Source: a bacterium (lineage in GTDB: Bacteria > UBA8248). Taken from it: a stretch of 64,000 nucleotides of DNA. The notes beneath the pieces were generated by a model, which saw only the letters and a program-made list of their open reading frames with translations, did no database searches and was not told the DNA's origin. Position 1 is the first letter of the stretch; every line of letters starts with the position of its first letter. Location: the NCBI GenBank assembly GCA_965221165.1, contig CBDCRP010000003.1, forward strand, positions 1,056,001 through 1,120,000, in the 5' to 3' direction. The translations under genes were made by a program, and so were the position numbers. Shown in pieces: positions 1 through 64,000 of the stretch.

Positions 1-148
1 CCTGAGGGTTTCCTGGCGATTGCTTTCACATTTTTTTCATCAATTCACCATATCTTTCTGGTATACTTTTGAAAGCGGAACCGCATAATGAAATTGTACC
101 AACGTGATACATCTCCTTGCAGTCCACCTTAAACGAAGGAGATTGACC

Positions 149-346
149 ATGCAGAAGCGATTTCTCGTCCTGGCTCTCGCTCTGAGCTTCGCCATCGGCG
201 GCTACGCTTCACTCGCAACAGCGGCGAACCCGTGCGCCAAGAAAAACCCCTGCGCGGCGAACCCTTGCGCCAAGAAGAACCCTTGCGCGAAGAATCCGTG
301 CGCGAAGAACCCCTGCGCGAAGAAAAACCCTTGCGCCAAGAAGTAG
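149..346 (+). CDS. Small secreted Cys-rich peptide with 7 NPC repeats
   Basis: RBS AAGGAG before ATG149; signal peptide MQKRFLVLALALSFAIGGYASLATA followed by (A/K)NPCA(K)K repeats. Confidence 0.85.
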   Translation: MQKRFLVLALALSFAIGGYASLATAANPCAKKNPCAANPCAKKNPCAKNPCAKNPCAKKNPCAKK

Positions 347-472
347 TCCGGTTTTCGGGTATTCGGCTTTGTGTCTTGCATGCATGAAAAATGGCCGCCG
401 CCACAGCTTCATGACCCTCCGGTGAATCAAAGGCCGGAGGGTCGAGAACACACCCGACAGAGGAACAACGCC

Positions 473-937
473 ATGCGAAACCTCCACAAAGCGCTCGTGA
501 TTCTCTTTGCGATATCCATGCTCCCCCTCGCATCGACTCCCGTGAGTGCCGCCGAGCCGACCGTCATCACCCTTACCCAGACGGGATGCCAGTTCACCGA
601 ACCCGAAGGCAAGGACCATGGCTTCAAAACCAGGGGGTCGGCCGATTGCAATACCATCAACTCCCAAAGCGGAAAGAAACGCCTCGCCGAAGCCGAGACC
701 ATCACGCTCAAACCCGGCAATTACGTTTTTCGGGTGACGAACAAGAACGTGCCTTACGAACTCGGGTTTTATCTGCGCGGCGCAGGCATCGGACGCCTCA
801 CGCTGCCGAAGGTCTCGGGAGGCGGCCTCGTGATAGGGAAATCGACGGATTACGCCATCACCCTGAAAGAGGGCGACTATTATTATTCATGCCCCCTGAA
901 CCCGACTCCCGATTACAGGCTGAAGGTGGTGAACTAA
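473..937 (+). CDS. Secreted cupredoxin-like domain protein
   Basis: RBS GAGGA; signal peptide ending PVSA; LKPGNYVFRVTN and C-terminal LKEGDYYYSCPLNPTP resemble cupredoxin strands. Confidence 0.7.
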   Translation: MRNLHKALVILFAISMLPLASTPVSAAEPTVITLTQTGCQFTEPEGKDHGFKTRGSADCNTINSQSGKKRLAEAETITLKPGNYVFRVTNKNVPYELGFYLRGAGIGRLTLPKVSGGGLVIGKSTDYAITLKEGDYYYSCPLNPTPDYRLKVVN

Positions 938-940
938 ATT

Positions 941-1231
941 TCAGATCGGGCGCGAGACCAGGCCGCTCACATCTTCTCGCGCGTCTATCGCATTGACCTC
1001 ATGAACCAGCGCGCTTCTCCCGTTCGCAACCGGGCGGGAGAAGCGCGCGCATTTCAGAAACTTCTCCTCCAGTTCAGACGCACGCATCGGCCTCTCGAGC
1101 CCCCCGCGCACTTGCGCAACCGTCCGTGAAAGCGCCTCTCCACTTTTCGGATGAATCTCCACGCGTGCGGGAACCTCCTGTCGTATCGACGCATCAATCA
1201 CCAGTTCCATGCGCGGAACCACCGGGTTCAT
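941..1231 (-). pseudogene. C-terminal remnant of MmgE/PrpD-family protein
   Basis: PARVEI...RGGLERPM...ELEEKFLKCA matches the PrpD C-terminal pattern; no N-terminal domain. Confidence 0.6.
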
Positions 1232-1405
1232 GCGCTATTCGCCCCTTCGATTCGATGTATGCGTTTTCGCGCATATCCAGAGGAAATGGAAAAACCCCGG
1301 ACCCGGTAGAGCCGCGCACCCGCCTTATTTTATAATAACTCCTCTGCGCGGAATATGGCCGTGAATCATATATCCATCCGCATGAAGCCGAATGGAGAGA
1401 TATCC

Positions 1406-2311
1406 GTGAACCTTCAAAATTCTCCCACCGTGTGCGTACTGGGATTCGGCATGGCGGGCAGGCCCATCGCCCGGGGGCTGGCCGAAGCCGGCGTGGCGCA
1501 AGTTCGCGTGTGGAAAAGACCGCCCTGGCGCTCGGAACATCTCGACGCCTCCGCTCATCCGGCCATGCGGATGACAAAATCCATGGAAGAGGCGGTGGGT
1601 GGCGCGGACCTCGTTCTCTCGCTCGTGACGACGGAAATCGCGCTGGAAACGGCGCGCAGCGCCTCCCCCTTTCTCGAGAATACCGTGTATGTGGATTTGA
1701 ACACCACGACTCCTGAGGTGAAAAGAGAGATTGGCCGCGCCATAGAGGCGGGCGGGGGCCGGCCGATTGACGCGGCGATATGCGACCCTGCGGAAGTGTA
1801 CGGGCATAAGGTCGTCACCTTGATCTCAGGACCCGGGGCCCGCTCCCTGAGCGAGGCCATGGCGCGCTACGGGATGCAGCTTCAGGTGCTCAGCGAGCGC
1901 GTGGGAGACGCCTCCGCCTTAAAAGTCGTGCGCAGCGTATTCACCAAAGGCCTGATGATGACTTTCCTGGAAGCCATCGAGGCGGCGAGACGCTGCGGGC
2001 TCGTGGATGAACTCCTGGAATCCATCGCCGGCACCGTGGAGGGACTCCCACTCAGGGATTTGGCCTTGAGTCTGGCGGGCACGAGTCTCATCGCCGCCGA
2101 CAGAAGGGCGCAGGAGATGGAAGGCGTCGTCTCGACCCTCGAATCGCTGGGGGTGGACGCACACATCAGCTCCGCCTCGCTCGAGAAGTTCCACTGGCTC
2201 AAGGGGTTCGATTTCCACGGCGAACTCGGGGGTGTGCCGCCCGAATCGGTCGAAACCATGCTCCGGGTGCTCAGGAAAATTTTCGACGCCTCCCCGAAGC
2301 CGACAGAGTAA
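1406..2311 (+). CDS. NAD(P)-dependent oxidoreductase, 6PGD/HIBADH-like with DUF1932-type C-terminus
   Basis: VLGFGMAG Rossmann motif; GDASALKVVRSVFTKG; RRAQEM; GTG start after GGAGA. Confidence 0.85.
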   Translation: MNLQNSPTVCVLGFGMAGRPIARGLAEAGVAQVRVWKRPPWRSEHLDASAHPAMRMTKSMEEAVGGADLVLSLVTTEIALETARSASPFLENTVYVDLNTTTPEVKREIGRAIEAGGGRPIDAAICDPAEVYGHKVVTLISGPGARSLSEAMARYGMQLQVLSERVGDASALKVVRSVFTKGLMMTFLEAIEAARRCGLVDELLESIAGTVEGLPLRDLALSLAGTSLIAADRRAQEMEGVVSTLESLGVDAHISSASLEKFHWLKGFDFHGELGGVPPESVETMLRVLRKIFDASPKPTE

Positions 2312-2513
2312 GACAAACCGTCGCCCGCAGAGCCGGATAATCTGAAATTTGTGCCTCTAATCCCTTGATTTTCCCGAGCGGCATCTGGTAGCATCCCCTT
2401 GCGCTTGGGATTGCCAGGTGAATTCGAGTTGAATTAAACGTGAATCGCCAGGGGGTCGTTCCCTCGGGGTTCAAACCGTAAAAATTTTTATTATCCGTAG
2501 GAGGGAATCATCC

Positions 2514-2825
2514 ATGACATTTGTCATCGGGGAGAAGTGCCTGGGCGAGCGCTATGCGACGTGTGTGAGCGTCTGTCCCGTCGATTGTATGCACCCGGGC
2601 GAGTACAAAGGGGAACCCTTCCTGATCATCGACCCCGAGGAATGCATCGACTGCGGGGTTTGCCAGCCGGAGTGTCCGATCGACGCCATCCTGGAAACCG
2701 AAGACGACGATCCCGTATGGGCGGAAATCAACGCGGAACTCACCGAGGAATTCAAGAACAACGAGCCGGTCGAACCGCGCCCCGCGAACGACCCGCCGCG
2801 AAGAGCGGACAACACGTTGCGCTAG
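2514..2825 (+). CDS. 7Fe-type (FdxA-like) ferredoxin
   Basis: C-x7-CVSVCPVDC and CIDCGVCQPECPIDAI; RBS AGGAG. Confidence 0.92.
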   Translation: MTFVIGEKCLGERYATCVSVCPVDCMHPGEYKGEPFLIIDPEECIDCGVCQPECPIDAILETEDDDPVWAEINAELTEEFKNNEPVEPRPANDPPRRADNTLR

Positions 2826-2842
2826 CTCCACCCTGCCGATTC

Positions 2843-2877
2843 AAACACCGCGGTCGTGAGGCCGCGGTGTTTTTTTT
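2843..2877 (+). terminator. Intrinsic terminator after ferredoxin
   Basis: AAACACCGCGGTC-GTGA-GGCCGCGGTGTTT plus T run. Confidence 0.85.
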
Positions 2878-2940
2878 GCCTGCGCCCAAGCGCTTTTTCA
2901 TTCACCCCACGGCCCAGAAACGGGGAATGCGGAGGGAGCT

Positions 2941-3081
2941 ATGATTTTGAACCGACCAGAAGAAGCAGGCCCGCACAGCGCGTGGTACAGCACGGCCGCC
3001 TTGGAAGACATGCGGCGAAAGGCGGCGACCGACGTACTGCGCGTGCTGCGGGGGGAAAAGCCGCGCTATCCCGTGAAATGA
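2941..3081 (+). pseudogene. C-terminal remnant of D-2-hydroxyacid dehydrogenase (CtBP-like)
   Basis: Hand translation MILNRPEEAGPHSAWYSTAALEDMRRKAATDVLRVLRGEKPRYPVK*; contains the PHxAWYS motif. Confidence 0.7.
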
Positions 3082-3108
3082 TTCATTCCATACTGGCGAC
3101 CAAGCGTA

Positions 3109-3957
3109 TTACTTTTCAATCGGGAACCCGACGACGCTCCCCCACTCCGTCCATGAGCCGTCATAAATCTTGACGTCTTCATAGCCCAGAAGATACCGCA
3201 TGGCGAACCAGACCAGACTGGCCCGGTGGCTCAGGCGTCAGTAGAGGACGAGTTCGATCTCATCATCGGGCGCGGCGCCTGCGCCGCCGAGAATCCGCGC
3301 AAGTTCCTCCCTGCTCTTGTAGGTGTCGTCCGCATTCAGCAGTTCGCGGAAAAACAGGTGCACCGCTCCCGGTATGCGCCCCGCGCGCTCGGCCCCGTGG
3401 TCGAAACCCGGCGGAGGCATCACCCGCTCGCCCCTGTATTCCTCAGGCGAGCGCACGTCCAGCAGCACCCTGCCCGGCTCGCCCAGTTTCGCGCGGATAT
3501 CCTCCCTGCCCACGCTTAAAATCTCCGCCTCACCCGGCGCGGGATGGTCGACGGCCACGGCATCCGGAGCCTCGCTCGAAACAGGCATCCCGTCCGCAAT
3601 CCATCTCGTCTTCGCGCCGTCCAGCAGCTTCAGATTTGTGAAGCCCGCCATCTTCAAGACCCAATACGCATAGGTTCCGAACTGCACGGGCTCGCCGTAT
3701 ATGACGATTTCATCATCCGGCCCGATGCCCATCCCGCCCAACTGCTCCGCCAATGCCTCGGGCGCGGCGAACGCGCGGTCCGTCTCGTGCCAGAGCACCC
3801 CTTTCCAGAACCACCAGTGCGCTCCGGGAATGTGGGCTTCACGGTAGGAGGCGTCGTCACTGGCTGATGAAACCTCAATGACGTGTAAATTCGGGCTCCC
3901 CAGGTGCTCGGAGAGCCACGCGGTAGAAACGAGCGCGGAACCATCTGTCGGAGTCAT
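3109..3957 (-). CDS. Two-domain rhodanese/sulfurtransferase (SseA/TST type), probable selenoprotein (UGA 3238-3240)
   Basis: [19 protein letters not shown]; frame continues past UGA as [46 protein letters not shown]. Confidence 0.9.
3208..3226 (-). promoter_or_regulatory. Candidate bacterial SECIS hairpin (rhodanese)
   Basis: CCGGGCC-AGUCU-GGUCUGG starting 11 nt after the UGA; G in apical loop. Confidence 0.65.
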
Positions 3958-4010
3958 ATTTCAATGCCCTCTCAATAAGAAAATGAACATACGAATCGTG
4001 TCACGGAAAA

Positions 4011-5435
4011 TCACCCGCCGAACATGGGTGGCTTCTTTTGCTGGATGTCCGGCGTGGCCTCCTCGAACGCATGGGACGCCTGCAGCACGCGGGCCTCCTC
4101 CCAGGGCGGCCCCACGAACTGGGCCGAAACCGGCAGGCCGTCTGTGCTGTAGCCGGACGGCGCGGCCATGGCCGGGAAACCGAACAGATTGTACGGGCCG
4201 GTCTGGGGCCTGCCGAGACCCGAGAAGGGGACCTCCTTCCCGTTCACCGTGCCCATCGTCGTCGCAATCGGCGCCGCGGGACAAGGATAGCCCGGCGCCA
4301 GGAGGATATCGATTTCACCAAACACTTTCTCCATCTCCCGGGTGAGCGTGCGCCGTTCCCGGTAGGCCTGCACGTAATCATCGAGCGTCACGCGGTTCAC
4401 CGATTCCAGGCGCTCGCGGACGTCGTCGCCGAACATTTCTGGATGTTCGCTGAACCGCTCGCGGTGAACCACCGCCAACTCGGCGCCCGAGATCGCCCCG
4501 CGCACCTTGTTCATCCGCTCGGCGTGGGGATAGCGCACATGAACGATGACGCCGCCGAGCGCCTTCATCGTCTCAATCGCGCCCTCAAAGCCTTTCTGCA
4601 CCGACTCGTCGTTTTCTGCGAAGTGAAGATCCTCACAAATTCCGAAGCGCATCCCTTGGACGCCCTCACCTATCAGGGCGCAGAAATCGGGCGTCTCGCG
4701 GTCCTCGGAACCGGGATCCGCCGGGTCGTAGCCCGCCATCGCCTGGAGCATGAGGCCGCAATCGCGCGCGCATCTCGCGAGCGGCCCGGCGTGGTCGAGG
4801 CTCGGAGAGTTCGGGAAAATGCCGCGAAGGCTCACGCGCCCGTAGGTGGGCTTCAGGCCCATAGTGCCGCATGCGCTCGCAGGCCCCCGGATGGAGCCGC
4901 CCGTGTCGGTCCCCACGGCCCCGGGACACATGAACGCCGCCACGGCTGCGCCCGAACCGCCGCTCGAACCGCCCGCCACCCTCTCGGTGTCCCAGGGGTT
5001 CCGGCACGGGCCGTAATGGGGGTTCACGGTGGTGGAGCCCGCCGCGAATTCGTGCGTGTTGCATTTCCCGATGATGACGGCGCCCGCCGCTTTCAGCTTT
5101 CTTACGCACTCCGCATCCTCGGCCGGAACATTTTTTTGGAAAAAACTCGAACCCTGCGTCGTCAGGACGCCTGCGGTATCGACGATGTCCTTGACGCCCA
5201 CGGGTATCCCGTGGAGCGGACCTCGGTAGTTTCCGCCCTGAATCTCATCCTCCACCCTTTTCGCGTCTTCCGCCGCCTCATCCGCGCACACGGTGATGAA
5301 AGCGTTGAGCTGGGGATTAAACGCCTCGACCTGGCGCAAATGCGCGTCCACCACCTCGCGCGGCGAGATTTCCTTGCTCTCGATCTGCCGGGCGAGCTCA
5401 TGTATCGAGAGAAAATTCAGTCCATCGGCGCTCAT
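4011..5435 (-). CDS. Amidase signature family protein
   Basis: GPLHGIPVGVKD, GGSSGGS, GTDTGGSIRGPA. Confidence 0.93.
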   Translation of the reverse strand: MSADGLNFLSIHELARQIESKEISPREVVDAHLRQVEAFNPQLNAFITVCADEAAEDAKRVEDEIQGGNYRGPLHGIPVGVKDIVDTAGVLTTQGSSFFQKNVPAEDAECVRKLKAAGAVIIGKCNTHEFAAGSTTVNPHYGPCRNPWDTERVAGGSSGGSGAAVAAFMCPGAVGTDTGGSIRGPASACGTMGLKPTYGRVSLRGIFPNSPSLDHAGPLARCARDCGLMLQAMAGYDPADPGSEDRETPDFCALIGEGVQGMRFGICEDLHFAENDESVQKGFEGAIETMKALGGVIVHVRYPHAERMNKVRGAISGAELAVVHRERFSEHPEMFGDDVRERLESVNRVTLDDYVQAYRERRTLTREMEKVFGEIDILLAPGYPCPAAPIATTMGTVNGKEVPFSGLGRPQTGPYNLFGFPAMAAPSGYSTDGLPVSAQFVGPPWEEARVLQASHAFEEATPDIQQKKPPMFGG

Positions 5436-5596
5436 CTTGACCTCCATTCCACCTGTGTGAATTTTATTTCGCTTCTATCGGGTTGATTGAACATCACCTT
5501 AGCATGACGGGGCGAGCTTCGCCCTCACCGGAGGAGATATCTTACTCTTCCAAGTCCAACGTGCACTTCGGAATCACTCCTCCCTTGGGGGTCAAA

Positions 5597-5836
5597 CCCG
5601 ACCGGTGAGGGAGGGTTTGTCCCGACCGGTGAGGGAGGGTTTGTCCCGACCGGTGAGGGAGGGTTTGTCCCGACCGGTGAGGGAGGGTTTGTCCCGACCG
5701 CGAAGGGAGGGTTTGTCCCGACCGCGAAGGGAGGGTTTGTCCCGACCGCGAAGGGAGGGTTTGTCCCGACCGCGAAGGGAGGGTTTGTCCCGACCGGTGA
5801 GGGAGGGTTTGTCCCGACCGCGAAGGGAGGATGTGT
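5597..5836 (+). repeat. 24-bp tandem repeat, 10 units in two variants
   Basis: CCCGACC(GGTGA/GCGAA)GGGAGGGTTTGT head-to-tail with no spacers; last unit degenerate. Confidence 0.97.
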
Positions 5837-5842
5837 TTCCGT

Positions 5843-6085
5843 GTAGGGGCCGCCCCTCCTCGGGACTGCCCCACCGTTCGCGAACCGCCCACGCATATAT
5901 GCGACCCTGGATTTTCCGCCTTCACGACGCGGGCCGGCCCCGAGGAGGGGTTCCGTCCCCTACGGAAAACCGCGAACCCCGTAGGGACAGGCCCCTGTGC
6001 CTGCCCGTCCCCGCCGTCCGGCAAGGGACAACTACAGGGGGCAGGTCGGACACACAGGTGGCAGACATATATGTCCGCCCCTACA
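5843..6085. repeat. GTAG-type REP/REPIN-like palindromic cluster
   Basis: GTAGGGGC...CCCCTAC and GTAGGGACAGGCCCCTGTGCCTGCCC...GCCCCTAC inverted pairs; largely shared with 16190-16311. Confidence 0.75.
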
Positions 6086-6257
6086 AACCCGTAAACCCGA
6101 CCGAGAAGGGAGACGATGCCCGGCCGGCGGCGCCTGATCCGGGCGTTGACCGGTTTTTTACATTTGGCTAACATATTTCGCAGGTGGAAGGATGCGCCAA
6201 TCGATCCGCAGCGGCGTATGCCGCCGCTTGCGGGTTCCGAATTCGTGGAGAGAGGAC

Positions 6258-6851
6258 ATGTCGGATAGTATAAACGGCGCGGGCGGCCCCCTGATTTACG
6301 GCACCGAGGGCGACGACGAACTCGAAGGCGACGAGGGCGGAAACGCGCTTTCCGGCGCAGGAGGCAACGACACCCTGGATGGCCGCGGAGGGAAAGATAT
6401 CCTCCTGGGCGGTGCGGGCGACGATGTGCTCTATGGCGGCGAGGGCGCCGACGTGCTTGACGGCGGCGCGGGGGACGACGAGCTCTATGGCGGCGCGGGC
6501 GACGACTACCTTCTCGGCTCCGAGGGCGACGATGTGCTCTATGGCGGCGAGGGGGACGACGTCCTCTATGGCGAAGGAGGCGCGGATACCTTCGTCATCC
6601 AACCCGGCCATGGGAACGACACGGTCAAGGACTTCGCCGACGGGGAGGACGCGATCGATCTCAGCGGGTTCACCGTCATTTCCGGTTTTGGGGATCTGAG
6701 CATCACCGCCGACGGGGACGACGCCGTGATCGACTTGAGCGCGCACGGCGGAGGTTCGATTCGGCTCGAGAGTGTCGACGTCGCAGACCTCGACGCCGAG
6801 GATTTCACGTTTTACGAGCCCCCGACAGACGCTGAGGTCAACGCCATCTGA
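6258..6851 (+). CDS. RTX/hemolysin-type calcium-binding repeat protein
   Basis: About 11 GGxGxDxLx nonapeptides, then GNDTVKDFADGEDAIDLS. Confidence 0.92.
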   Translation: MSDSINGAGGPLIYGTEGDDELEGDEGGNALSGAGGNDTLDGRGGKDILLGGAGDDVLYGGEGADVLDGGAGDDELYGGAGDDYLLGSEGDDVLYGGEGDDVLYGEGGADTFVIQPGHGNDTVKDFADGEDAIDLSGFTVISGFGDLSITADGDDAVIDLSAHGGGSIRLESVDVADLDAEDFTFYEPPTDAEVNAI

Positions 6852-7166
6852 GGGGCCCGTGAACGCCTGTTCACGAACAAAACGAGTTGCGGATGTCCAC
6901 CCGGACTTGCTCCCTCGAAGCGAGCGGGGGATCGGGTTTTCCCGTGCTTGTTCCGTGTTTCCCGATACATGAGATGGATGTCGCTTTCGCTCGTGCGCGC
7001 CGGGAGAGGCTCGCGCCGACTCGAAGTCCCGTTTGAGAGAGTGGTACTTGGCGGAACCGCGCCGATTTGCTATGGATGTTCCCATGTCGATTGCTTGAAA
7101 CGCCACGTTGCGCGAGAGAAGCGTAAATAACGGCGGCGCGGCCATCATCCATGAGGTCACAACCAC

Positions 7167-8318
7167 ATGAACGGCGATATTTTCGACGCCCTGGTAATCG
7201 GCGGAGGAATCAACGGGCTTTCGGCGCTCTATCACCTGAAACGCCTGGGTGCGGAGCGCGTCGGCCTTGTGGAGCGTTTCTCGATCGGGCACGACCGGGG
7301 CAGCTCGCATGGCCCTGCCCGCGTCACGCGAAGCGCCTACGTCGCGCCCGAATACGTCCGCCTGATGCAATGGGTGCACGCGGAAGAATGGCCGAGGCTC
7401 GAAAAAGACATCGGCAAAAAACTCGTCCACCGTAACCCCGGGATCTACACCGGGCCTCCCTCCGAGCGTTTCGACCGCTACATTCGCGCGGTGCGGCAAG
7501 AGGGCGTGGACGCGGGAGTCATCTCGGCGGGCGAGGCGCGGGGTCTGTTTCCCCAGTTCACCTTCGAGAACGCAGAGAGCGTTCTGCTGGACAAGACGGG
7601 CGGGTTCGTCGCGGCGAAAGAAGCGGTCGACGCACTCGCAGGCCTTGCCCGCGAGAACGGGGTGATAATCCATGAAGACACCATTGTCCACGGAATCGAC
7701 CCGGCGACCGACCCTGTGCGAGTCGAAACGAGCGCGGGAACGCTCCAGGCCGAGCGCCTCATCGTGGCGGCGGGCGCGTGGGCGCGGGATTTGCTCCCCT
7801 TCTTGAAGCCCAAGCTCACCATCTCCCGGCAGACCGTGGGATATTTTACGCCTGCGCACGAGCCGGAGGCCTACCGGCCCGGCCGTTTCCCCGTCTGGGT
7901 GTATATGGAGCAGGAAGAGAACGACCTTTTCTACGGGATGCCCGATATAGGCCACACGGGCGTCAAGGTGGCCCGTCACATGAGAATCGGGGTGGATGAC
8001 GACCCCGACAACCCGCCTGATTCCATCGACCAGGACAAGATAGAGGACGTGAGGCGCTTCATGGCGACCTTCTTCACCGCATCGGGGTGGACGCTCGCGA
8101 ATGCGGAGCATTGCCTCTACACCAACGCGCCGAACGAGGATTTTATTATCGATTTGCACCCCGAGAACCCGCGCATCGCGTTCGGTGCCGGCTTCTCGGG
8201 CCACGGATTCAAGTTCGCCCCCCTCACCGGAAGGCTTCTGGCCGAACTCGCCTGGGGGGGAGAAATATCCATACCCGACGCCGAACTGGCGAGAGGGCTG
8301 TTTTCTCTCAAGAAATAA
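7167..8318 (+). CDS. Monomeric sarcosine oxidase / N-methyltryptophan oxidase-like FAD protein
   Basis: VIGGGING, GSSHGPARVTR, CLYT, GFSGHGFKFAP. Confidence 0.9.
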   Translation: MNGDIFDALVIGGGINGLSALYHLKRLGAERVGLVERFSIGHDRGSSHGPARVTRSAYVAPEYVRLMQWVHAEEWPRLEKDIGKKLVHRNPGIYTGPPSERFDRYIRAVRQEGVDAGVISAGEARGLFPQFTFENAESVLLDKTGGFVAAKEAVDALAGLARENGVIIHEDTIVHGIDPATDPVRVETSAGTLQAERLIVAAGAWARDLLPFLKPKLTISRQTVGYFTPAHEPEAYRPGRFPVWVYMEQEENDLFYGMPDIGHTGVKVARHMRIGVDDDPDNPPDSIDQDKIEDVRRFMATFFTASGWTLANAEHCLYTNAPNEDFIIDLHPENPRIAFGAGFSGHGFKFAPLTGRLLAELAWGGEISIPDAELARGLFSLKK

Positions 8319-8372
8319 GGCTTTATCTCTCGTTGTGAGAACCCACGCCGCCAAGAAAGCCTTAAGATGCCC

Positions 8373-9185
8373 TTATCCCATGAGCGCTCTTAGATTCTCG
8401 CCCGCTCGCCGCGCCGCCGTTCTGACGTCGGGTTTCGAGACTATCTGGCAGGTCAGATAGCCCGCATATCCTATCGAGCGGAGCGCACCGATGACTTCAC
8501 CGAAAGGAATGTGCCCGCCGCCGGGATACAGGCGGTTGTTCTCGGCCATGTGCATGTGGCCCAAAAGCTCTTTCGATTCGAGGATAGGTTCGGTGAACGA
8601 CGCCTCATCCACGTTCATATGGTAGGTGTCGAGCATGAGCCTGAGGCCCTCGTGGTCCATCTCCCTACAGAGGGCCACGCCCTCCGCCGCCGTGTTCACG
8701 TTGTTGATCCAGTGGCTGCACAAGGGTTCGAGATAGAGTTTGAGTCCGCGATCTGCGGCCTCATCCGCGAGACCGAGCAGGGCGTCGCGCATCCAGCGGA
8801 GAGAATCATCGCGCCGCGCGTCCTTGCAGAGGTTCCCGCGCGAAGAGCCGATCACCATGCCGCACCCGAACTTTTGCGCCATATCGAGCGCGTCCAGGTG
8901 GCGGCGGTAGGACACTTCCCTGATCTCGGGCACGGGATGGCACAGCCATATCCTGTCCTGAAAACCCATGGCCGCCGTGTGGATCATCGAAACCGACAAT
9001 CCCCGGCGCGCGACCTCCTTCTCTATCTCGTCCAAATCGAGTTCATCGGCTTTTCTCACCGAAAGCTCCACGCCCTCGAAGCCCGCCTCCGCCACGCAGG
9101 CGAGGTTTTCTTCGAGCGTTCCCTGCGCGCTGGGAAGGTTGGGGGTAGAAATATCCGGCGTGGCGATCTGATAGCTCAGCTTCAT
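8373..9185 (-). CDS. Sugar phosphate isomerase/epimerase (xylose isomerase-like TIM barrel)
   Basis: GFEGVEL, LYLEP, LDTYHMN, HMHMAENNRLYPGGGH. Confidence 0.9.
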   Translation of the reverse strand: MKLSYQIATPDISTPNLPSAQGTLEENLACVAEAGFEGVELSVRKADELDLDEIEKEVARRGLSVSMIHTAAMGFQDRIWLCHPVPEIREVSYRRHLDALDMAQKFGCGMVIGSSRGNLCKDARRDDSLRWMRDALLGLADEAADRGLKLYLEPLCSHWINNVNTAAEGVALCREMDHEGLRLMLDTYHMNVDEASFTEPILESKELLGHMHMAENNRLYPGGGHIPFGEVIGALRSIGYAGYLTCQIVSKPDVRTAARRAGENLRALMG

Positions 9186-9637
9186 GCCAAAAACTCCCTC
9201 GTCTTAATCTCGCCCCAGGCTACGGCGCGGTGCGGTGTTATCTCAATCATCCATTGGTGGATTTTGACGGGTCCGCGATATTGCGCATATTTCTCCCGCA
9301 GACGCTCCGCCGCACTCTCATACGCTTCGGCATCCGCCTCGGCATGGATGATCCTCGCGCTCCCAAAGAGCAGCACGAAGCCAAGCTTCGCCCACTCATC
9401 CTCGTAGTGATCCACCAGAAAAGAGACTTTATCGTTCTCGCGGACGTTGTCGAGCCTTTTTAAGCGCTCGATGTCTTTTTTCTGCTTGCCGTCCACCGGA
9501 ACGTATATGTTCCCGTCCACCACGGTGAAAACCACGGGCACGACGTGGGGCGCGGCGTCCCTGTCCGCCGTCGCCAGCCGCGCCACGCGCGCGCCTCGCA
9601 CGAAGCGCCATTCATCATCGGTGAGCAAAGGCCCCAT
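9182..9637 (-). CDS. PPOX-class (pyridoxamine 5'-phosphate oxidase-like), probably F420-dependent oxidoreductase
   Basis: RVARLATAD...PHVVPVVF...LKRLDNVREN...LVDHYEDEW; start overlaps the hydantoinase B stop. Confidence 0.85.
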   Translation of the reverse strand: MGPLLTDDEWRFVRGARVARLATADRDAAPHVVPVVFTVVDGNIYVPVDGKQKKDIERLKRLDNVRENDKVSFLVDHYEDEWAKLGFVLLFGSARIIHAEADAEAYESAAERLREKYAQYRGPVKIHQWMIEITPHRAVAWGEIKTREFLA

Positions 9638-11190
9638 CACTCCGCTTCTCCGTATCCCCCGCCCCCCGGCGTGATGAGCGTGAGGGTATCGCCCGGCTCC
9701 ATGTCGGTGGTGACTTTGGGGTCGATTTCGCGCTCGTTGATGCGCACCTGCCCCCGCGCGCCGGACCCGCCGCCGAACAGCCCCGTCGCGGGGGATTTCG
9801 TGCGCTCGGCCATGAACGACACCGTGATGCGCGCCGGCGAATCGTTCCGGAAGACGATCCGCTGCCCGCAGCCTCCCCGGAATCTTCCGGCGCCGCCCGA
9901 GTCTCTCAATATCGTTTTCTCGATCAGGGTGAAGGGCGTGATGCGCTCGATCACCTCTATCGGCGTGTGGGAGACGTTGCTGGGATAGCTCAGGCACGCA
10001 TGGCCGTCTCCGCGCCCGGTGGCTCCCGTGCCCCCGTTCTGGAAGAAAAGCCCCGCCGTCCGCACGCCCCGCTTGTCCAGCCCCGTATAGTTCACGCACC
10101 AGAGCGGAGAGCCGCTCGCCGCGGGCACCTCCTCGGGGATGACGGGAGCGAGCGCCTCGAAAACGGCTGCGGGCAGATAGTGGCCCACCAGCATCCGGCC
10201 CCCTCCGGCGGCGGGGTGTAAGGGTTCCAGAATGCTGCCCGGCTCCGTCCGCACGTCGATGGGCCTGAAACACCCCTCGTTGTTGGGAACCTCGGGACAA
10301 AGAACGCACTTGATGGGGTAGACCGAATACGCATAGGTGTAGTTGTAGGCCACGTTCACGGCGCGATCGACCTGGGGCGAGGAACCCGCGTAGTCGATCA
10401 CCAGGGAATCTCCGGTCTTCTCGATTCGCGTCCGCACCCGGATAGGCTCCGCCAGGCCGTCGGTTTCGATTTCAGAGGCGTATTCCCCATCGGGCAAACG
10501 AAGCAGGGCGTCGCGCATGGCATATTCGGAGCGGCCCTGAATTTCCTTGGTCAGCGCGCGCAAATCCTCGAGACCATATTCCTCGAGCAGATCGCCCAGG
10601 CGCTTTTCCGCCAGGCGATTGGCCGTGAGCTGCGCGTTGATGTCGCCCATTACCAAATCGGGCACGCGCACGTTGTAGCGAATGAGGTCGATGAGCGTCC
10701 TATCCGGCTCGCCGCGCCTGTACATCTTCATCATGGGAATCTGGAGGCCCTCCTCGTAGACCTCCCTGGGGTCGGGGGAGCGAATTTTCCCGCCGATGTC
10801 GGGCAAATGGGCCGTGCTGGCCGAAAATCCGATGAATTTTTCCCGGTAGAACACCGGCTTCACGATATTCACGTCGGGGAGATGGCCCGTTCCGTACCAG
10901 ATGTCGTTGGTGATGAGGATATCGCCGGGTTCGAGCGTCTCGGGCGGAAACGCTCTCAGAAAATGGCGAACCGTTATCGGCAGGGTGCCGATGAACGAGG
11001 CGATGCTGGCGGAGGACTGCACGAGGGAGTGGCCCTGATCGTCGGTAATCACGCAGGAAAAATCGTTCGACTCGCGCACCAAAGTGGAAAACGAGGTGCG
11101 CACGAGTGTCGCCGCCGCCTCGTCCACGATGCCGATGAGCCTTCGCCAGAGCACTTCCAGCGTGATGGGATCGAACGCCATGTTAGCCAT
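9637..11190 (-). CDS. Hydantoinase B/oxoprolinase family subunit
   Basis: DPITLEV, RTSFS, GHLPD, DSGGAGRFRGGCG, TPGGGGYG. Confidence 0.95.
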   Translation of the reverse strand: MANMAFDPITLEVLWRRLIGIVDEAAATLVRTSFSTLVRESNDFSCVITDDQGHSLVQSSASIASFIGTLPITVRHFLRAFPPETLEPGDILITNDIWYGTGHLPDVNIVKPVFYREKFIGFSASTAHLPDIGGKIRSPDPREVYEEGLQIPMMKMYRRGEPDRTLIDLIRYNVRVPDLVMGDINAQLTANRLAEKRLGDLLEEYGLEDLRALTKEIQGRSEYAMRDALLRLPDGEYASEIETDGLAEPIRVRTRIEKTGDSLVIDYAGSSPQVDRAVNVAYNYTYAYSVYPIKCVLCPEVPNNEGCFRPIDVRTEPGSILEPLHPAAGGGRMLVGHYLPAAVFEALAPVIPEEVPAASGSPLWCVNYTGLDKRGVRTAGLFFQNGGTGATGRGDGHACLSYPSNVSHTPIEVIERITPFTLIEKTILRDSGGAGRFRGGCGQRIVFRNDSPARITVSFMAERTKSPATGLFGGGSGARGQVRINEREIDPKVTTDMEPGDTLTLITPGGGGYGEAE

Positions 11191-13273
11191 CCACCCCGAT
11201 GATGATGTGGCCGCCTTCGTCTTTTCGAAAGCGCGCGTCTTTGGGAACCACGATGGTGGATTCGCGCTCCTCGACGATGGCGGGGCCTGAGAATTCCCTT
11301 CCGGCGGGCAGCGAATACCTGTGATACACGCGCGCCTCCAGGAACCCGGCGTCAGGACCCGCGTATATTTTTCTTAACCCCTTCTCGAAATCCGTATCGT
11401 CTTTTAAGGGCGGCACCTCCGTGGCGGCAGGCGCAGGACCCAGCATCGTCAAACGCCAGGCGGCCACTTCCGCCGCCACGTTCTCGATCTTTCTCAAATA
11501 CCGCCTCTCATAGGCGCGCTCGAACAACTCCTGCATGGCCGTAGTATCCCGTACCGGCATCCCTCCCTCCTCGGGCAGGGGGACGCTCACGGTATCCGTC
11601 TGCCCCCTGTAGCGCATGTCGGCTGCGGGCTGAAACTCCCATTCCTCACCCACGTCGATTCTGTCGCCTAAGGAATCTTTCATCTGCGCGGCCATCTCCC
11701 GGTACAAATTCTCGACGCGCGCCCAGTCCACCGCATCCACGTCGGACACCAGGACGCGGACGGCGTCGGCCCTCGGCCTCGCCGCCAGGAGGCCGGCTGC
11801 GGAGGCCACGCCCACGTCCGGCGGGCAAACGACGCGGCGGATATAGAGCTTTTTCGCCATGTGGCAGGCGTGCAGGGGCGCGGCGCCGCCGGTGGCGATC
11901 AAAGCGTAATTCCTGGGGTCGCCCCCTTTTTCGGCGATGTGCACGCGCGCGGCGCTCGCCATCTGCTCGGTGATGATCTCATAAATTCCCCACGCCGCAT
12001 CCTCCGTGCGCATGTCCAGTTTCCCGGCCAGAGACGATACCGCCTCGCGCGCTTTTTCGGCGTCGAGTTTCATCGCGCCGCCCAGGAAAAAATCGGGATT
12101 CAGATAACCCAAAAGCAGGTTCGCATCCGTGACGGTGGGCTGCGCCCCGCCTTGAGCGTAGCAGGCGGGGCCCGGCATCGCGCCGGCGCTTTGGGGGCCG
12201 ACCTGAATCAGCCCCAGGCCGCTGATCTCAGCGATGCTGCCGCCGCCCGCGCCGATTTCGACCAGGTCCACCGTGGGCGAGAGGATGGGCAGGCCGCTTC
12301 CCTTCTGGAACCTCGACGTCCTCGCCACCTCGAAGCGGTTCTCCGTCGCGGGTTCACCGTTTTCGATCAGGCATACCTTGGCCGTGGTCCCGCCCATGTC
12401 GAATCCCAGGACGTGGGCCTCGCCCAGGGATCGGGCGATTTGCGCCGCCGCGAGCGCTCCGCCCGCAGGCCCTGATTCGATGATTCGCACCGGATGCTCC
12501 CGCACGCTGTCCACCGTCGCGAAGCCTGAGTTCGAGAGCATGATGAAAAGCTCGCCCGAAAAACCCGAGTCTCTGAGGCTCGCGAGCAGGCGCGTCAGGT
12601 ACGCATCGGCGATGGGCCGCACGTAGGCGTTCACCGCCGTGGTGGAGGTGCGCTCATACTCGCCCGTCTCGGGGGCCACGGCGGATGAGATGGAAACGGG
12701 CGCATCTCCCGCCACCTCCTCGACCGCCGCCCGGGCCGCCCTTTCGTTGGCGGGATTCACGGGCGCATGGAGAAAAGAGACGGCGATGGATTCCGCCCCC
12801 ATCTCAAGGAGTTTTTCCGCCTCTTGTTTCACGGCTTCTACATCCAGGGGAACCACCACCTCCCCGTCTACATGGACGCGCTCTGAAACCTCGGCCCGGA
12901 ACTCCTGTGAGACCAGAGGCGCCGGCATCTCCTGGTGCAGGTCGTAGAGGTCGAAGCGCTTCTCGCGGCCGATCTCGATGACGTCGGAAAACCCCTGCGT
13001 GGTGATGAGTCCCGTCCGCGCGCCCTTTCTCTCGATCAGGGCGTTGGTGATGAGGGTGGTGGCGTGAACGATGCTCGCGAGGTCGGATGCTTCAAGACCG
13101 GCGGATTCGAGTATGTTCTGAAAACCCGCAAGCGTCCCCTCGGCGGGATCATCGGGCGTGGTCAGCACCTTGGCGATGTGGACCGCGCCCCGCCTCTCGT
13201 CGATGAGCACGAGATCGGTGAACGTGCCCCCGATGTCTACGCCTAAGCGAATTTGCGAGTCTTTACCCATCAT
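11183..13273 (-). CDS. Hydantoinase A/oxoprolinase family subunit
   Basis: GVDIGGTFTD, ESGPAGG, DMGGTT, IGAGGGSI, PTVTDAN. Confidence 0.95.
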   Translation of the reverse strand: MMGKDSQIRLGVDIGGTFTDLVLIDERRGAVHIAKVLTTPDDPAEGTLAGFQNILESAGLEASDLASIVHATTLITNALIERKGARTGLITTQGFSDVIEIGREKRFDLYDLHQEMPAPLVSQEFRAEVSERVHVDGEVVVPLDVEAVKQEAEKLLEMGAESIAVSFLHAPVNPANERAARAAVEEVAGDAPVSISSAVAPETGEYERTSTTAVNAYVRPIADAYLTRLLASLRDSGFSGELFIMLSNSGFATVDSVREHPVRIIESGPAGGALAAAQIARSLGEAHVLGFDMGGTTAKVCLIENGEPATENRFEVARTSRFQKGSGLPILSPTVDLVEIGAGGGSIAEISGLGLIQVGPQSAGAMPGPACYAQGGAQPTVTDANLLLGYLNPDFFLGGAMKLDAEKAREAVSSLAGKLDMRTEDAAWGIYEIITEQMASAARVHIAEKGGDPRNYALIATGGAAPLHACHMAKKLYIRRVVCPPDVGVASAAGLLAARPRADAVRVLVSDVDAVDWARVENLYREMAAQMKDSLGDRIDVGEEWEFQPAADMRYRGQTDTVSVPLPEEGGMPVRDTTAMQELFERAYERRYLRKIENVAAEVAAWRLTMLGPAPAATEVPPLKDDTDFEKGLRKIYAGPDAGFLEARVYHRYSLPAGREFSGPAIVEERESTIVVPKDARFRKDEGGHIIIGVDG

Positions 13274-13286
13274 CCCGCTTTCGACA

Positions 13287-13823
13287 TTATTTTTTGCACT
13301 TCTTCCTGCCTGCCAATTTTTCGGAAGTCGTCATGCCAAAGTTGCATGCCCTGATGTAGTCGCCATCTCCGGAGCGGCCATACACCACATCGCCGTTTTC
13401 GTCATAGACGGTTTGGGTGACAAAGACGACCTCGCCCCGATGATGCTGGACGATGAGCACCTGATCATTCCCCAATTCCCCGATAAAAGTATCGGTGCGG
13501 TAGCTCTTCGTGCTCGTGCCCGCCAGGGGGATGACGACATCGCCCAGGAAGCTGACCTTTACGCTGTTGTCCTCGTTCACCGTTACGGAACAACTCTCCC
13601 CGGTGATCTCAAAACCCACCATGAGCCTTTGCATGAAACCCCTCGCGGGTATGTGAACGCAACCATGGAGCGTCCCCGCCTTTAGTTTTTCCTGATTCCG
13701 TGGCGGGTTCGATAGAAGCCGCCTGACATAACCTTTGGTCAAAGGCTGGGCGGCGACGCCCTCACAAACCGTCGCAAAGAGGAGAAAACTTGCGAAAACG
13801 AAAACAAATTTCATCTTTTTCAT
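13287..13823 (-). CDS. Hypothetical secreted protein
   Basis: Signal-peptide-like N-terminus; RBS GAGG; fills the gap between two co-oriented genes. Confidence 0.7.
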   Translation of the reverse strand: MKKMKFVFVFASFLLFATVCEGVAAQPLTKGYVRRLLSNPPRNQEKLKAGTLHGCVHIPARGFMQRLMVGFEITGESCSVTVNEDNSVKVSFLGDVVIPLAGTSTKSYRTDTFIGELGNDQVLIVQHHRGEVVFVTQTVYDENGDVVYGRSGDGDYIRACNFGMTTSEKLAGRKKCKK

Positions 13824-13895
13824 TCAACGCGCCTCATGTGAAAACAATTTCCCGTTTCCAGGCGAACTTTCATGCTTTTTCGGCTCATTTTCGGC

Positions 13896-14861
13896 TCATT
13901 CCGTCTTTAGCAGTATCTCGCCGGCCTGGATGATGGGTTTCCCGTCGAACCAGACCGAAGGCGCCCTGATGATGGCGTCGAAGTGGGTCCTGGCCTGCAC
14001 GCCGCCCCCTAAGTTGGCGGAGGTGCCGACCCCGATGTGGATCGTGCCGTTCACGCCCTCATCATTCAGCATCTCGCCCGTAAAATCCTTGCATTCGGGG
14101 TTCAGGCCCATCGCGAACTGCGCGACGTTGTAGACCCATTCATCATCCTGCTCGGCCAGGAGTTTATCGAGGAAATCCGCCTGCCGCCCGCCCGATATCT
14201 CCCGCACGAACCCCTCTTCTATCCTAAAAGTCACAGGCTCCTCGACGACGCCCACCCCGTAATAGGGAATGCTGCCGTCCACCACGAGGACGCCCCTCGT
14301 CGTCCCCTCCAGGGGCGATATGTTGGCCTCGATGTTCGGAACGGCGGTGAAACCGGGGCCATCCAAAACGCAGGCGTGGCTGTTGCCGGCGCGGCCCTCT
14401 ACGGAAAGCACGAGTTCGGTGCCCGCCGCGTTGGTGACGCGGACCTCGCGCGCCTCGCTCATGCGCGCCGCCAGGGCGTCGCAAAGCGGTTTTCTCGCCC
14501 TGAAATCCGCCATCAGGCCTCCCTTCTCCATCTGCCCGGGCGTAAAAGCCGTCATCGAGAGCACGCGCGCGCCCGCGCCTATCGCCTCGCGCGTGGCCCG
14601 CGTATGGGCGAGGGCGTGGGTGATGGGCAGAAAAACCACGGCCGAGACCCGCATCGCCTCCGCCACGGCGCGCGGCGGCTCCTCGTTGTCGATGCTTCTG
14701 GGCGGGCATACGGCCATCGTCGCCCATGCGCCACGATCTTTCGCCTCGGCGCAGAGCGCCTGTGCAATCGCCAAGCGCTCGGAATCTGTGACGATGAGCA
14801 CGTCCTCGCCTTCCTTCACGCCGGCGCAGTCGCTTATGAGAATTTTCGCGCCTTTTTGCAT
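13896..14861 (-). CDS. Aminopeptidase T (M29)-like / NicX-like metalloenzyme
   Basis: GEDVLIVTD, EEPP, GVLVVDGS, MGLNP, DEGVNGTIHIGVG, HFDAII. Confidence 0.8.
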   Translation of the reverse strand: MQKGAKILISDCAGVKEGEDVLIVTDSERLAIAQALCAEAKDRGAWATMAVCPPRSIDNEEPPRAVAEAMRVSAVVFLPITHALAHTRATREAIGAGARVLSMTAFTPGQMEKGGLMADFRARKPLCDALAARMSEAREVRVTNAAGTELVLSVEGRAGNSHACVLDGPGFTAVPNIEANISPLEGTTRGVLVVDGSIPYYGVGVVEEPVTFRIEEGFVREISGGRQADFLDKLLAEQDDEWVYNVAQFAMGLNPECKDFTGEMLNDEGVNGTIHIGVGTSANLGGGVQARTHFDAIIRAPSVWFDGKPIIQAGEILLKTE

Positions 14862-15033
14862 GGAACGTCCTTTACGCAAGGGCGACCGAGGCGGCGGCGC
14901 CGACCCGGTTCGCCCGTATTATCCACTCCATAGAATCTTGAAAATCCGGCGAGGTTATGAATGCGTCGTTGCCAACCCCAGCTTGCCCGTATAAATGTTA
15001 GGAATCTACACCAGGGGGATGGCGGAGGCGAGC

Positions 15034-15749
15034 ATGAGCGGGAAAAAACGCGCAGTTCAAAAATATGGGATCAGCCGAAAGCGCCTGATGGATATCTACG
15101 AGCGCCTGTATGCGCGCTTCGGGCCGCAGGACTGGTGGCCCGGCGAGACGACGCTCGAGGTCTGCCTGGGGGCCATTCTGGTGCAGAACACCTCGTGGGC
15201 GAATGCGGCGCGCGCGATCGGGAACCTCAAAAAAGAAGACCTCTTAACGGAGGACGCGCTCAAAAAGGTGCGGGGAGACCGCCTCGCCCGTCTCATCCGG
15301 CCCGCGCGGTTTTTCAACATGAAGGCGAAAAGGCTCAAAGGGTTCGTCGCCTACCTCTGGAAACACCACGCGGGAGACGTGGATAATTTTTTGAGCCTGC
15401 CCACCGAAGAACTGCACGAGGAACTGATGGGCCTGGACGGCGTAGGGCGCGAGACGGCCGATTCCATCACGCTCTACGCCGCAGAAAGGCCTGCCTTCGT
15501 GGTGGACGCCTACACGAAGCGCATATTCTCGCGCCTCGGGCATTTCGAGGGGTCGAAAAACGCAGGAAAAGACTATCTCGCCCTACAAAAGAGCCTCACG
15601 CGCATCTGCCCGCCGACGTCGCTCTTTTCAACGAATACCACGCCCTGCTCGTGCGCCTGGGGCACACCTGCTGCCGCCCGAAGCCGAAATGCGGCGAATG
15701 CCCGCTGCGCGCAGTCTGCCCCTATCCCGGAGACGACGCGACGGAATGA
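15034..15749 (+). pseudogene. HhH-GPD / endonuclease III-related glycosylase with frameshift near 15600
   Basis: GAILVQNTSW, GVGRETADSI, VVDAYTKR; C-terminus HLPADVALFNEYHALLVRLGHTCCRPKPKCGECPLRAVC lies in another frame. Confidence 0.85.
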
Positions 15750-15764
15750 CGGGGAAAGGTGAAA

Positions 15765-16311
15765 AATCACTCCCCCCTTGAGGGTCAAACCCGACCGGGG
15801 AGGGGTTGTTGAAAAAGTCCTGATTTAGTGATTTGGCGAATGGAACCAACCGGGGAGGGGGGTCCGTAGCGGACAGGCCCCTTTGCCTGTCCGAGGTCGC
15901 GACCTGTGGGACAGCCCCAAGGAGGGGCTGTCACTACGAGGCGGTGCGGTTTTGTTCGTCATTCCGGCGCATGCCGGAATCCATGTGTTTTGCCTTTGTT
16001 TTTTATTTTCTGATTGATTCCCGCCAATGAGGGGGAGATGAAAAGCCGGAGTATTGTCATTCCGCTCGGCAATGGATTCCGCAGCCCCTCCTTCCTCAGT
16101 CGGGACTGACACCGGAATGACGGCGGTCAATTCCGACCGAGAAGGGGTTTTTCAACAACCCCGAGAAGGGAGGGTTTGTCCCGACCGAGAAGGGAGGATG
16201 TGTTTCCGTGTAGGGGCGGTTCGCGAACCGCCCACGCATATATGCGACCCTGGATTTTCCGCCTTCACGACGCGGGCCGCATGTATGCAGCCCCTACGGA
16301 AAACCGCGAAC
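15765..16311. repeat. Second copy of the composite element (leader + 24-bp units + REPIN)
   Basis: AATCACTCCnCCCTTGnGGGTCAAACCCGACC leader and GGGAGGATGTGTTTCCGTGTAGGGGC...CCCCTACGGAAAACCGCGAAC tail, both shared with 5571-5977. Confidence 0.9.
15802..16162. mobile_element. MITE-like non-coding element with 15-bp terminal inverted repeats
   Basis: GGGGTTGTTGAAAAA (15802-15816) and TTTTTCAACAACCCC (16148-16162); interrupts a second copy of the 5571-5977 element. Confidence 0.7.
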
Positions 16312-16364
16312 ACTCGCTCACGGCGGATCCGACGCGCCCGTCCCGGCGCACGGAAATCCTGAAC

Positions 16365-17147
16365 CTACACGACCGCGCAAAATCCCCCGTCGACGTTCAC
16401 CGCCGTCCCCGTGATGTAGGAAGCTGCGTCCGAGGCCAGAAAACACGCCATGTTGGCGTATTCCTCACTCGTTCCCATCCTGCCGAGGGGAATCCCGCGC
16501 CCGTATTCGGCGACGTACTCCTCAAACGAGATTTCAGGCTCCTCCCGCTCATAGCGCCGCGCGATCTGATCGGTCACGATGCGGCCCGTACAAAGCGCGT
16601 TCACCAACACGTTGTGCGGCGCGCCCTCCCCCGCCAGCACCTTGGTCATCGCCATCCCTGCGGCGCGCGAGACCGAAGTAGGCGCGCTGCCCGCAGGCGG
16701 CGCCTTGCCCGCCACGGTCACGACGTTGATGATGCGACCCCAGCGGCGCTGCTTCATCGCGGGAAACGCGAGGCGGCAGGTCCTGACGGCGCCGAAGAGT
16801 TTGAGGCCCAGATCCTCCTCCCACATCTCGTCGCTTATCTCCTCGAACGGCCCCCGGGTGGAGGCGCCCGCGTTGTTCACCAGAATGTCGATTTGCCCCA
16901 AATCATCGAGCGCCGAGGCCCACATTGTCTTTACCGCCTCGGGCTCGCCCATATCGCACGAGTAGGCGAAAACCTTGCCTCCTGTGGCGGCCTCTATCTC
17001 CGCCCTCGTTTCCTCGAGCACCTCGGTCCGCCTCGCGACGATGGCCACCTCCGCACCTGATTCAGAGAATTTGAGCGCCATGCCCCGGCCCATGCCTCGG
17101 CTGCCGCCCGTGATGAGCGCTTTTTTTCCGTCCAGACGAATATCCAT
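16365..17147 (-). CDS. SDR family oxidoreductase
   Basis: TGGSRGMG, ILVNNAG, YITGTAVNVDGG; the YxxxK motif appears as TSVSR. Confidence 0.92.
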   Translation of the reverse strand: MDIRLDGKKALITGGSRGMGRGMALKFSESGAEVAIVARRTEVLEETRAEIEAATGGKVFAYSCDMGEPEAVKTMWASALDDLGQIDILVNNAGASTRGPFEEISDEMWEEDLGLKLFGAVRTCRLAFPAMKQRRWGRIINVVTVAGKAPPAGSAPTSVSRAAGMAMTKVLAGEGAPHNVLVNALCTGRIVTDQIARRYEREEPEISFEEYVAEYGRGIPLGRMGTSEEYANMACFLASDAASYITGTAVNVDGGFCAVV

Positions 17148-17264
17148 GAAAACTCCTCGATTATTGAGTGGTTATATATCCGTAGTGAAAAAGATGGGTG
17201 TCGGGAACTTTCATCGGCGCGCGGAAGCTCGCCCACGCCCGGAATTCACCCGCTCCGATTTTCC

Positions 17265-18950
17265 TTATGAAATCTTCGGCAGGGGCTGCTCGCGCGTCAT
17301 GACTTCCACGATGGCCGGCTTGCCCGCCGAGAGCGCCGCCTCGATGGCTTGGTCGAGTTCGGCGGGGTCTTCCACCCGCACGCCGAACGCGTCGAAAGAG
17401 CGCGCCATCTCGGCGAAATGGGGGCTCTTGAAGTCACAGCCATAGGCCGCCCCGTAGAGGTTTTGCTGTTGCCGGTCGATCTGGCCGTAGGAGCCGTCGT
17501 TCAGGACTACCATCACGATGTCGGCGCCGTATTCGCTCGCCGTCACGAAGTCGCCGATCGTCATCAGGAACGCCCCGTCGCCCACCAGGCCGATGACGTC
17601 GCGCCCGGGATATTCCATCTTGGCGACGATGGCCGTGGGCAGCGCGAAGGACATGGCGTTCCACACGCCCGACTGCATGAAGGAGAACTGGTTCGTGAGC
17701 GGCACGTAGTAGCGCGCGAACATCTGGCAGTTGCCCACGTCGCTCACGACGATGGCGTCGGGCTTGACGTGGCGGCCGATTTTTTCCATCAACAAGGCCG
17801 GATGAATCGGCCTCTCGCCCTCATGGCCCTCGATGACGCGTAAGGCCTGGCTTCTCAAATCCGCCTTGCCCTGCGCGATCTGCTCCCTCACTTCTTCTCT
17901 CATCCGCCCGCTTTCTTCCGCCAGATGCGCCTCCAGAGCGCTCAGGAACATTTTGGGGTCCGCCACGATCTCGTCCGCGCCGCCGTAGTGCGCATCCTCC
18001 GCGTCATCGAATCCGATGAAAATCCGCTCCGGGGGCGCATAGCCGTCGATGTGCAGCACCTCCGCCGTAGCGGCTCTTAAGCCGATGAACATCATCAGGT
18101 CACACTTCGAGGTTACGCCGTTCATGAAGCGTGTGTTTCTGAAGGCGAAGTAATGCCCCACCGCCAGGGGATGATCCTCAGGAATAACGCCCATCGCATC
18201 CTGGGGGTAGATGACGGGAATCGAGAATTTATCGGCGACCCGCGCAAGTTCTCCCATCGCCCCTTTTCGCATCACCCCCTTGCCCGCGCAGATGACGGGA
18301 TATTTCGCGGCCAATAATCTCCGGGCGTACTGGGCGACGTCCTCCGCATTGGGGGCGACGGCCTGCGCCGGTTGGGGTTCGTATTCGGGCAGCGCGATGG
18401 GCTCTTCCTGCAAAAGGTGGGGGCTGTAGTCGCTGAGCCTCGGAATCTCGACGTGAACTGGCCCCGGCCTCCCGCTCCTGGCGACGTGAAACGCCCTGGC
18501 CATGACGCCCGAGATATCCTCCATCCTCTTCACGCGAACGCTCCACTTGGTGACCTTCTCGAACATCTCGACCAGAAAATCGGGGTCGTCCACCCCGTGA
18601 AACGCCTCGCGCGACGCATCGAGGGGTACTGAGCCCGTGATGTGCACCATCGGCGACGCCGCGCCGTAGGCCTGCGCCACGCCCGCGATGGAATTCGCAC
18701 CGCCGGGTCCCGCCGTGAGCAGGCAGACGCCGGGCTCTCCGGTGACCCGCCCGTAGGCGTCGGCCATCAAGGAGGCGTTCGGCTCCTGCTTGCAGGTGAC
18801 GAGACCGATGGAGGGCGCTTCCCTCAGCGCATCGTAGAACTGAAGAAGATGAGAACCGGGGAGGCAATACAGCCTCTTTACATTTTCTCTCACGAGCGCA
18901 TCGACGACGATTTGGCCCGCGTGCGCGGGCGCGCCGACCTCAAAACCCAT
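17265..18950 (-). CDS. Thiamine pyrophosphate-binding enzyme (acetolactate synthase-like family)
   Basis: EPNASLMADAYGR, GRPGPVHVEIP, GDGAFLM...VLND TPP motif. Confidence 0.92.
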   Translation of the reverse strand: MGFEVGAPAHAGQIVVDALVRENVKRLYCLPGSHLLQFYDALREAPSIGLVTCKQEPNASLMADAYGRVTGEPGVCLLTAGPGGANSIAGVAQAYGAASPMVHITGSVPLDASREAFHGVDDPDFLVEMFEKVTKWSVRVKRMEDISGVMARAFHVARSGRPGPVHVEIPRLSDYSPHLLQEEPIALPEYEPQPAQAVAPNAEDVAQYARRLLAAKYPVICAGKGVMRKGAMGELARVADKFSIPVIYPQDAMGVIPEDHPLAVGHYFAFRNTRFMNGVTSKCDLMMFIGLRAATAEVLHIDGYAPPERIFIGFDDAEDAHYGGADEIVADPKMFLSALEAHLAEESGRMREEVREQIAQGKADLRSQALRVIEGHEGERPIHPALLMEKIGRHVKPDAIVVSDVGNCQMFARYYVPLTNQFSFMQSGVWNAMSFALPTAIVAKMEYPGRDVIGLVGDGAFLMTIGDFVTASEYGADIVMVVLNDGSYGQIDRQQQNLYGAAYGCDFKSPHFAEMARSFDAFGVRVEDPAELDQAIEAALSAGKPAIVEVMTREQPLPKIS

Positions 18951-18988
18951 GGATAACCCCTCGGTCATGAAAACGAAATATGAAAAAT

Positions 18989-20068
18989 CTACGCGCCCGA
19001 TTCCTGGATGTGCGCGCAAAGATAATCGCCCACTTCCCTTGTATTCAGCGAACCGCCCAGGTCGGCCGTGGTCTTCTTCTCGCGGACGGCGGAGCGAACC
19101 GCCTCCCAGATCAGGTCCGCCGCATCCTCCATGCCCAGGGTGTTCAGCAGGATTCTTCCCGTCAGGCAGACCGCGAAGGGGTTGGCGATTCCCTTGAGCG
19201 CGATGTCGGGCGCGGTGCCGTGCACGGGCTCGAACATGCACACGCGACCCGGATGAATGCACCCCGAAGCCGCCATCCCCACGCCTCCCACGAGCCCCGC
19301 GCATAGATCGCTCAGGATGTCACCGAACATGTTGTTGGTGACGATGACGCCGAAATCCTCGGGCTTGTACAAGAGGTCCTGGCACAGCGTGTCGATGAAG
19401 TAATGTTCTCCCTCCACGTCGGGGAATTCCTCCGAGACTGCCCAGAAAACCCGCTGCCAGAGGCCGTGCGCGTGAATCAGGGAGCCGTGTTTGTCCGCCA
19501 TGGTCACCTTGGGGTAGTCGTGTTTTCGCGCATACTCGAAGGCGTAGCGGCAGATGCGCGAGACTCCCTTGTAGGTGTTGATGTCCTCCTGGATGGCGAC
19601 CTCATCGGGCGTCCCCTTCTTGAAGTTGCCGCCCACGCGCACGTTCACCCCTTCGGTGTTCTCGCGGACGACGACCAGGTCGATGGGCGCATCTTTCTTT
19701 AAGGGACAGAAATCGGGATGCAGCAGCGGCGCCGGCCGCAGGTTCACGTACAAATCGAGTTCGAAGCGAAGGGCGCGCAGGAGATCGCGGCAGTTCACGT
19801 CTTCAGGAATTCTGGGGTCGAGGCCCGCGCTGCCGAAGAGGATGGCGTCGTGCCTGGCCGCCAGCCCCCGCACCAGGCCTTCCACGTCTTCCGGCAGCGG
19901 GGTTCCGTGCTCGAGATAGTGGAGCGCGCCGTAGTCATACACTTGCGGCGAGACCGCCACCCCCGTCGCGCTTGCCGCCTCCCGGATCACCTCCGTCGCC
20001 ACGGGCAGCACGTCGTGCCCCACGCCGTCGCCCAGGATGACGGCCAGGGAAACCGTTTTTTCGCTCAT
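18989..20068 (-). CDS. Isocitrate/isopropylmalate/tartrate dehydrogenase family
   Basis: [41 protein letters not shown]. Confidence 0.92.
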
Positions 20069-20081
20069 CGCGTTCCCCCGA

Positions 20082-21257
20082 TCACAGGTGCTTGATGACT
20101 TTGATGCGCTGCACGGCGTCGCCTGCCAGATGCGTCCAGACGATCGCGTCGCGAACGAGTTTTTCCACGCCCACGTCCTTCATGACGCCCGCGCCCCCGT
20201 GGATGTCCATGCACAGGTGGGTGACGCGCTGGATGACGTCCGTCGCAAAGTTCATGAGCAGGATGTTGTGCTTCATATCGCGGTCCGCGCCCTTTTCGAG
20301 GTCGCACGCGGTGCGCATGACGTAGGAGCGCAGCGCTTCTGTGAGCATGTGCATCTCGGAGAGTTTGAGCTGAATGGCCTGGTGCTCGATGATGTATTTA
20401 CCGCCCTGCCAGCGCGTTCTGGCCTGGCGCATCGCCATGTCGACCGCCGCCTGGCACACGCCCAGCCCGTTGGAGGAAAGCTCGAGGTCGCCGAATTCGG
20501 ACGTATCGCCCTTTCTCGCCTGAATGCCCCGGTTCACCTCACCCACCACGTTGGCGTGCGGTACGCGGGCGTCCTCGAAAATAAGCTCCGCGTTCTGATA
20601 GAACCGCCAGCCTATTTTGTCGTACACCTTGCCGACGCGGAAACCAGGCGTATCCGTCGGCACCAGGAAGAGCGTGGTTCCCTGCGTGATGGGAGCGTCG
20701 GGGTCCGTTCTGCCGTCGATAAAAAAGAGCTTGCCCACGCTCCCGTTGGCGATGTAGCGCTTGCGGCCGTTCAGCACCCACTCGTCCCCATCGCGCACCG
20801 CCTTGAGCTTCCAGCCCGTTCTCGGGTCGTCCGAGGGCATGCGGTTGTCCGAACCCGCCGATTCTTCGGTTCCGCCTTTGCCGAGGAGGTAGGTGTCATC
20901 CGCCAGGAAAGGTTTCAAGAACCTGTCTTTCTGATCCTCCGTGCAGGCGGCGGCTATCAGGTGGCTCCACTTCCAGCACTGGCTGAATGTTTTCGATATA
21001 GCGCTGTCGCCGCGAGCGATTTCTTCCATCACCAGCGCCTGGGAGACGAAATCGATGCCGTGGCCTCCGCGTTCCTTGGGCACGACGGCGGTGCGAAAAC
21101 CGAGCCGGGAGCCTTTTTTGATGATCTCCCAGTCGAAGGTCTCGCGCGGGTCGGAAATCATGTCCCGCGCGAGCGATATGGGAGCGACTTCCTCGACAGC
21201 GAATCTCCTCGCCTTATCGCGCCACGCCTGCTGCTCTTCGTTCAGATTAAAATCCAT
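20082..21257 (-). CDS. Acyl-CoA dehydrogenase-fold flavoprotein
   Basis: TEESAGSD, WVLNGRKRYIANG, HQAIQLKL, IHGGAG, EKLVRDA. Confidence 0.9.
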   Translation of the reverse strand: MDFNLNEEQQAWRDKARRFAVEEVAPISLARDMISDPRETFDWEIIKKGSRLGFRTAVVPKERGGHGIDFVSQALVMEEIARGDSAISKTFSQCWKWSHLIAAACTEDQKDRFLKPFLADDTYLLGKGGTEESAGSDNRMPSDDPRTGWKLKAVRDGDEWVLNGRKRYIANGSVGKLFFIDGRTDPDAPITQGTTLFLVPTDTPGFRVGKVYDKIGWRFYQNAELIFEDARVPHANVVGEVNRGIQARKGDTSEFGDLELSSNGLGVCQAAVDMAMRQARTRWQGGKYIIEHQAIQLKLSEMHMLTEALRSYVMRTACDLEKGADRDMKHNILLMNFATDVIQRVTHLCMDIHGGAGVMKDVGVEKLVRDAIVWTHLAGDAVQRIKVIKHL

Positions 21258-21331
21258 ATAAATCAACCCTCATCAATGAAAGAATAGCGGGTCTTTTCAA
21301 CCCGCCCGTATTTTACGGAATCAGCGGAAAG

Positions 21332-22474
21332 CTAGACGGATACCCCCTGACTCAGGGGCAAAAACGCCTCATCCTCCTCATGCACCAGACCCAGTTCCCT
21401 CTCCATCTCGCGCACGAGCGGAATCACGTGTCTGCCTACGTTTTCGCATTCCCCGTGTAAGGGGAAGCCCGAGAGTATCAGCAAATCGATGCCCGCCTGT
21501 CCTATCTCGATAATTTTCTGCGCGCATTGTTCATAAGAACCCACGATGGCGACGGCCGAGCCCGAGCGAATCCGGCCCATGCCCGCCCACAGGTTGGGAC
21601 CCACCATCTCCTCGCGCGTGCGGGCCTGCTGATCCTTCGTGCCCTGGCTCTCGAACGAGGAGATGACCTTGCCCCGGTGCGCCAGCACCTCGGGGTCGAC
21701 CCGGCTCATCACCTCCTCGGCCGCCTCGAAGGCCTGGCTTTCAGTCTCGCGCGCGAAGATCTGAAAGCGCGTCACATACTTGAGCGCGCGCGTACGCCCG
21801 GCGCGCTCGCATTTGTCGTTCATGTGCCGGACGCGCCCGGCCACCTGCTCGGGGGTTTCTCCCCAGAAGACCGAATACTCCGCCCGCCGGACCGCGATGT
21901 CCTGCGCTATCTCGGAAGCCCCGGCCATGAAGAAGGGAATCCTCGGCTTCTGCACGGGGCGGGGATAGACGGTGGCGTCTTCCAGGCGGTAGAACTTGCC
22001 CGCAAACGAGTATTTATCTTTAGTCCAGAGGCCTTCCAGAATTTCGAGAAACTCATCCGTGCGCTCATAGCGCGTATCGTGGTCGAGCGTTTCGCCATAG
22101 TTCGCGAGCGCGCCGCCTCCCGTCACGACGTTGTAGAGAATGCGCCCGCCCGTGAGCTCGTCGAGAGAGGCCATCATCCGCGCGCAGATGGCCGGGTCGA
22201 TGATTCCCACCCGCACCGCCAGAAGGAGCTTTATCGTCTTCGTGGCCGGGCCGATGACCGCGGCGTTCACCATGCTGTCCCACGTGGGGGCCTGCGGCCC
22301 GTAGTGGCCGCTCACCTGCGAGGTGGGCACCAGGATGGTGGTGAAGCCGCTGCGCTCGGCGTTTTGCGCGATGCGGGTGAAGGTCTCGTAGCTCGGGGGA
22401 TGGTCGGCGAATTTCTGGCCGATGTGCGCGCTGTCGCCGTCACACGACATGTACCATGCAAGCTCTATGGCCAT
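21332..22474 (-). CDS. LLM-class flavin-dependent monooxygenase (SsuD-like)
   Basis: AERSGF, SLDELTGGRILYNVVTG, PRPVQKP, PNLWAG, AIVGSYEQ. Confidence 0.9.
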   Translation of the reverse strand: MAIELAWYMSCDGDSAHIGQKFADHPPSYETFTRIAQNAERSGFTTILVPTSQVSGHYGPQAPTWDSMVNAAVIGPATKTIKLLLAVRVGIIDPAICARMMASLDELTGGRILYNVVTGGGALANYGETLDHDTRYERTDEFLEILEGLWTKDKYSFAGKFYRLEDATVYPRPVQKPRIPFFMAGASEIAQDIAVRRAEYSVFWGETPEQVAGRVRHMNDKCERAGRTRALKYVTRFQIFARETESQAFEAAEEVMSRVDPEVLAHRGKVISSFESQGTKDQQARTREEMVGPNLWAGMGRIRSGSAVAIVGSYEQCAQKIIEIGQAGIDLLILSGFPLHGECENVGRHVIPLVREMERELGLVHEEDEAFLPLSQGVSV

Positions 22475-22614
22475 GAAGCTCTCTCCGGGTATATTTCCGT
22501 TCCCTTGAATGAAGAGCCAGTATATCCCCCCGGAGGGCTTTTCGTCACATGGAGTCGGCGATTCGCGCGCGGGGGTTGTGCAACGCTTTCCCCGCACCCG
22601 GCATCTTCTCCTTA

Positions 22615-22797
22615 CCCTGAGTAGCCGCCGGAGGCGGCGTATCGAAGGGCGCTCCCTCGATACGGCCCTTCGGGCCTACTCGGGATGAGGCCGTGATGTT
22701 TTCATATCCCGGTTTTCTCAACACCCTTTCCTCATCCAACTTCTTCACCCTGAGTAGCGGCAAAGCCGCGTATCGAAGGGCCCATTCGGGATGAGGG
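22615..22797. repeat. CCCTGAGTAGC...GTATCGAAGGG palindromic repeat cluster
   Basis: Two direct copies (22615, 22748) and one inverted partner CCCTCGATACGGCCCTTCGGGCCTACTCGGGATGAGG. Confidence 0.8.
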
Positions 22798-22832
22798 TAT
22801 GTGTTCCCTCACCGGCTTTCCCAGCAATCCCT

Positions 22833-22980
22833 TCACCCTTTCCGCTTGAAATCCTCCTTCGCCGCCCGCTTCAGCCGAAGCCGGTCCCCGTCGATCAGGG
22901 CGCGTTTATTTCGACGCGACCAGCCCTTGATCCGGCGCTCCGCCGCGACGGCGTCCCCCCGTGGAGAAAACCCGCAGGCC
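22833..22980 (-). pseudogene. C-terminal remnant of YhbQ-like GIY-YIG nuclease
   Basis: Hand translation ...DAVAAERRIKGWSRRNKRALIDGDRLRLKRAAKEDFKRKG*. Confidence 0.75.
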
Positions 22981-23005
22981 GGACACATCTGCATATATGC
23001 GGACC

Positions 23006-23866
23006 TCATCCCTCCAGGAACGCGCTGATCTGGCGTCGGTAGTCCGGGTCGTTCATGTATTTTTTCATGAAATCGCCCGAGGGGATGTTTTCCAGATCTT
23101 CCGGCTGCGCGCCTTCCCTGAGCGCCTTTAACGTGGCATAGGCCGCCTGCGCCGCCGCCATGATGGGCTGGTGGCCCTGGAGCGCGACGCGCACGCCCAT
23201 ATCTCCGAGATAATCCAGCCCGCGCACCTCCTTGGCGCTCCCGCCCAGTATGATGGGGAGGCTCACCGCATCCGAGATGGCTTCCAGCTGCGCGCGGCTC
23301 TGGACCCCCACCACGAAGATGGCGTCCACCCCCGCCGCCTCATACGCCGTAACGCGCGCGACGGCGTCTTCGGTACCCGAGACGCGCGGCGCGCTCGTCC
23401 TGCCCGCGATGACGAGGTTCTCATCCCCGCGTCCCTCTAAAGCGGCGCGCATCTTGCCGACGCCCTCCTCAATCGTGCTGAGCTGCGCAGCCCCGGCGCC
23501 GAAGGGTTGGGGGAGTATCGTGTCCTCTATCGAGAGGCCCGCCACGCCGGCGGTTTCGAGTTCCTCGACCGTCCTCTTCACGTTCAGCGCGTTGCCGTAG
23601 CCGTGATCGGCGTCCACAAGCAGGGGAACCCCGGTTGCGCGGTTGATCCGCAGCGCCTGGGCGGCGAATTCCGTCAACGTCAACAAGATGATGTCGGGCG
23701 CGCCCAGCACGGTGAGCGAAGCGGTGGAGCCTGCGAACATCCCGACCTCGAAGCCCAAATCCTCCGCCATGCGCGCGGTGAGCGGGTCATACACCGAACC
23801 GGGATGCACGCACCCGTCGCCTTCGAGTAGGGCGCGGAATTTCTCCCGCCTTGGTGTCCAGTTCAT
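23006..23866 (-). CDS. Isocitrate lyase/PEP mutase family (oxaloacetate decarboxylase-like)
   Basis: GSVYDP, MFAGSTAS, VDADHGYGNALNV, SIEDT. Confidence 0.9.
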   Translation of the reverse strand: MNWTPRREKFRALLEGDGCVHPGSVYDPLTARMAEDLGFEVGMFAGSTASLTVLGAPDIILLTLTEFAAQALRINRATGVPLLVDADHGYGNALNVKRTVEELETAGVAGLSIEDTILPQPFGAGAAQLSTIEEGVGKMRAALEGRGDENLVIAGRTSAPRVSGTEDAVARVTAYEAAGVDAIFVVGVQSRAQLEAISDAVSLPIILGGSAKEVRGLDYLGDMGVRVALQGHQPIMAAAQAAYATLKALREGAQPEDLENIPSGDFMKKYMNDPDYRRQISAFLEG

Positions 23867-23906
23867 ATCGAGTCCATCTCCCGCTCAAAGGTGAAACCAT
23901 GCCGGC

Positions 23907-24299
23907 TCATATGACCTCCCGCCCGCCGTCCGAATAGGTAACCTTCATCGTCACGGAACCTTCGTTCATCAGCCAGGGACGTATGGTGAACGCGCGCGCC
24001 CCGCTTGCGTGCATGGGGTCCGATGCGGCGATTTCTCTCGCCTCCGCCAGAGAACCTGCGCGAATGATGATCATCCCCTCTCCCTCCCAGCGCTGCTCAT
24101 CCTCCGTCCAGAAGGGCCCCGCGCCGAACATGATGCCCTTTTGTTCGAGTTCAACCTGAAACTTCAAGTGATCCTCCAGATTCTCCATCACCGGCCCCAG
24201 ACCGTTCGCCGGTTTCGTGAAATACACGTACATCTGCTTTTGCAGACAGCCCGCGCTTGCGTTCAGCACGTCCTGCGCGCTGATTTGCGGCTCGCTCAT
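23907..24299 (-). CDS. YciI family protein
   Basis: HLKFQ, FGAGP, GMIIIRA, DPMH, RPWLMNEG. Confidence 0.85.
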   Translation of the reverse strand: MSEPQISAQDVLNASAGCLQKQMYVYFTKPANGLGPVMENLEDHLKFQVELEQKGIMFGAGPFWTEDEQRWEGEGMIIIRAGSLAEAREIAASDPMHASGARAFTIRPWLMNEGSVTMKVTYSDGGREVI

Positions 24300-24489
24300 G
24301 CTTCGCTCCTGTATGAGAGATGGTGAGTATGATGTCGATTCCAAGAGGGGCCACTATAGCATTTTTCATCCCCCCGGCCAGCGTCTCGGGGGTGTGGTGA
24401 GCCGGGGGAAGGCATGGTCTATTGCGCAAGATGCGCCCTTGCGTCCTTCCCATGTGTCCACCCTTACACGAGGTTCCACAAGTCCCGTC

Positions 24490-24848
24490 CCGTAGGGACG
24501 AACCCCTCCTCGGGGTCGTCCCACAGGCCCGCGCGCCTGTCCCCGTCGTATCCACACAAGAGGAGGGACAACCACGGGGGGTTGTCCCTACAACAATCGA
24601 ATTCGCCCACCGTGTTGTCATTCCGGCGCCATTTCCGACCGCAAAGGGGAGGGTTTGTACCGGCTGAGGAGGAGAGGCTGCTCGACCGGGGAGAAGTTTG
24701 CCCGTCATTCCGGTGTCATTTTCGACCGAGGAGGGAGGAAATGCCAGAATCCAGGCGCACGAGAAATCTCACCTGTTCTGGATTCCCGCTTTCGCGGGAA
24801 TGACGATCAAAAACAAAAACAGGGCAGACACACAGGTCCACCTCTACG
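24490..24848. repeat. Mixed REP-like cluster (GTAG type and GTCATTCC/GGAATGAC type)
   Basis: GTAGGGAC...GTCCCTAC pair; GTCATTCCGG...CTGGATTCCCGCTTTCGCGGGAATGAC; partial CCGACCGCAAAGGGAGGGTTTGT unit. Confidence 0.75.
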
Positions 24849-24862
24849 GCAAACACCGCGCG

Positions 24863-25417
24863 TCAGGTCCGGGCACTGCGAACCGTCTCGATACTGATGA
24901 ACATTCTCAGCGGACGCGCCGGCAACGGCTGAAACCCCATGGCGGCGTAGAACGCGCGGCGTTTTTCCGTGATCTCGGGGCCGCCGTCCTCAATCACGTC
25001 GAGCACCACGGCCTTGAGCCCGATCTGATCGGCGGCAGCCGCCGCGCGGTTCAACCCGACCGCGAGAAGAATGCGTCCAAGGCCCTGGCCCTGATGGCGG
25101 CGGTCGACTGCGATCATCGAGAGATAGACGGCCGGGATGCCGCCGGAGCGGGGCGCGCTCCTCGTCATATTCGCCGGGAGGTCGTCGCCTTCGAGCGAAT
25201 GGGCGTTCAGGGCGTAAAACCCGAGAATTTCGGCTCGCTCGCCTTCGGTCGCCACCCAGACCCGCGTGAAGCCTCCCGCCTGGTGTTTCCCGGCGGTGCG
25301 TTTGAGAAAGTTGTCGAGCCGGTCGGTTCCACAGGAAAAAGCCGCCCGATCGTGTTTTTGCGGGTCGAGCGGCTCGATGGATATCCCTTGCGGATTGGCG
25401 GCGGCCTCAGCCGCCAT
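24863..25417 (-). CDS. GNAT acetyltransferase toxin (TacT/AtaT-like)
   Basis: HDRAAFSCG, LDNFL, ILGFYAL, AVDRRHQGQGLG, FYAAMGF. Confidence 0.92.
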   Translation of the reverse strand: MAAEAAANPQGISIEPLDPQKHDRAAFSCGTDRLDNFLKRTAGKHQAGGFTRVWVATEGERAEILGFYALNAHSLEGDDLPANMTRSAPRSGGIPAVYLSMIAVDRRHQGQGLGRILLAVGLNRAAAAADQIGLKAVVLDVIEDGGPEITEKRRAFYAAMGFQPLPARPLRMFISIETVRSART

Positions 25418-25724
25418 GCGTCACCCGTGCGCCGTGCAGGGCCATCGCCTCGCGCAAGGCTTCGGTCGGCTCCGCAGGCGCATCGAGAGCGGCGAGTATC
25501 ACACCGCGGTCTTCTGCCGAGAGAAGCGTGCGCTCATGATCGGCAATCGTACTCCGGGCGCGCTCTAACGCCGCGCTGGTCACGAAAGTCGTCTCGTCGA
25601 CGCCGAGCAGGGCCGCCGCCTGCTGGATCTGCGCTTTGACGTGCGGTTTGGTGCGCTGTTCCATGCGCGCCGTCTTCGGCTCGTCGATGGCGGCCGCAGG
25701 GTCTTGGAAGTTCAGCATTGCCAT
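25407..25724 (-). CDS. DUF1778 RHH antitoxin (TacA/AtaR-like)
   Basis: KTARMEQR, IQQAAALLG, FVTSAA, LDAPAEPTEAL; overlaps the GNAT start. Confidence 0.92.
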   Translation of the reverse strand: MAMLNFQDPAAAIDEPKTARMEQRTKPHVKAQIQQAAALLGVDETTFVTSAALERARSTIADHERTLLSAEDRGVILAALDAPAEPTEALREAMALHGARVTHGG

Positions 25725-25804
25725 GTCTCCTTTGCTTCCGCTAATGTACGGCATATTGCCGGACGCTGCAAGCCAGCATCATCTCCCGAGGGGGTAGAGG
25801 AACA

Positions 25805-26257
25805 TCAGGTGAGCGGGTCCGCGCATTCCTCCCTGCGCACCGCGCCGCCCACGACGATGGCCGCGCTCAAGAGGATGAGGTTCTTGATGATGTATTGCCC
25901 CTCGAGCGTGGGGGCGAAGGGAATCTGCGCGAAGCAGACCTCGGGCAGGAGAAACAGCGGCAGAATCGTCCCCGGCATTTGCAGGAAAAGCAGGAACAGG
26001 GCCACGCGGATGAGCGGGCGGAAGAGCAGCCCTACCCCTATCGCCACCTCCCACCAGCCGAGCAGGGGGATGAAGAAATCGGGCGGCAGCCAATAGACCG
26101 TGCGGCGCACGAGCTCGGCCGCGGCGCTAAGGCCCAAAGGTTTCAGGATACCGAACCAGATGAAGACGACGGCGAGCGATATCCTCAGGAACAGGCGCCC
26201 GTAGCGGTTCATCCAGCCCGAGATGTGGCGATCGATTTCGTCGATGTACGTGATCAA
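25805..26257 (-). CDS. DoxX/DUF417-like membrane protein (start uncertain)
   Basis: LRISLAVVFIWFGILK, EVAIG, PTLEGQYIIKN. Confidence 0.8.
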   Translation of the reverse strand: MITYIDEIDRHISGWMNRYGRLFLRISLAVVFIWFGILKPLGLSAAAELVRRTVYWLPPDFFIPLLGWWEVAIGVGLLFRPLIRVALFLLFLQMPGTILPLFLLPEVCFAQIPFAPTLEGQYIIKNLILLSAAIVVGGAVRREECADPLT

Positions 26258-26549
26258 GGGAGTTCCGTCCCGGCGGCGGGATACGAGCGGACCACGCCCC
26301 TGAATATAGCCGTTTATCGCGCCTGTGGAAATTCCCGAGTGCCTAAAACCATCCGGGCGAGACGCTTTTCCCTCCCCTTCACCGGATGCCTGAGCAGGGA
26401 AGACGCAACAGCCATAAATTCTCCAAATTGAAAAATGCGGGCCGTTGTCGCATAATTTCTCCATAGTTGCTTATGCGGAAACATAAAAAGAGCGGGCGGC
26501 CGGCGTCTTTTGATTTGCGCCGTCCTATCCTCAAAACCGGGAGGTTTAT

Positions 26550-28277
26550 ATGATTATCGAACGTGATCTGCCCGTCGAGATGGACGACGGGGTGGTGCTG
26601 CGGGTGGACGTCTACAGGCCCGACACCAAGGAAAAGGTGCCCATCGTCATGGCCGGCGGCCCCTACGGCAAGGGAGTCAAGTATCAGGAGCACTACAAGC
26701 CGCTCTGGGATTCGCTGGTGAAGATGCACCCCGACATACTGGAGGGCTCCCAGCACCGCTGGCTCACCTGGGAGACGGTGGACCCTGAAATATGGGTGCC
26801 CTGGGGTTACGCCTGCGTACGCTTCGATTCGCGCGGCGCGGGACGCTCGCCCGGTTATCTCGATATTTTCTCCCCGCGCGAGACCAAGGATTTCGCCATC
26901 GCCATCGAATGGGCGGGCCAACAGAAGTGGTCGAACGGCAAGGTCGGGCTGAACGGCGTCTCCTATTACGCCATCAACCAGTGGCAGGTCGCCGTCTTAC
27001 AGCCCAAACACCTCACCGCCATGATCCCCTGGGAGGGCGCCGCCGACCACTACCGAGACTGGGCGCGGCACGGCGGCATCCTCTCGAACAAGTTCATGGA
27101 AATCTGGTATCCGCGCCAGGTCGAGGCGGTGCAGCACGGCAATCCCAAGGGTCCGCGCGACCACTGGATGAAGACGCGCTCGACGGGCCCGGCGACGCTC
27201 TCCAGGGATGAACTCGCGGAGAATCGGGCCAACACGCTCGAGAACTCCCTGGTCCGCGAGATGGACGACGACTGGTACCGCTCCCGATCGCCCGATTGGT
27301 CGAAAGTGAAGGTTCCCTTCCTCAGCGCGGCGAGCTGGGCGGGTTTCGGCCTGCACCCGCGCGGGAATTTCGAGGCCTTCACGCAAGCGGCGGCGAAAGA
27401 GAAGTGGCTCGAAGCGCATCCGGGCAGGCACGAGGAGTGGTTTTATCTCGAATACGGGATGCAGCTCCAAAAACGCTTTTTCGACTACTATCTCAAAGGG
27501 GAGAGCAACGGCTGGGAGAAGGAGCCGCGCGTGTGGTTGAACCTCAGGCGTCCTTTCACCGACGAGGTGGAGCTCCGCAAAGAGCATGAATGGCCGCTCA
27601 AAGGCACGAAATGGACGAAGCTCTATCTCCACGCGGGCGGCAAGGGAAGGCTCCGCTGGAACGCGCCCAAGGCCAAGCGCTCCAAGACCTTCCGCGCGCT
27701 GACGCGCGGCGTCACCCTCATGACGGCGCCGCTCAAGGAGGAGACCGAGATCACGGGCCCGATGGCGGCCAAGCTCTTCGTCTCCTCATCCACGCGGGAT
27801 GCGGATTTGTTCGTCACCGTCCAGGCGTTCTCGCCCAAGGGACGCGAAGTGTATTTCCAGGGCACGGTGGACCCCAAGACGCCGCTCGCCCAGGGCTGGC
27901 TGCGCGCTTCGCACCGCAAGCTGGACACGGAGCTATCCGAACCCTGGCGGCCCTACCACACGCATGACGACAAACAGCCGCTCATACCGGAGCGGATTTA
28001 CGAACTCGACATCGAAATCTGGCCCCAGTGCATCGTGCTGCCGAAAGGCTTCCAACTGTCCGTCAACATCGCCGGGCAGGATTTCGACCGGCCGGGCCCT
28101 GCGGTCCAGGCCTACGTGCCCTCGCGCGGTTCGGGACCGTTCTTACACGATCATCCCGTCGACCGCTCGAAAGAAGTCTTCGGCGGGCGCACCACCCTGC
28201 ACACGGGCCCGAACCACCCATCGCACCTGCTCGTGCCGATTATCCCCAAAAGACGGCTGGGCGCAGTGGCGAAGTAA
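26550..28277 (+). CDS. CocE/NonD family serine hydrolase
   Basis: MDDGVVLRVDVYRP, DSRGAGRSPG, WSNGKVGLNGVSY. Confidence 0.93.
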   Translation: MIIERDLPVEMDDGVVLRVDVYRPDTKEKVPIVMAGGPYGKGVKYQEHYKPLWDSLVKMHPDILEGSQHRWLTWETVDPEIWVPWGYACVRFDSRGAGRSPGYLDIFSPRETKDFAIAIEWAGQQKWSNGKVGLNGVSYYAINQWQVAVLQPKHLTAMIPWEGAADHYRDWARHGGILSNKFMEIWYPRQVEAVQHGNPKGPRDHWMKTRSTGPATLSRDELAENRANTLENSLVREMDDDWYRSRSPDWSKVKVPFLSAASWAGFGLHPRGNFEAFTQAAAKEKWLEAHPGRHEEWFYLEYGMQLQKRFFDYYLKGESNGWEKEPRVWLNLRRPFTDEVELRKEHEWPLKGTKWTKLYLHAGGKGRLRWNAPKAKRSKTFRALTRGVTLMTAPLKEETEITGPMAAKLFVSSSTRDADLFVTVQAFSPKGREVYFQGTVDPKTPLAQGWLRASHRKLDTELSEPWRPYHTHDDKQPLIPERIYELDIEIWPQCIVLPKGFQLSVNIAGQDFDRPGPAVQAYVPSRGSGPFLHDHPVDRSKEVFGGRTTLHTGPNHPSHLLVPIIPKRRLGAVAK

Positions 28278-28328
28278 AGGTTGGTGATGAAGCGAGGTTT
28301 TGTGTAACACGTAAATAAAAGCAAAATT

Positions 28329-28362
28329 CATCAGGCCAGGGGTTTCGGCCCCTGGCCTGATG
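28329..28362. terminator. Perfect 14-bp hairpin after the CocE gene
   Basis: CATCAGGCCAGGGG-TTTCGG-CCCCTGGCCTGATG; no clear U-tract. Confidence 0.5.
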
Positions 28363-28475
28363 TCTCAAGCGGACACCGCGCCTCGTGGAAGGCCGGCACC
28401 CAAGCCACAATCGTGTCGTAGAACTGTCCGATGCGCCGACAAGGGACGCCGGAACGCCGAGACCCTGATACCCGT

Positions 28476-28504
28476 TTGACTTTGTAAAGATGACGGCTTA
28501 TGTT
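28476..28504 (+). promoter_or_regulatory. Sigma70-like promoter
   Basis: TTGACT-N17-TATGTT. Confidence 0.65.
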
Positions 28505-28508
28505 CGTC

Positions 28509-28586
28509 ATGAGGCGCAATCCTGGATGTCATGACAGGGTTGCCCTTCATTCCGAGACCCACGCTCCGGCGTGGGTTTTCGTGTTT
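28509..28586 (+). ncRNA. Candidate structured RNA (hairpin + intrinsic terminator) upstream of DUF3800
   Basis: Stem ATGAGGcGCAATCCTG/CAGGGTTGCcCTTCAT with loop GATGTCATGA, then GAGACCCACGC-TCCG-GCGTGGGTTTTC. Confidence 0.6.
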
Positions 28587-28606
28587 CTGCGACCTTGAGT
28601 TGATTA

Positions 28607-29347
28607 TTGACTTACATTGCCTATCTTGACGAATTTGGACATATCGGGCCTTACATCAGTCGGAGCCATCCGACTCACAATGACAGTCCCGTGTTCGGCC
28701 TTGCCGGCTTTCTTCTTCCAACCGATGAAGTGCGTAGGTTCGGGACGTGGTTTTTCCAGCGCAAATGCGAACTGCTCGATTTCGAGATTAAGCGGTCGGG
28801 TGAAAATCCTGCCCGGTGGGAGAAAAAGGGAGCCAGTCTTTATACGGTAACCAACGTCACCAGGTATCTTGAACTACGAAAATTCACTAATCGCCTGTTC
28901 AACAGGATCACAAATCTCGGCGGTTTCGTGTTCTATGTAGGAGTAAAGAAGAGCGCCTGTCCTGATCACCACAAGCCAAATCAACTCTACGAACGGATTC
29001 TTCTTGAGGCAATCAAGCGGATCGATGGGTTCTGCGCTGAAGATTGCAAACCACCAGATAATTTTCTCTTGGCTCTCGACGAACACGAGCACCGCTCGGC
29101 GTTACTAACCAAAGCGGCGCAAAGCATGTATGGAATTCAGTCGTACCAATGTCTGCTTGAGCAGCCGTTCCATCTGGAGAGCCACCGTTATCAAACCATA
29201 CAGGCTGCCGATTGGATTGCGGGGCTAGTTGGACGAATTGGAGCGATTTGGGCAGATCCAGAAGCCTACCCCGAGAACGAGGTGTTCCGCAGGTATTTTG
29301 AGCATCGCCTTAATCAGGTCAGTCGACGGAGTGGAATCCGGAATTGA
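28607..29347 (+). CDS. DUF3800 family protein
   Basis: N-terminal YLDEFG, central LALDE, C-terminal ESH-x4-IQAADWIAG; AT-richer than neighbours. Confidence 0.85.
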   Translation: MTYIAYLDEFGHIGPYISRSHPTHNDSPVFGLAGFLLPTDEVRRFGTWFFQRKCELLDFEIKRSGENPARWEKKGASLYTVTNVTRYLELRKFTNRLFNRITNLGGFVFYVGVKKSACPDHHKPNQLYERILLEAIKRIDGFCAEDCKPPDNFLLALDEHEHRSALLTKAAQSMYGIQSYQCLLEQPFHLESHRYQTIQAADWIAGLVGRIGAIWADPEAYPENEVFRRYFEHRLNQVSRRSGIRN

Positions 29348-29535
29348 TGGAGCGGTTGGAGATATAGGAAGGCGACTCGCAAATTTGGTTGCTGTGCCCA
29401 CGCCCGATTTTGCAATCATGCAAGTGGGCGATGTTGACGAAATCCCCCTCGGACATGAAAAAGCGTCATGCTGGATATCGCTTGAGGCTAACGGGAATTC
29501 CGCGAAATCTCTTTTGTTGCAACTCGTCTGTTCTG

Positions 29536-29611
29536 TGGTGGGCGGGAGAGGGCTCGAACCTCCGACCTATGCCTTGTAAGGGCACCGCTCTTCCAGCTGA
29601 GCTACCCGCCC
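29536..29611 (-). tRNA. tRNA-Val(TAC)
   Basis: GGGCGGGTAGCTCAGCTGGAAGAGCGGTGCCCTTACAAGGCATAGGTCGGAGGTTCGAGCCCTCTCCCGCCCACCA; 76 nt with encoded CCA. Confidence 0.97.
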
Positions 29612-29697
29612 ATGTTAAAAAGGCGCGAGGAGAATAGCATCTTGAGGGTCCGGCGACCATCCCCCGAGCCGATGAGAATCGCGTTTTACCGGTCCGG

Positions 29698-30819
29698 CTA
29701 AATCTTGAGTTCCCCGTTCTTGGAAAAGAGTTTTCCGTCCACGTAGACCTCGCCCTCATCGCGCAAATCACACACCATGTCCCAGTGCAGGGCGGAATCG
29801 TTCTTGGAGCCACTCTGGGGATAGCCCTTGCCCAGGGCGAGGTGCAGGGTGCCGCCGATCTTCTCGTCGAACAGCGTGTTCTTGGTGAAGCGCTGGATGC
29901 CGCCGTTCAGGCCGAAGGCGAACTCCCCCACCCTTTTAGCACCTTCGTCCATGCCGATCATCGATTTCAAAAACGCCTCGTTCTTCTCCGCCCGGGCCTT
30001 TACGACCTCTCCCTTCACGAATTCGAGTTCCACCGCGTCCACCTCGCGCCCCTGGATGCAGGCGGGAAAGGAATAGCGAATCTTGCCGTCGATTTTATGC
30101 TCCTGCGGCCCGGTGAAAACTTCCCCGTCCGGGAAATTGTTGCGCCCCGAGCAGTTCATGAACGGACGACCCGCGATGCCCACGCGCAAGTCGGTGCCCG
30201 GCGCTCCGATTTCCACCACCTTGCGGCCCTTGAGATAGCGAACCACCCGCGCCTGACGCCCCTCCAGCGCCCGCCAGCGGCGGATGCCGCCTTCTTCATC
30301 CGCGAAACACGCGCCGAAGACGAAATCCTCATATTCCCTGAGACCCATTTCCGCATCCTGGGCGTAGGCCTCGGTGGGGAACAGGGTGAGCGTCCACCGC
30401 AAACCCTTTTCGCCCGTTTTTTCATACCGGGCGGCGCGCTTCATGAAAATCTCCATGATGGGCTGCCTGGCCTTGGAGGTGAGCGCCTGTTTTTTGGGGT
30501 CGGCGCCCGAGAGCCGCCGGGTGTTCGTTTCGGACAAAATGCCGATGACGACATCCACCTTTTCCACTTCAAACCGCCTCAGGGGAGAGAGATGCGACAA
30601 CTGCTCGCGGTTGGCGTACTGATAGAAAATCTCCTCCATCCCCGGCAAAGACACGTCGGTATAGGGAAAGGCGCGACGCCGGACGCATTCGGCGTATAGC
30701 GCGCGGATCAGGGGTGCGGCGGCCGTGCCGCCCCGGATGCCCACGAGATCGCCCCGTTTCACTTTTGAGGAATACCCCGTGATGATCTCCGCCATCCGCT
30801 CCACGCGCACATCTTCCAT
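29698..30819 (-). CDS. Aminopeptidase, M29 (AmpS/AmpT) family
   Basis: NFPDGEVFTGP, GEFAFG, NTLFDEKIGGTLHLALG, SALHWDMV. Confidence 0.95.
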   Translation of the reverse strand: MEDVRVERMAEIITGYSSKVKRGDLVGIRGGTAAAPLIRALYAECVRRRAFPYTDVSLPGMEEIFYQYANREQLSHLSPLRRFEVEKVDVVIGILSETNTRRLSGADPKKQALTSKARQPIMEIFMKRAARYEKTGEKGLRWTLTLFPTEAYAQDAEMGLREYEDFVFGACFADEEGGIRRWRALEGRQARVVRYLKGRKVVEIGAPGTDLRVGIAGRPFMNCSGRNNFPDGEVFTGPQEHKIDGKIRYSFPACIQGREVDAVELEFVKGEVVKARAEKNEAFLKSMIGMDEGAKRVGEFAFGLNGGIQRFTKNTLFDEKIGGTLHLALGKGYPQSGSKNDSALHWDMVCDLRDEGEVYVDGKLFSKNGELKI

Positions 30820-31012
30820 CGTTCACCTCCCGTAATGATTTGTTCCGGTAATCGTGTAGACGGCAACCCACGGCCCATCCCGAGCGATGCGAGAGGGGCG
30901 CGATAATTCGACTCCTTTGCCATGATACAACAAAACGGGGGCGCGATTCAGCAGGAGGCGGGGACATGGTATTTTGATGGGGGGGAGCGTATACGATGAG
31001 CCACCCTCGCCC

Positions 31013-31218
31013 GTCATTCCGGCGAATGCCGGAATCCAGAGAATTTATCTTTTCGCCGTTTTTTTTCGCCTGCGTTCTCGCTAATTGGAGAGGAAATGAA
31101 ACGCCGTAATACCTTCACCCTCCGCGGTTCTGGATTCCGCATGCAAGCCTGCGGAATGACGATCAAAAGCGAAAGGCGGGCGGACACGGGGGCGGCAGAC
31201 ATATATGCCCGATCCTAC
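31013..31218. repeat. GTCATTCC/GGAATGAC palindromic REP pair plus GTAG-type half
   Basis: GTCATTCCGGCGAATGCCGGAATCCAG...CTGGATTCCGCATGCAAGCCTGCGGAATGAC; GGCAGACATATATG...CCTAC. Confidence 0.75.
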
Positions 31219-31638
31219 GAACCCCTCGCAATCCCCCCTTCCCTGGTCGGGACCCGTCACGCCGCGCCAGAGGCGCATTTGCCCGCATTTGCGGTGGGGG
31301 GATGAAAAGAGAGAGCGGGTATGGTGGCGGAGCCCGGCGGTTCGCTTAGGACGGGGGGAATTTCGATAAATAAGTGAAAAATCACGAAAAATTCTGAAAA
31401 TATCTGAAAATTAAAGTCATTGATAATAAACGTATTAGGCGGTTTTTTCGCCATATACGGCGATAGGGGCCCGTTCGCATCGCCATCATCTGTTTCTCGC
31501 GCCGATATCCGGTGGAAACAAAATAAATCGCATCATTTTTACACCGTGTCCGGCCATCATTTTCATAGCGAGGCGGCCCGGTTTGGTGATATAATGGCGG
31601 CGCAGGTTCCCGGGGTGTCCCACACAGAGGAAGACGCA

Positions 31639-32280
31639 ATGCCCAGACGCAACAAGGTGCGGAAATTCAAGCCCTACCTCATGCGCTACCTCCATTCGGA
31701 GGACCCGAACTTCGAGCCCGTTCTCCATGACCTGCTCGAACACGAGCACGAAGTGTACGACGAGAGCACCGTCGGAGAAGGCGCGGACATGACGCGCGGA
31801 GAGAGGCTTCCCCATATGTGGCACGTCGTTTTCACCGAACTGACCGACATTCTCACCCCGTTCCACATCGAACAGCTATTCGAGCGCCTGGAGAAGGATT
31901 TTGCCGCCACATGCCGGACCCTGCGCGAGATGTCCGACCCGCAGCCGATGGAAAAGGAGCCCGAGTTCAGGCACTACCTCATGCGCTATCTCAATTCGAA
32001 CGACCCGAACTACGAGCCCGTCCTTCGGGATTTGCTCGAACATGAGCACAAGGTGTACGACGCCATCACGGCGAACGAGGAGGTTGATTTCCGGCGCGGC
32101 GAGCGCGGAACGCGTACATGGCACGCAGTGTACAGCGAACTCTCGAAACTCATTGCGCCCGAGCAAATCAGAGAGCTTTTCGATAAGCTGGAGAAGGATT
32201 TTTCAGCCACCTGCCGGCTTTTCCACGAGATGGCCGAATCGGAAAAACTCATGCAGGAAGAAGAAGGCGGACCCGGCTAG
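31639..32280 (+). CDS. Hypothetical protein made of two 89-aa tandem domains
   Basis: RBS GAGGA; duplicated YLMRYL..DPN.EPVL.DLLEHEH.VYD...RGER...WH...LEKDF.ATCR. Confidence 0.85.
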   Translation: MPRRNKVRKFKPYLMRYLHSEDPNFEPVLHDLLEHEHEVYDESTVGEGADMTRGERLPHMWHVVFTELTDILTPFHIEQLFERLEKDFAATCRTLREMSDPQPMEKEPEFRHYLMRYLNSNDPNYEPVLRDLLEHEHKVYDAITANEEVDFRRGERGTRTWHAVYSELSKLIAPEQIRELFDKLEKDFSATCRLFHEMAESEKLMQEEEGGPG

Positions 32281-32414
32281 GCTTAGGGTTTGCGCCTTTG
32301 ATCCTCTTGCCACTCTTGGCCGCAATCCTTACAATCCAAGGCTCATCAAGTCCAAAAAAAATCGAACACATCATGAAACCCAAGGTTTGCAGCTTATCGA
32401 GAGGGGATTCCCGC

Positions 32415-32801
32415 ATGGCCAAATACTCATACGACCACCTTCACTTCAGGAGCGAAGACCCGCACGCCGCCCGCGACTTCTGGACCAACATGTTCGGCGC
32501 CACCGTCGTGCAGGAACGGGAGTTGGGCGGCGCCCCGTCCTTCAACATGGACTTGAACGGCATGGTGTTCCTCGTCTCGGGCAGGGCGAAGGGAGAAGAC
32601 CCGGTGCGGACGGGCTCCGATCCCCGGTACGGGCTGGATCATTTCGGGCTTTTGGTCGACGACATGGACGAGGCGCAAAAAGAGCTGACCGAAAAGGGCG
32701 CCGAATGGATTTGCGAGCCCTGGGAGATACGCCCGGGGGTGAAAATCGCCTTCATCAAGGGGCCTGATAACATCAGCATCGAGATGGCCCAGCGCGGCTG
32801 A
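32415..32801 (+). CDS. VOC/glyoxalase family protein
   Basis: YDHLH, GLDHFGLLVDD, AFIKGPDNISIE. Confidence 0.92.
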   Translation: MAKYSYDHLHFRSEDPHAARDFWTNMFGATVVQERELGGAPSFNMDLNGMVFLVSGRAKGEDPVRTGSDPRYGLDHFGLLVDDMDEAQKELTEKGAEWICEPWEIRPGVKIAFIKGPDNISIEMAQRG

Positions 32802-32995
32802 TTGCGTGCGTCCGCCTACCCCGGTAGGACATATCCGCGAGGGCGCCGTGTCACCAAGCCTTTGTTCCTCTCCTCTCTCGCGGCAGGGGCTAGCCGCCTC
32901 GTGGGGATAACGCGTGAGTTTCTGGCGCTGGAATCTTCTTGAACCGAAGTGATATTCTTTACAGAGAAATTTGCCCCGCCGCCGGGAATCTCGCC

Positions 32996-33682
32996 ATGAA
33001 AAAGTGGAACAGACGAGAATTGCTGAAAAACTCCCTGCTCGGCCTGAGCGCGCTGGGAACAGGCGCCTTCGCGCTTCAGGATACCCTGTCGCCCACGCCC
33101 GCATATGGGGAATTGGGAGAATTCGGGGACTTTCTGCTCGCGCAAGGCGAAAAGCTGGATGAGGCGCCACCCGATGCGCGAAAACCGACCGCCCCTGACG
33201 CCATGGGACCCTTTTACAAACAAGGGGCTCCTTTCCGCGGGTTTTTGATGCCGAGGGATGCGCTTGGCACGCCCATGATCATCCGCGGCCACGTCTATGG
33301 ACATGACACCCAAAAAACGCTCGAGGGCGCGACAATCGACGTATGGCAGGCGGATACGAACGGGCGCTACCACGGTATGGATGAGAAGGATAATTTTCTC
33401 TACCGAGCGCGTATGCGCACGTCACGACGAGGCCTTTATCAGTTCGAAACCATTCACCCGGGGCGTTATAGCGTTGGCTCCGGGCTGAGGCCATCCCACA
33501 TTCATTTTTATATCCGCCACCCTGATTACCAGCCGTTGGTGACGCAACTATATTTTCAAGGCGACCCGAGATTGAGCGATCATGAGCGCTCAAGACCCTC
33601 TCTGATCATTCCCCTCCAGAAAATTCCTTTGGGGAAAAGGTATGAACTGGGGCATTTCAACATCGTTTTAGTGAGGATGTGA
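32996..33682 (+). CDS. Tat-signal intradiol ring-cleavage dioxygenase-like protein
   Basis: NRRELLK; GPFY, IDVWQADTNGRY, ETIHPGRY, RPSHIHF, LVTQLYF. Confidence 0.88.
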   Translation: MKKWNRRELLKNSLLGLSALGTGAFALQDTLSPTPAYGELGEFGDFLLAQGEKLDEAPPDARKPTAPDAMGPFYKQGAPFRGFLMPRDALGTPMIIRGHVYGHDTQKTLEGATIDVWQADTNGRYHGMDEKDNFLYRARMRTSRRGLYQFETIHPGRYSVGSGLRPSHIHFYIRHPDYQPLVTQLYFQGDPRLSDHERSRPSLIIPLQKIPLGKRYELGHFNIVLVRM

Positions 33683-33734
33683 GCGAGTCTACACGTCTCC
33701 CGTATGAATCGAAGAAACCCGAAAGACCCGCTAC

Positions 33735-35051
33735 TCAGCCATAGAGTGCCGTTTGAATTTGTTCACGCATTTTATCGGGCGCCATTCCAAAAGCGAGGAG
33801 CAAATCCCCCGCTTCCTGGATAACCCGGTCGATATCTTCATAAATCTTGTACGTCTTGGTGTAATCCGGATATTCAAACCCCATGGCCTGGCCGAGAATC
33901 GTCATGAAATTCTCGATTTCAAAGGACTCATTTTTTTCCAGACCACATAGCTCACGATGGCAACTATGATAAACAGTGAGCAGGGAGTCCACCCGGGCGC
34001 TACGCGCGGAGTCGAAAAGTTTCTCCCGCATCGCCTCTTTCGCCTCGGGAATGAGAAGCGTGGGGCATTGGTAGCCATGATCTGATAGCTGCTCAATTTC
34101 CATGAACTCGAGGCCAGGTACCTCCTGGAGGATTTTTATGACGTTTTCCTCAACGCCATCAGTCCCTCCATGAAGATGTACAGCCACACGCTTATCTACT
34201 TTTTGCGTAAATTTTTCTCGCAACAAATCCAAATTATCCACCAGATACTGCGTGATGTGGACAAACGGTAAAATTTCGTCCTCGTTCAATTTCATATCAC
34301 TCACCATGGGGATAACCGGTTTGCCGGTATACAAGTGTTGATATTCGGAGTATTGCATCTGACAAGTGGGGCAAAATGTAATGACTTTCTCAGGCGCGTA
34401 TGATTTGAAATGCGCGAGCGAACGTGCGCCCATCTCTGCCCCTGTCTCCAGATCTCCGCGTCTGATGTGGTTGATGCCGCAACAGTGGCCCACGCCGCCG
34501 GCCACCTCATAGTCCAACCCGAGTCGATCGAAAACATCTATACAAGAGAGGAGGATATGGGGTGTCTGAAGAATGTTGCAGCCAAAATAAAACACCGCAT
34601 CCACTTTATTTTTCTCGGCTCCCCGGACGGCGGTGAGATTTCTGAAGTGCTCAGGTTCCAATTGCAAGGCGGCCATGAAGCGTATCTTGCGGCTCATGTC
34701 TTGAAAATAAGACTGGCCGGCCTCTTGAATTTCCGCTTCTTCTAATTCGATATTTTGAAGCTTGAGCTTGGCGTAGGAGAGCATTTCACGGGGATTGACA
34801 TCCTCTGGACAAGCCTCAATGCAAATTCCGCTTTTTTGACAGGCTTTGGCCCAAAGTGCCCCCTCTCGTTCATGGGGACGATCGTTGATGATGTCGACAA
34901 CGGATCTTGTGACTCGTTCTGGTTCCGCACCTTCAGCTTCTGAATACGAAACCATCGGGCAGACTTCGTAACACTTTCCGCAATGCGTACAGGCTTCCGT
35001 GATATGGGTGATTCTTTCTTCCATAAAACTTTGGTAGGCAGTAGCTTCCAT
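33735..35051 (-). CDS. Fe-S oxidoreductase with 4Fe-4S motifs and CCG-type domain
   Basis: CTHCGKCYEVCP, CQKSGICIEACP, YFGCN, HCCG, FCPTC, YHSCHREL. Confidence 0.88.
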   Translation of the reverse strand: MEATAYQSFMEERITHITEACTHCGKCYEVCPMVSYSEAEGAEPERVTRSVVDIINDRPHEREGALWAKACQKSGICIEACPEDVNPREMLSYAKLKLQNIELEEAEIQEAGQSYFQDMSRKIRFMAALQLEPEHFRNLTAVRGAEKNKVDAVFYFGCNILQTPHILLSCIDVFDRLGLDYEVAGGVGHCCGINHIRRGDLETGAEMGARSLAHFKSYAPEKVITFCPTCQMQYSEYQHLYTGKPVIPMVSDMKLNEDEILPFVHITQYLVDNLDLLREKFTQKVDKRVAVHLHGGTDGVEENVIKILQEVPGLEFMEIEQLSDHGYQCPTLLIPEAKEAMREKLFDSARSARVDSLLTVYHSCHRELCGLEKNESFEIENFMTILGQAMGFEYPDYTKTYKIYEDIDRVIQEAGDLLLAFGMAPDKMREQIQTALYG

Positions 35052-35328
35052 GATACTCCTTCATGAAGATGGGGAGAAAATTCTATGAGAAGTACCTGGA
35101 GCGGTCAATTAGCAAATCATGTTTTAATGCGGAATTTCTAAGACATTGCGCTGATATGAGTGGGTGTCTCATCTCAAGAGTTTTGACCAAGTTCTCTCAA
35201 TGTGTTAGTTAAAAGCCAGTTTTCCTGACTGCTGAAGTGACGGAAAACCCTCATGGAAATGGTCTCATCCCCGCATCCGCACAAACATGAGTCGCCTTGA
35301 ACAGAAGGCTTCGAGGAGGTTTTGTGAA

Positions 35329-36840
35329 ATGCCGAATGCTACAGAGAAATACGATGTCGTCGTCGTGGGCTGCGGCAACGCCGCTCTTTGCGCATCGCTC
35401 GCGGCGCGAGACCAGGGGGCGGATAGGGTATTAGTACTCGAAAAAGCACCCGAAGCATGGCGTGGAGGCAATTCGGCTTTTTCGGGAGGACTTTTCCGCT
35501 TCGCCTTTAACAGCATCGAAGACATCTATTCACTCGTACCGGATCTTTCCGACGCAGAGAAAGAAAACATCGAGATTGACCCCTATACATCGGAAAAATT
35601 CTTTGACGACCTCGCTTTATTGACTGAATATCAGACGGACGGCGACCTCTCCTCTGTTCTCATCCACCAGTCGTTCCCGACCCTGAAATGGATGCAATCC
35701 AAGGGCCTGCGACTTATCCTTGCAAGCGGCCGACAAGCCTTCAAAGTAGATGGCAAGATGCGCTTCTGGGGAGGTCTTGTTCTCGAAATCGTCGGTGGCG
35801 GGCGTGGCCTGATCGATTCACTTCTCGATGCCGCGAATACGGCTGGAGTCGAGATTCGCTATGCATCAAAGGCAATGCGTCTTCTCACGGACCCGATGGG
35901 TGGCGTGACGGGAGTTGAAGTAAAAGGACCTGATGGGCCTTATGAAGTCGATGCCCACGGGGTGGTTCTGGCATCGGGCGGTTTCGAGGCAAACTCCGAG
36001 ATGCGTTGCCGCTACCTGGGACCAGGCTGGGAACTCGCAAAAGTACGCGGCACCCCCTACAACACGGGCGACGGCATCAAGATGGCGCTCGATATTGGTG
36101 CCCAGCCTTATGGCAATTGGAGCGGTTGTCACGCCGTCGCCTGGGATTTGAACGCCCCGCCCTTCGGTGACCTCACTGTAGGAGAGTCCTACCAAAAACA
36201 CTCCTATCCGTTCGGTATCATCGTGAACATCGAGGGCAAACGCTTCGTCGATGAGGGGGCCGATTTCAGAAATTATACCTATGCCAAATATGGTCGGAAC
36301 ATCCTGCAGCAGCCTCAACGGGTCGCTTTTCAGATATTCGATCAGAAAACGGTTCACATGCTGCGTGACGAGTATCGTATCCGCGAAGTCACCAAAGCCG
36401 AGGCCAACACGCTGGAAGAACTTGCCCAACAACTCGAGATTGATGTCGATGCGTTCGTCAAAACCGTTCAGGAGTATAACGCCGCCATTCAGCCCGGGGA
36501 ATACAATCCGACAATAAAAGACGGGAAATGCACTGAGGGTATAGACCCCCCAAAATCGAACTGGGCGCTTCCCATCGATGAACCACCCTACCTCGGTTTC
36601 GCGGTCACTACGGGCATTACATTCACCTTCGGCGGCATCCGCGTGACACCTAAAGCAGAAGTCATGAACACCGAAAACGAGATCATCCCCGGACTGTTCG
36701 CTGCGGGCGAACTCGTGGGCGGCGTCTACTATTTCAATTACCCGGGAGGTGCGGGACTGACCCTAGGTTCGGTCTACGGACGACTAGCCGGCACCGCAGC
36801 GGGGCAGCGCGCTGTCAAAGTGAATTCGACCTCAGCGTAA
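35329..36840 (+). CDS. tcuA: FAD-dependent tricarballylate dehydrogenase TcuA-like flavoprotein
   Basis: VVGCGNAALCA, RGGNS, GGFEAN, AKVRGT, WSGCHAVAWD, FNYPGGAGL. Confidence 0.85.
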   Translation: MPNATEKYDVVVVGCGNAALCASLAARDQGADRVLVLEKAPEAWRGGNSAFSGGLFRFAFNSIEDIYSLVPDLSDAEKENIEIDPYTSEKFFDDLALLTEYQTDGDLSSVLIHQSFPTLKWMQSKGLRLILASGRQAFKVDGKMRFWGGLVLEIVGGGRGLIDSLLDAANTAGVEIRYASKAMRLLTDPMGGVTGVEVKGPDGPYEVDAHGVVLASGGFEANSEMRCRYLGPGWELAKVRGTPYNTGDGIKMALDIGAQPYGNWSGCHAVAWDLNAPPFGDLTVGESYQKHSYPFGIIVNIEGKRFVDEGADFRNYTYAKYGRNILQQPQRVAFQIFDQKTVHMLRDEYRIREVTKAEANTLEELAQQLEIDVDAFVKTVQEYNAAIQPGEYNPTIKDGKCTEGIDPPKSNWALPIDEPPYLGFAVTTGITFTFGGIRVTPKAEVMNTENEIIPGLFAAGELVGGVYYFNYPGGAGLTLGSVYGRLAGTAAGQRAVKVNSTSA

Positions 36841-36965
36841 ATTCCCATTTTCAGGACAACGGAGAAACCGGGTCGAGACGGATGCACCGAGAATAAATTT
36901 GTGTTTTTGGCGCTCGAGAACCTCAGCGGCGATGCTCCGCTTCCAAAATCATGGAATTATGCGTT

Positions 36966-37544
36966 TTATTCTGTAATGCCGCTCACAGAGATCGATTCAC
37001 CATTCAAGCTCAGAGTGCTTTTCAGCGGAACGGCGGCCGTCACCATTTGTTCGGCAAAGCATCCTTGCTTCGCATTCTTGATGACCGCCAATATCTTCTC
37101 CGCCGTTTCATCGGATTCCACTTCAAAGTGCGTACGCACCTCGCTACAGCCGGAATTTACCGTGCCCCTGAGGACAGAACCCTTTAAAAAGTAATCGAAA
37201 TCCACATGCACCTTGGCGTGTGTGAAGGACACTTTCATCATATGCGCGTACCGCGCAAGCTGGGTGAGGAGTCAGAATCCCACCCCCATGGCAATGTAGC
37301 AAAGCGGTTGAGGGTAGGAATCCTCCCCGCCGATGCGGGGCGGCTCATCGCAATACACCTCGAAATGTCTGTGCGTCCCCAGTTTGAGTTGGCCTTTTCC
37401 CTCTATCGTTTCAGTGTCGGCGGACATAGTGAAAGCATAGCCTTGCGTGGGGAGTTCGGGCTTATCTATCGCACGCTCACCTGGAGTGGCACTGTCTTTA
37501 CGCGGATCGAGAGGTTCCACTTGTTTTGTCTCCTTGGGTGTCAT
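36966..37544 (-). CDS. OsmC/Ohr-like protein, probable selenoprotein (UGA 37272-37274); start uncertain
   Basis: Two track ORFs share one frame: CDEPPRIGGEDSYPQPLCYIAMGVGF-U-LLTQLARYAHMMK...AKQGCFAEQ. Confidence 0.88.
37243..37257 (-). promoter_or_regulatory. Candidate bacterial SECIS hairpin (OsmC-like)
   Basis: UGCGCG-GUA-CGCGCA starting 14 nt after the UGA. Confidence 0.7.
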
Positions 37545-37637
37545 AAGAATGCAGAAGAAAAACGCTATTATGCACGCAAGGGCGGTGTAAGAGAACCGCT
37601 GGGGCACTCGTTTTTTTGCATGTAAAGGAGTTGTTTT

Positions 37638-38597
37638 GTGAACCGAATTGTCGTGCCAGATGACTATCCTTCCGTTTTCATGGGCAGCGCCGCCGAGACC
37701 CGACTTAGAGAAATCGGAGACGTAGAAATCCATACTTCAAACCCGCAGACACCCGAAGAATTACTCAGCCGCGTTTCTGGGGTGGATGGAATCATCAATA
37801 TCAGAGCCTTTTGCAAGTTCAACGCGGATTTTTTCTCTAATTGCAGCGCTCTCAAAATACTTTCGATTTGGGGAACAGGCACGGATCATGTCGATTTGAG
37901 CGCGGCAAAAAACGCAAACGTCATCGTCTCGAATACGCCGGGCGTGGCCGCCGTTTCCGTGGCGGAACACACCCTGGCCCTCATGATGGCGGCGGCGCGT
38001 CAAATACCCGGAAATGATTCCGCCATGCGGGCGGGCGAGTGGCCGCGTGGCCAGATGACACAATTGATCGGAAAAACGCTCGGCCTCATCGGACTGGGCG
38101 CCATCGGCCGGCAGACTGCCCGCATCGCCGCCGGCATCGGGATGAAGCTCATCGCCTGGACATTTCATCCAGACGATGATTTCGCCGCCGAGGTAGGGCT
38201 GGAGTTTGTCGATTTGAACACTCTGTATGAACGGGCCAATGTCGTTTCGATACACGTGCGTCAAACAGTGGATACCATGGGGATGATCGATGCCGAGGCG
38301 TTCTCCCGCATGGGCCCAAACACCATTTTGGTGAACACCGCCCGGGGACCTATCGTGGAAGAAAAGGCGCTCATATCGGCTTTGGAAAATGGGACTTTGG
38401 CTGCGGCGGGTCTCGACGTATTTGACCAGGAACCTCTGCCGACTAACCATCCATTGGGAAAATTAAAAAATATAGTTCTCTCCCCGCATAATGCGGGCAT
38501 CACGCCCGAGGTAACGGAGGCAGGACTTTTGATGTCGGTGGAAAACATCGCCGCTGCTCTCTCGGGAATTCCACAAAACGTGGTGTATTCATCATGA
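37638..38597 (+). CDS. D-2-hydroxyacid/phosphoglycerate dehydrogenase family
   Basis: GLIGLGAIG, VNTARG, GLDVFDQEP, SPHNAG. Confidence 0.93.
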   Translation: MNRIVVPDDYPSVFMGSAAETRLREIGDVEIHTSNPQTPEELLSRVSGVDGIINIRAFCKFNADFFSNCSALKILSIWGTGTDHVDLSAAKNANVIVSNTPGVAAVSVAEHTLALMMAAARQIPGNDSAMRAGEWPRGQMTQLIGKTLGLIGLGAIGRQTARIAAGIGMKLIAWTFHPDDDFAAEVGLEFVDLNTLYERANVVSIHVRQTVDTMGMIDAEAFSRMGPNTILVNTARGPIVEEKALISALENGTLAAAGLDVFDQEPLPTNHPLGKLKNIVLSPHNAGITPEVTEAGLLMSVENIAAALSGIPQNVVYSS

Positions 38598-38717
38598 TTT
38601 GCTATAATAAGTTTATGGAGACAAGCGCTTCCCTTTAGTAGGAGTCCTCCGAATCGAATCAACAGATGACACAAATTTTCCTTCAATTTTTTCGCCCGAA
38701 CGAGTAAGGAGAAGAAA

Positions 38718-39398
38718 ATGAATCCTACAGGAAGGGCCTGCGTAGCCGAAGCCATCGGCACCTTTGCACTGTGTTTCATAGGGGCGGGCGCCATCATCTT
38801 GAACCAGAAAACTGGGGGTGCCGTGGGTTTAATCGGCATCGCTCTTGCCCACGGCTTGATCCTGTCGGTCATGATTTCCGCCATGGGGCACGTCTCGGGT
38901 GGTCATTTCAATCCCGCCGTCACAATCGGTTTTATGGTCACGAAAAAAACCGATAGCGGTACAGGTCTTTCCTACATCATCAGCCAACTCATCGGTGGAA
39001 CCGTGGCCGGCATCCTGCTGAGAATCATCTTTGCCGCTGATGTCTGGCAGAAAGTGAACCTGGGAACACCGACTTTGGCAAGCGATGTAAGCTTCGGCAT
39101 GGGGATTCTGATCGAAATCATCCTCACGTTCTTCCTCGTCACCGCTATATGGGGCTCCGCGGTGGATGACAGACATCCCGACGTGGGTGGTTTCGCGATT
39201 GGCCTCACCATCGCCGCAAACATTTTGATGGGAGGTCCACTCACGGGAGCATCCATGAATCCAGCGCGCACATTCGGCCCCGCATTGGCCGGAGGCGGAT
39301 TCGATGGCATCAACCACTTGGTCTATTGGATAGGCCCCATCATCGGCAGTGTGGCGGCAGCGTTGGTCTACAACAACATACTGATCAAAAAAGAATAA
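38718..39398 (+). CDS. MIP family channel (aquaporin)
   Basis: SGGHFNPAVT and GASMNPART. Confidence 0.95.
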   Translation: MNPTGRACVAEAIGTFALCFIGAGAIILNQKTGGAVGLIGIALAHGLILSVMISAMGHVSGGHFNPAVTIGFMVTKKTDSGTGLSYIISQLIGGTVAGILLRIIFAADVWQKVNLGTPTLASDVSFGMGILIEIILTFFLVTAIWGSAVDDRHPDVGGFAIGLTIAANILMGGPLTGASMNPARTFGPALAGGGFDGINHLVYWIGPIIGSVAAALVYNNILIKKE

Positions 39399-39405
39399 GG
39401 CGAAA

Positions 39406-39442
39406 AAATAGCCCCGGCAGTCGATACGTGCCGGGGCTATTT
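39406..39442. terminator. Terminator between convergent genes
   Basis: AAATAGCCCCGGCA...TGCCGGGGCTATTT. Confidence 0.8.
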
Positions 39443-39453
39443 CGTGTGGCTTC

Positions 39454-40425
39454 CTACGCGTTTTCTCTGGCGATATTTGTGGGCGCACCCTTCAGAAACG
39501 CTTCGATGTTCGCCACCGGCACGTCGCGGAACCTCGCATACGTGCCATCGGTAATCCAAGCCGAATGCGGCGTGATGATGACATTATCCAAAGAACGATA
39601 GATTGAATCTTGCGGCAACGGCTCGAAAGGCTCAAAAACGTCGAGACCCGCGCCGGCGATGCGTCTATTACGCAAGGCGTCCAGCAACGCATCCTCATCC
39701 ACAATCTGAGCGCGCGAAGTATTGACGAAATACGCCGTTTCCTTCATCCGGGCGAATTTTTCTCTTGTCATGAAAGGTACGGCGCCCGCCGGCAAATGAA
39801 GATGGAGTGACACAACGTCAGATGCGAAACATTCCTCGACGGAAGCCGCTTCCGCACCCTCGGCTTGCGCGCGCTCGGGCGTCATCGAAGGAGAGCAGGT
39901 GATGACCCTCATCCCGAAGCCCAAGGCCATGCGGCACACCAGGCGAGCGATGTGCCCGAATCCAATGAGACCCAATGTCTTACCGGCAAGCTCGACCCCT
40001 TGCTCCTGGGGCCAACCACCCGCTCTCATGGCGGGGAACATGAGCGGCATTCTTTTCGCCAACGCCAAGATCAACATCATCGTGTGCTCGGCCACCGAGA
40101 AGGCGCTCGCCGCAGGGGTCGTGCTCACTACGATGCCACGTGTATTGGCTCGCTCCATGTCGATCATGCGCGGGCGTGTGCCCATCACGGAAATCATTTT
40201 CAGGTGGGGAATGTGATCCAGCAAATCGGTCGTCTTGAAGTCGGTTTGATATCTGGTCGTCAGGATGATTTCCGCGTCTTTAAGACGCTCCCGGAGTAAT
40301 TCGTCACTTTCGGCATTCACGGTATAGTGACGAACATCTCCCAAGTCGCGCAATCGCCCAAGAGCTTCGGAACTTTCAAATAAACGGAAACAATCGTCTG
40401 GAATAACGATATGCATCAATGGCAA
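39454..40425 (-). CDS. D-2-hydroxyacid dehydrogenase family
   Basis: GLIGFGHIA, VNTSRA, GLDVFE, TPHSAW. Confidence 0.9.
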   Translation of the reverse strand: MPLMHIVIPDDCFRLFESSEALGRLRDLGDVRHYTVNAESDELLRERLKDAEIILTTRYQTDFKTTDLLDHIPHLKMISVMGTRPRMIDMERANTRGIVVSTTPAASAFSVAEHTMMLILALAKRMPLMFPAMRAGGWPQEQGVELAGKTLGLIGFGHIARLVCRMALGFGMRVITCSPSMTPERAQAEGAEAASVEECFASDVVSLHLHLPAGAVPFMTREKFARMKETAYFVNTSRAQIVDEDALLDALRNRRIAGAGLDVFEPFEPLPQDSIYRSLDNVIITPHSAWITDGTYARFRDVPVANIEAFLKGAPTNIARENA

Positions 40426-40426
40426 A

Positions 40427-41506
40427 CTAACTATCGCTGACCAATACGACCGCCGATTTATCGATGGTCAACCGGACCTTGCTGCCCACGCCAAAGAATT
40501 GATGCGGGTCGCCGATGACGCGAAGCGGCTCTTCCAAACCCGGCACTTGCACCAGATAGTCCACCGTGCTGCCGAAATAATAGCCGCGCGTCACCTCGCC
40601 ATCGAGTACGTTTTGAGCATCCGAGCCGCCCACATCGGCATTCTCGGGATGCACCTGAATGCGGTGGGGCCTTATGGATACGAGCTCTCCCATTTTTCCG
40701 CCGTCGGTATTCATCATGAACTTGGCGCCGTCGCCAGCCTCAAAAAGATCCGGGGCGCTCATTTTCCCTCGAATCGAGTTCGTCACGCCAACGAATTCGG
40801 CCACAAATTTCGTCGACGGAATGTCGTATATATCAGACGGCTTGCCCACTTGTTCAATCTTTCCGCTGTTCATGACGCAAATTCTATCGCTGGTGACCAT
40901 GGCCTCGGCTTGGTCATGGGTCACATAAATACTCGTGATATTAAATTCATCGTGCAGGCGTCTGATCTCGAAGCGCATCTCCTCGCGCAGGTTGGCGTCG
41001 AGGTTGGAGAGAGGCTCATCCAGCAACAATACGGCCGGCTCCACCACGAGGGCGCGGGCCAGGGCCACGCGTTGCTGTTGACCACCCGAGAGTTCTCCCG
41101 GATACCGTGCGCCCAGATGATCCATTTGCACGATAGAGAGCAGGCCTTTAACGCGCTTATCCGCCTCGGCGCCCGTAATACCGCGGAATTTCAATCCATA
41201 GCCGACATTCTGGGCCACCGTCTTGTGCGGCCAAATGGCGTAGCTCTGGAAAATCATGCTCATGTTGCGGCGCTCGGGCGGTATGACGCTGCTGGCATTC
41301 GAAACAACCTCTCCATCCATCACGATTTCACCGCCGTTTGGCTCGATGAAACCGGCCACGAGCCGCAGCGTCGTCGTTTTGCCGCAACCCGATGGGCCCA
41401 AAAGAGAAATCAACTCCCCATGCTCGATGTGCAGATCTATCTCATCCACCGCGCGAACATCCGTGCCAAAGATTTTCAAAAGCCCTCTTAAGTCTAAAAC
41501 CGCCAA
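40427..41506 (-). CDS. ABC transporter ATPase (FbpC/PotA class)
   Basis: GPSGCGKTT, LSGGQQQR, LLLDEP, C-terminal TOBE-like region. Confidence 0.95.
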   Translation of the reverse strand: MAVLDLRGLLKIFGTDVRAVDEIDLHIEHGELISLLGPSGCGKTTTLRLVAGFIEPNGGEIVMDGEVVSNASSVIPPERRNMSMIFQSYAIWPHKTVAQNVGYGLKFRGITGAEADKRVKGLLSIVQMDHLGARYPGELSGGQQQRVALARALVVEPAVLLLDEPLSNLDANLREEMRFEIRRLHDEFNITSIYVTHDQAEAMVTSDRICVMNSGKIEQVGKPSDIYDIPSTKFVAEFVGVTNSIRGKMSAPDLFEAGDGAKFMMNTDGGKMGELVSIRPHRIQVHPENADVGGSDAQNVLDGEVTRGYYFGSTVDYLVQVPGLEEPLRVIGDPHQFFGVGSKVRLTIDKSAVVLVSDS

Positions 41507-41523
41507 CGCAAATCTCCCTTTCT

Positions 41524-43269
41524 CTATCCGGCGGAACGCATGAAGTCCCGTCCCGCCAAGCGGAAACCGACCGCTATCGCCACCAAAGTGATAAGCAACA
41601 ACAATATCCCGAGAGCCGATATGGGACCCAACAGCGTTTCTTCATAAAAATCGATGATGACCACCGAGATGACCTTCGTATTCGTCGTCCAAAGCAGAAC
41701 CGAGGCGCTCAATTCCCTGAGCGAGGGCATGAACACCAATATCCACGACGCGATGATACCCGTCTTGAACAAGGGTATCGTCACGTCCTTGAAAACCTGA
41801 AGCCGATTCGCACCCATGATGCGGCAACTCTCCTCGAGTTCAGGATGAATACTCGTGAGGGCCGCGTTCGACGTCTGATACGCCAAAGGCAGGTATTTGG
41901 TGAGATAAGCCAGGAACATGATCCAGAGCGTTCCATACAGCACAAAGGGTTGTTTCGTATAGGCTGAGAACAGGCCAATCGCCAAGACGATGCCGGGAAT
42001 CCCAATGGGCGCGGTCGCCATGAAACCCATGTATTGATGTCCCTTGATGAGCTTGCGCTGTGCGATGAAAGCGGAAATCGCGGCCACGATCGTGGCGCCG
42101 GTCGCCGCCATGATGGCCAGGAGAACCGTATTGTAGATCGATACTCTCACCGCATCATTCGTCAATATGAAATGATAATTCGACAAGGTGAAGTTCGCCC
42201 AATTCAATCCGCCGCCCAGGTTTTTCATGAATGACGTGGTCAACAAAGCCAACGCGGGCAGAACAATCGCGCAAACAAGAGGGAGCAGGGAGAGTAGAAA
42301 CACCGGAATCCGCCAAGCCCCCAGTTTTTGGGGTCGTCTCTGCCCTCCCTTGCCGCCGACCGTGGCGTAGCCCCGGCGGCCCAGGATCGTGCTGCGCGTC
42401 CAAACCATGCAGATCGCCAAAACGAGCATGGGCATCGCGTAGGCTGAGGCCAAGCCGAGCAAATCGTCTTCCGAAACCATGAAAGCGCGAAGCTGGGTCG
42501 TCATCGTGTGCTGACCCGCCGGTATCGCCAATACAGCCGGGATGCCGAAAAGAATCATCGCCTCAAGCGCCGCCAGGATGAAACCCGCGAATAGAGAAGG
42601 CATAACTAGCGGCAAAGTAATGCTGTACATGGTGTGGAACGTGCCGCCGCCCGCTACATTGGCAGCGTCTTCTACGTCTGAGGAAATATTATTCAAGCCT
42701 GATAAAACGACAATGAATACAAGGGGGAACGTGTAGAGCGACATGGCGAATACGACGCCCTTCATCGTGAAAATGTCGAACAGATAAAACTCATCACTCA
42801 AGAAAAATATCCCGCGAATCCATTTATTCAGCCACCCTTCGTTCCTTCCCGCCAGGAATATCCAGGCGATGGCGCCCAAGAAAGGAGGGGTCACGAAAGA
42901 GGCCAAGATGCCGTTTCTGATTAAATTCGGGAAAGGGATATCCGTTCGGCTGACCACCCAGGCCATCACGGCTCCCACCACCAGAGATATGCTGCCCACG
43001 GAGACGGCAAGCATCATCGTGATGTACATCGGCTTGTAGTATTCCGAGGTCTCAAAAGCGTCAATATAGTTCTTGAAGGTAAAGCCGCCGGCCTCATCTT
43101 CAGAAACAAAGAAACTTTCCTTGAAAAGCTGGAAGATGGGATTCGCCACCAGGATGATTAGCAGGATAAACAGCACTACCCAGACGATGACGGAATAGTC
43201 GAATTTTCTGGTGGCTGAGGGTTCGCCTCCCGAGACCATTCCGGGAAGCTGTTGCGCATCTTGCGTCAT
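41524..43269 (-). CDS. ABC permease, fused two-domain FbpB class
   Basis: TPPFLGAIAW; two EAA-like loops (VEDAANVAG, LEESCRIMGA). Confidence 0.93.
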   Translation of the reverse strand: MTQDAQQLPGMVSGGEPSATRKFDYSVIVWVVLFILLIILVANPIFQLFKESFFVSEDEAGGFTFKNYIDAFETSEYYKPMYITMMLAVSVGSISLVVGAVMAWVVSRTDIPFPNLIRNGILASFVTPPFLGAIAWIFLAGRNEGWLNKWIRGIFFLSDEFYLFDIFTMKGVVFAMSLYTFPLVFIVVLSGLNNISSDVEDAANVAGGGTFHTMYSITLPLVMPSLFAGFILAALEAMILFGIPAVLAIPAGQHTMTTQLRAFMVSEDDLLGLASAYAMPMLVLAICMVWTRSTILGRRGYATVGGKGGQRRPQKLGAWRIPVFLLSLLPLVCAIVLPALALLTTSFMKNLGGGLNWANFTLSNYHFILTNDAVRVSIYNTVLLAIMAATGATIVAAISAFIAQRKLIKGHQYMGFMATAPIGIPGIVLAIGLFSAYTKQPFVLYGTLWIMFLAYLTKYLPLAYQTSNAALTSIHPELEESCRIMGANRLQVFKDVTIPLFKTGIIASWILVFMPSLRELSASVLLWTTNTKVISVVIIDFYEETLLGPISALGILLLLITLVAIAVGFRLAGRDFMRSAG

Positions 43270-43397
43270 ATCCGCATCTTTCCTTTTCGAAGTTACACTT
43301 AAGCTGTTTTCGAAAAATTCATTCTGTCAAAATAAAAATGAAACGGGAGCGATTCCTCGATATTTCGCAAGAAACCGCTCCCGCTCATACTTTTGAT

Positions 43398-44411
43398 TTA
43401 CACGCCGAAGAGCTTCTTGAACATCTTGCGCGTCGGCTTGTTTTTCTTCTTCAGTTCCGTCCCGCTAATGGCCATCAGGTTGATGTCCTTGAGCGCCGGT
43501 AACGCTTTGGGGTACTTCACATTCGGATTGCCCACATAGAGGAAGTAGTCCGCCAGAAGCTGCATGGTCTCCAGGCTGAACAGGTAATCGGTGAACACGC
43601 GCGCGGCGTTGGGGCGTGGCGATTTCGTGAAGACGCCGTTCGGCGAAGTCACCAAAGCCAAGCCCGCCGGGGGAACGATGGGTTTGAGCGGCTCGCCTTT
43701 CTGAATCAGCTTGAGCAGCGAATAGGAGGTCGTACCCGCTCCCAGCCAAGCCTCCCCACGCGCTACCAGAGGAATGCCGCCGGCCGCTGATTGCACGATT
43801 TTGGGCTTTTGCTTTGCCATCATTTTATAATAGTCCCAGCCGAATCTGTTCACGATGTTGATCATGCCGTTCGTGACGAACCCGCTGTAGCTCGGGTGCG
43901 ATTGAACGATTTTGCCTTTCCATTTTGGGTCGAGGAAATCCTTGTACGTCTTGGGCGCATCCTTCGCGCTGATTTTCTTGGTGTTGTAGAAAGGCATCAA
44001 CACGCCCGCGCGGAGAATCGTCCAGTAATTGTCCTTGGTCACGAACTTCGGGTTGAAGTTGCCCGTTCCGGCCGGCTTGTAGGGCGTGATGATTTTCTTC
44101 GCTTTGAGGTTCAGGAAATGACCCAGGTTCGAAGTGTGAATCACGTCGGCGATGTAAATTCCACCTTTGCGCTCTTGCAGATAACGACGATAGAGCTTGC
44201 CCGAGCCGTCGCGGTGGAGGACACACTTAATCCCTGTTTTTTTCTTGTTGTAGCGGTTGCAGATATCCTGCGCGATATTTATCGTGAGCGAAGAATACCA
44301 GACAATTTTCCCTTCTTTCTTGGCTGCGCGCATGGTCGCCTCATCCGCGGCGAACACCGGTGCGCTCAACAAAGCCACCGCCATGAGACCAGTGATGATT
44401 CCTTTCAGCAT
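43398..44411 (-). CDS. ABC substrate-binding protein
   Basis: Signal peptide; AKKEGKIVWYSS, FLDPKWKGKI, PRPNAARVF. Confidence 0.92.
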   Translation of the reverse strand: MLKGIITGLMAVALLSAPVFAADEATMRAAKKEGKIVWYSSLTINIAQDICNRYNKKKTGIKCVLHRDGSGKLYRRYLQERKGGIYIADVIHTSNLGHFLNLKAKKIITPYKPAGTGNFNPKFVTKDNYWTILRAGVLMPFYNTKKISAKDAPKTYKDFLDPKWKGKIVQSHPSYSGFVTNGMINIVNRFGWDYYKMMAKQKPKIVQSAAGGIPLVARGEAWLGAGTTSYSLLKLIQKGEPLKPIVPPAGLALVTSPNGVFTKSPRPNAARVFTDYLFSLETMQLLADYFLYVGNPNVKYPKALPALKDINLMAISGTELKKKNKPTRKMFKKLFGV

Positions 44412-44615
44412 TTTCTCTCTCCTCTACCTGTAAAGTAGTCGACACGTCCGTGTGAAGAAGCTATATCTCCAGAGTTAATGGAGTATTCTGAGATTTCCCT
44501 TAAGCCACCATTCATCATGTTTTTCAGAAGTATGGAAATCATACCAAAACTTCCCGCATCGTCAAGCATACGAAATCATGTAATGGAATCTCGCATGCGG
44601 TGCGTACAGGGATAT

Positions 44616-45884
44616 TCATGGCCGTGAAGCCTCTGCTCCGCCCTCTTGCGGCTTTCCCCCGGGAATAAAGCGCCTGGCGACAAAAATGGTGACGATTGCC
44701 CCGAATATCGCCGCAATTCCCGGACCTATGAACGCCCAATCCCAATTGAGCGGAAGTTCACCATTGCTCGAATCGTTACTCATGTCCAAAAATTTCCCCA
44801 CCACCATGGGCGCCAGGGACCCAAGTAGAAATCCCAAACCCGATTGAATTCCCAACGCCGAGCCGAGGTGGCGTCTGGGCGTGAGTTCCGTGGTCAACAC
44901 CACCAGTACGGGAGCGTCCACGTGCATCACGATCACCCAGACCAGGCAAATAACCTGGAGAACCCCAAACGGCAACCCAAAGGCAAACCCGACAAAAACG
45001 GAAATGAGACCACTTAAAAAAAGGCTCCCGATAATCGTGGGCGGCCGGCCAACACGATCGGCAAACCATCCGCCGATGAGCTTCGAGACCGCACTCAGCC
45101 CGATGATCAGCGCGGCAGATGAGGATGCCATGCGGAGGGCGCTTTCGCGCGTTTCCGTTCCTGCCATCACCAAAGAGGCCGCCAGAAAGGTGACTATCCA
45201 GCCTCTGAATGCAAACACCTCCCACCTGTGCGCGCCTACAACACCGATCAGCATCCACACAGGGGCCGGCAGTCTGGGGAATTCAAATCCTGCATCCTCA
45301 TCAACCCTTGGCGAAGGTAGAGACGGAAGCAAAAACACCATGGCCACAAAACCGATAGCCGGTCCCAGAGACGTCAACGCGAACGCAGTGCGCCATTCGA
45401 AATTCGCGACGAGCACGCCCGTCACATAAATCGAAGCGGCGACGCCCACTGTATAAAAAAACGTATACACCCCCACCATGCGAGCACGCCTCCCCTCCGG
45501 GGCGTACTCCGCCACCAGCCTCAGCGCGGACGTATAGGTACCCGCTAGTCCTACGCCTGTGAGGCCCCGAATAAGCGATGCGCTGATAAAGCCATCGGCA
45601 AGGAGAGGAAACATGAAATTCAAGAGGGCCAGCCAAAGGCTTGAAGCCAAGTATATTTTTTTCGCGCTCATGTAGTCCGTTGCGGTCGCCAGCACGGCCG
45701 AGGCGAGAATGTAGCCTACGTAAAACGCCGTATAAATCGTGCCGGCCTGCATGTTCGTGAGGTTCCATTCCGCCTTGAACAACGGAAGCGCCGCCACATA
45801 ATTCGCATAGACGAACATCATCGGCACTTGTGCCGCACAAATCGCCCAAAGCCAATGGGTGGATGGTCCATCGCGCTTCTTCAT
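44616..45884 (-). CDS. MFS transporter
   Basis: About 12 hydrophobic segments; GWFADRVGR. Confidence 0.9.
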   Translation of the reverse strand: MKKRDGPSTHWLWAICAAQVPMMFVYANYVAALPLFKAEWNLTNMQAGTIYTAFYVGYILASAVLATATDYMSAKKIYLASSLWLALLNFMFPLLADGFISASLIRGLTGVGLAGTYTSALRLVAEYAPEGRRARMVGVYTFFYTVGVAASIYVTGVLVANFEWRTAFALTSLGPAIGFVAMVFLLPSLPSPRVDEDAGFEFPRLPAPVWMLIGVVGAHRWEVFAFRGWIVTFLAASLVMAGTETRESALRMASSSAALIIGLSAVSKLIGGWFADRVGRPPTIIGSLFLSGLISVFVGFAFGLPFGVLQVICLVWVIVMHVDAPVLVVLTTELTPRRHLGSALGIQSGLGFLLGSLAPMVVGKFLDMSNDSSNGELPLNWDWAFIGPGIAAIFGAIVTIFVARRFIPGGKPQEGGAEASRP

Positions 45885-46030
45885 AAAACCCCTCTAGTCC
45901 CAAATGGGGAGAGGATAAAGGATTCGATATCCTCTGGCGAGGGAGCAGGTATTTACTGAGCATGACTATCCGAAAGTGAGCATCCTGATATATTCTCCGT
46001 TTTATGGTTCAAAACTCCCGGAGCTTACAA

Positions 46031-46909
46031 ATGTCTACACCCATCATTGATTTCAGAGTCTCATGCCCCATTCCCGAGGGTCTGGATAGATATCTAAAAC
46101 CCACAGGTCGCTTTGCGGATTACGCCAAACACTACGGGGACAGGGTTTATGGCAACAAGGAAGAACATGGCTATATGAAGGCGGAGGAGTTTGTCGCCTT
46201 TTTGGATGAACAAGGGGTGGATAAAGCCCTCATTAAAACTTCTGATATGACGACAATTTCGGGCACGAAATTTCCCGCCGATGTTTTATACGAATACATC
46301 AAGGACTATCCGAACCGTCTCATCGGAACAGCCGGGTGCGACCCTTTTCGCGGTATGGACGCACTGCGTGATTTAGAGCGCGACGTAAAGGAATATGGAC
46401 TCCGGGGCGTAAACATGGGGCCATGGGAGCTTGGGATTTATGCGAACGACAAGAAATTTTATCCCATTTACGCCAAATGCGTGGAGTTGAACATCCCCGT
46501 TTTGCTTCACACGTCTATGAATCTATCGAGCTCAAACCTGCTTGATTTTGGGCGTCCGATCTACCTGGACGAAGTGGCAAGAGATTTTCCCGAGCTTCGT
46601 ATTGTGGCGGTGCATGGAGGCTGGCCGTGGATATCAGAAATGATCGCCGTGAGTTGGCGACACCCTAATCTGTATATCGAAATCAGCGGCACAATGCCCA
46701 AATACATCGGCACACCCGACACCGGCTGGGAACCCCTGATTCGCTACGGAAGCTCGGTGCTCAAAAACAAGATTCTTTGGGCCTCGAACTGGCCGATGAT
46801 CAGTCCCAAGGAAAGCCTGGCTGAATTCGATAAATTTCCGCTTCAAGATGACGTAAAACAACTCTGGTTCGGCGGAAACGCTCTCAAGGTCCTGGGACTG
46901 GAAGGATAA
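46031..46909 (+). CDS. Amidohydrolase family 2 protein
   Basis: FYPIYAKCVEL, PVLLH, FPELRIVAVHGGWPW, ILWASNWP. Confidence 0.9.
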   Translation: MSTPIIDFRVSCPIPEGLDRYLKPTGRFADYAKHYGDRVYGNKEEHGYMKAEEFVAFLDEQGVDKALIKTSDMTTISGTKFPADVLYEYIKDYPNRLIGTAGCDPFRGMDALRDLERDVKEYGLRGVNMGPWELGIYANDKKFYPIYAKCVELNIPVLLHTSMNLSSSNLLDFGRPIYLDEVARDFPELRIVAVHGGWPWISEMIAVSWRHPNLYIEISGTMPKYIGTPDTGWEPLIRYGSSVLKNKILWASNWPMISPKESLAEFDKFPLQDDVKQLWFGGNALKVLGLEG

Positions 46910-46922
46910 GCATCTAAAGACG

Positions 46923-46957
46923 GAAAAAGCGGGAGTTTTCGCCACTCCCGCTTTTTC
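46923..46957. terminator. Bidirectional intrinsic terminator
   Basis: GAAAAAGCGGGAGT-TTTCGCC-ACTCCCGCTTTTTC. Confidence 0.88.
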
Positions 46958-46969
46958 ATTCCGATTATT

Positions 46970-47863
46970 TTACGACGCCACTATTGCTTCTTCGACTAAG
47001 CCGTATTTCCTGGCAAACGCTTCCAATTTTCTCATGTTAGCATCGGATGGCGCGCAGAGCGGCAACCTGTATTCCAGCGCAATGCGCCCCATGATCGCCA
47101 AGGCCGCTTTCGCCGGAATCGGATTCGTTTCGCAAAACATCATGTGGTTGAGCTCCCACATCTTGTAATGCAATTGTTTCGCCTTGGCTGAATCTCCATC
47201 GAGCTGGGCTTGACACATCTGGGCCACGTCCGCAGGGGCTACGTTCGCAGTAACCGAAATCGTGCCTACGCCGCCCATCGCCATCATCGGCAGCGTGACG
47301 AAATCATCCCCTGAAAGCACGATAAAATCATCCGGCACACGGGAAATGATATCGCAGCAATTCGCCAGATTCCCGGTCGCTTCCTTGATGCCCACAATGT
47401 TGGGAATCTCCGAGAGGCGCGCCACCGTGTCGGGGGCTATTTGCACAACCGTGCGACCCGGCACGTTGTAGAGAACGATCGGGATATCCGCTGATTCCGC
47501 GATTGCACGAAAATGCTGATAAAGCCCCTCCTGCGTAGGCTTGTTATAATAAGGCGCTACAAGGAGCGCGCCATCCGCACCGGCCCTCATGGCGAATTGA
47601 GTCCGCTGAACGGCCTCTGCGGTGCTGTTCGAACCCGAGCCGGCGATGACCGGAATCCTCCCACCAACCTGCTCGATAACCAACTCTACAACCCGGTCGT
47701 GTTCTTCATGGCTCAGCGTGGCTGATTCTCCAGTGGTTCCACACGCCACAATCCCATGCGTCCCATTTTCAACATGGAATTCCACCAGAGAGCGGATGCC
47801 CTCTTCGTCGAGTTTTCCGTCGCGGAACGGGGTGACCATCGCGACATAAGAGCCCTTAAACAT
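46970..47863 (-). CDS. dapA: 4-hydroxy-tetrahydrodipicolinate synthase
   Basis: GTTGESATL, PYYNKPTQ, LYNVPGRT, GIKEATG, ETNPIP. Confidence 0.96.
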   Translation of the reverse strand: MFKGSYVAMVTPFRDGKLDEEGIRSLVEFHVENGTHGIVACGTTGESATLSHEEHDRVVELVIEQVGGRIPVIAGSGSNSTAEAVQRTQFAMRAGADGALLVAPYYNKPTQEGLYQHFRAIAESADIPIVLYNVPGRTVVQIAPDTVARLSEIPNIVGIKEATGNLANCCDIISRVPDDFIVLSGDDFVTLPMMAMGGVGTISVTANVAPADVAQMCQAQLDGDSAKAKQLHYKMWELNHMMFCETNPIPAKAALAIMGRIALEYRLPLCAPSDANMRKLEAFARKYGLVEEAIVAS

Positions 47864-48247
47864 GAGGAAACCTCCTTCTCCTTCCGCTCATCGCGGCAAA
47901 ATGAATCTCATCAAACCCCATTTTCATCATGGAGCGCATTTGACGTGCGTACCATAGCGAATTCGAGTATCCCATAGCCCCTTATTAGCACAAATCCTAT
48001 CAGAGCAATTTATAAGACGCAAGAAATGGAATTTAACGCTTCGACATGAATATCATCCTGAATCCTCCCAATAAAAAACAGAAGGATAACCCATCTGAAT
48101 GGGGTTCCTCGGAAACTTCATTATATTTTCACTTTGACAAACAAATGGAAAAAGTTTTTAATGTGATTCGAGTTCGAAAGGCTGAACTGTTAGCCTTAAC
48201 ATTTTCTTAAGAAACTCCGCCTGAATCGCCCGACTCTAAGGAAAACC

Positions 48248-49432
48248 ATGCCATTCGCTCTGGATTACCACTGGCGATTCCGCTGGGGAACGGTCACATT
48301 TGCGTTATTCTTATCCGCGTGCTTTCTGGTGATCGGAGCCGACTCGGCTTTCGCGCGGGGGAAGCGTTCTCGCAACAAGGTCATCCCCTATCGCTCCATC
48401 CTATTGCTCGAAGCAGATACAGGGCGAGTCCTTAAGTCACATAATGAGCGGCTTGGCACGAGACCCGCCTCCATTGTGAAAATGATGACTGCATTACTCG
48501 CCATGGAACATATTAAGGGAAACATCATCCACTTCGATGAGATCATCACCGTCAGCAGACGCGCCTCGCGAATCGGAGGCCAGCAGGTTTATTTGAAGCA
48601 AGGAGAAAAATTTTCTCTAAGAGATTTGATGAAATCCATCATCATCAGTTCGGCAAACGATTCATCCTACGCCGTAGCGGAATACATTGCCGGAGATACT
48701 GAAGTTTTTGTCGAGATGATGAATCAACGCGCCAAAGAACTCGGTATGACGGACACTCACTTCGTCAACGTCAACGGGCTTCCCTCAGGCAGAAAGAAAC
48801 CGCCCAATCGAATGAGTGCGCGAGATGCCAGCATTCTTGCCCGCGAGTTAATAAAATATCCAGTGATCATGAAATGGAGTTCCACCAAAACAGCTCCTTT
48901 CCGGAACGGGAACTTCATCCTGACGAACACGAACAATCTCTTGGGGAAGTTTCGCGGGATGGATGGGCTAAAAACAGGCTATCACAGAAAAGCGGGATTC
49001 AGCATCGTTGCTACGGCCAAACGCAAAAATTTAAGACTGATTGCCGTTGTAATGGGTTCGAGCCACTCCAGACGCCGATTCAAAGAAGTCAAGCGTTTAC
49101 TCGCTTGGGGGTTCATTCAATATCGCTGGATCGACGTAAGCAGAATCAAAAAAACGAAACACGGGCAAATCAAGGTGCTTAACGGACACAAGCGAATGAT
49201 CCGTATCCGGCCCCGGGAAAATGTCAAGGCGTTGGTAAGACGAGGTGAGGAAGAACGCATATCTAAGAAAGTGGAGTTGCCTCAAGCGATACCCGCACCC
49301 ATCCGCACTGGTCAAAAGGTAGGCAGCATCACCTATGAACTAGGAGGCAGCAAACTTGGCAGGGTCGACCTTGTGGCCGCTGAATCGGTAAAGAAATTAG
49401 GTTTTTTCCAATCTTTGATTCGGTTCCGCTAA
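48248..49432 (+). CDS. D-Ala-D-Ala carboxypeptidase (PBP5/6 family)
   Basis: ASIVK (SxxK), SAND (SxN), GLKTGY (KTG). Confidence 0.94.
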   Translation: MPFALDYHWRFRWGTVTFALFLSACFLVIGADSAFARGKRSRNKVIPYRSILLLEADTGRVLKSHNERLGTRPASIVKMMTALLAMEHIKGNIIHFDEIITVSRRASRIGGQQVYLKQGEKFSLRDLMKSIIISSANDSSYAVAEYIAGDTEVFVEMMNQRAKELGMTDTHFVNVNGLPSGRKKPPNRMSARDASILARELIKYPVIMKWSSTKTAPFRNGNFILTNTNNLLGKFRGMDGLKTGYHRKAGFSIVATAKRKNLRLIAVVMGSSHSRRRFKEVKRLLAWGFIQYRWIDVSRIKKTKHGQIKVLNGHKRMIRIRPRENVKALVRRGEEERISKKVELPQAIPAPIRTGQKVGSITYELGGSKLGRVDLVAAESVKKLGFFQSLIRFR

Positions 49433-49450
49433 TACACGGCACAAACGAAA

Positions 49451-50647
49451 CTACCCAGGATGAACCTCTTTCATCCTACCCATAAAAGGCAGGGCGATTG
49501 TCATAAACATGAGCATCACCACTTCGGAATCACCAAAGTTGTATTCAAACATCCCGGCGCTCAAAAAACCCGCGGCCACGGCCAAACCGCCCACCATTCG
49601 AAATTGCGTTCCGAAAGGTGCAGCCCTCGTATCTCGAATTCGTTGAATCACCAAGATAAAATACCCGATCCAGGCCCAAACCCAAGCACCCAGAGCAAGA
49701 ATTCCTCGTTCAGCGGCCAAGTGCACGACATTGTTGTGTAAATTAACAACCGATTTCTCGATCGCTTTGGGGTTCACGTAGCGAGTATAATTGTTTTTGA
49801 TCTGGCCAGGCCCAAAACCCAGAAGTGTTTTCTCCCTTAACATTTGAATGCCGCTTTTCCACATATACATCCGCTCCACGGCCGTTTTGTCCTGAAGATT
49901 CATCATGCTCTTCACGCGCTGGCTTACGGAATGAGGCGCCATGAATATCACCACTGCTATCAACAGCGCCAAACATAAACCCGCCCTTCTACTTTTACTC
50001 GCCACAGCAACGACCACCAACCCCACTGCAAGTCCAACCCAGGCATTACGACTCAAAGTAGTCATCAATGCAGTGACAATTAATAGGGTTGCTGCATAGA
50101 CCCATATGCTTTTCCGTTCTCGAGTCGGTACCAAGATATATGAAAGCGCCAAAGTGCCGACTACAAGCAAAAAGCCACCGAGTGTCATGTATATGCTGAA
50201 AAAACCAGACATCCGATTATCCAGCGATAAGGGTAGTTGAAGAGAAATACCCAGGGTATATAAAGCGGTAATGCTCGTGGCTATGAAAAGCGCTTTCACC
50301 AACCAAAACGCTTCCCAGTCATCTTCGATGACGTTAATGGCCAAATAAAAAATCATAATTTGAGTCAATTCCCGCGCCTTTATCAGGCTTTTGATTGAAT
50401 CGACAGCATGAAAAGAGCTTGCGAAAGTCAAGATTGCGAAAAGGAGCCAAGGCCTCCACAACGGAAACTTCTGGGTTAGCAGGGGAGTTCCTTTGCTCAT
50501 TGCAATCAGCCACGTCACCATGGCCGTGAACACACAAATTTGAGCGAGTGATATCGAAAACGGGGCGCTGACGGCAAAACCAAAAAGCCCGCCAAACGCT
50601 ACCCGAGAAAGAGGTGAACGCCTCCGGAAGCGCTCCCAAAATTCCAT
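49451..50647 (-). CDS. O-antigen ligase (WaaL-like) family
   Basis: TLSRNAW, ERMYMW, GFGPG, LHNN..H...ERG. Confidence 0.88.
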   Translation of the reverse strand: MEFWERFRRRSPLSRVAFGGLFGFAVSAPFSISLAQICVFTAMVTWLIAMSKGTPLLTQKFPLWRPWLLFAILTFASSFHAVDSIKSLIKARELTQIMIFYLAINVIEDDWEAFWLVKALFIATSITALYTLGISLQLPLSLDNRMSGFFSIYMTLGGFLLVVGTLALSYILVPTRERKSIWVYAATLLIVTALMTTLSRNAWVGLAVGLVVVAVASKSRRAGLCLALLIAVVIFMAPHSVSQRVKSMMNLQDKTAVERMYMWKSGIQMLREKTLLGFGPGQIKNNYTRYVNPKAIEKSVVNLHNNVVHLAAERGILALGAWVWAWIGYFILVIQRIRDTRAAPFGTQFRMVGGLAVAAGFLSAGMFEYNFGDSEVVMLMFMTIALPFMGRMKEVHPG

Positions 50648-50805
50648 GCAGGAGTCTTTTAACTTGCTGATAAATTTCGTTCTCGGTCCAGTTCCTAAAG
50701 ACATTTGATTGCTTTTTCTACACGGTATTATCGCAAATAGTCAGGCGCACAGTGTCTACGCCCTGCCCATCGAAGGCGGATAGACTTCTGCACAAGTCAG
50801 TATTT

Positions 50806-51279
50806 TCAAGAACCCGCCTCCATGTCTTTAACAACTTCTCGGTAGAGATTTTCGGTCGCATCGACATTTGCTTCCCATGTAAATTTTAACGCGAGTGCAC
50901 GAGCGGCACTCCACATGGCGGTCATCTGCTCTTCATCCATACACAAAGAGATGAGACGAGAAATTTCATCCGTATTCGTGGGGTCGTCTAAAACGTAGCC
51001 CTCTTTTCGATCCGAGATTATTTCCGTTCCTCCATTTTGGGATGACAAAACACACGGTAATTCACTCGCTATCGCTTCCCGGCAAGCATTTACAAACAGA
51101 TCATAAAAGGTGGGAAACACAAAGGCATCGTCCTCGGAAACGATTCCCGACCTTTTCAAGATAACATCTTGAGCCAACATGAGAAGGCGGAAACTCAAAC
51201 TTTCAAACATATAAGAAATAGCCGGAATAGAACCCTCTAACCCCAAAAATCCGATTGAGCCGCGGGACCTATCTTCCAC
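50806..51279 (-). pseudogene. Degraded C-terminal remnant of GT4 (WaaG-like) glycosyltransferase
   Basis: FVFPTFYDLFVNACREAIASELP (degenerate Ex7E region); FTWE; no N-terminal domain. Confidence 0.7.
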
Positions 51280-51309
51280 CTAGCGGGACTATCCTTCGAA
51301 CAAATTACT

Positions 51310-53097
51310 CTACGGTATGTTTCCACCATTCGTTGCACTATTGATTTCACTGGGGAGGGACATTTCCTCGCTTGTGAACTGCATTTCATAGAGTCTTTGG
51401 TATAAACCACCCTGCTTCATCAGCGCATCGTGCGTCCCTCTCTCCACAATTCTTCCTCCATTAAGCACGATTATTAAATCAGCGTTTCGGACTGTGGAGA
51501 GCCTATGAGCCACCACGAATGTGGTGCGGCCCTTCATCAAAGGCTCAAGTGCCTCTTGAATCAACTGCTCGCTCTCTGTATCGAGCGCACTCGTGGCTTC
51601 ATCAAGCAGCAAAATAGAAGGATCTCTCAAAATCGCACGAGCTATAGCGATGCGCTGGCGTTCACCGCCTGATAAGCGTACCCCCTCCTCGCCCAGCATG
51701 GTCTCATACCTATTTTCAAGTCCCATAATAAAATCATGGGCATTGGCCGCTTTCGCCGCCGAGATTATTTCGTCACGGCCGACGGGTCTCTTCGCACCAT
51801 AGGCAATGTTGTTTTCCGCCGTATCATTAAACAAAATCACTTGCTGGGTTACCACGGCGACCTGGGCGCGCAAGCTGTTCAGCGAATATTGAGATGCCTT
51901 TTTCCCATCAAAAAAAATATTCCCCCGGCTAGGCAAATAAAAACGCGGAATCAAATCTAGCAGCGTGCTTTTCCCCGCTCCACTCATCCCTACAACAGCC
52001 AGGATGCAACCCGCCGGCACTTCGACATCGATATCCTCCAGCGTCGCTTCATCAGAGTAAGAAAAATGCACACCCTCGAATCGAACATGTTGAGAAAGCC
52101 GCTCCATCACTTCGCCATTCGGATTCTTATCCTCTGGAACATGCTCATCTATAGTTTCAAAGACCGATTGACCACCCGCAATTCCTTCCACCAAGCTATG
52201 AGACACACGGGTGAAGGATTTCAGTGGGCTATAAGCCATGCCAAGGGCGACGGCGAAACTCGTCAGCTTTCCTGGATCCATGCTCCCTTGAATGACTGCC
52301 CTGGCACCGAACCACAAAATCCCCGCCCCCAAAATACCGCCGATGATTTCCACCATCGGGGGCGCTAGCGACTGCACCCGCATGGCCCGCATAACGGTGT
52401 CAAAAAAAGAGCGGGTGGCGCGCACGAAACGGCTCTCTTCCTCATCTTCCGCTCCAAACGCCTTGACGACACGGATGCCCACATAGGTTTCCTTCATCAA
52501 ATTGCTCATGTCTCCCATGCGCTCCTGGCTTCTCCGGGTGATGCGGCGAATTTTCTCCCCCATCGTCAAGACTAAAAACGCCACCAAAGGAACGATTACG
52601 ATGAATATCACCGCCATTTTGGGACTTTGGTAAACAGCCACTCCAAGCAAGGCGATGAAGGTGAAGCCATGGCGGAATAAATCCCGCACGGAGTCTGTCG
52701 CCGCCCTTTGCATCAAAGAGATGTCATAAATGACTTTCGACATCAGCTCTCCGGTCGTCTTAGTTTCAAAAAACCGAAGTGGTAAATGAATAAGATGCCG
52801 GTGAAGCTCGTTTCGGATGTCCATCACCACGCGCTGACCGACCCAGCGCATGAAATAATTCTGCAGATAAGCGGCGGCACCTTTTACCAGATAGGCGATA
52901 ACGAGGGATAAACAAATCAATAAGACAACATCGGATCGCTTCGAGATTAAGATATCATTGATGAGATGCTGAACAAGGTATGCCGGGTATGCGTTCAGCC
53001 CACTTACGATAATCGTGCTGACTACAGCGATGCCGAACCTCAGTCTGTATGGGCGTAAATATACTAAAAGCCTGAGATAAACCTGGGTGCGGCTCAT
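51310..53097 (-). CDS. msbA: Lipid A export ABC transporter
   Basis: TM domain plus GMSGAGKST, LSGGERQR, DEATSALD; LPS cluster context. Confidence 0.85.
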   Translation of the reverse strand: MSRTQVYLRLLVYLRPYRLRFGIAVVSTIIVSGLNAYPAYLVQHLINDILISKRSDVVLLICLSLVIAYLVKGAAAYLQNYFMRWVGQRVVMDIRNELHRHLIHLPLRFFETKTTGELMSKVIYDISLMQRAATDSVRDLFRHGFTFIALLGVAVYQSPKMAVIFIVIVPLVAFLVLTMGEKIRRITRRSQERMGDMSNLMKETYVGIRVVKAFGAEDEEESRFVRATRSFFDTVMRAMRVQSLAPPMVEIIGGILGAGILWFGARAVIQGSMDPGKLTSFAVALGMAYSPLKSFTRVSHSLVEGIAGGQSVFETIDEHVPEDKNPNGEVMERLSQHVRFEGVHFSYSDEATLEDIDVEVPAGCILAVVGMSGAGKSTLLDLIPRFYLPSRGNIFFDGKKASQYSLNSLRAQVAVVTQQVILFNDTAENNIAYGAKRPVGRDEIISAAKAANAHDFIMGLENRYETMLGEEGVRLSGGERQRIAIARAILRDPSILLLDEATSALDTESEQLIQEALEPLMKGRTTFVVAHRLSTVRNADLIIVLNGGRIVERGTHDALMKQGGLYQRLYEMQFTSEEMSLPSEINSATNGGNIP

Positions 53098-53305
53098 CCG
53101 AAATTCTCTTGAAAATTCAACTTAGGTGTCATGTGAACCGGTTTGAAAGGCACACCTGCTCGGCTGGCATCTTTCTTCAGTTCTCTGCCCGGCTGCCCAA
53201 TTAGTAGAACCTCCTGCCCACGCTCGAGAAAAGAGACGGCCTTCAGCAGAATTTTCTTCTCCTGGCCACCCATATCCAAGGAGGTTTCTCTATGAACAAC
53301 ACTAA
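53094..53305 (-). pseudogene. N-terminal remnant of GT4 glycosyltransferase
   Basis: VVHRETSLDMGGQEKKIL...GQEVLLIGQPG resembles a GT4 N-terminus; truncated. Confidence 0.6.
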
Positions 53306-54123
53306 GGGCGATCACGTTCTCGACACAGCTCCCACAAAAAGGTGGCACGCATGAACACATAATAAGCGGAGCCGACTGATACGCATAATCCCTCAACCCC
53401 ATCCCGAAGGCCCATCTTCAAGACGTAGCTCTTGAAAAAACGCCAAAGTGGGCGGATGAAAAAATCACTAATGCCAGGCCGTACTCCCTCCGAGAATAAA
53501 TCTTCCGCCGACAACCTGGCGTATTCGACCTGTCTCTGGAAAAAATCTAAAACCGCGTCATAACTATAGTGTTCCAACGGGGCTGAAAGCACACCCACCC
53601 GTCCTCGCACCACAACGGACTCATGAACGCTTTTCCTGTTAAACACTCCTGTATCGCGTCGAAACAGTCGTATATGATAATCTGGCCAAAGCTCTCCATG
53701 GCGGAGCCAAGACCCAAAAAAGATATTTTTCAGGGGCATCCGGTACCCGTCTGCAGGACTATCGTCAGACAAAACAGAGAGAATCTCCTTTTCAAGCTCA
53801 GGACTCACGCATTCATCTGCATCCAGACTCAATATCCAGGAATGGCTCGCTTTGGAGATAGCGAAATTTTTTTGTGCGGAATGTCCTCGCCAAGGATTTT
53901 GAACGACCACTGCGCCACGCTTTCGGCATATTTCCTGGGTGTCATCTGTACTGCCTGCGTCCACAACAATAATTTCATCCGCCCAAGAAACACTATCAAT
54001 GCACGCACCGATGCGTTTTGCTTCATTGTGGGCCACAATCGTGACGCTAACAGGTTTCCTGGTTGACCCGGACACAGGCATTGGCCCTGCATCGGCATCA
54101 TCAGATGCCACCAAGCCAGACAT
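53302..54123 (-). CDS. GT2 glycosyltransferase (WaaE/KdtX-like)
   Basis: HNEAKRI, ADEIIVVDAGSTD, QKNFA, LDADE, VHE. Confidence 0.9.
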   Translation of the reverse strand: MSGLVASDDADAGPMPVSGSTRKPVSVTIVAHNEAKRIGACIDSVSWADEIIVVDAGSTDDTQEICRKRGAVVVQNPWRGHSAQKNFAISKASHSWILSLDADECVSPELEKEILSVLSDDSPADGYRMPLKNIFFGSWLRHGELWPDYHIRLFRRDTGVFNRKSVHESVVVRGRVGVLSAPLEHYSYDAVLDFFQRQVEYARLSAEDLFSEGVRPGISDFFIRPLWRFFKSYVLKMGLRDGVEGLCVSVGSAYYVFMRATFLWELCRERDRP

Positions 54124-54128
54124 CTTTG

Positions 54129-54326
54129 CTAGCCTCTCTCTTGAGCTTTCTCCCACTCATCAAGCGGGATGGCTTCGTCTACTAGCATGATGGGGATGCC
54201 ATCTTCGATTTTGTAGACCAACCCCGATTCCCGGGCAATCAAAAAATTTCCATCTCCACTTAATTCAAGCGAGGTCTTGGTGACAGGGCATGCCAATATT
54301 TCCAACAACTCTTTGTCCACGCTCAT
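54129..54326 (-). CDS. Trm112/YcaR family protein
   Basis: LLEILACPVTK...YKIEDGIPIMLVDEA. Confidence 0.93.
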   Translation of the reverse strand: MSVDKELLEILACPVTKTSLELSGDGNFLIARESGLVYKIEDGIPIMLVDEAIPLDEWEKAQERG

Positions 54327-54454
54327 ATTCCGTTTATCTCCACTTTGCAATCAAACATCCGAAACAACATCCACATTTTCAAATCAGTCAGCACGCTATT
54401 TGAAAATTGAAAGATAACCTAGTTCATTCAAAAAACTTCTTTAGTTTCGCATAT

Positions 54455-55516
54455 CTAGCGATGTTTTTCATGGACCGAATAGAGTTGGTTCAGCCCATCC
54501 ACCGCCTCTTCGATTTTCACACGCTCCAAACACTCGATATCAGGGCATTTCCTCGCATAACAACCACTGCAAGCGAGGCGGTGATGCAAAACCGAATGCC
54601 CTGACCCCCAAGGGCCATTTCTCACCGGTTCCGTAGGCCCCATGATCGTCAGGCATCGCACACCCATCGCAGCGGCGAGATGCATGGGGCCCGAGTCACC
54701 ACCCACGAAATAACCGCCACGCCGAATCAAAGCCATCATCTCGCGAATGTTCGTCGCAGGGGCAACATAAGGTCGTGTTTTCATGGCGCTCGTCACTTCC
54801 TCTGCTATCTTTCTTTCGTCCGGGCCCCATATCAGGAGAACATCTCCTATGTCACTCTCATGCCAATGATCAGCAAGTTGCGCAAAACGAGCGGGAGCCC
54901 AGCGTTTCGTCGGCCATCCACCTCCAGGATGAATCACCAATAAGGAGCGGCCGTCTATATGGCCCACGCTCTCCAAATACTTTTCCGCTTGCTCTCTTTC
55001 TTGCTGCGTTTCATGAAGGGAAAAGCGGTATTTCTCCCTTCGAGGAATGGGCAAACACAACGGCTTTAGGAGAGATAGATTCTTCTCTATCACATGATGT
55101 GGGTTTTTCGGGGGAAACACTTGGTGTGTTGTAAACAGTACGTTCATTCCCTCTTTACAAAAACGATGCTCAAACCCTATGCGCACAGGCGCTTTCGACG
55201 CCCATGCCAACAAACCGCTTTTGATTAACCCTTGGGCATCCAGCACCACATCAGCCCCTACATTTTTCACAGCACCGAGATCGCGCCTAAAAGTAGAGAA
55301 ACCGCTGGAGAGTATGTTTTTCCGCCATCCCTTGGTATCGATGGTCAAGACTTCATCTATATCTGAATTTTCAAGAAGTACTTCTCCTGGGGCCGGCTCA
55401 ACTGCCCAGGTGATATGAGAATCAGGCCGGGCATCCTTGATGGCCGACGCCAAGGGGAGCGCATGAACGACATCACCGATGGCGCCCAAGCGGATGATCA
55501 GGAATCGCTCACCCAT
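54455..55516 (-). CDS. waaC: LPS heptosyltransferase I (GT9)
   Basis: IIRLGAIGDVVHALP, DAQGLIKS, GGDSGPMHLAAA. Confidence 0.8.
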   Translation of the reverse strand: MGERFLIIRLGAIGDVVHALPLASAIKDARPDSHITWAVEPAPGEVLLENSDIDEVLTIDTKGWRKNILSSGFSTFRRDLGAVKNVGADVVLDAQGLIKSGLLAWASKAPVRIGFEHRFCKEGMNVLFTTHQVFPPKNPHHVIEKNLSLLKPLCLPIPRREKYRFSLHETQQEREQAEKYLESVGHIDGRSLLVIHPGGGWPTKRWAPARFAQLADHWHESDIGDVLLIWGPDERKIAEEVTSAMKTRPYVAPATNIREMMALIRRGGYFVGGDSGPMHLAAAMGVRCLTIMGPTEPVRNGPWGSGHSVLHHRLACSGCYARKCPDIECLERVKIEEAVDGLNQLYSVHEKHR

Positions 55517-56015
55517 CCGTGGCTGACCTCCTGATGCGCACACCGAAGTCCGTGGAAGAATGCTCTTTCGGGTCTCCACAAATAACGATTTTGCCTCCGT
55601 AGCTTCTTACCGTCTCCCGTTCGGGAACCGTATCTGCGGTGTAGTCTGTCCCTTTCGCATGCACATCGGGTTTCAAGGTGAGCAAAAGACTTGACACATC
55701 GAGCCCATCAAACAGCAAAAGGTAATCAATCGACTCCAGGGCAGAGAGGATTTCAAGACGTTCATTCTGCGGGACATACGGCCGGCCATTTCCTTTCAGG
55801 GCGCGTGCCGAAGCATCGCTATTGACCGCCACCACCAGAACATCCCCGTTTTCCTTCGCAGCGCGGAAATAGCGCACATGTCCAACATGAAGAACATCGA
55901 AACAACCATTGGCAAACACGATGCGCTTGCCATCTTGGCGCAATTTGTCCAGCACTGGTTTCAGGGAATTCATCGACATCCACTTTCCCTGGCACGCCTT
56001 TTCCTGGATGCTCAC
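55509..56015 (-). CDS. rfaE2: ADP-heptose synthase adenylyltransferase domain (stand-alone RfaE2)
   Basis: FANGCFDVLHVGHVRY, VAVNSD, KGTDY. Confidence 0.9.
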   Translation of the reverse strand: MSIQEKACQGKWMSMNSLKPVLDKLRQDGKRIVFANGCFDVLHVGHVRYFRAAKENGDVLVVAVNSDASARALKGNGRPYVPQNERLEILSALESIDYLLLFDGLDVSSLLLTLKPDVHAKGTDYTADTVPERETVRSYGGKIVICGDPKEHSSTDFGVRIRRSATDG

Positions 56016-57004
56016 TCATCATCCCCTTCGAACGTGGCGAGGAGTTCATGAGGCTCCACTACCGTCGTTCCCGCCTTCATCACCACCAATCCCGCCGCAC
56101 GATTCGCGATCTCCGCCGCTTCACGCATCGACGCGCCCGCGGCCAGGGATAGTGTCAACGTGGCAATCACCGTATCTCCCGCACCAGTCACATCAAACAC
56201 TTGATCTGATCCATAAATAGGAATATCTGATCTTGGAGAATTTTTCTCAAAGAGACTCATCCCCTTGTCTCCCCGAGTGATCAAGACTGCCTGGGCACCC
56301 GTTTTTTGGAGTAAAGTGACACCCGCCTCATCGAGATGATCTTCGTCGGGCCAATAGCCTAGCAGCCCTTCTACTTCTTCTTCGTTGGGCGTGATGGCGG
56401 TAATCCCTAAAAACGAATCTCCCGCATATCGACTGTCCGCTGTAACGATGATTTCCTTCGGTAATTTCTGGATCGCTGCTTTTACGCCTTCCGTCACGAC
56501 ACCCAAGCCATAGTCGGAAATCAGAAGAGCATCCAAGCCATCATTTGCTATTCGCTCAATTTCACAGACTATTTGGGATTCAAGCCTCTCCTTCAAGTAC
56601 AGTTTCTTTTCGCGGTCCACCCGAATCACCTGCTGACGTTTGGTGTTTCGGCCTCCCGCCATCACGCGTGTTTTCGTGGGAGTGATGTGCTCGGAATCTT
56701 CCCATAAAAGCTTGGTGTCGACTCTGCGCTTCACCATTTCATGACAAAGAGCCCTGCCCACTTCATCATCTCCCAACACGCCGATAGCCCTCACATTTCC
56801 ACCCAAGGCCGCCGCATTCATCGCCGCATTACCCCCACCGCCGGGAACAATCTCGCGACCGATAAAGTCCAAAACAAGAACGGGTGCTTCCCTGCTAATC
56901 CGAGAAGTAGCCCCATGGATAAATTCATCCGCGATGAAATCGCCAATCACCGCAACATGTAGAGATGAGAATTTTTGGATGTATTCGACCAGGTGTGAAC
57001 TCAT
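56012..57004 (-). CDS. rfaE1: ADP-heptose synthase kinase domain (stand-alone RfaE1)
   Basis: RISREAPV, TKTRV, ISDYGLG, TPNEEE, VFDVTGAGDTV. Confidence 0.9.
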   Translation of the reverse strand: MSSHLVEYIQKFSSLHVAVIGDFIADEFIHGATSRISREAPVLVLDFIGREIVPGGGGNAAMNAAALGGNVRAIGVLGDDEVGRALCHEMVKRRVDTKLLWEDSEHITPTKTRVMAGGRNTKRQQVIRVDREKKLYLKERLESQIVCEIERIANDGLDALLISDYGLGVVTEGVKAAIQKLPKEIIVTADSRYAGDSFLGITAITPNEEEVEGLLGYWPDEDHLDEAGVTLLQKTGAQAVLITRGDKGMSLFEKNSPRSDIPIYGSDQVFDVTGAGDTVIATLTLSLAAGASMREAAEIANRAAGLVVMKAGTTVVEPHELLATFEGDDE

Positions 57005-57005
57005 G

Positions 57006-57590
57006 CTAGTGATTCCCACCCTCGTTCAAAATGATTTCCACTGCTTGATAGGCATCTTGCGCCACGAAATCCGGCTGACGAGGCCACCGTGCTCCACGAA
57101 GCTCTCTTTCCCCTCGCCCATATCCTGTAAGCAAAAGACCTGACTTACAACCCGCGCGCCAGCCTGCTTCCAAATCGGAGTATTTATCCCCAAGCATGAC
57201 GGATTTTCCCAAATCAATATCGTGCTCTGCCGCCGCCTTCAAAATCATACCGGGATGAGGCTTGCGCATCTTGCAGTCGATCGCATAAGCGGGATCGTCC
57301 CCGTTTGGAACGTGTGGACAATAATAGATTGCGTCAAGTCGCGCGCCTTTGTCACTGAGTTCATCCTGAAGTTTGCAATGCACTTTTCCTAGCATGGATT
57401 CGGGAAAGTACCCTCTCGCCACGCCAGCTTGATTTGTAATCAAAATGGCAAGCCATCCCGCCTCGTTCACCTTTCGTACAGCTGCCGCCGCCCTGGGCAG
57501 GAGTTCATATACATCGAGGTGGGTGACATAACCCACATCACGGTTCAAGGTTCCGTCCCTGTCGAAAAATACCGCTGTTCTTTTCGTCAT
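57006..57590 (-). CDS. gmhB: D,D-heptose 1,7-bisphosphate phosphatase
   Basis: DRDGTLN, TNQAGVARG, YYCPH, RKPHPGM, GDKYSD. Confidence 0.92.
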   Translation of the reverse strand: MTKRTAVFFDRDGTLNRDVGYVTHLDVYELLPRAAAAVRKVNEAGWLAILITNQAGVARGYFPESMLGKVHCKLQDELSDKGARLDAIYYCPHVPNGDDPAYAIDCKMRKPHPGMILKAAAEHDIDLGKSVMLGDKYSDLEAGWRAGCKSGLLLTGYGRGERELRGARWPRQPDFVAQDAYQAVEIILNEGGNH

Positions 57591-57603
57591 ATCTTTCCTT
57601 ATT

Positions 57604-58650
57604 TCAAGTCTTGCGTGTCTCTATTTTTTTATGCAGCAGCTCGATGGCTTCGCCCACCACTTCTTCAGGCGTAATCTGCTTCATGCAATTGTGATGATGG
57701 AGAGGGCATGTTCTCTCGAAACATGGGCTGCAATCGAGATTCTTAGAAATGGTCCGATTCCAAAGACCTCTTGGCGCCGTTCGACGATAGTCGGTGGGAC
57801 CAAAGAGCGCGATTGTCGCAGTCCCAGCCAGTGCCGCCACATGAAGTGGCCCGGTATCGCCTGATATGAATACATCCAAATGAGATAGCAAAGCAGGCAG
57901 AGTCTCCAGGGTGTCTTCACCAGCCAGATTCACTGCTCGCCCACCAGACATCGCATTCAATTTCTCTGCAAGCGCCCGTTCATCAGGCCCACCCAATATG
58001 CAAACCCGCGCTTTCTCACGATTCATGAGTAGGTGGATTAGTTGTTCGAAGCATTCTAGTGGCCATGTCTTGGATTCACCGAAAAAAGCCCCGGGATGAA
58101 TCCCTACCAAAGGCGCGTTTTGCCCGATGAAGTGTCTTTTTAGTAAATTCTCCGCAAATTCCAGCGCCTGAGGTGTGATGAGGAAATCATCAACTTGCAC
58201 TTGGGTTTCGTGTCCTTCCGCCTCAAGAAGGCGAAGATAATAATCGACTAAATGAGGAACATTCGGAGCGGGAGCGACACGGTTGCTCAAAAGCCAACCT
58301 CTACCATCGGTGCTGTATCCGATCCGGCACCTTGCTCCTACCCATTTAGCCATTAGAGCCGCACGAAAACTATTGGGCAGAATCCAAGCATAATCTATCA
58401 TCTCGCCTCTTAACATCTTCTTTAATGAAAAGAAGCTTCCCCATTTTCTCCCATCGACCGATAAGACCCGATCTATCCAGGGAAAACTTCGGAGCAGCCC
58501 GGAAGTCCAAGGACCTGCCGCCGCTATCAGCCTCGCCTCGGGACATGCTTTCCTTAAGGATGAAAAAAAAGGAGCGGACATGGCCGTGTCGCCTATCCAT
58601 GTGGGTGTTACCACAAGATGCAACTCCCCCCTATGGACATCATCGCTCAA
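57604..58650 (-). CDS. waaF: LPS heptosyltransferase II (GT9); start uncertain
   Basis: PTWIGD, LPNSFRAA, HPGAFFGESKTWP, DTGPLH, CSPCFERTCP. Confidence 0.85.
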   Translation of the reverse strand: MSDDVHRGELHLVVTPTWIGDTAMSAPFFSSLRKACPEARLIAAAGPWTSGLLRSFPWIDRVLSVDGRKWGSFFSLKKMLRGEMIDYAWILPNSFRAALMAKWVGARCRIGYSTDGRGWLLSNRVAPAPNVPHLVDYYLRLLEAEGHETQVQVDDFLITPQALEFAENLLKRHFIGQNAPLVGIHPGAFFGESKTWPLECFEQLIHLLMNREKARVCILGGPDERALAEKLNAMSGGRAVNLAGEDTLETLPALLSHLDVFISGDTGPLHVAALAGTATIALFGPTDYRRTAPRGLWNRTISKNLDCSPCFERTCPLHHHNCMKQITPEEVVGEAIELLHKKIETRKT

Positions 58651-58844
58651 ACCCGATTCCCCCACTCGATACACAGCCTTACATCGAATCTTGGAAAATA
58701 GAAACAACCAAAACTCCACTTTTTTCAACGCTATCAACCGATACTATGAGCGTCAATGAGCATAAAAACACACTTTACAATCTAAGAACTGCTCATATAG
58801 TGTGGTATGAGAGCATGGAATGCCCGCCTCTCAGAGGATCCCCT

Positions 58845-60065
58845 TTGAAAATATTGCATCGATACATCCTGAACGAATTAATATCATATCTCCTCATATC
58901 CTTGTTTTTCCTTACATTTATGCTCCTGCTCCACAAAATGTTGCAATTTACGGATTTGGTGGTGAATCGTGGAGTGCCACTTTCGATTGTGGCGCAATTC
59001 CTTTTCACCGCTTTGCCTGTTCTTCTCTTGGTGACCCTCCCAATGTCCGCCCTCATTGCCAGCATCATGGTGTTTAGCCGCCTGTCGAGCGACAGCGAAT
59101 CCTTGGCAATGACCGTCTCCGGCATGAACCATTATTCTCAACTCATCCCTGTTGGAATGGTGGGTATCGCCACCGCCGTTTTGAGCGGATTCCTCATGAT
59201 ATTTGCTCTCCCCTGGAGTCAAAACGCCATCTCGGAGCTCAGCCAGCAGATGCTCCGCAGTCGAGCGGCCGCGTTCGATATTCGCGAACAAGTTTTCCAT
59301 GACAGTTTTGATGGAATCATGATCTATGTGCGAGAAGTCGATGAATCAGGTAAAACCATGAAAGGCATCGTCATTTCAGATACAAGAGAGAAAGGGAAGA
59401 ACCAAGTCATCTTTGCTGATCATGGAAGGCTCATCAAATCCCCCGGTTCCTCCAAGGTATGGCTGCACCTCGCCAACGGAACCGTTCACACGGCCAGCGA
59501 GTCCGAGAAAACCTTCAGCCAAAAAACAAGCACACATAATAATTCTTCTGCTCTTCCTAAAAATCACTATCAAATTGCTCGCTTCGGAAGCTACATTCTC
59601 CATTTGGACCTCACGAAGACCATCGGAAAAACAAAAGCACTCCGGACGAGTCTGCGATCTCTTCCACTAAATGAACTAAGAAGCAAATTAAAAGAACAAA
59701 AACCAGGAACCAGCAGATACAACGCCATTCTCGTGGAGTTGAACAAGAAATTCGGCGTTCCTTTCACATGCCTCGTCTTGGCTTTCTTAGGAGCGCCCCT
59801 CGGCGCACAAAACAGACGCTCGGGGCGCCACGGCGGTTTTGCCTTGAGCCTGAGCGTCTTGGTTCTCTATTACATGATCGTCACTTTCGCCGAAGGCATG
59901 GGAGAGAGTGGACAAATTAGCGCTTCGCTCGCCGTCTGGGGCCCTAACATATTTTTGGCCCTCCTCGCGGGGTATATGATACGAACCGTAGGGCGACGCA
60001 GCGCTATCGACATTCGGGGACTACTCCTGAAACCCGTCTTTTCTTTCATCCGAAATAAATCATAA
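58845..60065 (+). CDS. lptF: LPS export permease LptF
   Basis: ILHRYILNE, SRLSSDSE, LGAPLG, VWGPN; paired with lptG. Confidence 0.9.
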   Translation: MKILHRYILNELISYLLISLFFLTFMLLLHKMLQFTDLVVNRGVPLSIVAQFLFTALPVLLLVTLPMSALIASIMVFSRLSSDSESLAMTVSGMNHYSQLIPVGMVGIATAVLSGFLMIFALPWSQNAISELSQQMLRSRAAAFDIREQVFHDSFDGIMIYVREVDESGKTMKGIVISDTREKGKNQVIFADHGRLIKSPGSSKVWLHLANGTVHTASESEKTFSQKTSTHNNSSALPKNHYQIARFGSYILHLDLTKTIGKTKALRTSLRSLPLNELRSKLKEQKPGTSRYNAILVELNKKFGVPFTCLVLAFLGAPLGAQNRRSGRHGGFALSLSVLVLYYMIVTFAEGMGESGQISASLAVWGPNIFLALLAGYMIRTVGRRSAIDIRGLLLKPVFSFIRNKS

Positions 60066-60074
60066 ATTCCCGCC

Positions 60075-61163
60075 ATGAACATACTGAACCGCTATATCTT
60101 CAAGCAGTTCTTGAGAATGGTGTTTATTTGTCAGTCAGGAGCTATCACCCTTTTCCTAATTGCTGAGTTTATCGAACGAATTGACGATTTTATCGAAAAA
60201 AAAGCGACCCTGACCGATGGCGCCCTGTATTTCTTATACAAAATGCCCCATCTCGTTTTTCTCTCTGTTCCGCTCACCGTTCTGCTGGCGAGCACTTTCA
60301 CGCTGATTCTTTTCGCCAGAGAAAACCAGATCGTCGCCATGCGCGCCAACGGATTCAGCCTTTACCGAATCATTACACCCATTCTTGTCGCTAGCCTGGG
60401 AATCAGCCTCCTGGCCTTCTTGGGAAATGAATATATTGTTCCACTCGCTAACAAACGCGGAGAATACATCTGGCAAATCAACATCAAAAAAATCGGCTTG
60501 CGGACGCATACCCAGAGAGACAAAATCTGGTATCGTTCACAAAACAACACCATCTGGCAAATCACGCACTATAATCCATTTTCAGAAAAAATGAGGGACG
60601 TTACCCTATACCGTATGGATCAGCTCAATCGCTTAACGCAACGTATTGACGCAATTGAAGCGGTTTGGCGGCCCGTGAAAAAACATTGGGAATTCCACCA
60701 AGGCGTGATCCATGACTTTGCGGGTGAGGGGAAAATCAAACAAGAAACTTTCGAGAAAAAAGTTTTCATGCTCACGGAAAAGCCGGAAGATTTCAAAAAA
60801 ACAGGCAGAAATCCAGAGACGATGAATTATCAGGAACTCAGTCGCTACATTGAGAACTTGAGGAAAAGCGGAGTGGACCCTAATCGCTATGTCGTAGATA
60901 TGTGGGCCAAAATTTCCGCTCCTTTTATAAGTTTCGTATTGGCCCTGGTGGGTGTGCCCTTCTCTATTCGAAACAGCAGAAACGGAGGAGTTGCTCTAGG
61001 AGTCGCTATCGCCATTGGAATCGGTGCTATCTATCTCGTTCTTTTCCATGCGAGCCTTTCGTTCGGACATGCCGGACGCCTGCCACCTATCCTGGCAGCT
61101 TGGGGACCTAATGCCATTTTCCTCGCAGGAGGCGCCTATTTGCTCACTTCCATAAGAGCATAA
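60075..61163 (+). CDS. lptG: LPS export permease LptG
   Basis: ILNRYI, ENQIVAMRANG, PETMNYQEL, LPPILAAWGPN. Confidence 0.92.
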   Translation: MNILNRYIFKQFLRMVFICQSGAITLFLIAEFIERIDDFIEKKATLTDGALYFLYKMPHLVFLSVPLTVLLASTFTLILFARENQIVAMRANGFSLYRIITPILVASLGISLLAFLGNEYIVPLANKRGEYIWQINIKKIGLRTHTQRDKIWYRSQNNTIWQITHYNPFSEKMRDVTLYRMDQLNRLTQRIDAIEAVWRPVKKHWEFHQGVIHDFAGEGKIKQETFEKKVFMLTEKPEDFKKTGRNPETMNYQELSRYIENLRKSGVDPNRYVVDMWAKISAPFISFVLALVGVPFSIRNSRNGGVALGVAIAIGIGAIYLVLFHASLSFGHAGRLPPILAAWGPNAIFLAGGAYLLTSIRA

Positions 61164-61172
61164 CCCGCCCTT

Positions 61173-62258
61173 TCAAGATGAAAACACTTTCTTATCGAGC
61201 AAGGCTGTTAAATTCGCATCTTCATTGATTTTCATCATCACCCGGAGGATACGAAATGGCACCTTGCCTAACAAAGTCGACAACTTTACCGCATCTTTCT
61301 CTGTGGTCAGAATAAAATCGGCCCCTGTTTTCTTCAGCGACGAAATGAGCCGCACGCCATCCGCCAAAGCATAGTGGGTATGATCTGGATATTCATGGTG
61401 TACCAGGAGCTCGACATTCAACGATTCAAGCATTTTCTCGAAACCATGCGGATTTCCCAATCCGCTCACGGCAACTACTTTAGCGCCCTTGAGTTCATCT
61501 GGCATACCTATTTTTTCACCTCGTGAATCCAGGAGCGAATCGGGTTCAAGGCGTCCGGTGAAAATAGGGATATCTGCCACAAGAGACTGAATCTCCTTTC
61601 TCGTGCGATCGGCACATTCACCCGTCACTAAAACGGCATCTGCACGTTTTAGGGCCGAAACCGGTTCTCGAAGAATTCCTGCGGGAATCACCCTGCCATT
61701 TCCAAAAGGATAATCTCCGCGTAAGAGCACCACATCTATATCCCGACAAAGCGATAGATGTTGAAAGCCATCGTCGAGCACAACAACATCCGCTCCGAAT
61801 TCCTCCGCCGCCTTTTCGGCGACTAAAGAGCGGTCTGCGCCCGTTAAAATAGGAAGGTCAGGGTATCGCCGGGCGAGCATTGCCGCCTCATCCGCGGCTG
61901 GTGGCCCTGACATCAGACTACCCTTGCCATCGCTGACAACCATCACATCCTTAGGCCTTCCGCCATAGCCCCTACTTACTACAGCAGGCTTTCGTCCTTT
62001 TGAGAGCAGTTTTTCCAATATCCAGGCAACGGTGGGCGTTTTACCCGTCCCACCAAGCACAAGATTACCAATAGAAATGACAGGTACGGAATTTTTCATC
62101 ACATGGGCTTTGCCAGCTTCATAGCGCTGGCGCCGATACGCCATTGCCGCGCCATAGATACTCCCCAAGGGCTTGAAACCCTTTGTCAACACACGAGACC
62201 AAACCGGGGATAACGGATTATCCTCCCAAGCCATCAAAATGCCGCGTCGAAAACTCAT
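61173..62258 (-). CDS. lpxK: Tetraacyldisaccharide 4'-kinase
   Basis: ISIGNLVLGGTGKTP, SRGYG, LDDGFQH, TTEKDAVK. Confidence 0.96.
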   Translation of the reverse strand: MSFRRGILMAWEDNPLSPVWSRVLTKGFKPLGSIYGAAMAYRRQRYEAGKAHVMKNSVPVISIGNLVLGGTGKTPTVAWILEKLLSKGRKPAVVSRGYGGRPKDVMVVSDGKGSLMSGPPAADEAAMLARRYPDLPILTGADRSLVAEKAAEEFGADVVVLDDGFQHLSLCRDIDVVLLRGDYPFGNGRVIPAGILREPVSALKRADAVLVTGECADRTRKEIQSLVADIPIFTGRLEPDSLLDSRGEKIGMPDELKGAKVVAVSGLGNPHGFEKMLESLNVELLVHHEYPDHTHYALADGVRLISSLKKTGADFILTTEKDAVKLSTLLGKVPFRILRVMMKINEDANLTALLDKKVFSS

Positions 62259-63538
62259 GCGGCTCCCCCATTCGATTCCGCCAAAATTTGAACGATATAT
62301 TCCGCGGTTCGCTCGGCAGCGCCTTGGTTGTTCTGCACTACTTGACAAGCCGCTTCACCCGCCCGTTTTCGAGATATCGGATCATTCAACCATTTCACGA
62401 CGGCCGCCTCTATGTCTTTCCGCTCGCTTAGTTGAATCACGCCGCCTTTTTCCAGCATCTCGCGGATCACTTCCCCGAAATTATCCATATAAGGGCCACA
62501 CAGACATGGCACGGCCCAGCGCGCCGCTTCTATCGGGTTCTGGCCACCATGGCGAATAAAACTTCCCCCGATAATCGCTATCGTCGCGCACGCATACGCA
62601 TCTGCGAGTTCACCCATCACATCCAGGATGACAACCTGATGCTCACCGCCCGTATTTTTTATGTCGCTCCAGCGCACGGGAGAAATGCCTGAGTCTTGCA
62701 AGACTGTTTCTACCTGGGCCACTCTTTCCAGATGGCGCGGCGCCAGAAGTAGACCCACCCCGGGCATTTTCCGATGAATGGATGATAACACCTCTCCAAT
62801 CAGTTTCTCTTCTCCAGCGTGCGTACTGCCCGCCACAATGACGTGCTCACAAGCGCTTAGACCATATGAGCGAGACGAAGGCCCCCGAACCGGCAAGGGC
62901 ATATCATATTTGATGTTCCCGAAAACTCGAACAGAAATTGCCCCCAAATCCAAAAACCGTTCGGCATCACTTTCTTCACGCACCAACACATCCCTTAAAC
63001 ACTTCAAGATCGAGGAAAAGAAAAACTGAAATCGCTTGTAACTACGATACGAACGCTCAGAAAGCCTCCCGTTGATAATAAATACAGGGATATTTTGTCT
63101 TTCGGCTTCAACCACGAGATTCGGCCATATTTCCGTTTCTATGAGCGCAATCATAGAAGGTTGAATCCGCCTCAAAGCGGAGCGGACAACTATAGAGAAA
63201 TCAAGCGGCAAGTAAATCAGTTGCTCGACCCCGGATATTTTTTGGGCTTCATTTCTTCCTGTTTGGGTGACTGTGGAAAGAACAATTTTCAGTTCTGGCT
63301 TCATTCTTAAAAGGACGGGTATCAAGACAGCGGCCACACCCACTTCCCCTACGGATACGGCATGCAACCAAAGACGCTCTCCCACCGCATCGGGCAACTT
63401 CGGAGGAAACCCGAACCTTTGACGAACAGTTTGAAGTCTGAACCCACGGAGCCACAGACGAATCAGAAAATATACGAGCAAAACAGGCGAGATGAGAAGA
63501 AGAATAACATTGTAGAGAAACAGCATGGGCGGTTTCAC
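62255..63538 (-). CDS. waaA: Kdo transferase
   Basis: WLHAVSVGE, ETEIWPN, AGSTHAGEE, APRHLER, GGQNPIEAA. Confidence 0.96.
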   Translation of the reverse strand: MKPPMLFLYNVILLLISPVLLVYFLIRLWLRGFRLQTVRQRFGFPPKLPDAVGERLWLHAVSVGEVGVAAVLIPVLLRMKPELKIVLSTVTQTGRNEAQKISGVEQLIYLPLDFSIVVRSALRRIQPSMIALIETEIWPNLVVEAERQNIPVFIINGRLSERSYRSYKRFQFFFSSILKCLRDVLVREESDAERFLDLGAISVRVFGNIKYDMPLPVRGPSSRSYGLSACEHVIVAGSTHAGEEKLIGEVLSSIHRKMPGVGLLLAPRHLERVAQVETVLQDSGISPVRWSDIKNTGGEHQVVILDVMGELADAYACATIAIIGGSFIRHGGQNPIEAARWAVPCLCGPYMDNFGEVIREMLEKGGVIQLSERKDIEAAVVKWLNDPISRKRAGEAACQVVQNNQGAAERTAEYIVQILAESNGGAA

Positions 63539-64000
63539 TTCTCTGCTGGGTTTTCCAGATAAGATTTGGCCTCTTCATTCGCATGGATGAGCCGTTTTTC
63601 TATTTCCGCGCGTTTTGACTCCAATATGCTCTCATCCCGGGTACGCGGGACATCCAGCGGCTCTCCACAACAGACAGAGATCTTCCCGAAAGGTAGGGGG
63701 AAAATCGTCCTGTCCCATGTCGGGATGGTGAAAAAGCGAGATGCCGCAAAAGCGACCGGGCAAATTTGATAGCCCGTTATACTTGCCAAATAAACTAGTC
63801 CCATTTTTACTCTCTCCGGTGGACCTTGTGGTCCATCTGGCGTGACGAAAATCTGGTGTCCTTTTTTCGCCACTCTGACCATTTGTCGAAACGCAACGGC
63901 TCCGCCTTTGTCTCGTCCATCCAGCGAAGAAGAAGAACCTCTTACACAATGCGTGTAGAGTCGGGAGACCACTTGGGCGAGTAATTCTCCATCCCGGCTT
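63535..64000 (-). CDS. DUF374 / lysophospholipid acyltransferase family (5' end outside window)
   Basis: VRGSS, TPDGPQGP, WDRTIFPLPF. Confidence 0.88.
   Translation of the reverse strand, partial: SRDGELLAQVVSRLYTHCVRGSSSSLDGRDKGGAVAFRQMVRVAKKGHQIFVTPDGPQGPPERVKMGLVYLASITGYQICPVAFAASRFFTIPTWDRTIFPLPFGKISVCCGEPLDVPRTRDESILESKRAEIEKRLIHANEEAKSYLENPAEK

Follow-up and report, generated by a model that had tools for sequence, protein, structure and literature searches.

Selenocysteine (Sec)-containing rhodaneses have been an established kind of predicted protein since 2005. The available text of the Sargasso Sea survey of that year lists three sequences as 'Rhodanese-related sulfurtransferase, COG2897' (PMC1088965), and a 'Sulfurtransferase COG2897' was entered again with three sequences from the Olavius symbionts in 2007 (PMC1976440) and with one sequence from GOS in 2008 (PMC2398784). 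The original prediction of the gene described here had appealed to such survey entries, and the COG2897 records bear it out. In the accessible table of a 2026 review (PMC13188914), five forms of rhodanese selenoprotein are distinguished, of which form 4, the COG2897 form with the representative MCY3690685.1, has the motif UxxG.

The protein analyzed here resembles the COG2897 Sec-sulfurtransferases in being of the two-domain SseA/COG2897 type, with a predicted Sec that takes the place of the catalytic Cys in the C-terminal domain and is followed directly, within the ORF, by a candidate SECIS hairpin; both are known from sequence only. They are set apart by the description of the motif, which reads U-R-L-S (UxxS) in the present protein and not UxxG. 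The UxxG form is instead fitted by a paralogous Sec-rhodanese in the same genome (G000:C2:70598-71377), which is 32% identical to the present protein and has the loop U-Q-T-G-Y-R; its TGA is kept across the genus and in one further genome (G023). A motif class of UxxS and the Pfam family PF00581 are shared with the rhodanese-like selenoprotein 'form 1' (WP_010941598.1), a comparison that is made by description only, from the accessible part of the review (PMC13188914); if form 1 is a two-domain protein of the CRLSHR type, the present rhodanese would simply be another of its members. Similarity to the review's 'form 3', the rhodanese_LYCAU (seleno)protein of model NF041203, is weak and local, being confined to the C-terminal domain and scoring 37.5 bits against a cut-off of 115. 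That model describes a single domain of 126 positions with a CxU motif, whereas the present protein has two domains and reads L-Y-U, with no Cys two residues before the U, and it thus falls outside form 3 by score, by motif and by domain number. Since the loop is UxxS rather than UxxG, and since the genome holds a separate UxxG-type paralogue, the present case looks like an independent switch in another subfamily; what appears particular to it is a separate Cys-to-Sec switch, as old as the genus, among sulfurtransferases with the loop CRLSHR.

The lineage, which public record titles label as Nitrospinota, is probably one rich in selenoproteins: in the available part of the BSepDB paper (PMC13326102), Nitrospinota-labelled MAGs (GTDB phylum UBA8248) rank near the top for the number of selenoprotein genes, with 48-54. 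Neither 'rhodanese' nor 'UBA8248' occurs in the accessible portion of its supplement; the tblastn Sec/TGA pipeline of that database would probably catch the gene described here.

The gene and its two-domain product

The gene occupies 3957..3109 on the minus strand of the window, by which we mean the whole 64,000-nt stretch of DNA that was analyzed, and which belongs to a genome of 3.69 Mb in 3 contigs (G000). The read-through translation of this frame contains one in-frame TGA only, at 3240..3238. Under translation table 11 the ORF ends there (3238..3957, minus; 239 aa, the last residues being ...ELVLY), and the frame runs on beyond the TGA for 42 further codons to a TAA at 3111..3109, just as had been predicted, so that the complete product has 282 aa (282 codons plus TAA) with the predicted Sec as residue 240. 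The coordinates, peptide strings, hairpin and spacing given in the original prediction all proved correct. A putative Shine-Dalgarno-like GAGAGGG (3967..3973, minus) can be read from the sequence 9 nt 5' of the ATG.

Among the best 120 matches in the protein database, 20 are unnamed proteins of 237-239 aa, which are 73-89% identical to the query over 85% of its length. The other 100 are at most 65% identical, cover 91-100% of the query and, where named, are sulfurtransferases. The unnamed proteins are gene calls cut at the TGA. Since the gene appears in public calls only as an unnamed protein of 237-239 aa, the sulfur and selenium metabolism of this lineage is under-annotated. An OsmC-like gene in the same window appears to be a second unflagged selenoprotein gene.

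The 282-aa protein is matched by Pfam PF00581 with 105.5 bits in two stretches, the better of which spans residues 153-273. This stretch and the alignment of the loop delimit the C-terminal catalytic rhodanese domain (3139..3501, minus), with the loop U-R-L-S-H-R; the N-terminal rhodanese domain (residues 8-125; 3583..3936, minus) is non-catalytic and has Gly88 opposite the predicted Sec of the C-terminal domain. BLASTP aligned the two domains with each other at E 3e-12, placing VIYGEPVQ opposite VLYURLSH. An AlphaFold2 model of the 282-aa protein, built on an alignment of 15 sequences, had a mean pLDDT of 84.1 and a pTM of 0.87, with a pLDDT below 50 for the last 13 residues. The protein accordingly shows the tandem rhodanese folds of the two-domain rhodaneses (PF00581 twice; COG2897, CysA/SseA type), and the nucleophile opens a six-residue loop that is present in the C-terminal domain and absent from the N-terminal one, here as a predicted Sec and not as Cys.

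In a phmmer search against the PDB, the best match was 1uar (E 2e-59, residues 8-282), onto which Foldseek superposed the AlphaFold2 model with a TM of 0.84/0.86 over 279 columns. More broadly, the solved rhodaneses 1UAR of Thermus thermophilus and, from Mycobacterium tuberculosis, CysA2/CysA3 (3HWI, 3AAX, 3AAY) and SseA (3HZU) matched residues 8-282 with phmmer E-values of 2e-59 to 1.5e-50, and by Foldseek gave a TM of 0.83-0.88 at 36-38% identity with the catalytic loop aligned. The loop reads YCRIAER in 1uar and YCRIGER in 3aax and 3hwi, where the present protein has Y-U-RLSHR; the solved rhodaneses have Cys at this place and none is a selenoprotein, in contrast to the predicted Sec here. 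We rejected an identity as 3-mercaptopyruvate sulfurtransferase, as the nearest solved relatives are of the TST type with the loop CRI[AG]ER and not E. coli SseA (1urh, E 1e-22), and the corresponding model (NF008557 / PRK11493) scored 99 bits, below its cut-off of 250 bits. No NCBIfam model was passed by the protein. On the basis of this result and of the closest solved relatives, sequence comparison assigns it to the TST-type two-domain rhodaneses, within a subfamily in which the loop of the Cys members reads CRLSHR.

The in-frame UGA and the hairpin downstream of it

Twenty of 22 other genomes of the genus contain a full-length orthologue (76-91% identity), and each of these has exactly one in-frame TGA. 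Together with the gene of the window they form the 21 full-length genes to which the counts below refer; these are close kin, and counts across them are not independent. All 21 have TGA at the codon of the putative Sec240 (3238..3240, minus), in the catalytic-Cys column. In one further genome (G003) two contigs each hold a part of the gene, the TGA being in the C-terminal part, and in another (G017, 79% complete) there is only an end fragment of 36 codons.

The minimum free energy (MFE) fold places a hairpin just 3' of the UGA, with a small apical loop that contains G. Its upper part, ACCGGGCCA / GUC / UGGUCUGGU (3227..3207, minus), has 9 bp including 2 G-U pairs; it can alternatively be drawn with 7 bp as CCGGGCC-AGUCU-GGUCUGG, with the loop AGUCU (3226..3208, minus). 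Counted from C3226, the hairpin starts 11 nt after the UGA. The loop had been predicted to lie 18 nt downstream, and it does so in the second drawing, or 19 nt downstream when the flanking A-U is closed to leave a GUC triloop. In E. coli fdhF the minimal upper stem-loop is likewise spaced 11 nt from the UGA.

The sequence of this region is unusually constrained. Nine nucleotides downstream of the UGA begins a block of 30 nt, comprising codons 244-253 (3199..3228, minus), in which 21/21 genes agree at every position; no other invariant run in the gene exceeds 14 nt. None of its 8 degenerate codons varies, compared with 107 of the 126 degenerate codons for invariant residues elsewhere in the gene; the naive probability of such a block, with columns taken as independent and relatedness ignored, is ~3e-7. 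The same codons show ordinary synonymous variation in 9 sister-genus genes with TGC (CAC/CAT, CGC/CGG/CGT/AGG, GCC/GCG/GCT, CTC/CTG and TTC/TTT, among others). Since the TGA is kept in the gene of the window and its 20 full-length orthologues, and since the hairpin block is invariant at the nucleotide level in the 21 genes, the TGA is more than a chance occurrence.

In the 21 sequences, the pairs of the upper hairpin never vary (9/9), and in the full MFE stem 11/16 predicted pairs are constant, with no pair altered at both of its positions; since the stem is so constant, covariation gives no signal. The four lowest pairs of the MFE lower stem are broken in 3-5 of 12 distinct sequences, and for this reason we claim only the upper hairpin. 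The folding energy by itself is not exceptional for this GC-rich sequence (z = -1.27; 26/200 shuffles fold at least as well). An Rfam scan of positions 2900-4100 at E up to 10 returned nothing SECIS-like, its two hits being at chance level (petD intron and snoRNA sR14).

Comparable hairpins follow other UGA codons in this genome. In selD a GC-rich stem of 6 bp is capped by the loop GGA, which starts 17 nt downstream of the UGA; the loop of the paralogous Sec-rhodanese is GGC, also at 17 nt, and that of the present gene is GUC at 19 nt. The OsmC-like gene in the window has the hairpin UGCGCG/GUA/CGCGCA at 20 nt. By analogy, the layout shared with selD and the paralogous Sec-rhodanese offers independent support for a SECIS role of the hairpin.

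The Sec machinery on which the prediction depended was found complete in the genome, with selA, selB, selC (tRNA-Sec) and a Sec-containing selD all scoring above curated cut-offs. The tRNA-Sec reached 75.9 bits, the gathering score being 47, and was given the anticodon tca by ARAGORN; selA (564 bits) and selB (384 bits) lie ~1 kb apart, and selD (330 bits) has an in-frame TGA of its own. We rejected a global reassignment of TGA, as the neighbouring amidase gene and 9/21 orthologues end in TGA, while selA and selB have no internal stops.

The alternative that fares best, although we consider it improbable, is that the UGA is read through by a near-cognate tRNA that inserts Trp, Cys or Arg, with the hairpin acting as a general stimulator of read-through or as a ribosome pause. 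UGA followed by C is a weak termination context, and the nucleotide after the UGA is C in 21/21 genes; the hairpin also shows no covariation that would tie it to SelB. Read-through of this kind would nevertheless leave unexplained why the codon occurs in a genome that has the complete Sec pathway and uses UGA in selD itself, and why the position, the size and the small loop opening with G of the hairpin match those at two other Sec sites in the genome. The UGA, moreover, replaces Cys, which makes a classic Sec/Cys pair, and a Trp or Arg nucleophile would mean a dead enzyme, which is hard to square with strong purifying selection. The hairpin also fits the bacterial SECIS as described in the available text of the Sargasso Sea survey (PMC1088965), namely a stem-loop that closely follows the UGA and whose small apical loop includes a G.

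Selection downstream of the TGA and distribution of the Cys form

Purifying selection acts strongly on the 42 codons that follow the TGA. Their mean pairwise dN/dS across the 21 genes is 0.056, whereas in the aligned upstream part codons 2-140 give 0.18 and codons 169-223 give 0.10. Codons 241-243, which directly follow the TGA and precede any possible restart codon, vary synonymously only. At the far end, nucleotide identity is 0.85 over the final 27 nt ahead of the terminator and falls to 0.30 over the 27 nt beyond. This true terminator is TAA in 6, TAG in 6 and TGA in 9 of the genes, whereas the internal codon is TGA in 21/21. It follows that TGA still acts as a terminator in this lineage and that only the internal stop is locked, and it is locked to the sole stop codon that Sec decoding can use.

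These data bear directly on the possibility that the TGA is a true stop, and that the gene makes a 239-aa rhodanese-like protein without the catalytic loop, as a decaying or repurposed gene with perhaps a separate small downstream peptide. The 20 short proteins among the best 120 database matches (237-239 aa, 85% query coverage) would agree with such a stop, as would the use of TGA as a working terminator in the amidase gene and at 9/21 orthologue ends. A true stop would, however, leave no reason for a dN/dS of 0.056 after the TGA, below that of the rest of the gene, or for conservation to collapse only past the second stop; a separate peptide would not account for the purely synonymous changes in codons 241-243, ahead of any restart codon, and a plain terminator might have been exchanged for TAA or TAG, which never happened at the internal position in the 21 genes. 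Termination there would also remove the catalytic loop, together with the YDGSWTEW strand that the fold requires. We therefore regard a true stop as very improbable, more so than near-cognate read-through.

Outside the genus, the column of the TGA is occupied by Cys. In a set of 51 genomes of the phylum, the TGA form was confined to this genus, and the homologues of the other genera (48-63% identity) had no stops; a partial second rhodanese copy in one genome of the set (G044) carries TAG. All nine orthologues extracted from sister genera have TGC at the Sec column (YCRLSHRAT). We also scanned genome_contigs, which holds one genome per prokaryotic species, and examined the best 80 of at least 572 confirmed loci: 77 have Cys and 3 have TGA, and the latter, at 76-88% identity, belong to the same genus by that measure. 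Cys is thus present in 86/86 of the relatives examined outside the genus, comprising the 9 from sister genera and the 77 from elsewhere among the best 80 loci. The alternation of Cys and UGA expected among homologues of a selenoprotein is therefore clean, with TGA in 21/21 genes within the genus and Cys in every outside relative examined. The proposal that the UGA sits at the active-site Cys is upheld both by the nine sister-genus orthologues and by the loop Cys of 1uar, 3aax and 3hwi.

These Cys orthologues, with the loop C-R-L-S-H-R, come from sister genera, Alphaproteobacteria, Dehalococcoidia/SAR202, Rokubacteria, Burkholderiales and others, and are named 'sulfurtransferase' or 'thiosulfate/3-mercaptopyruvate sulfurtransferase' in databases. 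They share with the Sec rhodanese 48-65% identity over the full length, an equal length, the same loop and a common C-terminal motif; they differ from it in having TGC for TGA, in encoding Thr (ACC/ACG) at the position that is Ser-AGU in the Sec genes, and in having no amidase nearby.

An error of sequencing or assembly, or a nonsense mutation limited to this strain in a very recent pseudogene, has nothing in its favour beyond the fact that one assembly shows a stop codon, and is already refuted, the same TGA recurring in 20 full-length orthologues from separately assembled species-level genomes, in the split copy, and in the 3 genome_contigs records among the best 80 loci.

The locus thus combines an in-frame UGA that is aligned with the Cys of homologues and kept among orthologues, purifying selection on the frame 3' of the UGA, and a stem-loop just downstream with a small G-containing loop, and on this comparative evidence we regard the gene at 3957..3109 as a genuine selenoprotein gene. 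Our preferred reading, to which we give a probability of roughly 0.88, is that it encodes a 282-aa TST-type two-domain rhodanese with Sec240 as its nucleophile, that the UGA is decoded through SelB and the hairpin, and that the Sec form arose once from a Cys form.

Origin and possible function of the Sec form

A quick IQ-TREE search covered the 99 distinct proteins among 105 that were extracted; the Sec column was masked by X, and SH-aLRT was the only support measure. The 21 Sec genes formed one clade (SH-aLRT 100, stem length 0.44), which lay inside the Cys forms of its own bacterial family; the Cys forms of other phyla were further out. Since the Sec clade is nested among Cys forms, the Sec/Cys label changes once on this tree. 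Applying the logic for inferring Cys-to-Sec conversions set out in the accessible part of Zhang et al. 2006 (PMC1794560), we find that a single conversion apparently took place on the stem of the genus, from a Cys ancestor.

The Cys genes of the sister genera (~60% identity) represent the 'before' state. Between the Sec genes and the nearest Cys genes, TGC is replaced by TGA, CGC by CGG, CTC by CTG, and Thr-ACC by Ser-AGU. Judging from these extant sequences, CGC to CGG and CTC to CTG would each have closed a pair of the stem, and the change from Thr-ACC to Ser-AGU would have supplied the G-U of the loop. We hold with moderate confidence, and less firmly than the assignment as a selenoprotein, that the nucleophile of a CRLSHR CysA/SseA-type sulfurtransferase underwent an independent Cys-to-Sec switch of the age of the genus, and that its SECIS was built in place from pre-existing codons with very few substitutions.

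The gene upstream encodes an amidase-signature enzyme of 478 aa (4011..5447, minus; Pfam PF01425, 393 bits), which is described here as genomic context. The gap between the two genes, originally put at about 50 bp, measures 53 nt from the TGA of the amidase gene (4013..4011), and a simple scan of this gap on the minus strand found no terminator-like and no promoter-like site; co-transcription, as had been suggested, is possible and compatible with the data. The amidase gene adjoins the rhodanese gene in 19/20 loci of the same genus, with spacers of ~40 to 1165 nt, and was found near none of the 86 Cys-form loci within flanks of 1.5-3 kb. The immediate neighbours in 12 diverse Cys-form loci had nothing consistent in common; the sole repeat was found in 2 actinobacterial loci, where the next gene upstream has a metallo-beta-lactamase fold. 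The gene neighbourhood gives no functional clue.

If the preferred reading of a Sec-decoded UGA is correct, the product would be a cytoplasmic two-domain rhodanese of the thiosulfate sulfurtransferase type (CysA/SseA-like) in which the nucleophile is selenocysteine. Codon 240 would be decoded by Sec-tRNA(Sec) brought by SelB, which would itself be recruited by the in-ORF hairpin 11-31 nt 3' of the UGA, with its GC-rich stem of 9 bp and its apical loop containing G-U. The 282-aa enzyme would then work by a ping-pong mechanism, in which the selenolate takes sulfane sulfur (or selenium) from a donor such as thiosulfate, and the resulting enzyme-Se-S(-) intermediate passes it on to a thiophilic acceptor. 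We infer the insertion of Sec and the binding of SelB, along with the donor, the acceptor and any kinetic advantage. The enzyme may also have a role in selenium handling, through an E-Se-Se(-) intermediate.

To our knowledge, almost all characterized selenoenzymes are oxidoreductases, and our literature search found no biochemical study of a Sec-rhodanese. In a Sec-rhodanese, selenium would serve to transfer an atom by way of a Se-S intermediate, which is a use of Sec outside the oxidoreductases. Since close Cys orthologues exist and the changes at the UGA and the hairpin are minimal, the two forms make a convenient natural pair for studying how Sec benefits catalysis and what a bacterial SECIS requires at minimum. 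If the reading is true, this Sec/Cys pair would be a natural before-and-after system for the birth of a SECIS inside a coding sequence, and it would also bear on what selenium gains for persulfide (E-Se-S-) chemistry. We consider the feature modestly interesting in these respects, as a lineage-restricted and apparently recent switch for which the ancestral state is preserved in the sister genera.

A second predicted selenoprotein gene in the window

An unflagged OsmC-like gene (36969-37733, minus strand) carries an in-frame TGA at 37274..37272 on the same strand and is, judged from its sequence, the second predicted selenoprotein gene of the window besides the rhodanese. Its PF02566 match (residues 136-238) takes in the U residue, which lies in the motif G-F-U-L-L-T (UxxT), and a UGCGCG/GUA/CGCGCA hairpin is found 20 nt after the UGA. 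The real start probably lies downstream of the one used for these coordinates. OsmC-like matches were present in 25 of the 31 related genomes, with about three paralogues per genome, and in all 25 the matches keep the TGA. The OsmC-like proteins are a selenoprotein family already known, as listed in the table of a 2026 review (PMC13188914).

Rhodanese paralogues elsewhere in the genome

Outside the window, the same genome (G000) encodes a Sec-rhodanese paralogue with the loop U-Q-T-G-Y-R (G000:C2:70598-71377, plus strand), which is of the UxxG, or COG2897, form and whose TGA is kept throughout the genus and in one sister genus. It forms a pair (loci L026 and L027) with a near-identical copy on contig C3 (G000:C3:37098-37691, minus strand), apparently a duplicate that has decayed, since stops interrupt its N-terminal part. 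In a third rhodanese paralogue of G000 (C3:2075717-2076502) the loop has Cys (C-Q-G-G-Y-R).

Surroundings of the rhodanese genes

The ferredoxin gene (2514-2825) is directly followed by a strong, GC-rich 13-bp hairpin and a T-run (2843-2872, plus strand), the best terminator-like site of the region. The spacer between the ferredoxin and rhodanese genes ranges from ~120 nt to ~1.1 kb among genus members. In the window it contains a 46-codon ORF (…AALEDMRRKAATDVLRVLRGEKPRYPVK; 2941-3081, plus strand) that may be a gene remnant, since its product seems to resemble the C-terminus of a D-2-hydroxyacid dehydrogenase. Pfam had no match to the 75 residues translated from 2856-3081, which are in a different frame from this ORF.

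Just upstream of the amidase gene, tandem short repeats (5525-6174) give rise to long repetitive ORFs in several frames on both strands, with units such as GTNPPFAV/GTNPPSPV and REGLSRPV; similar PxxK/CAKKNP repeats occur at 104-346.

Among 12 diverse loci of the Cys-form, CRLSHR-type rhodanese, a metallo-beta-lactamase-fold gene was seen directly upstream in two from Actinomycetota (L108 and L109) and upstream in none of the other 10; the arrangement of these two presumably resembles persulfide dioxygenase-rhodanese pairs.
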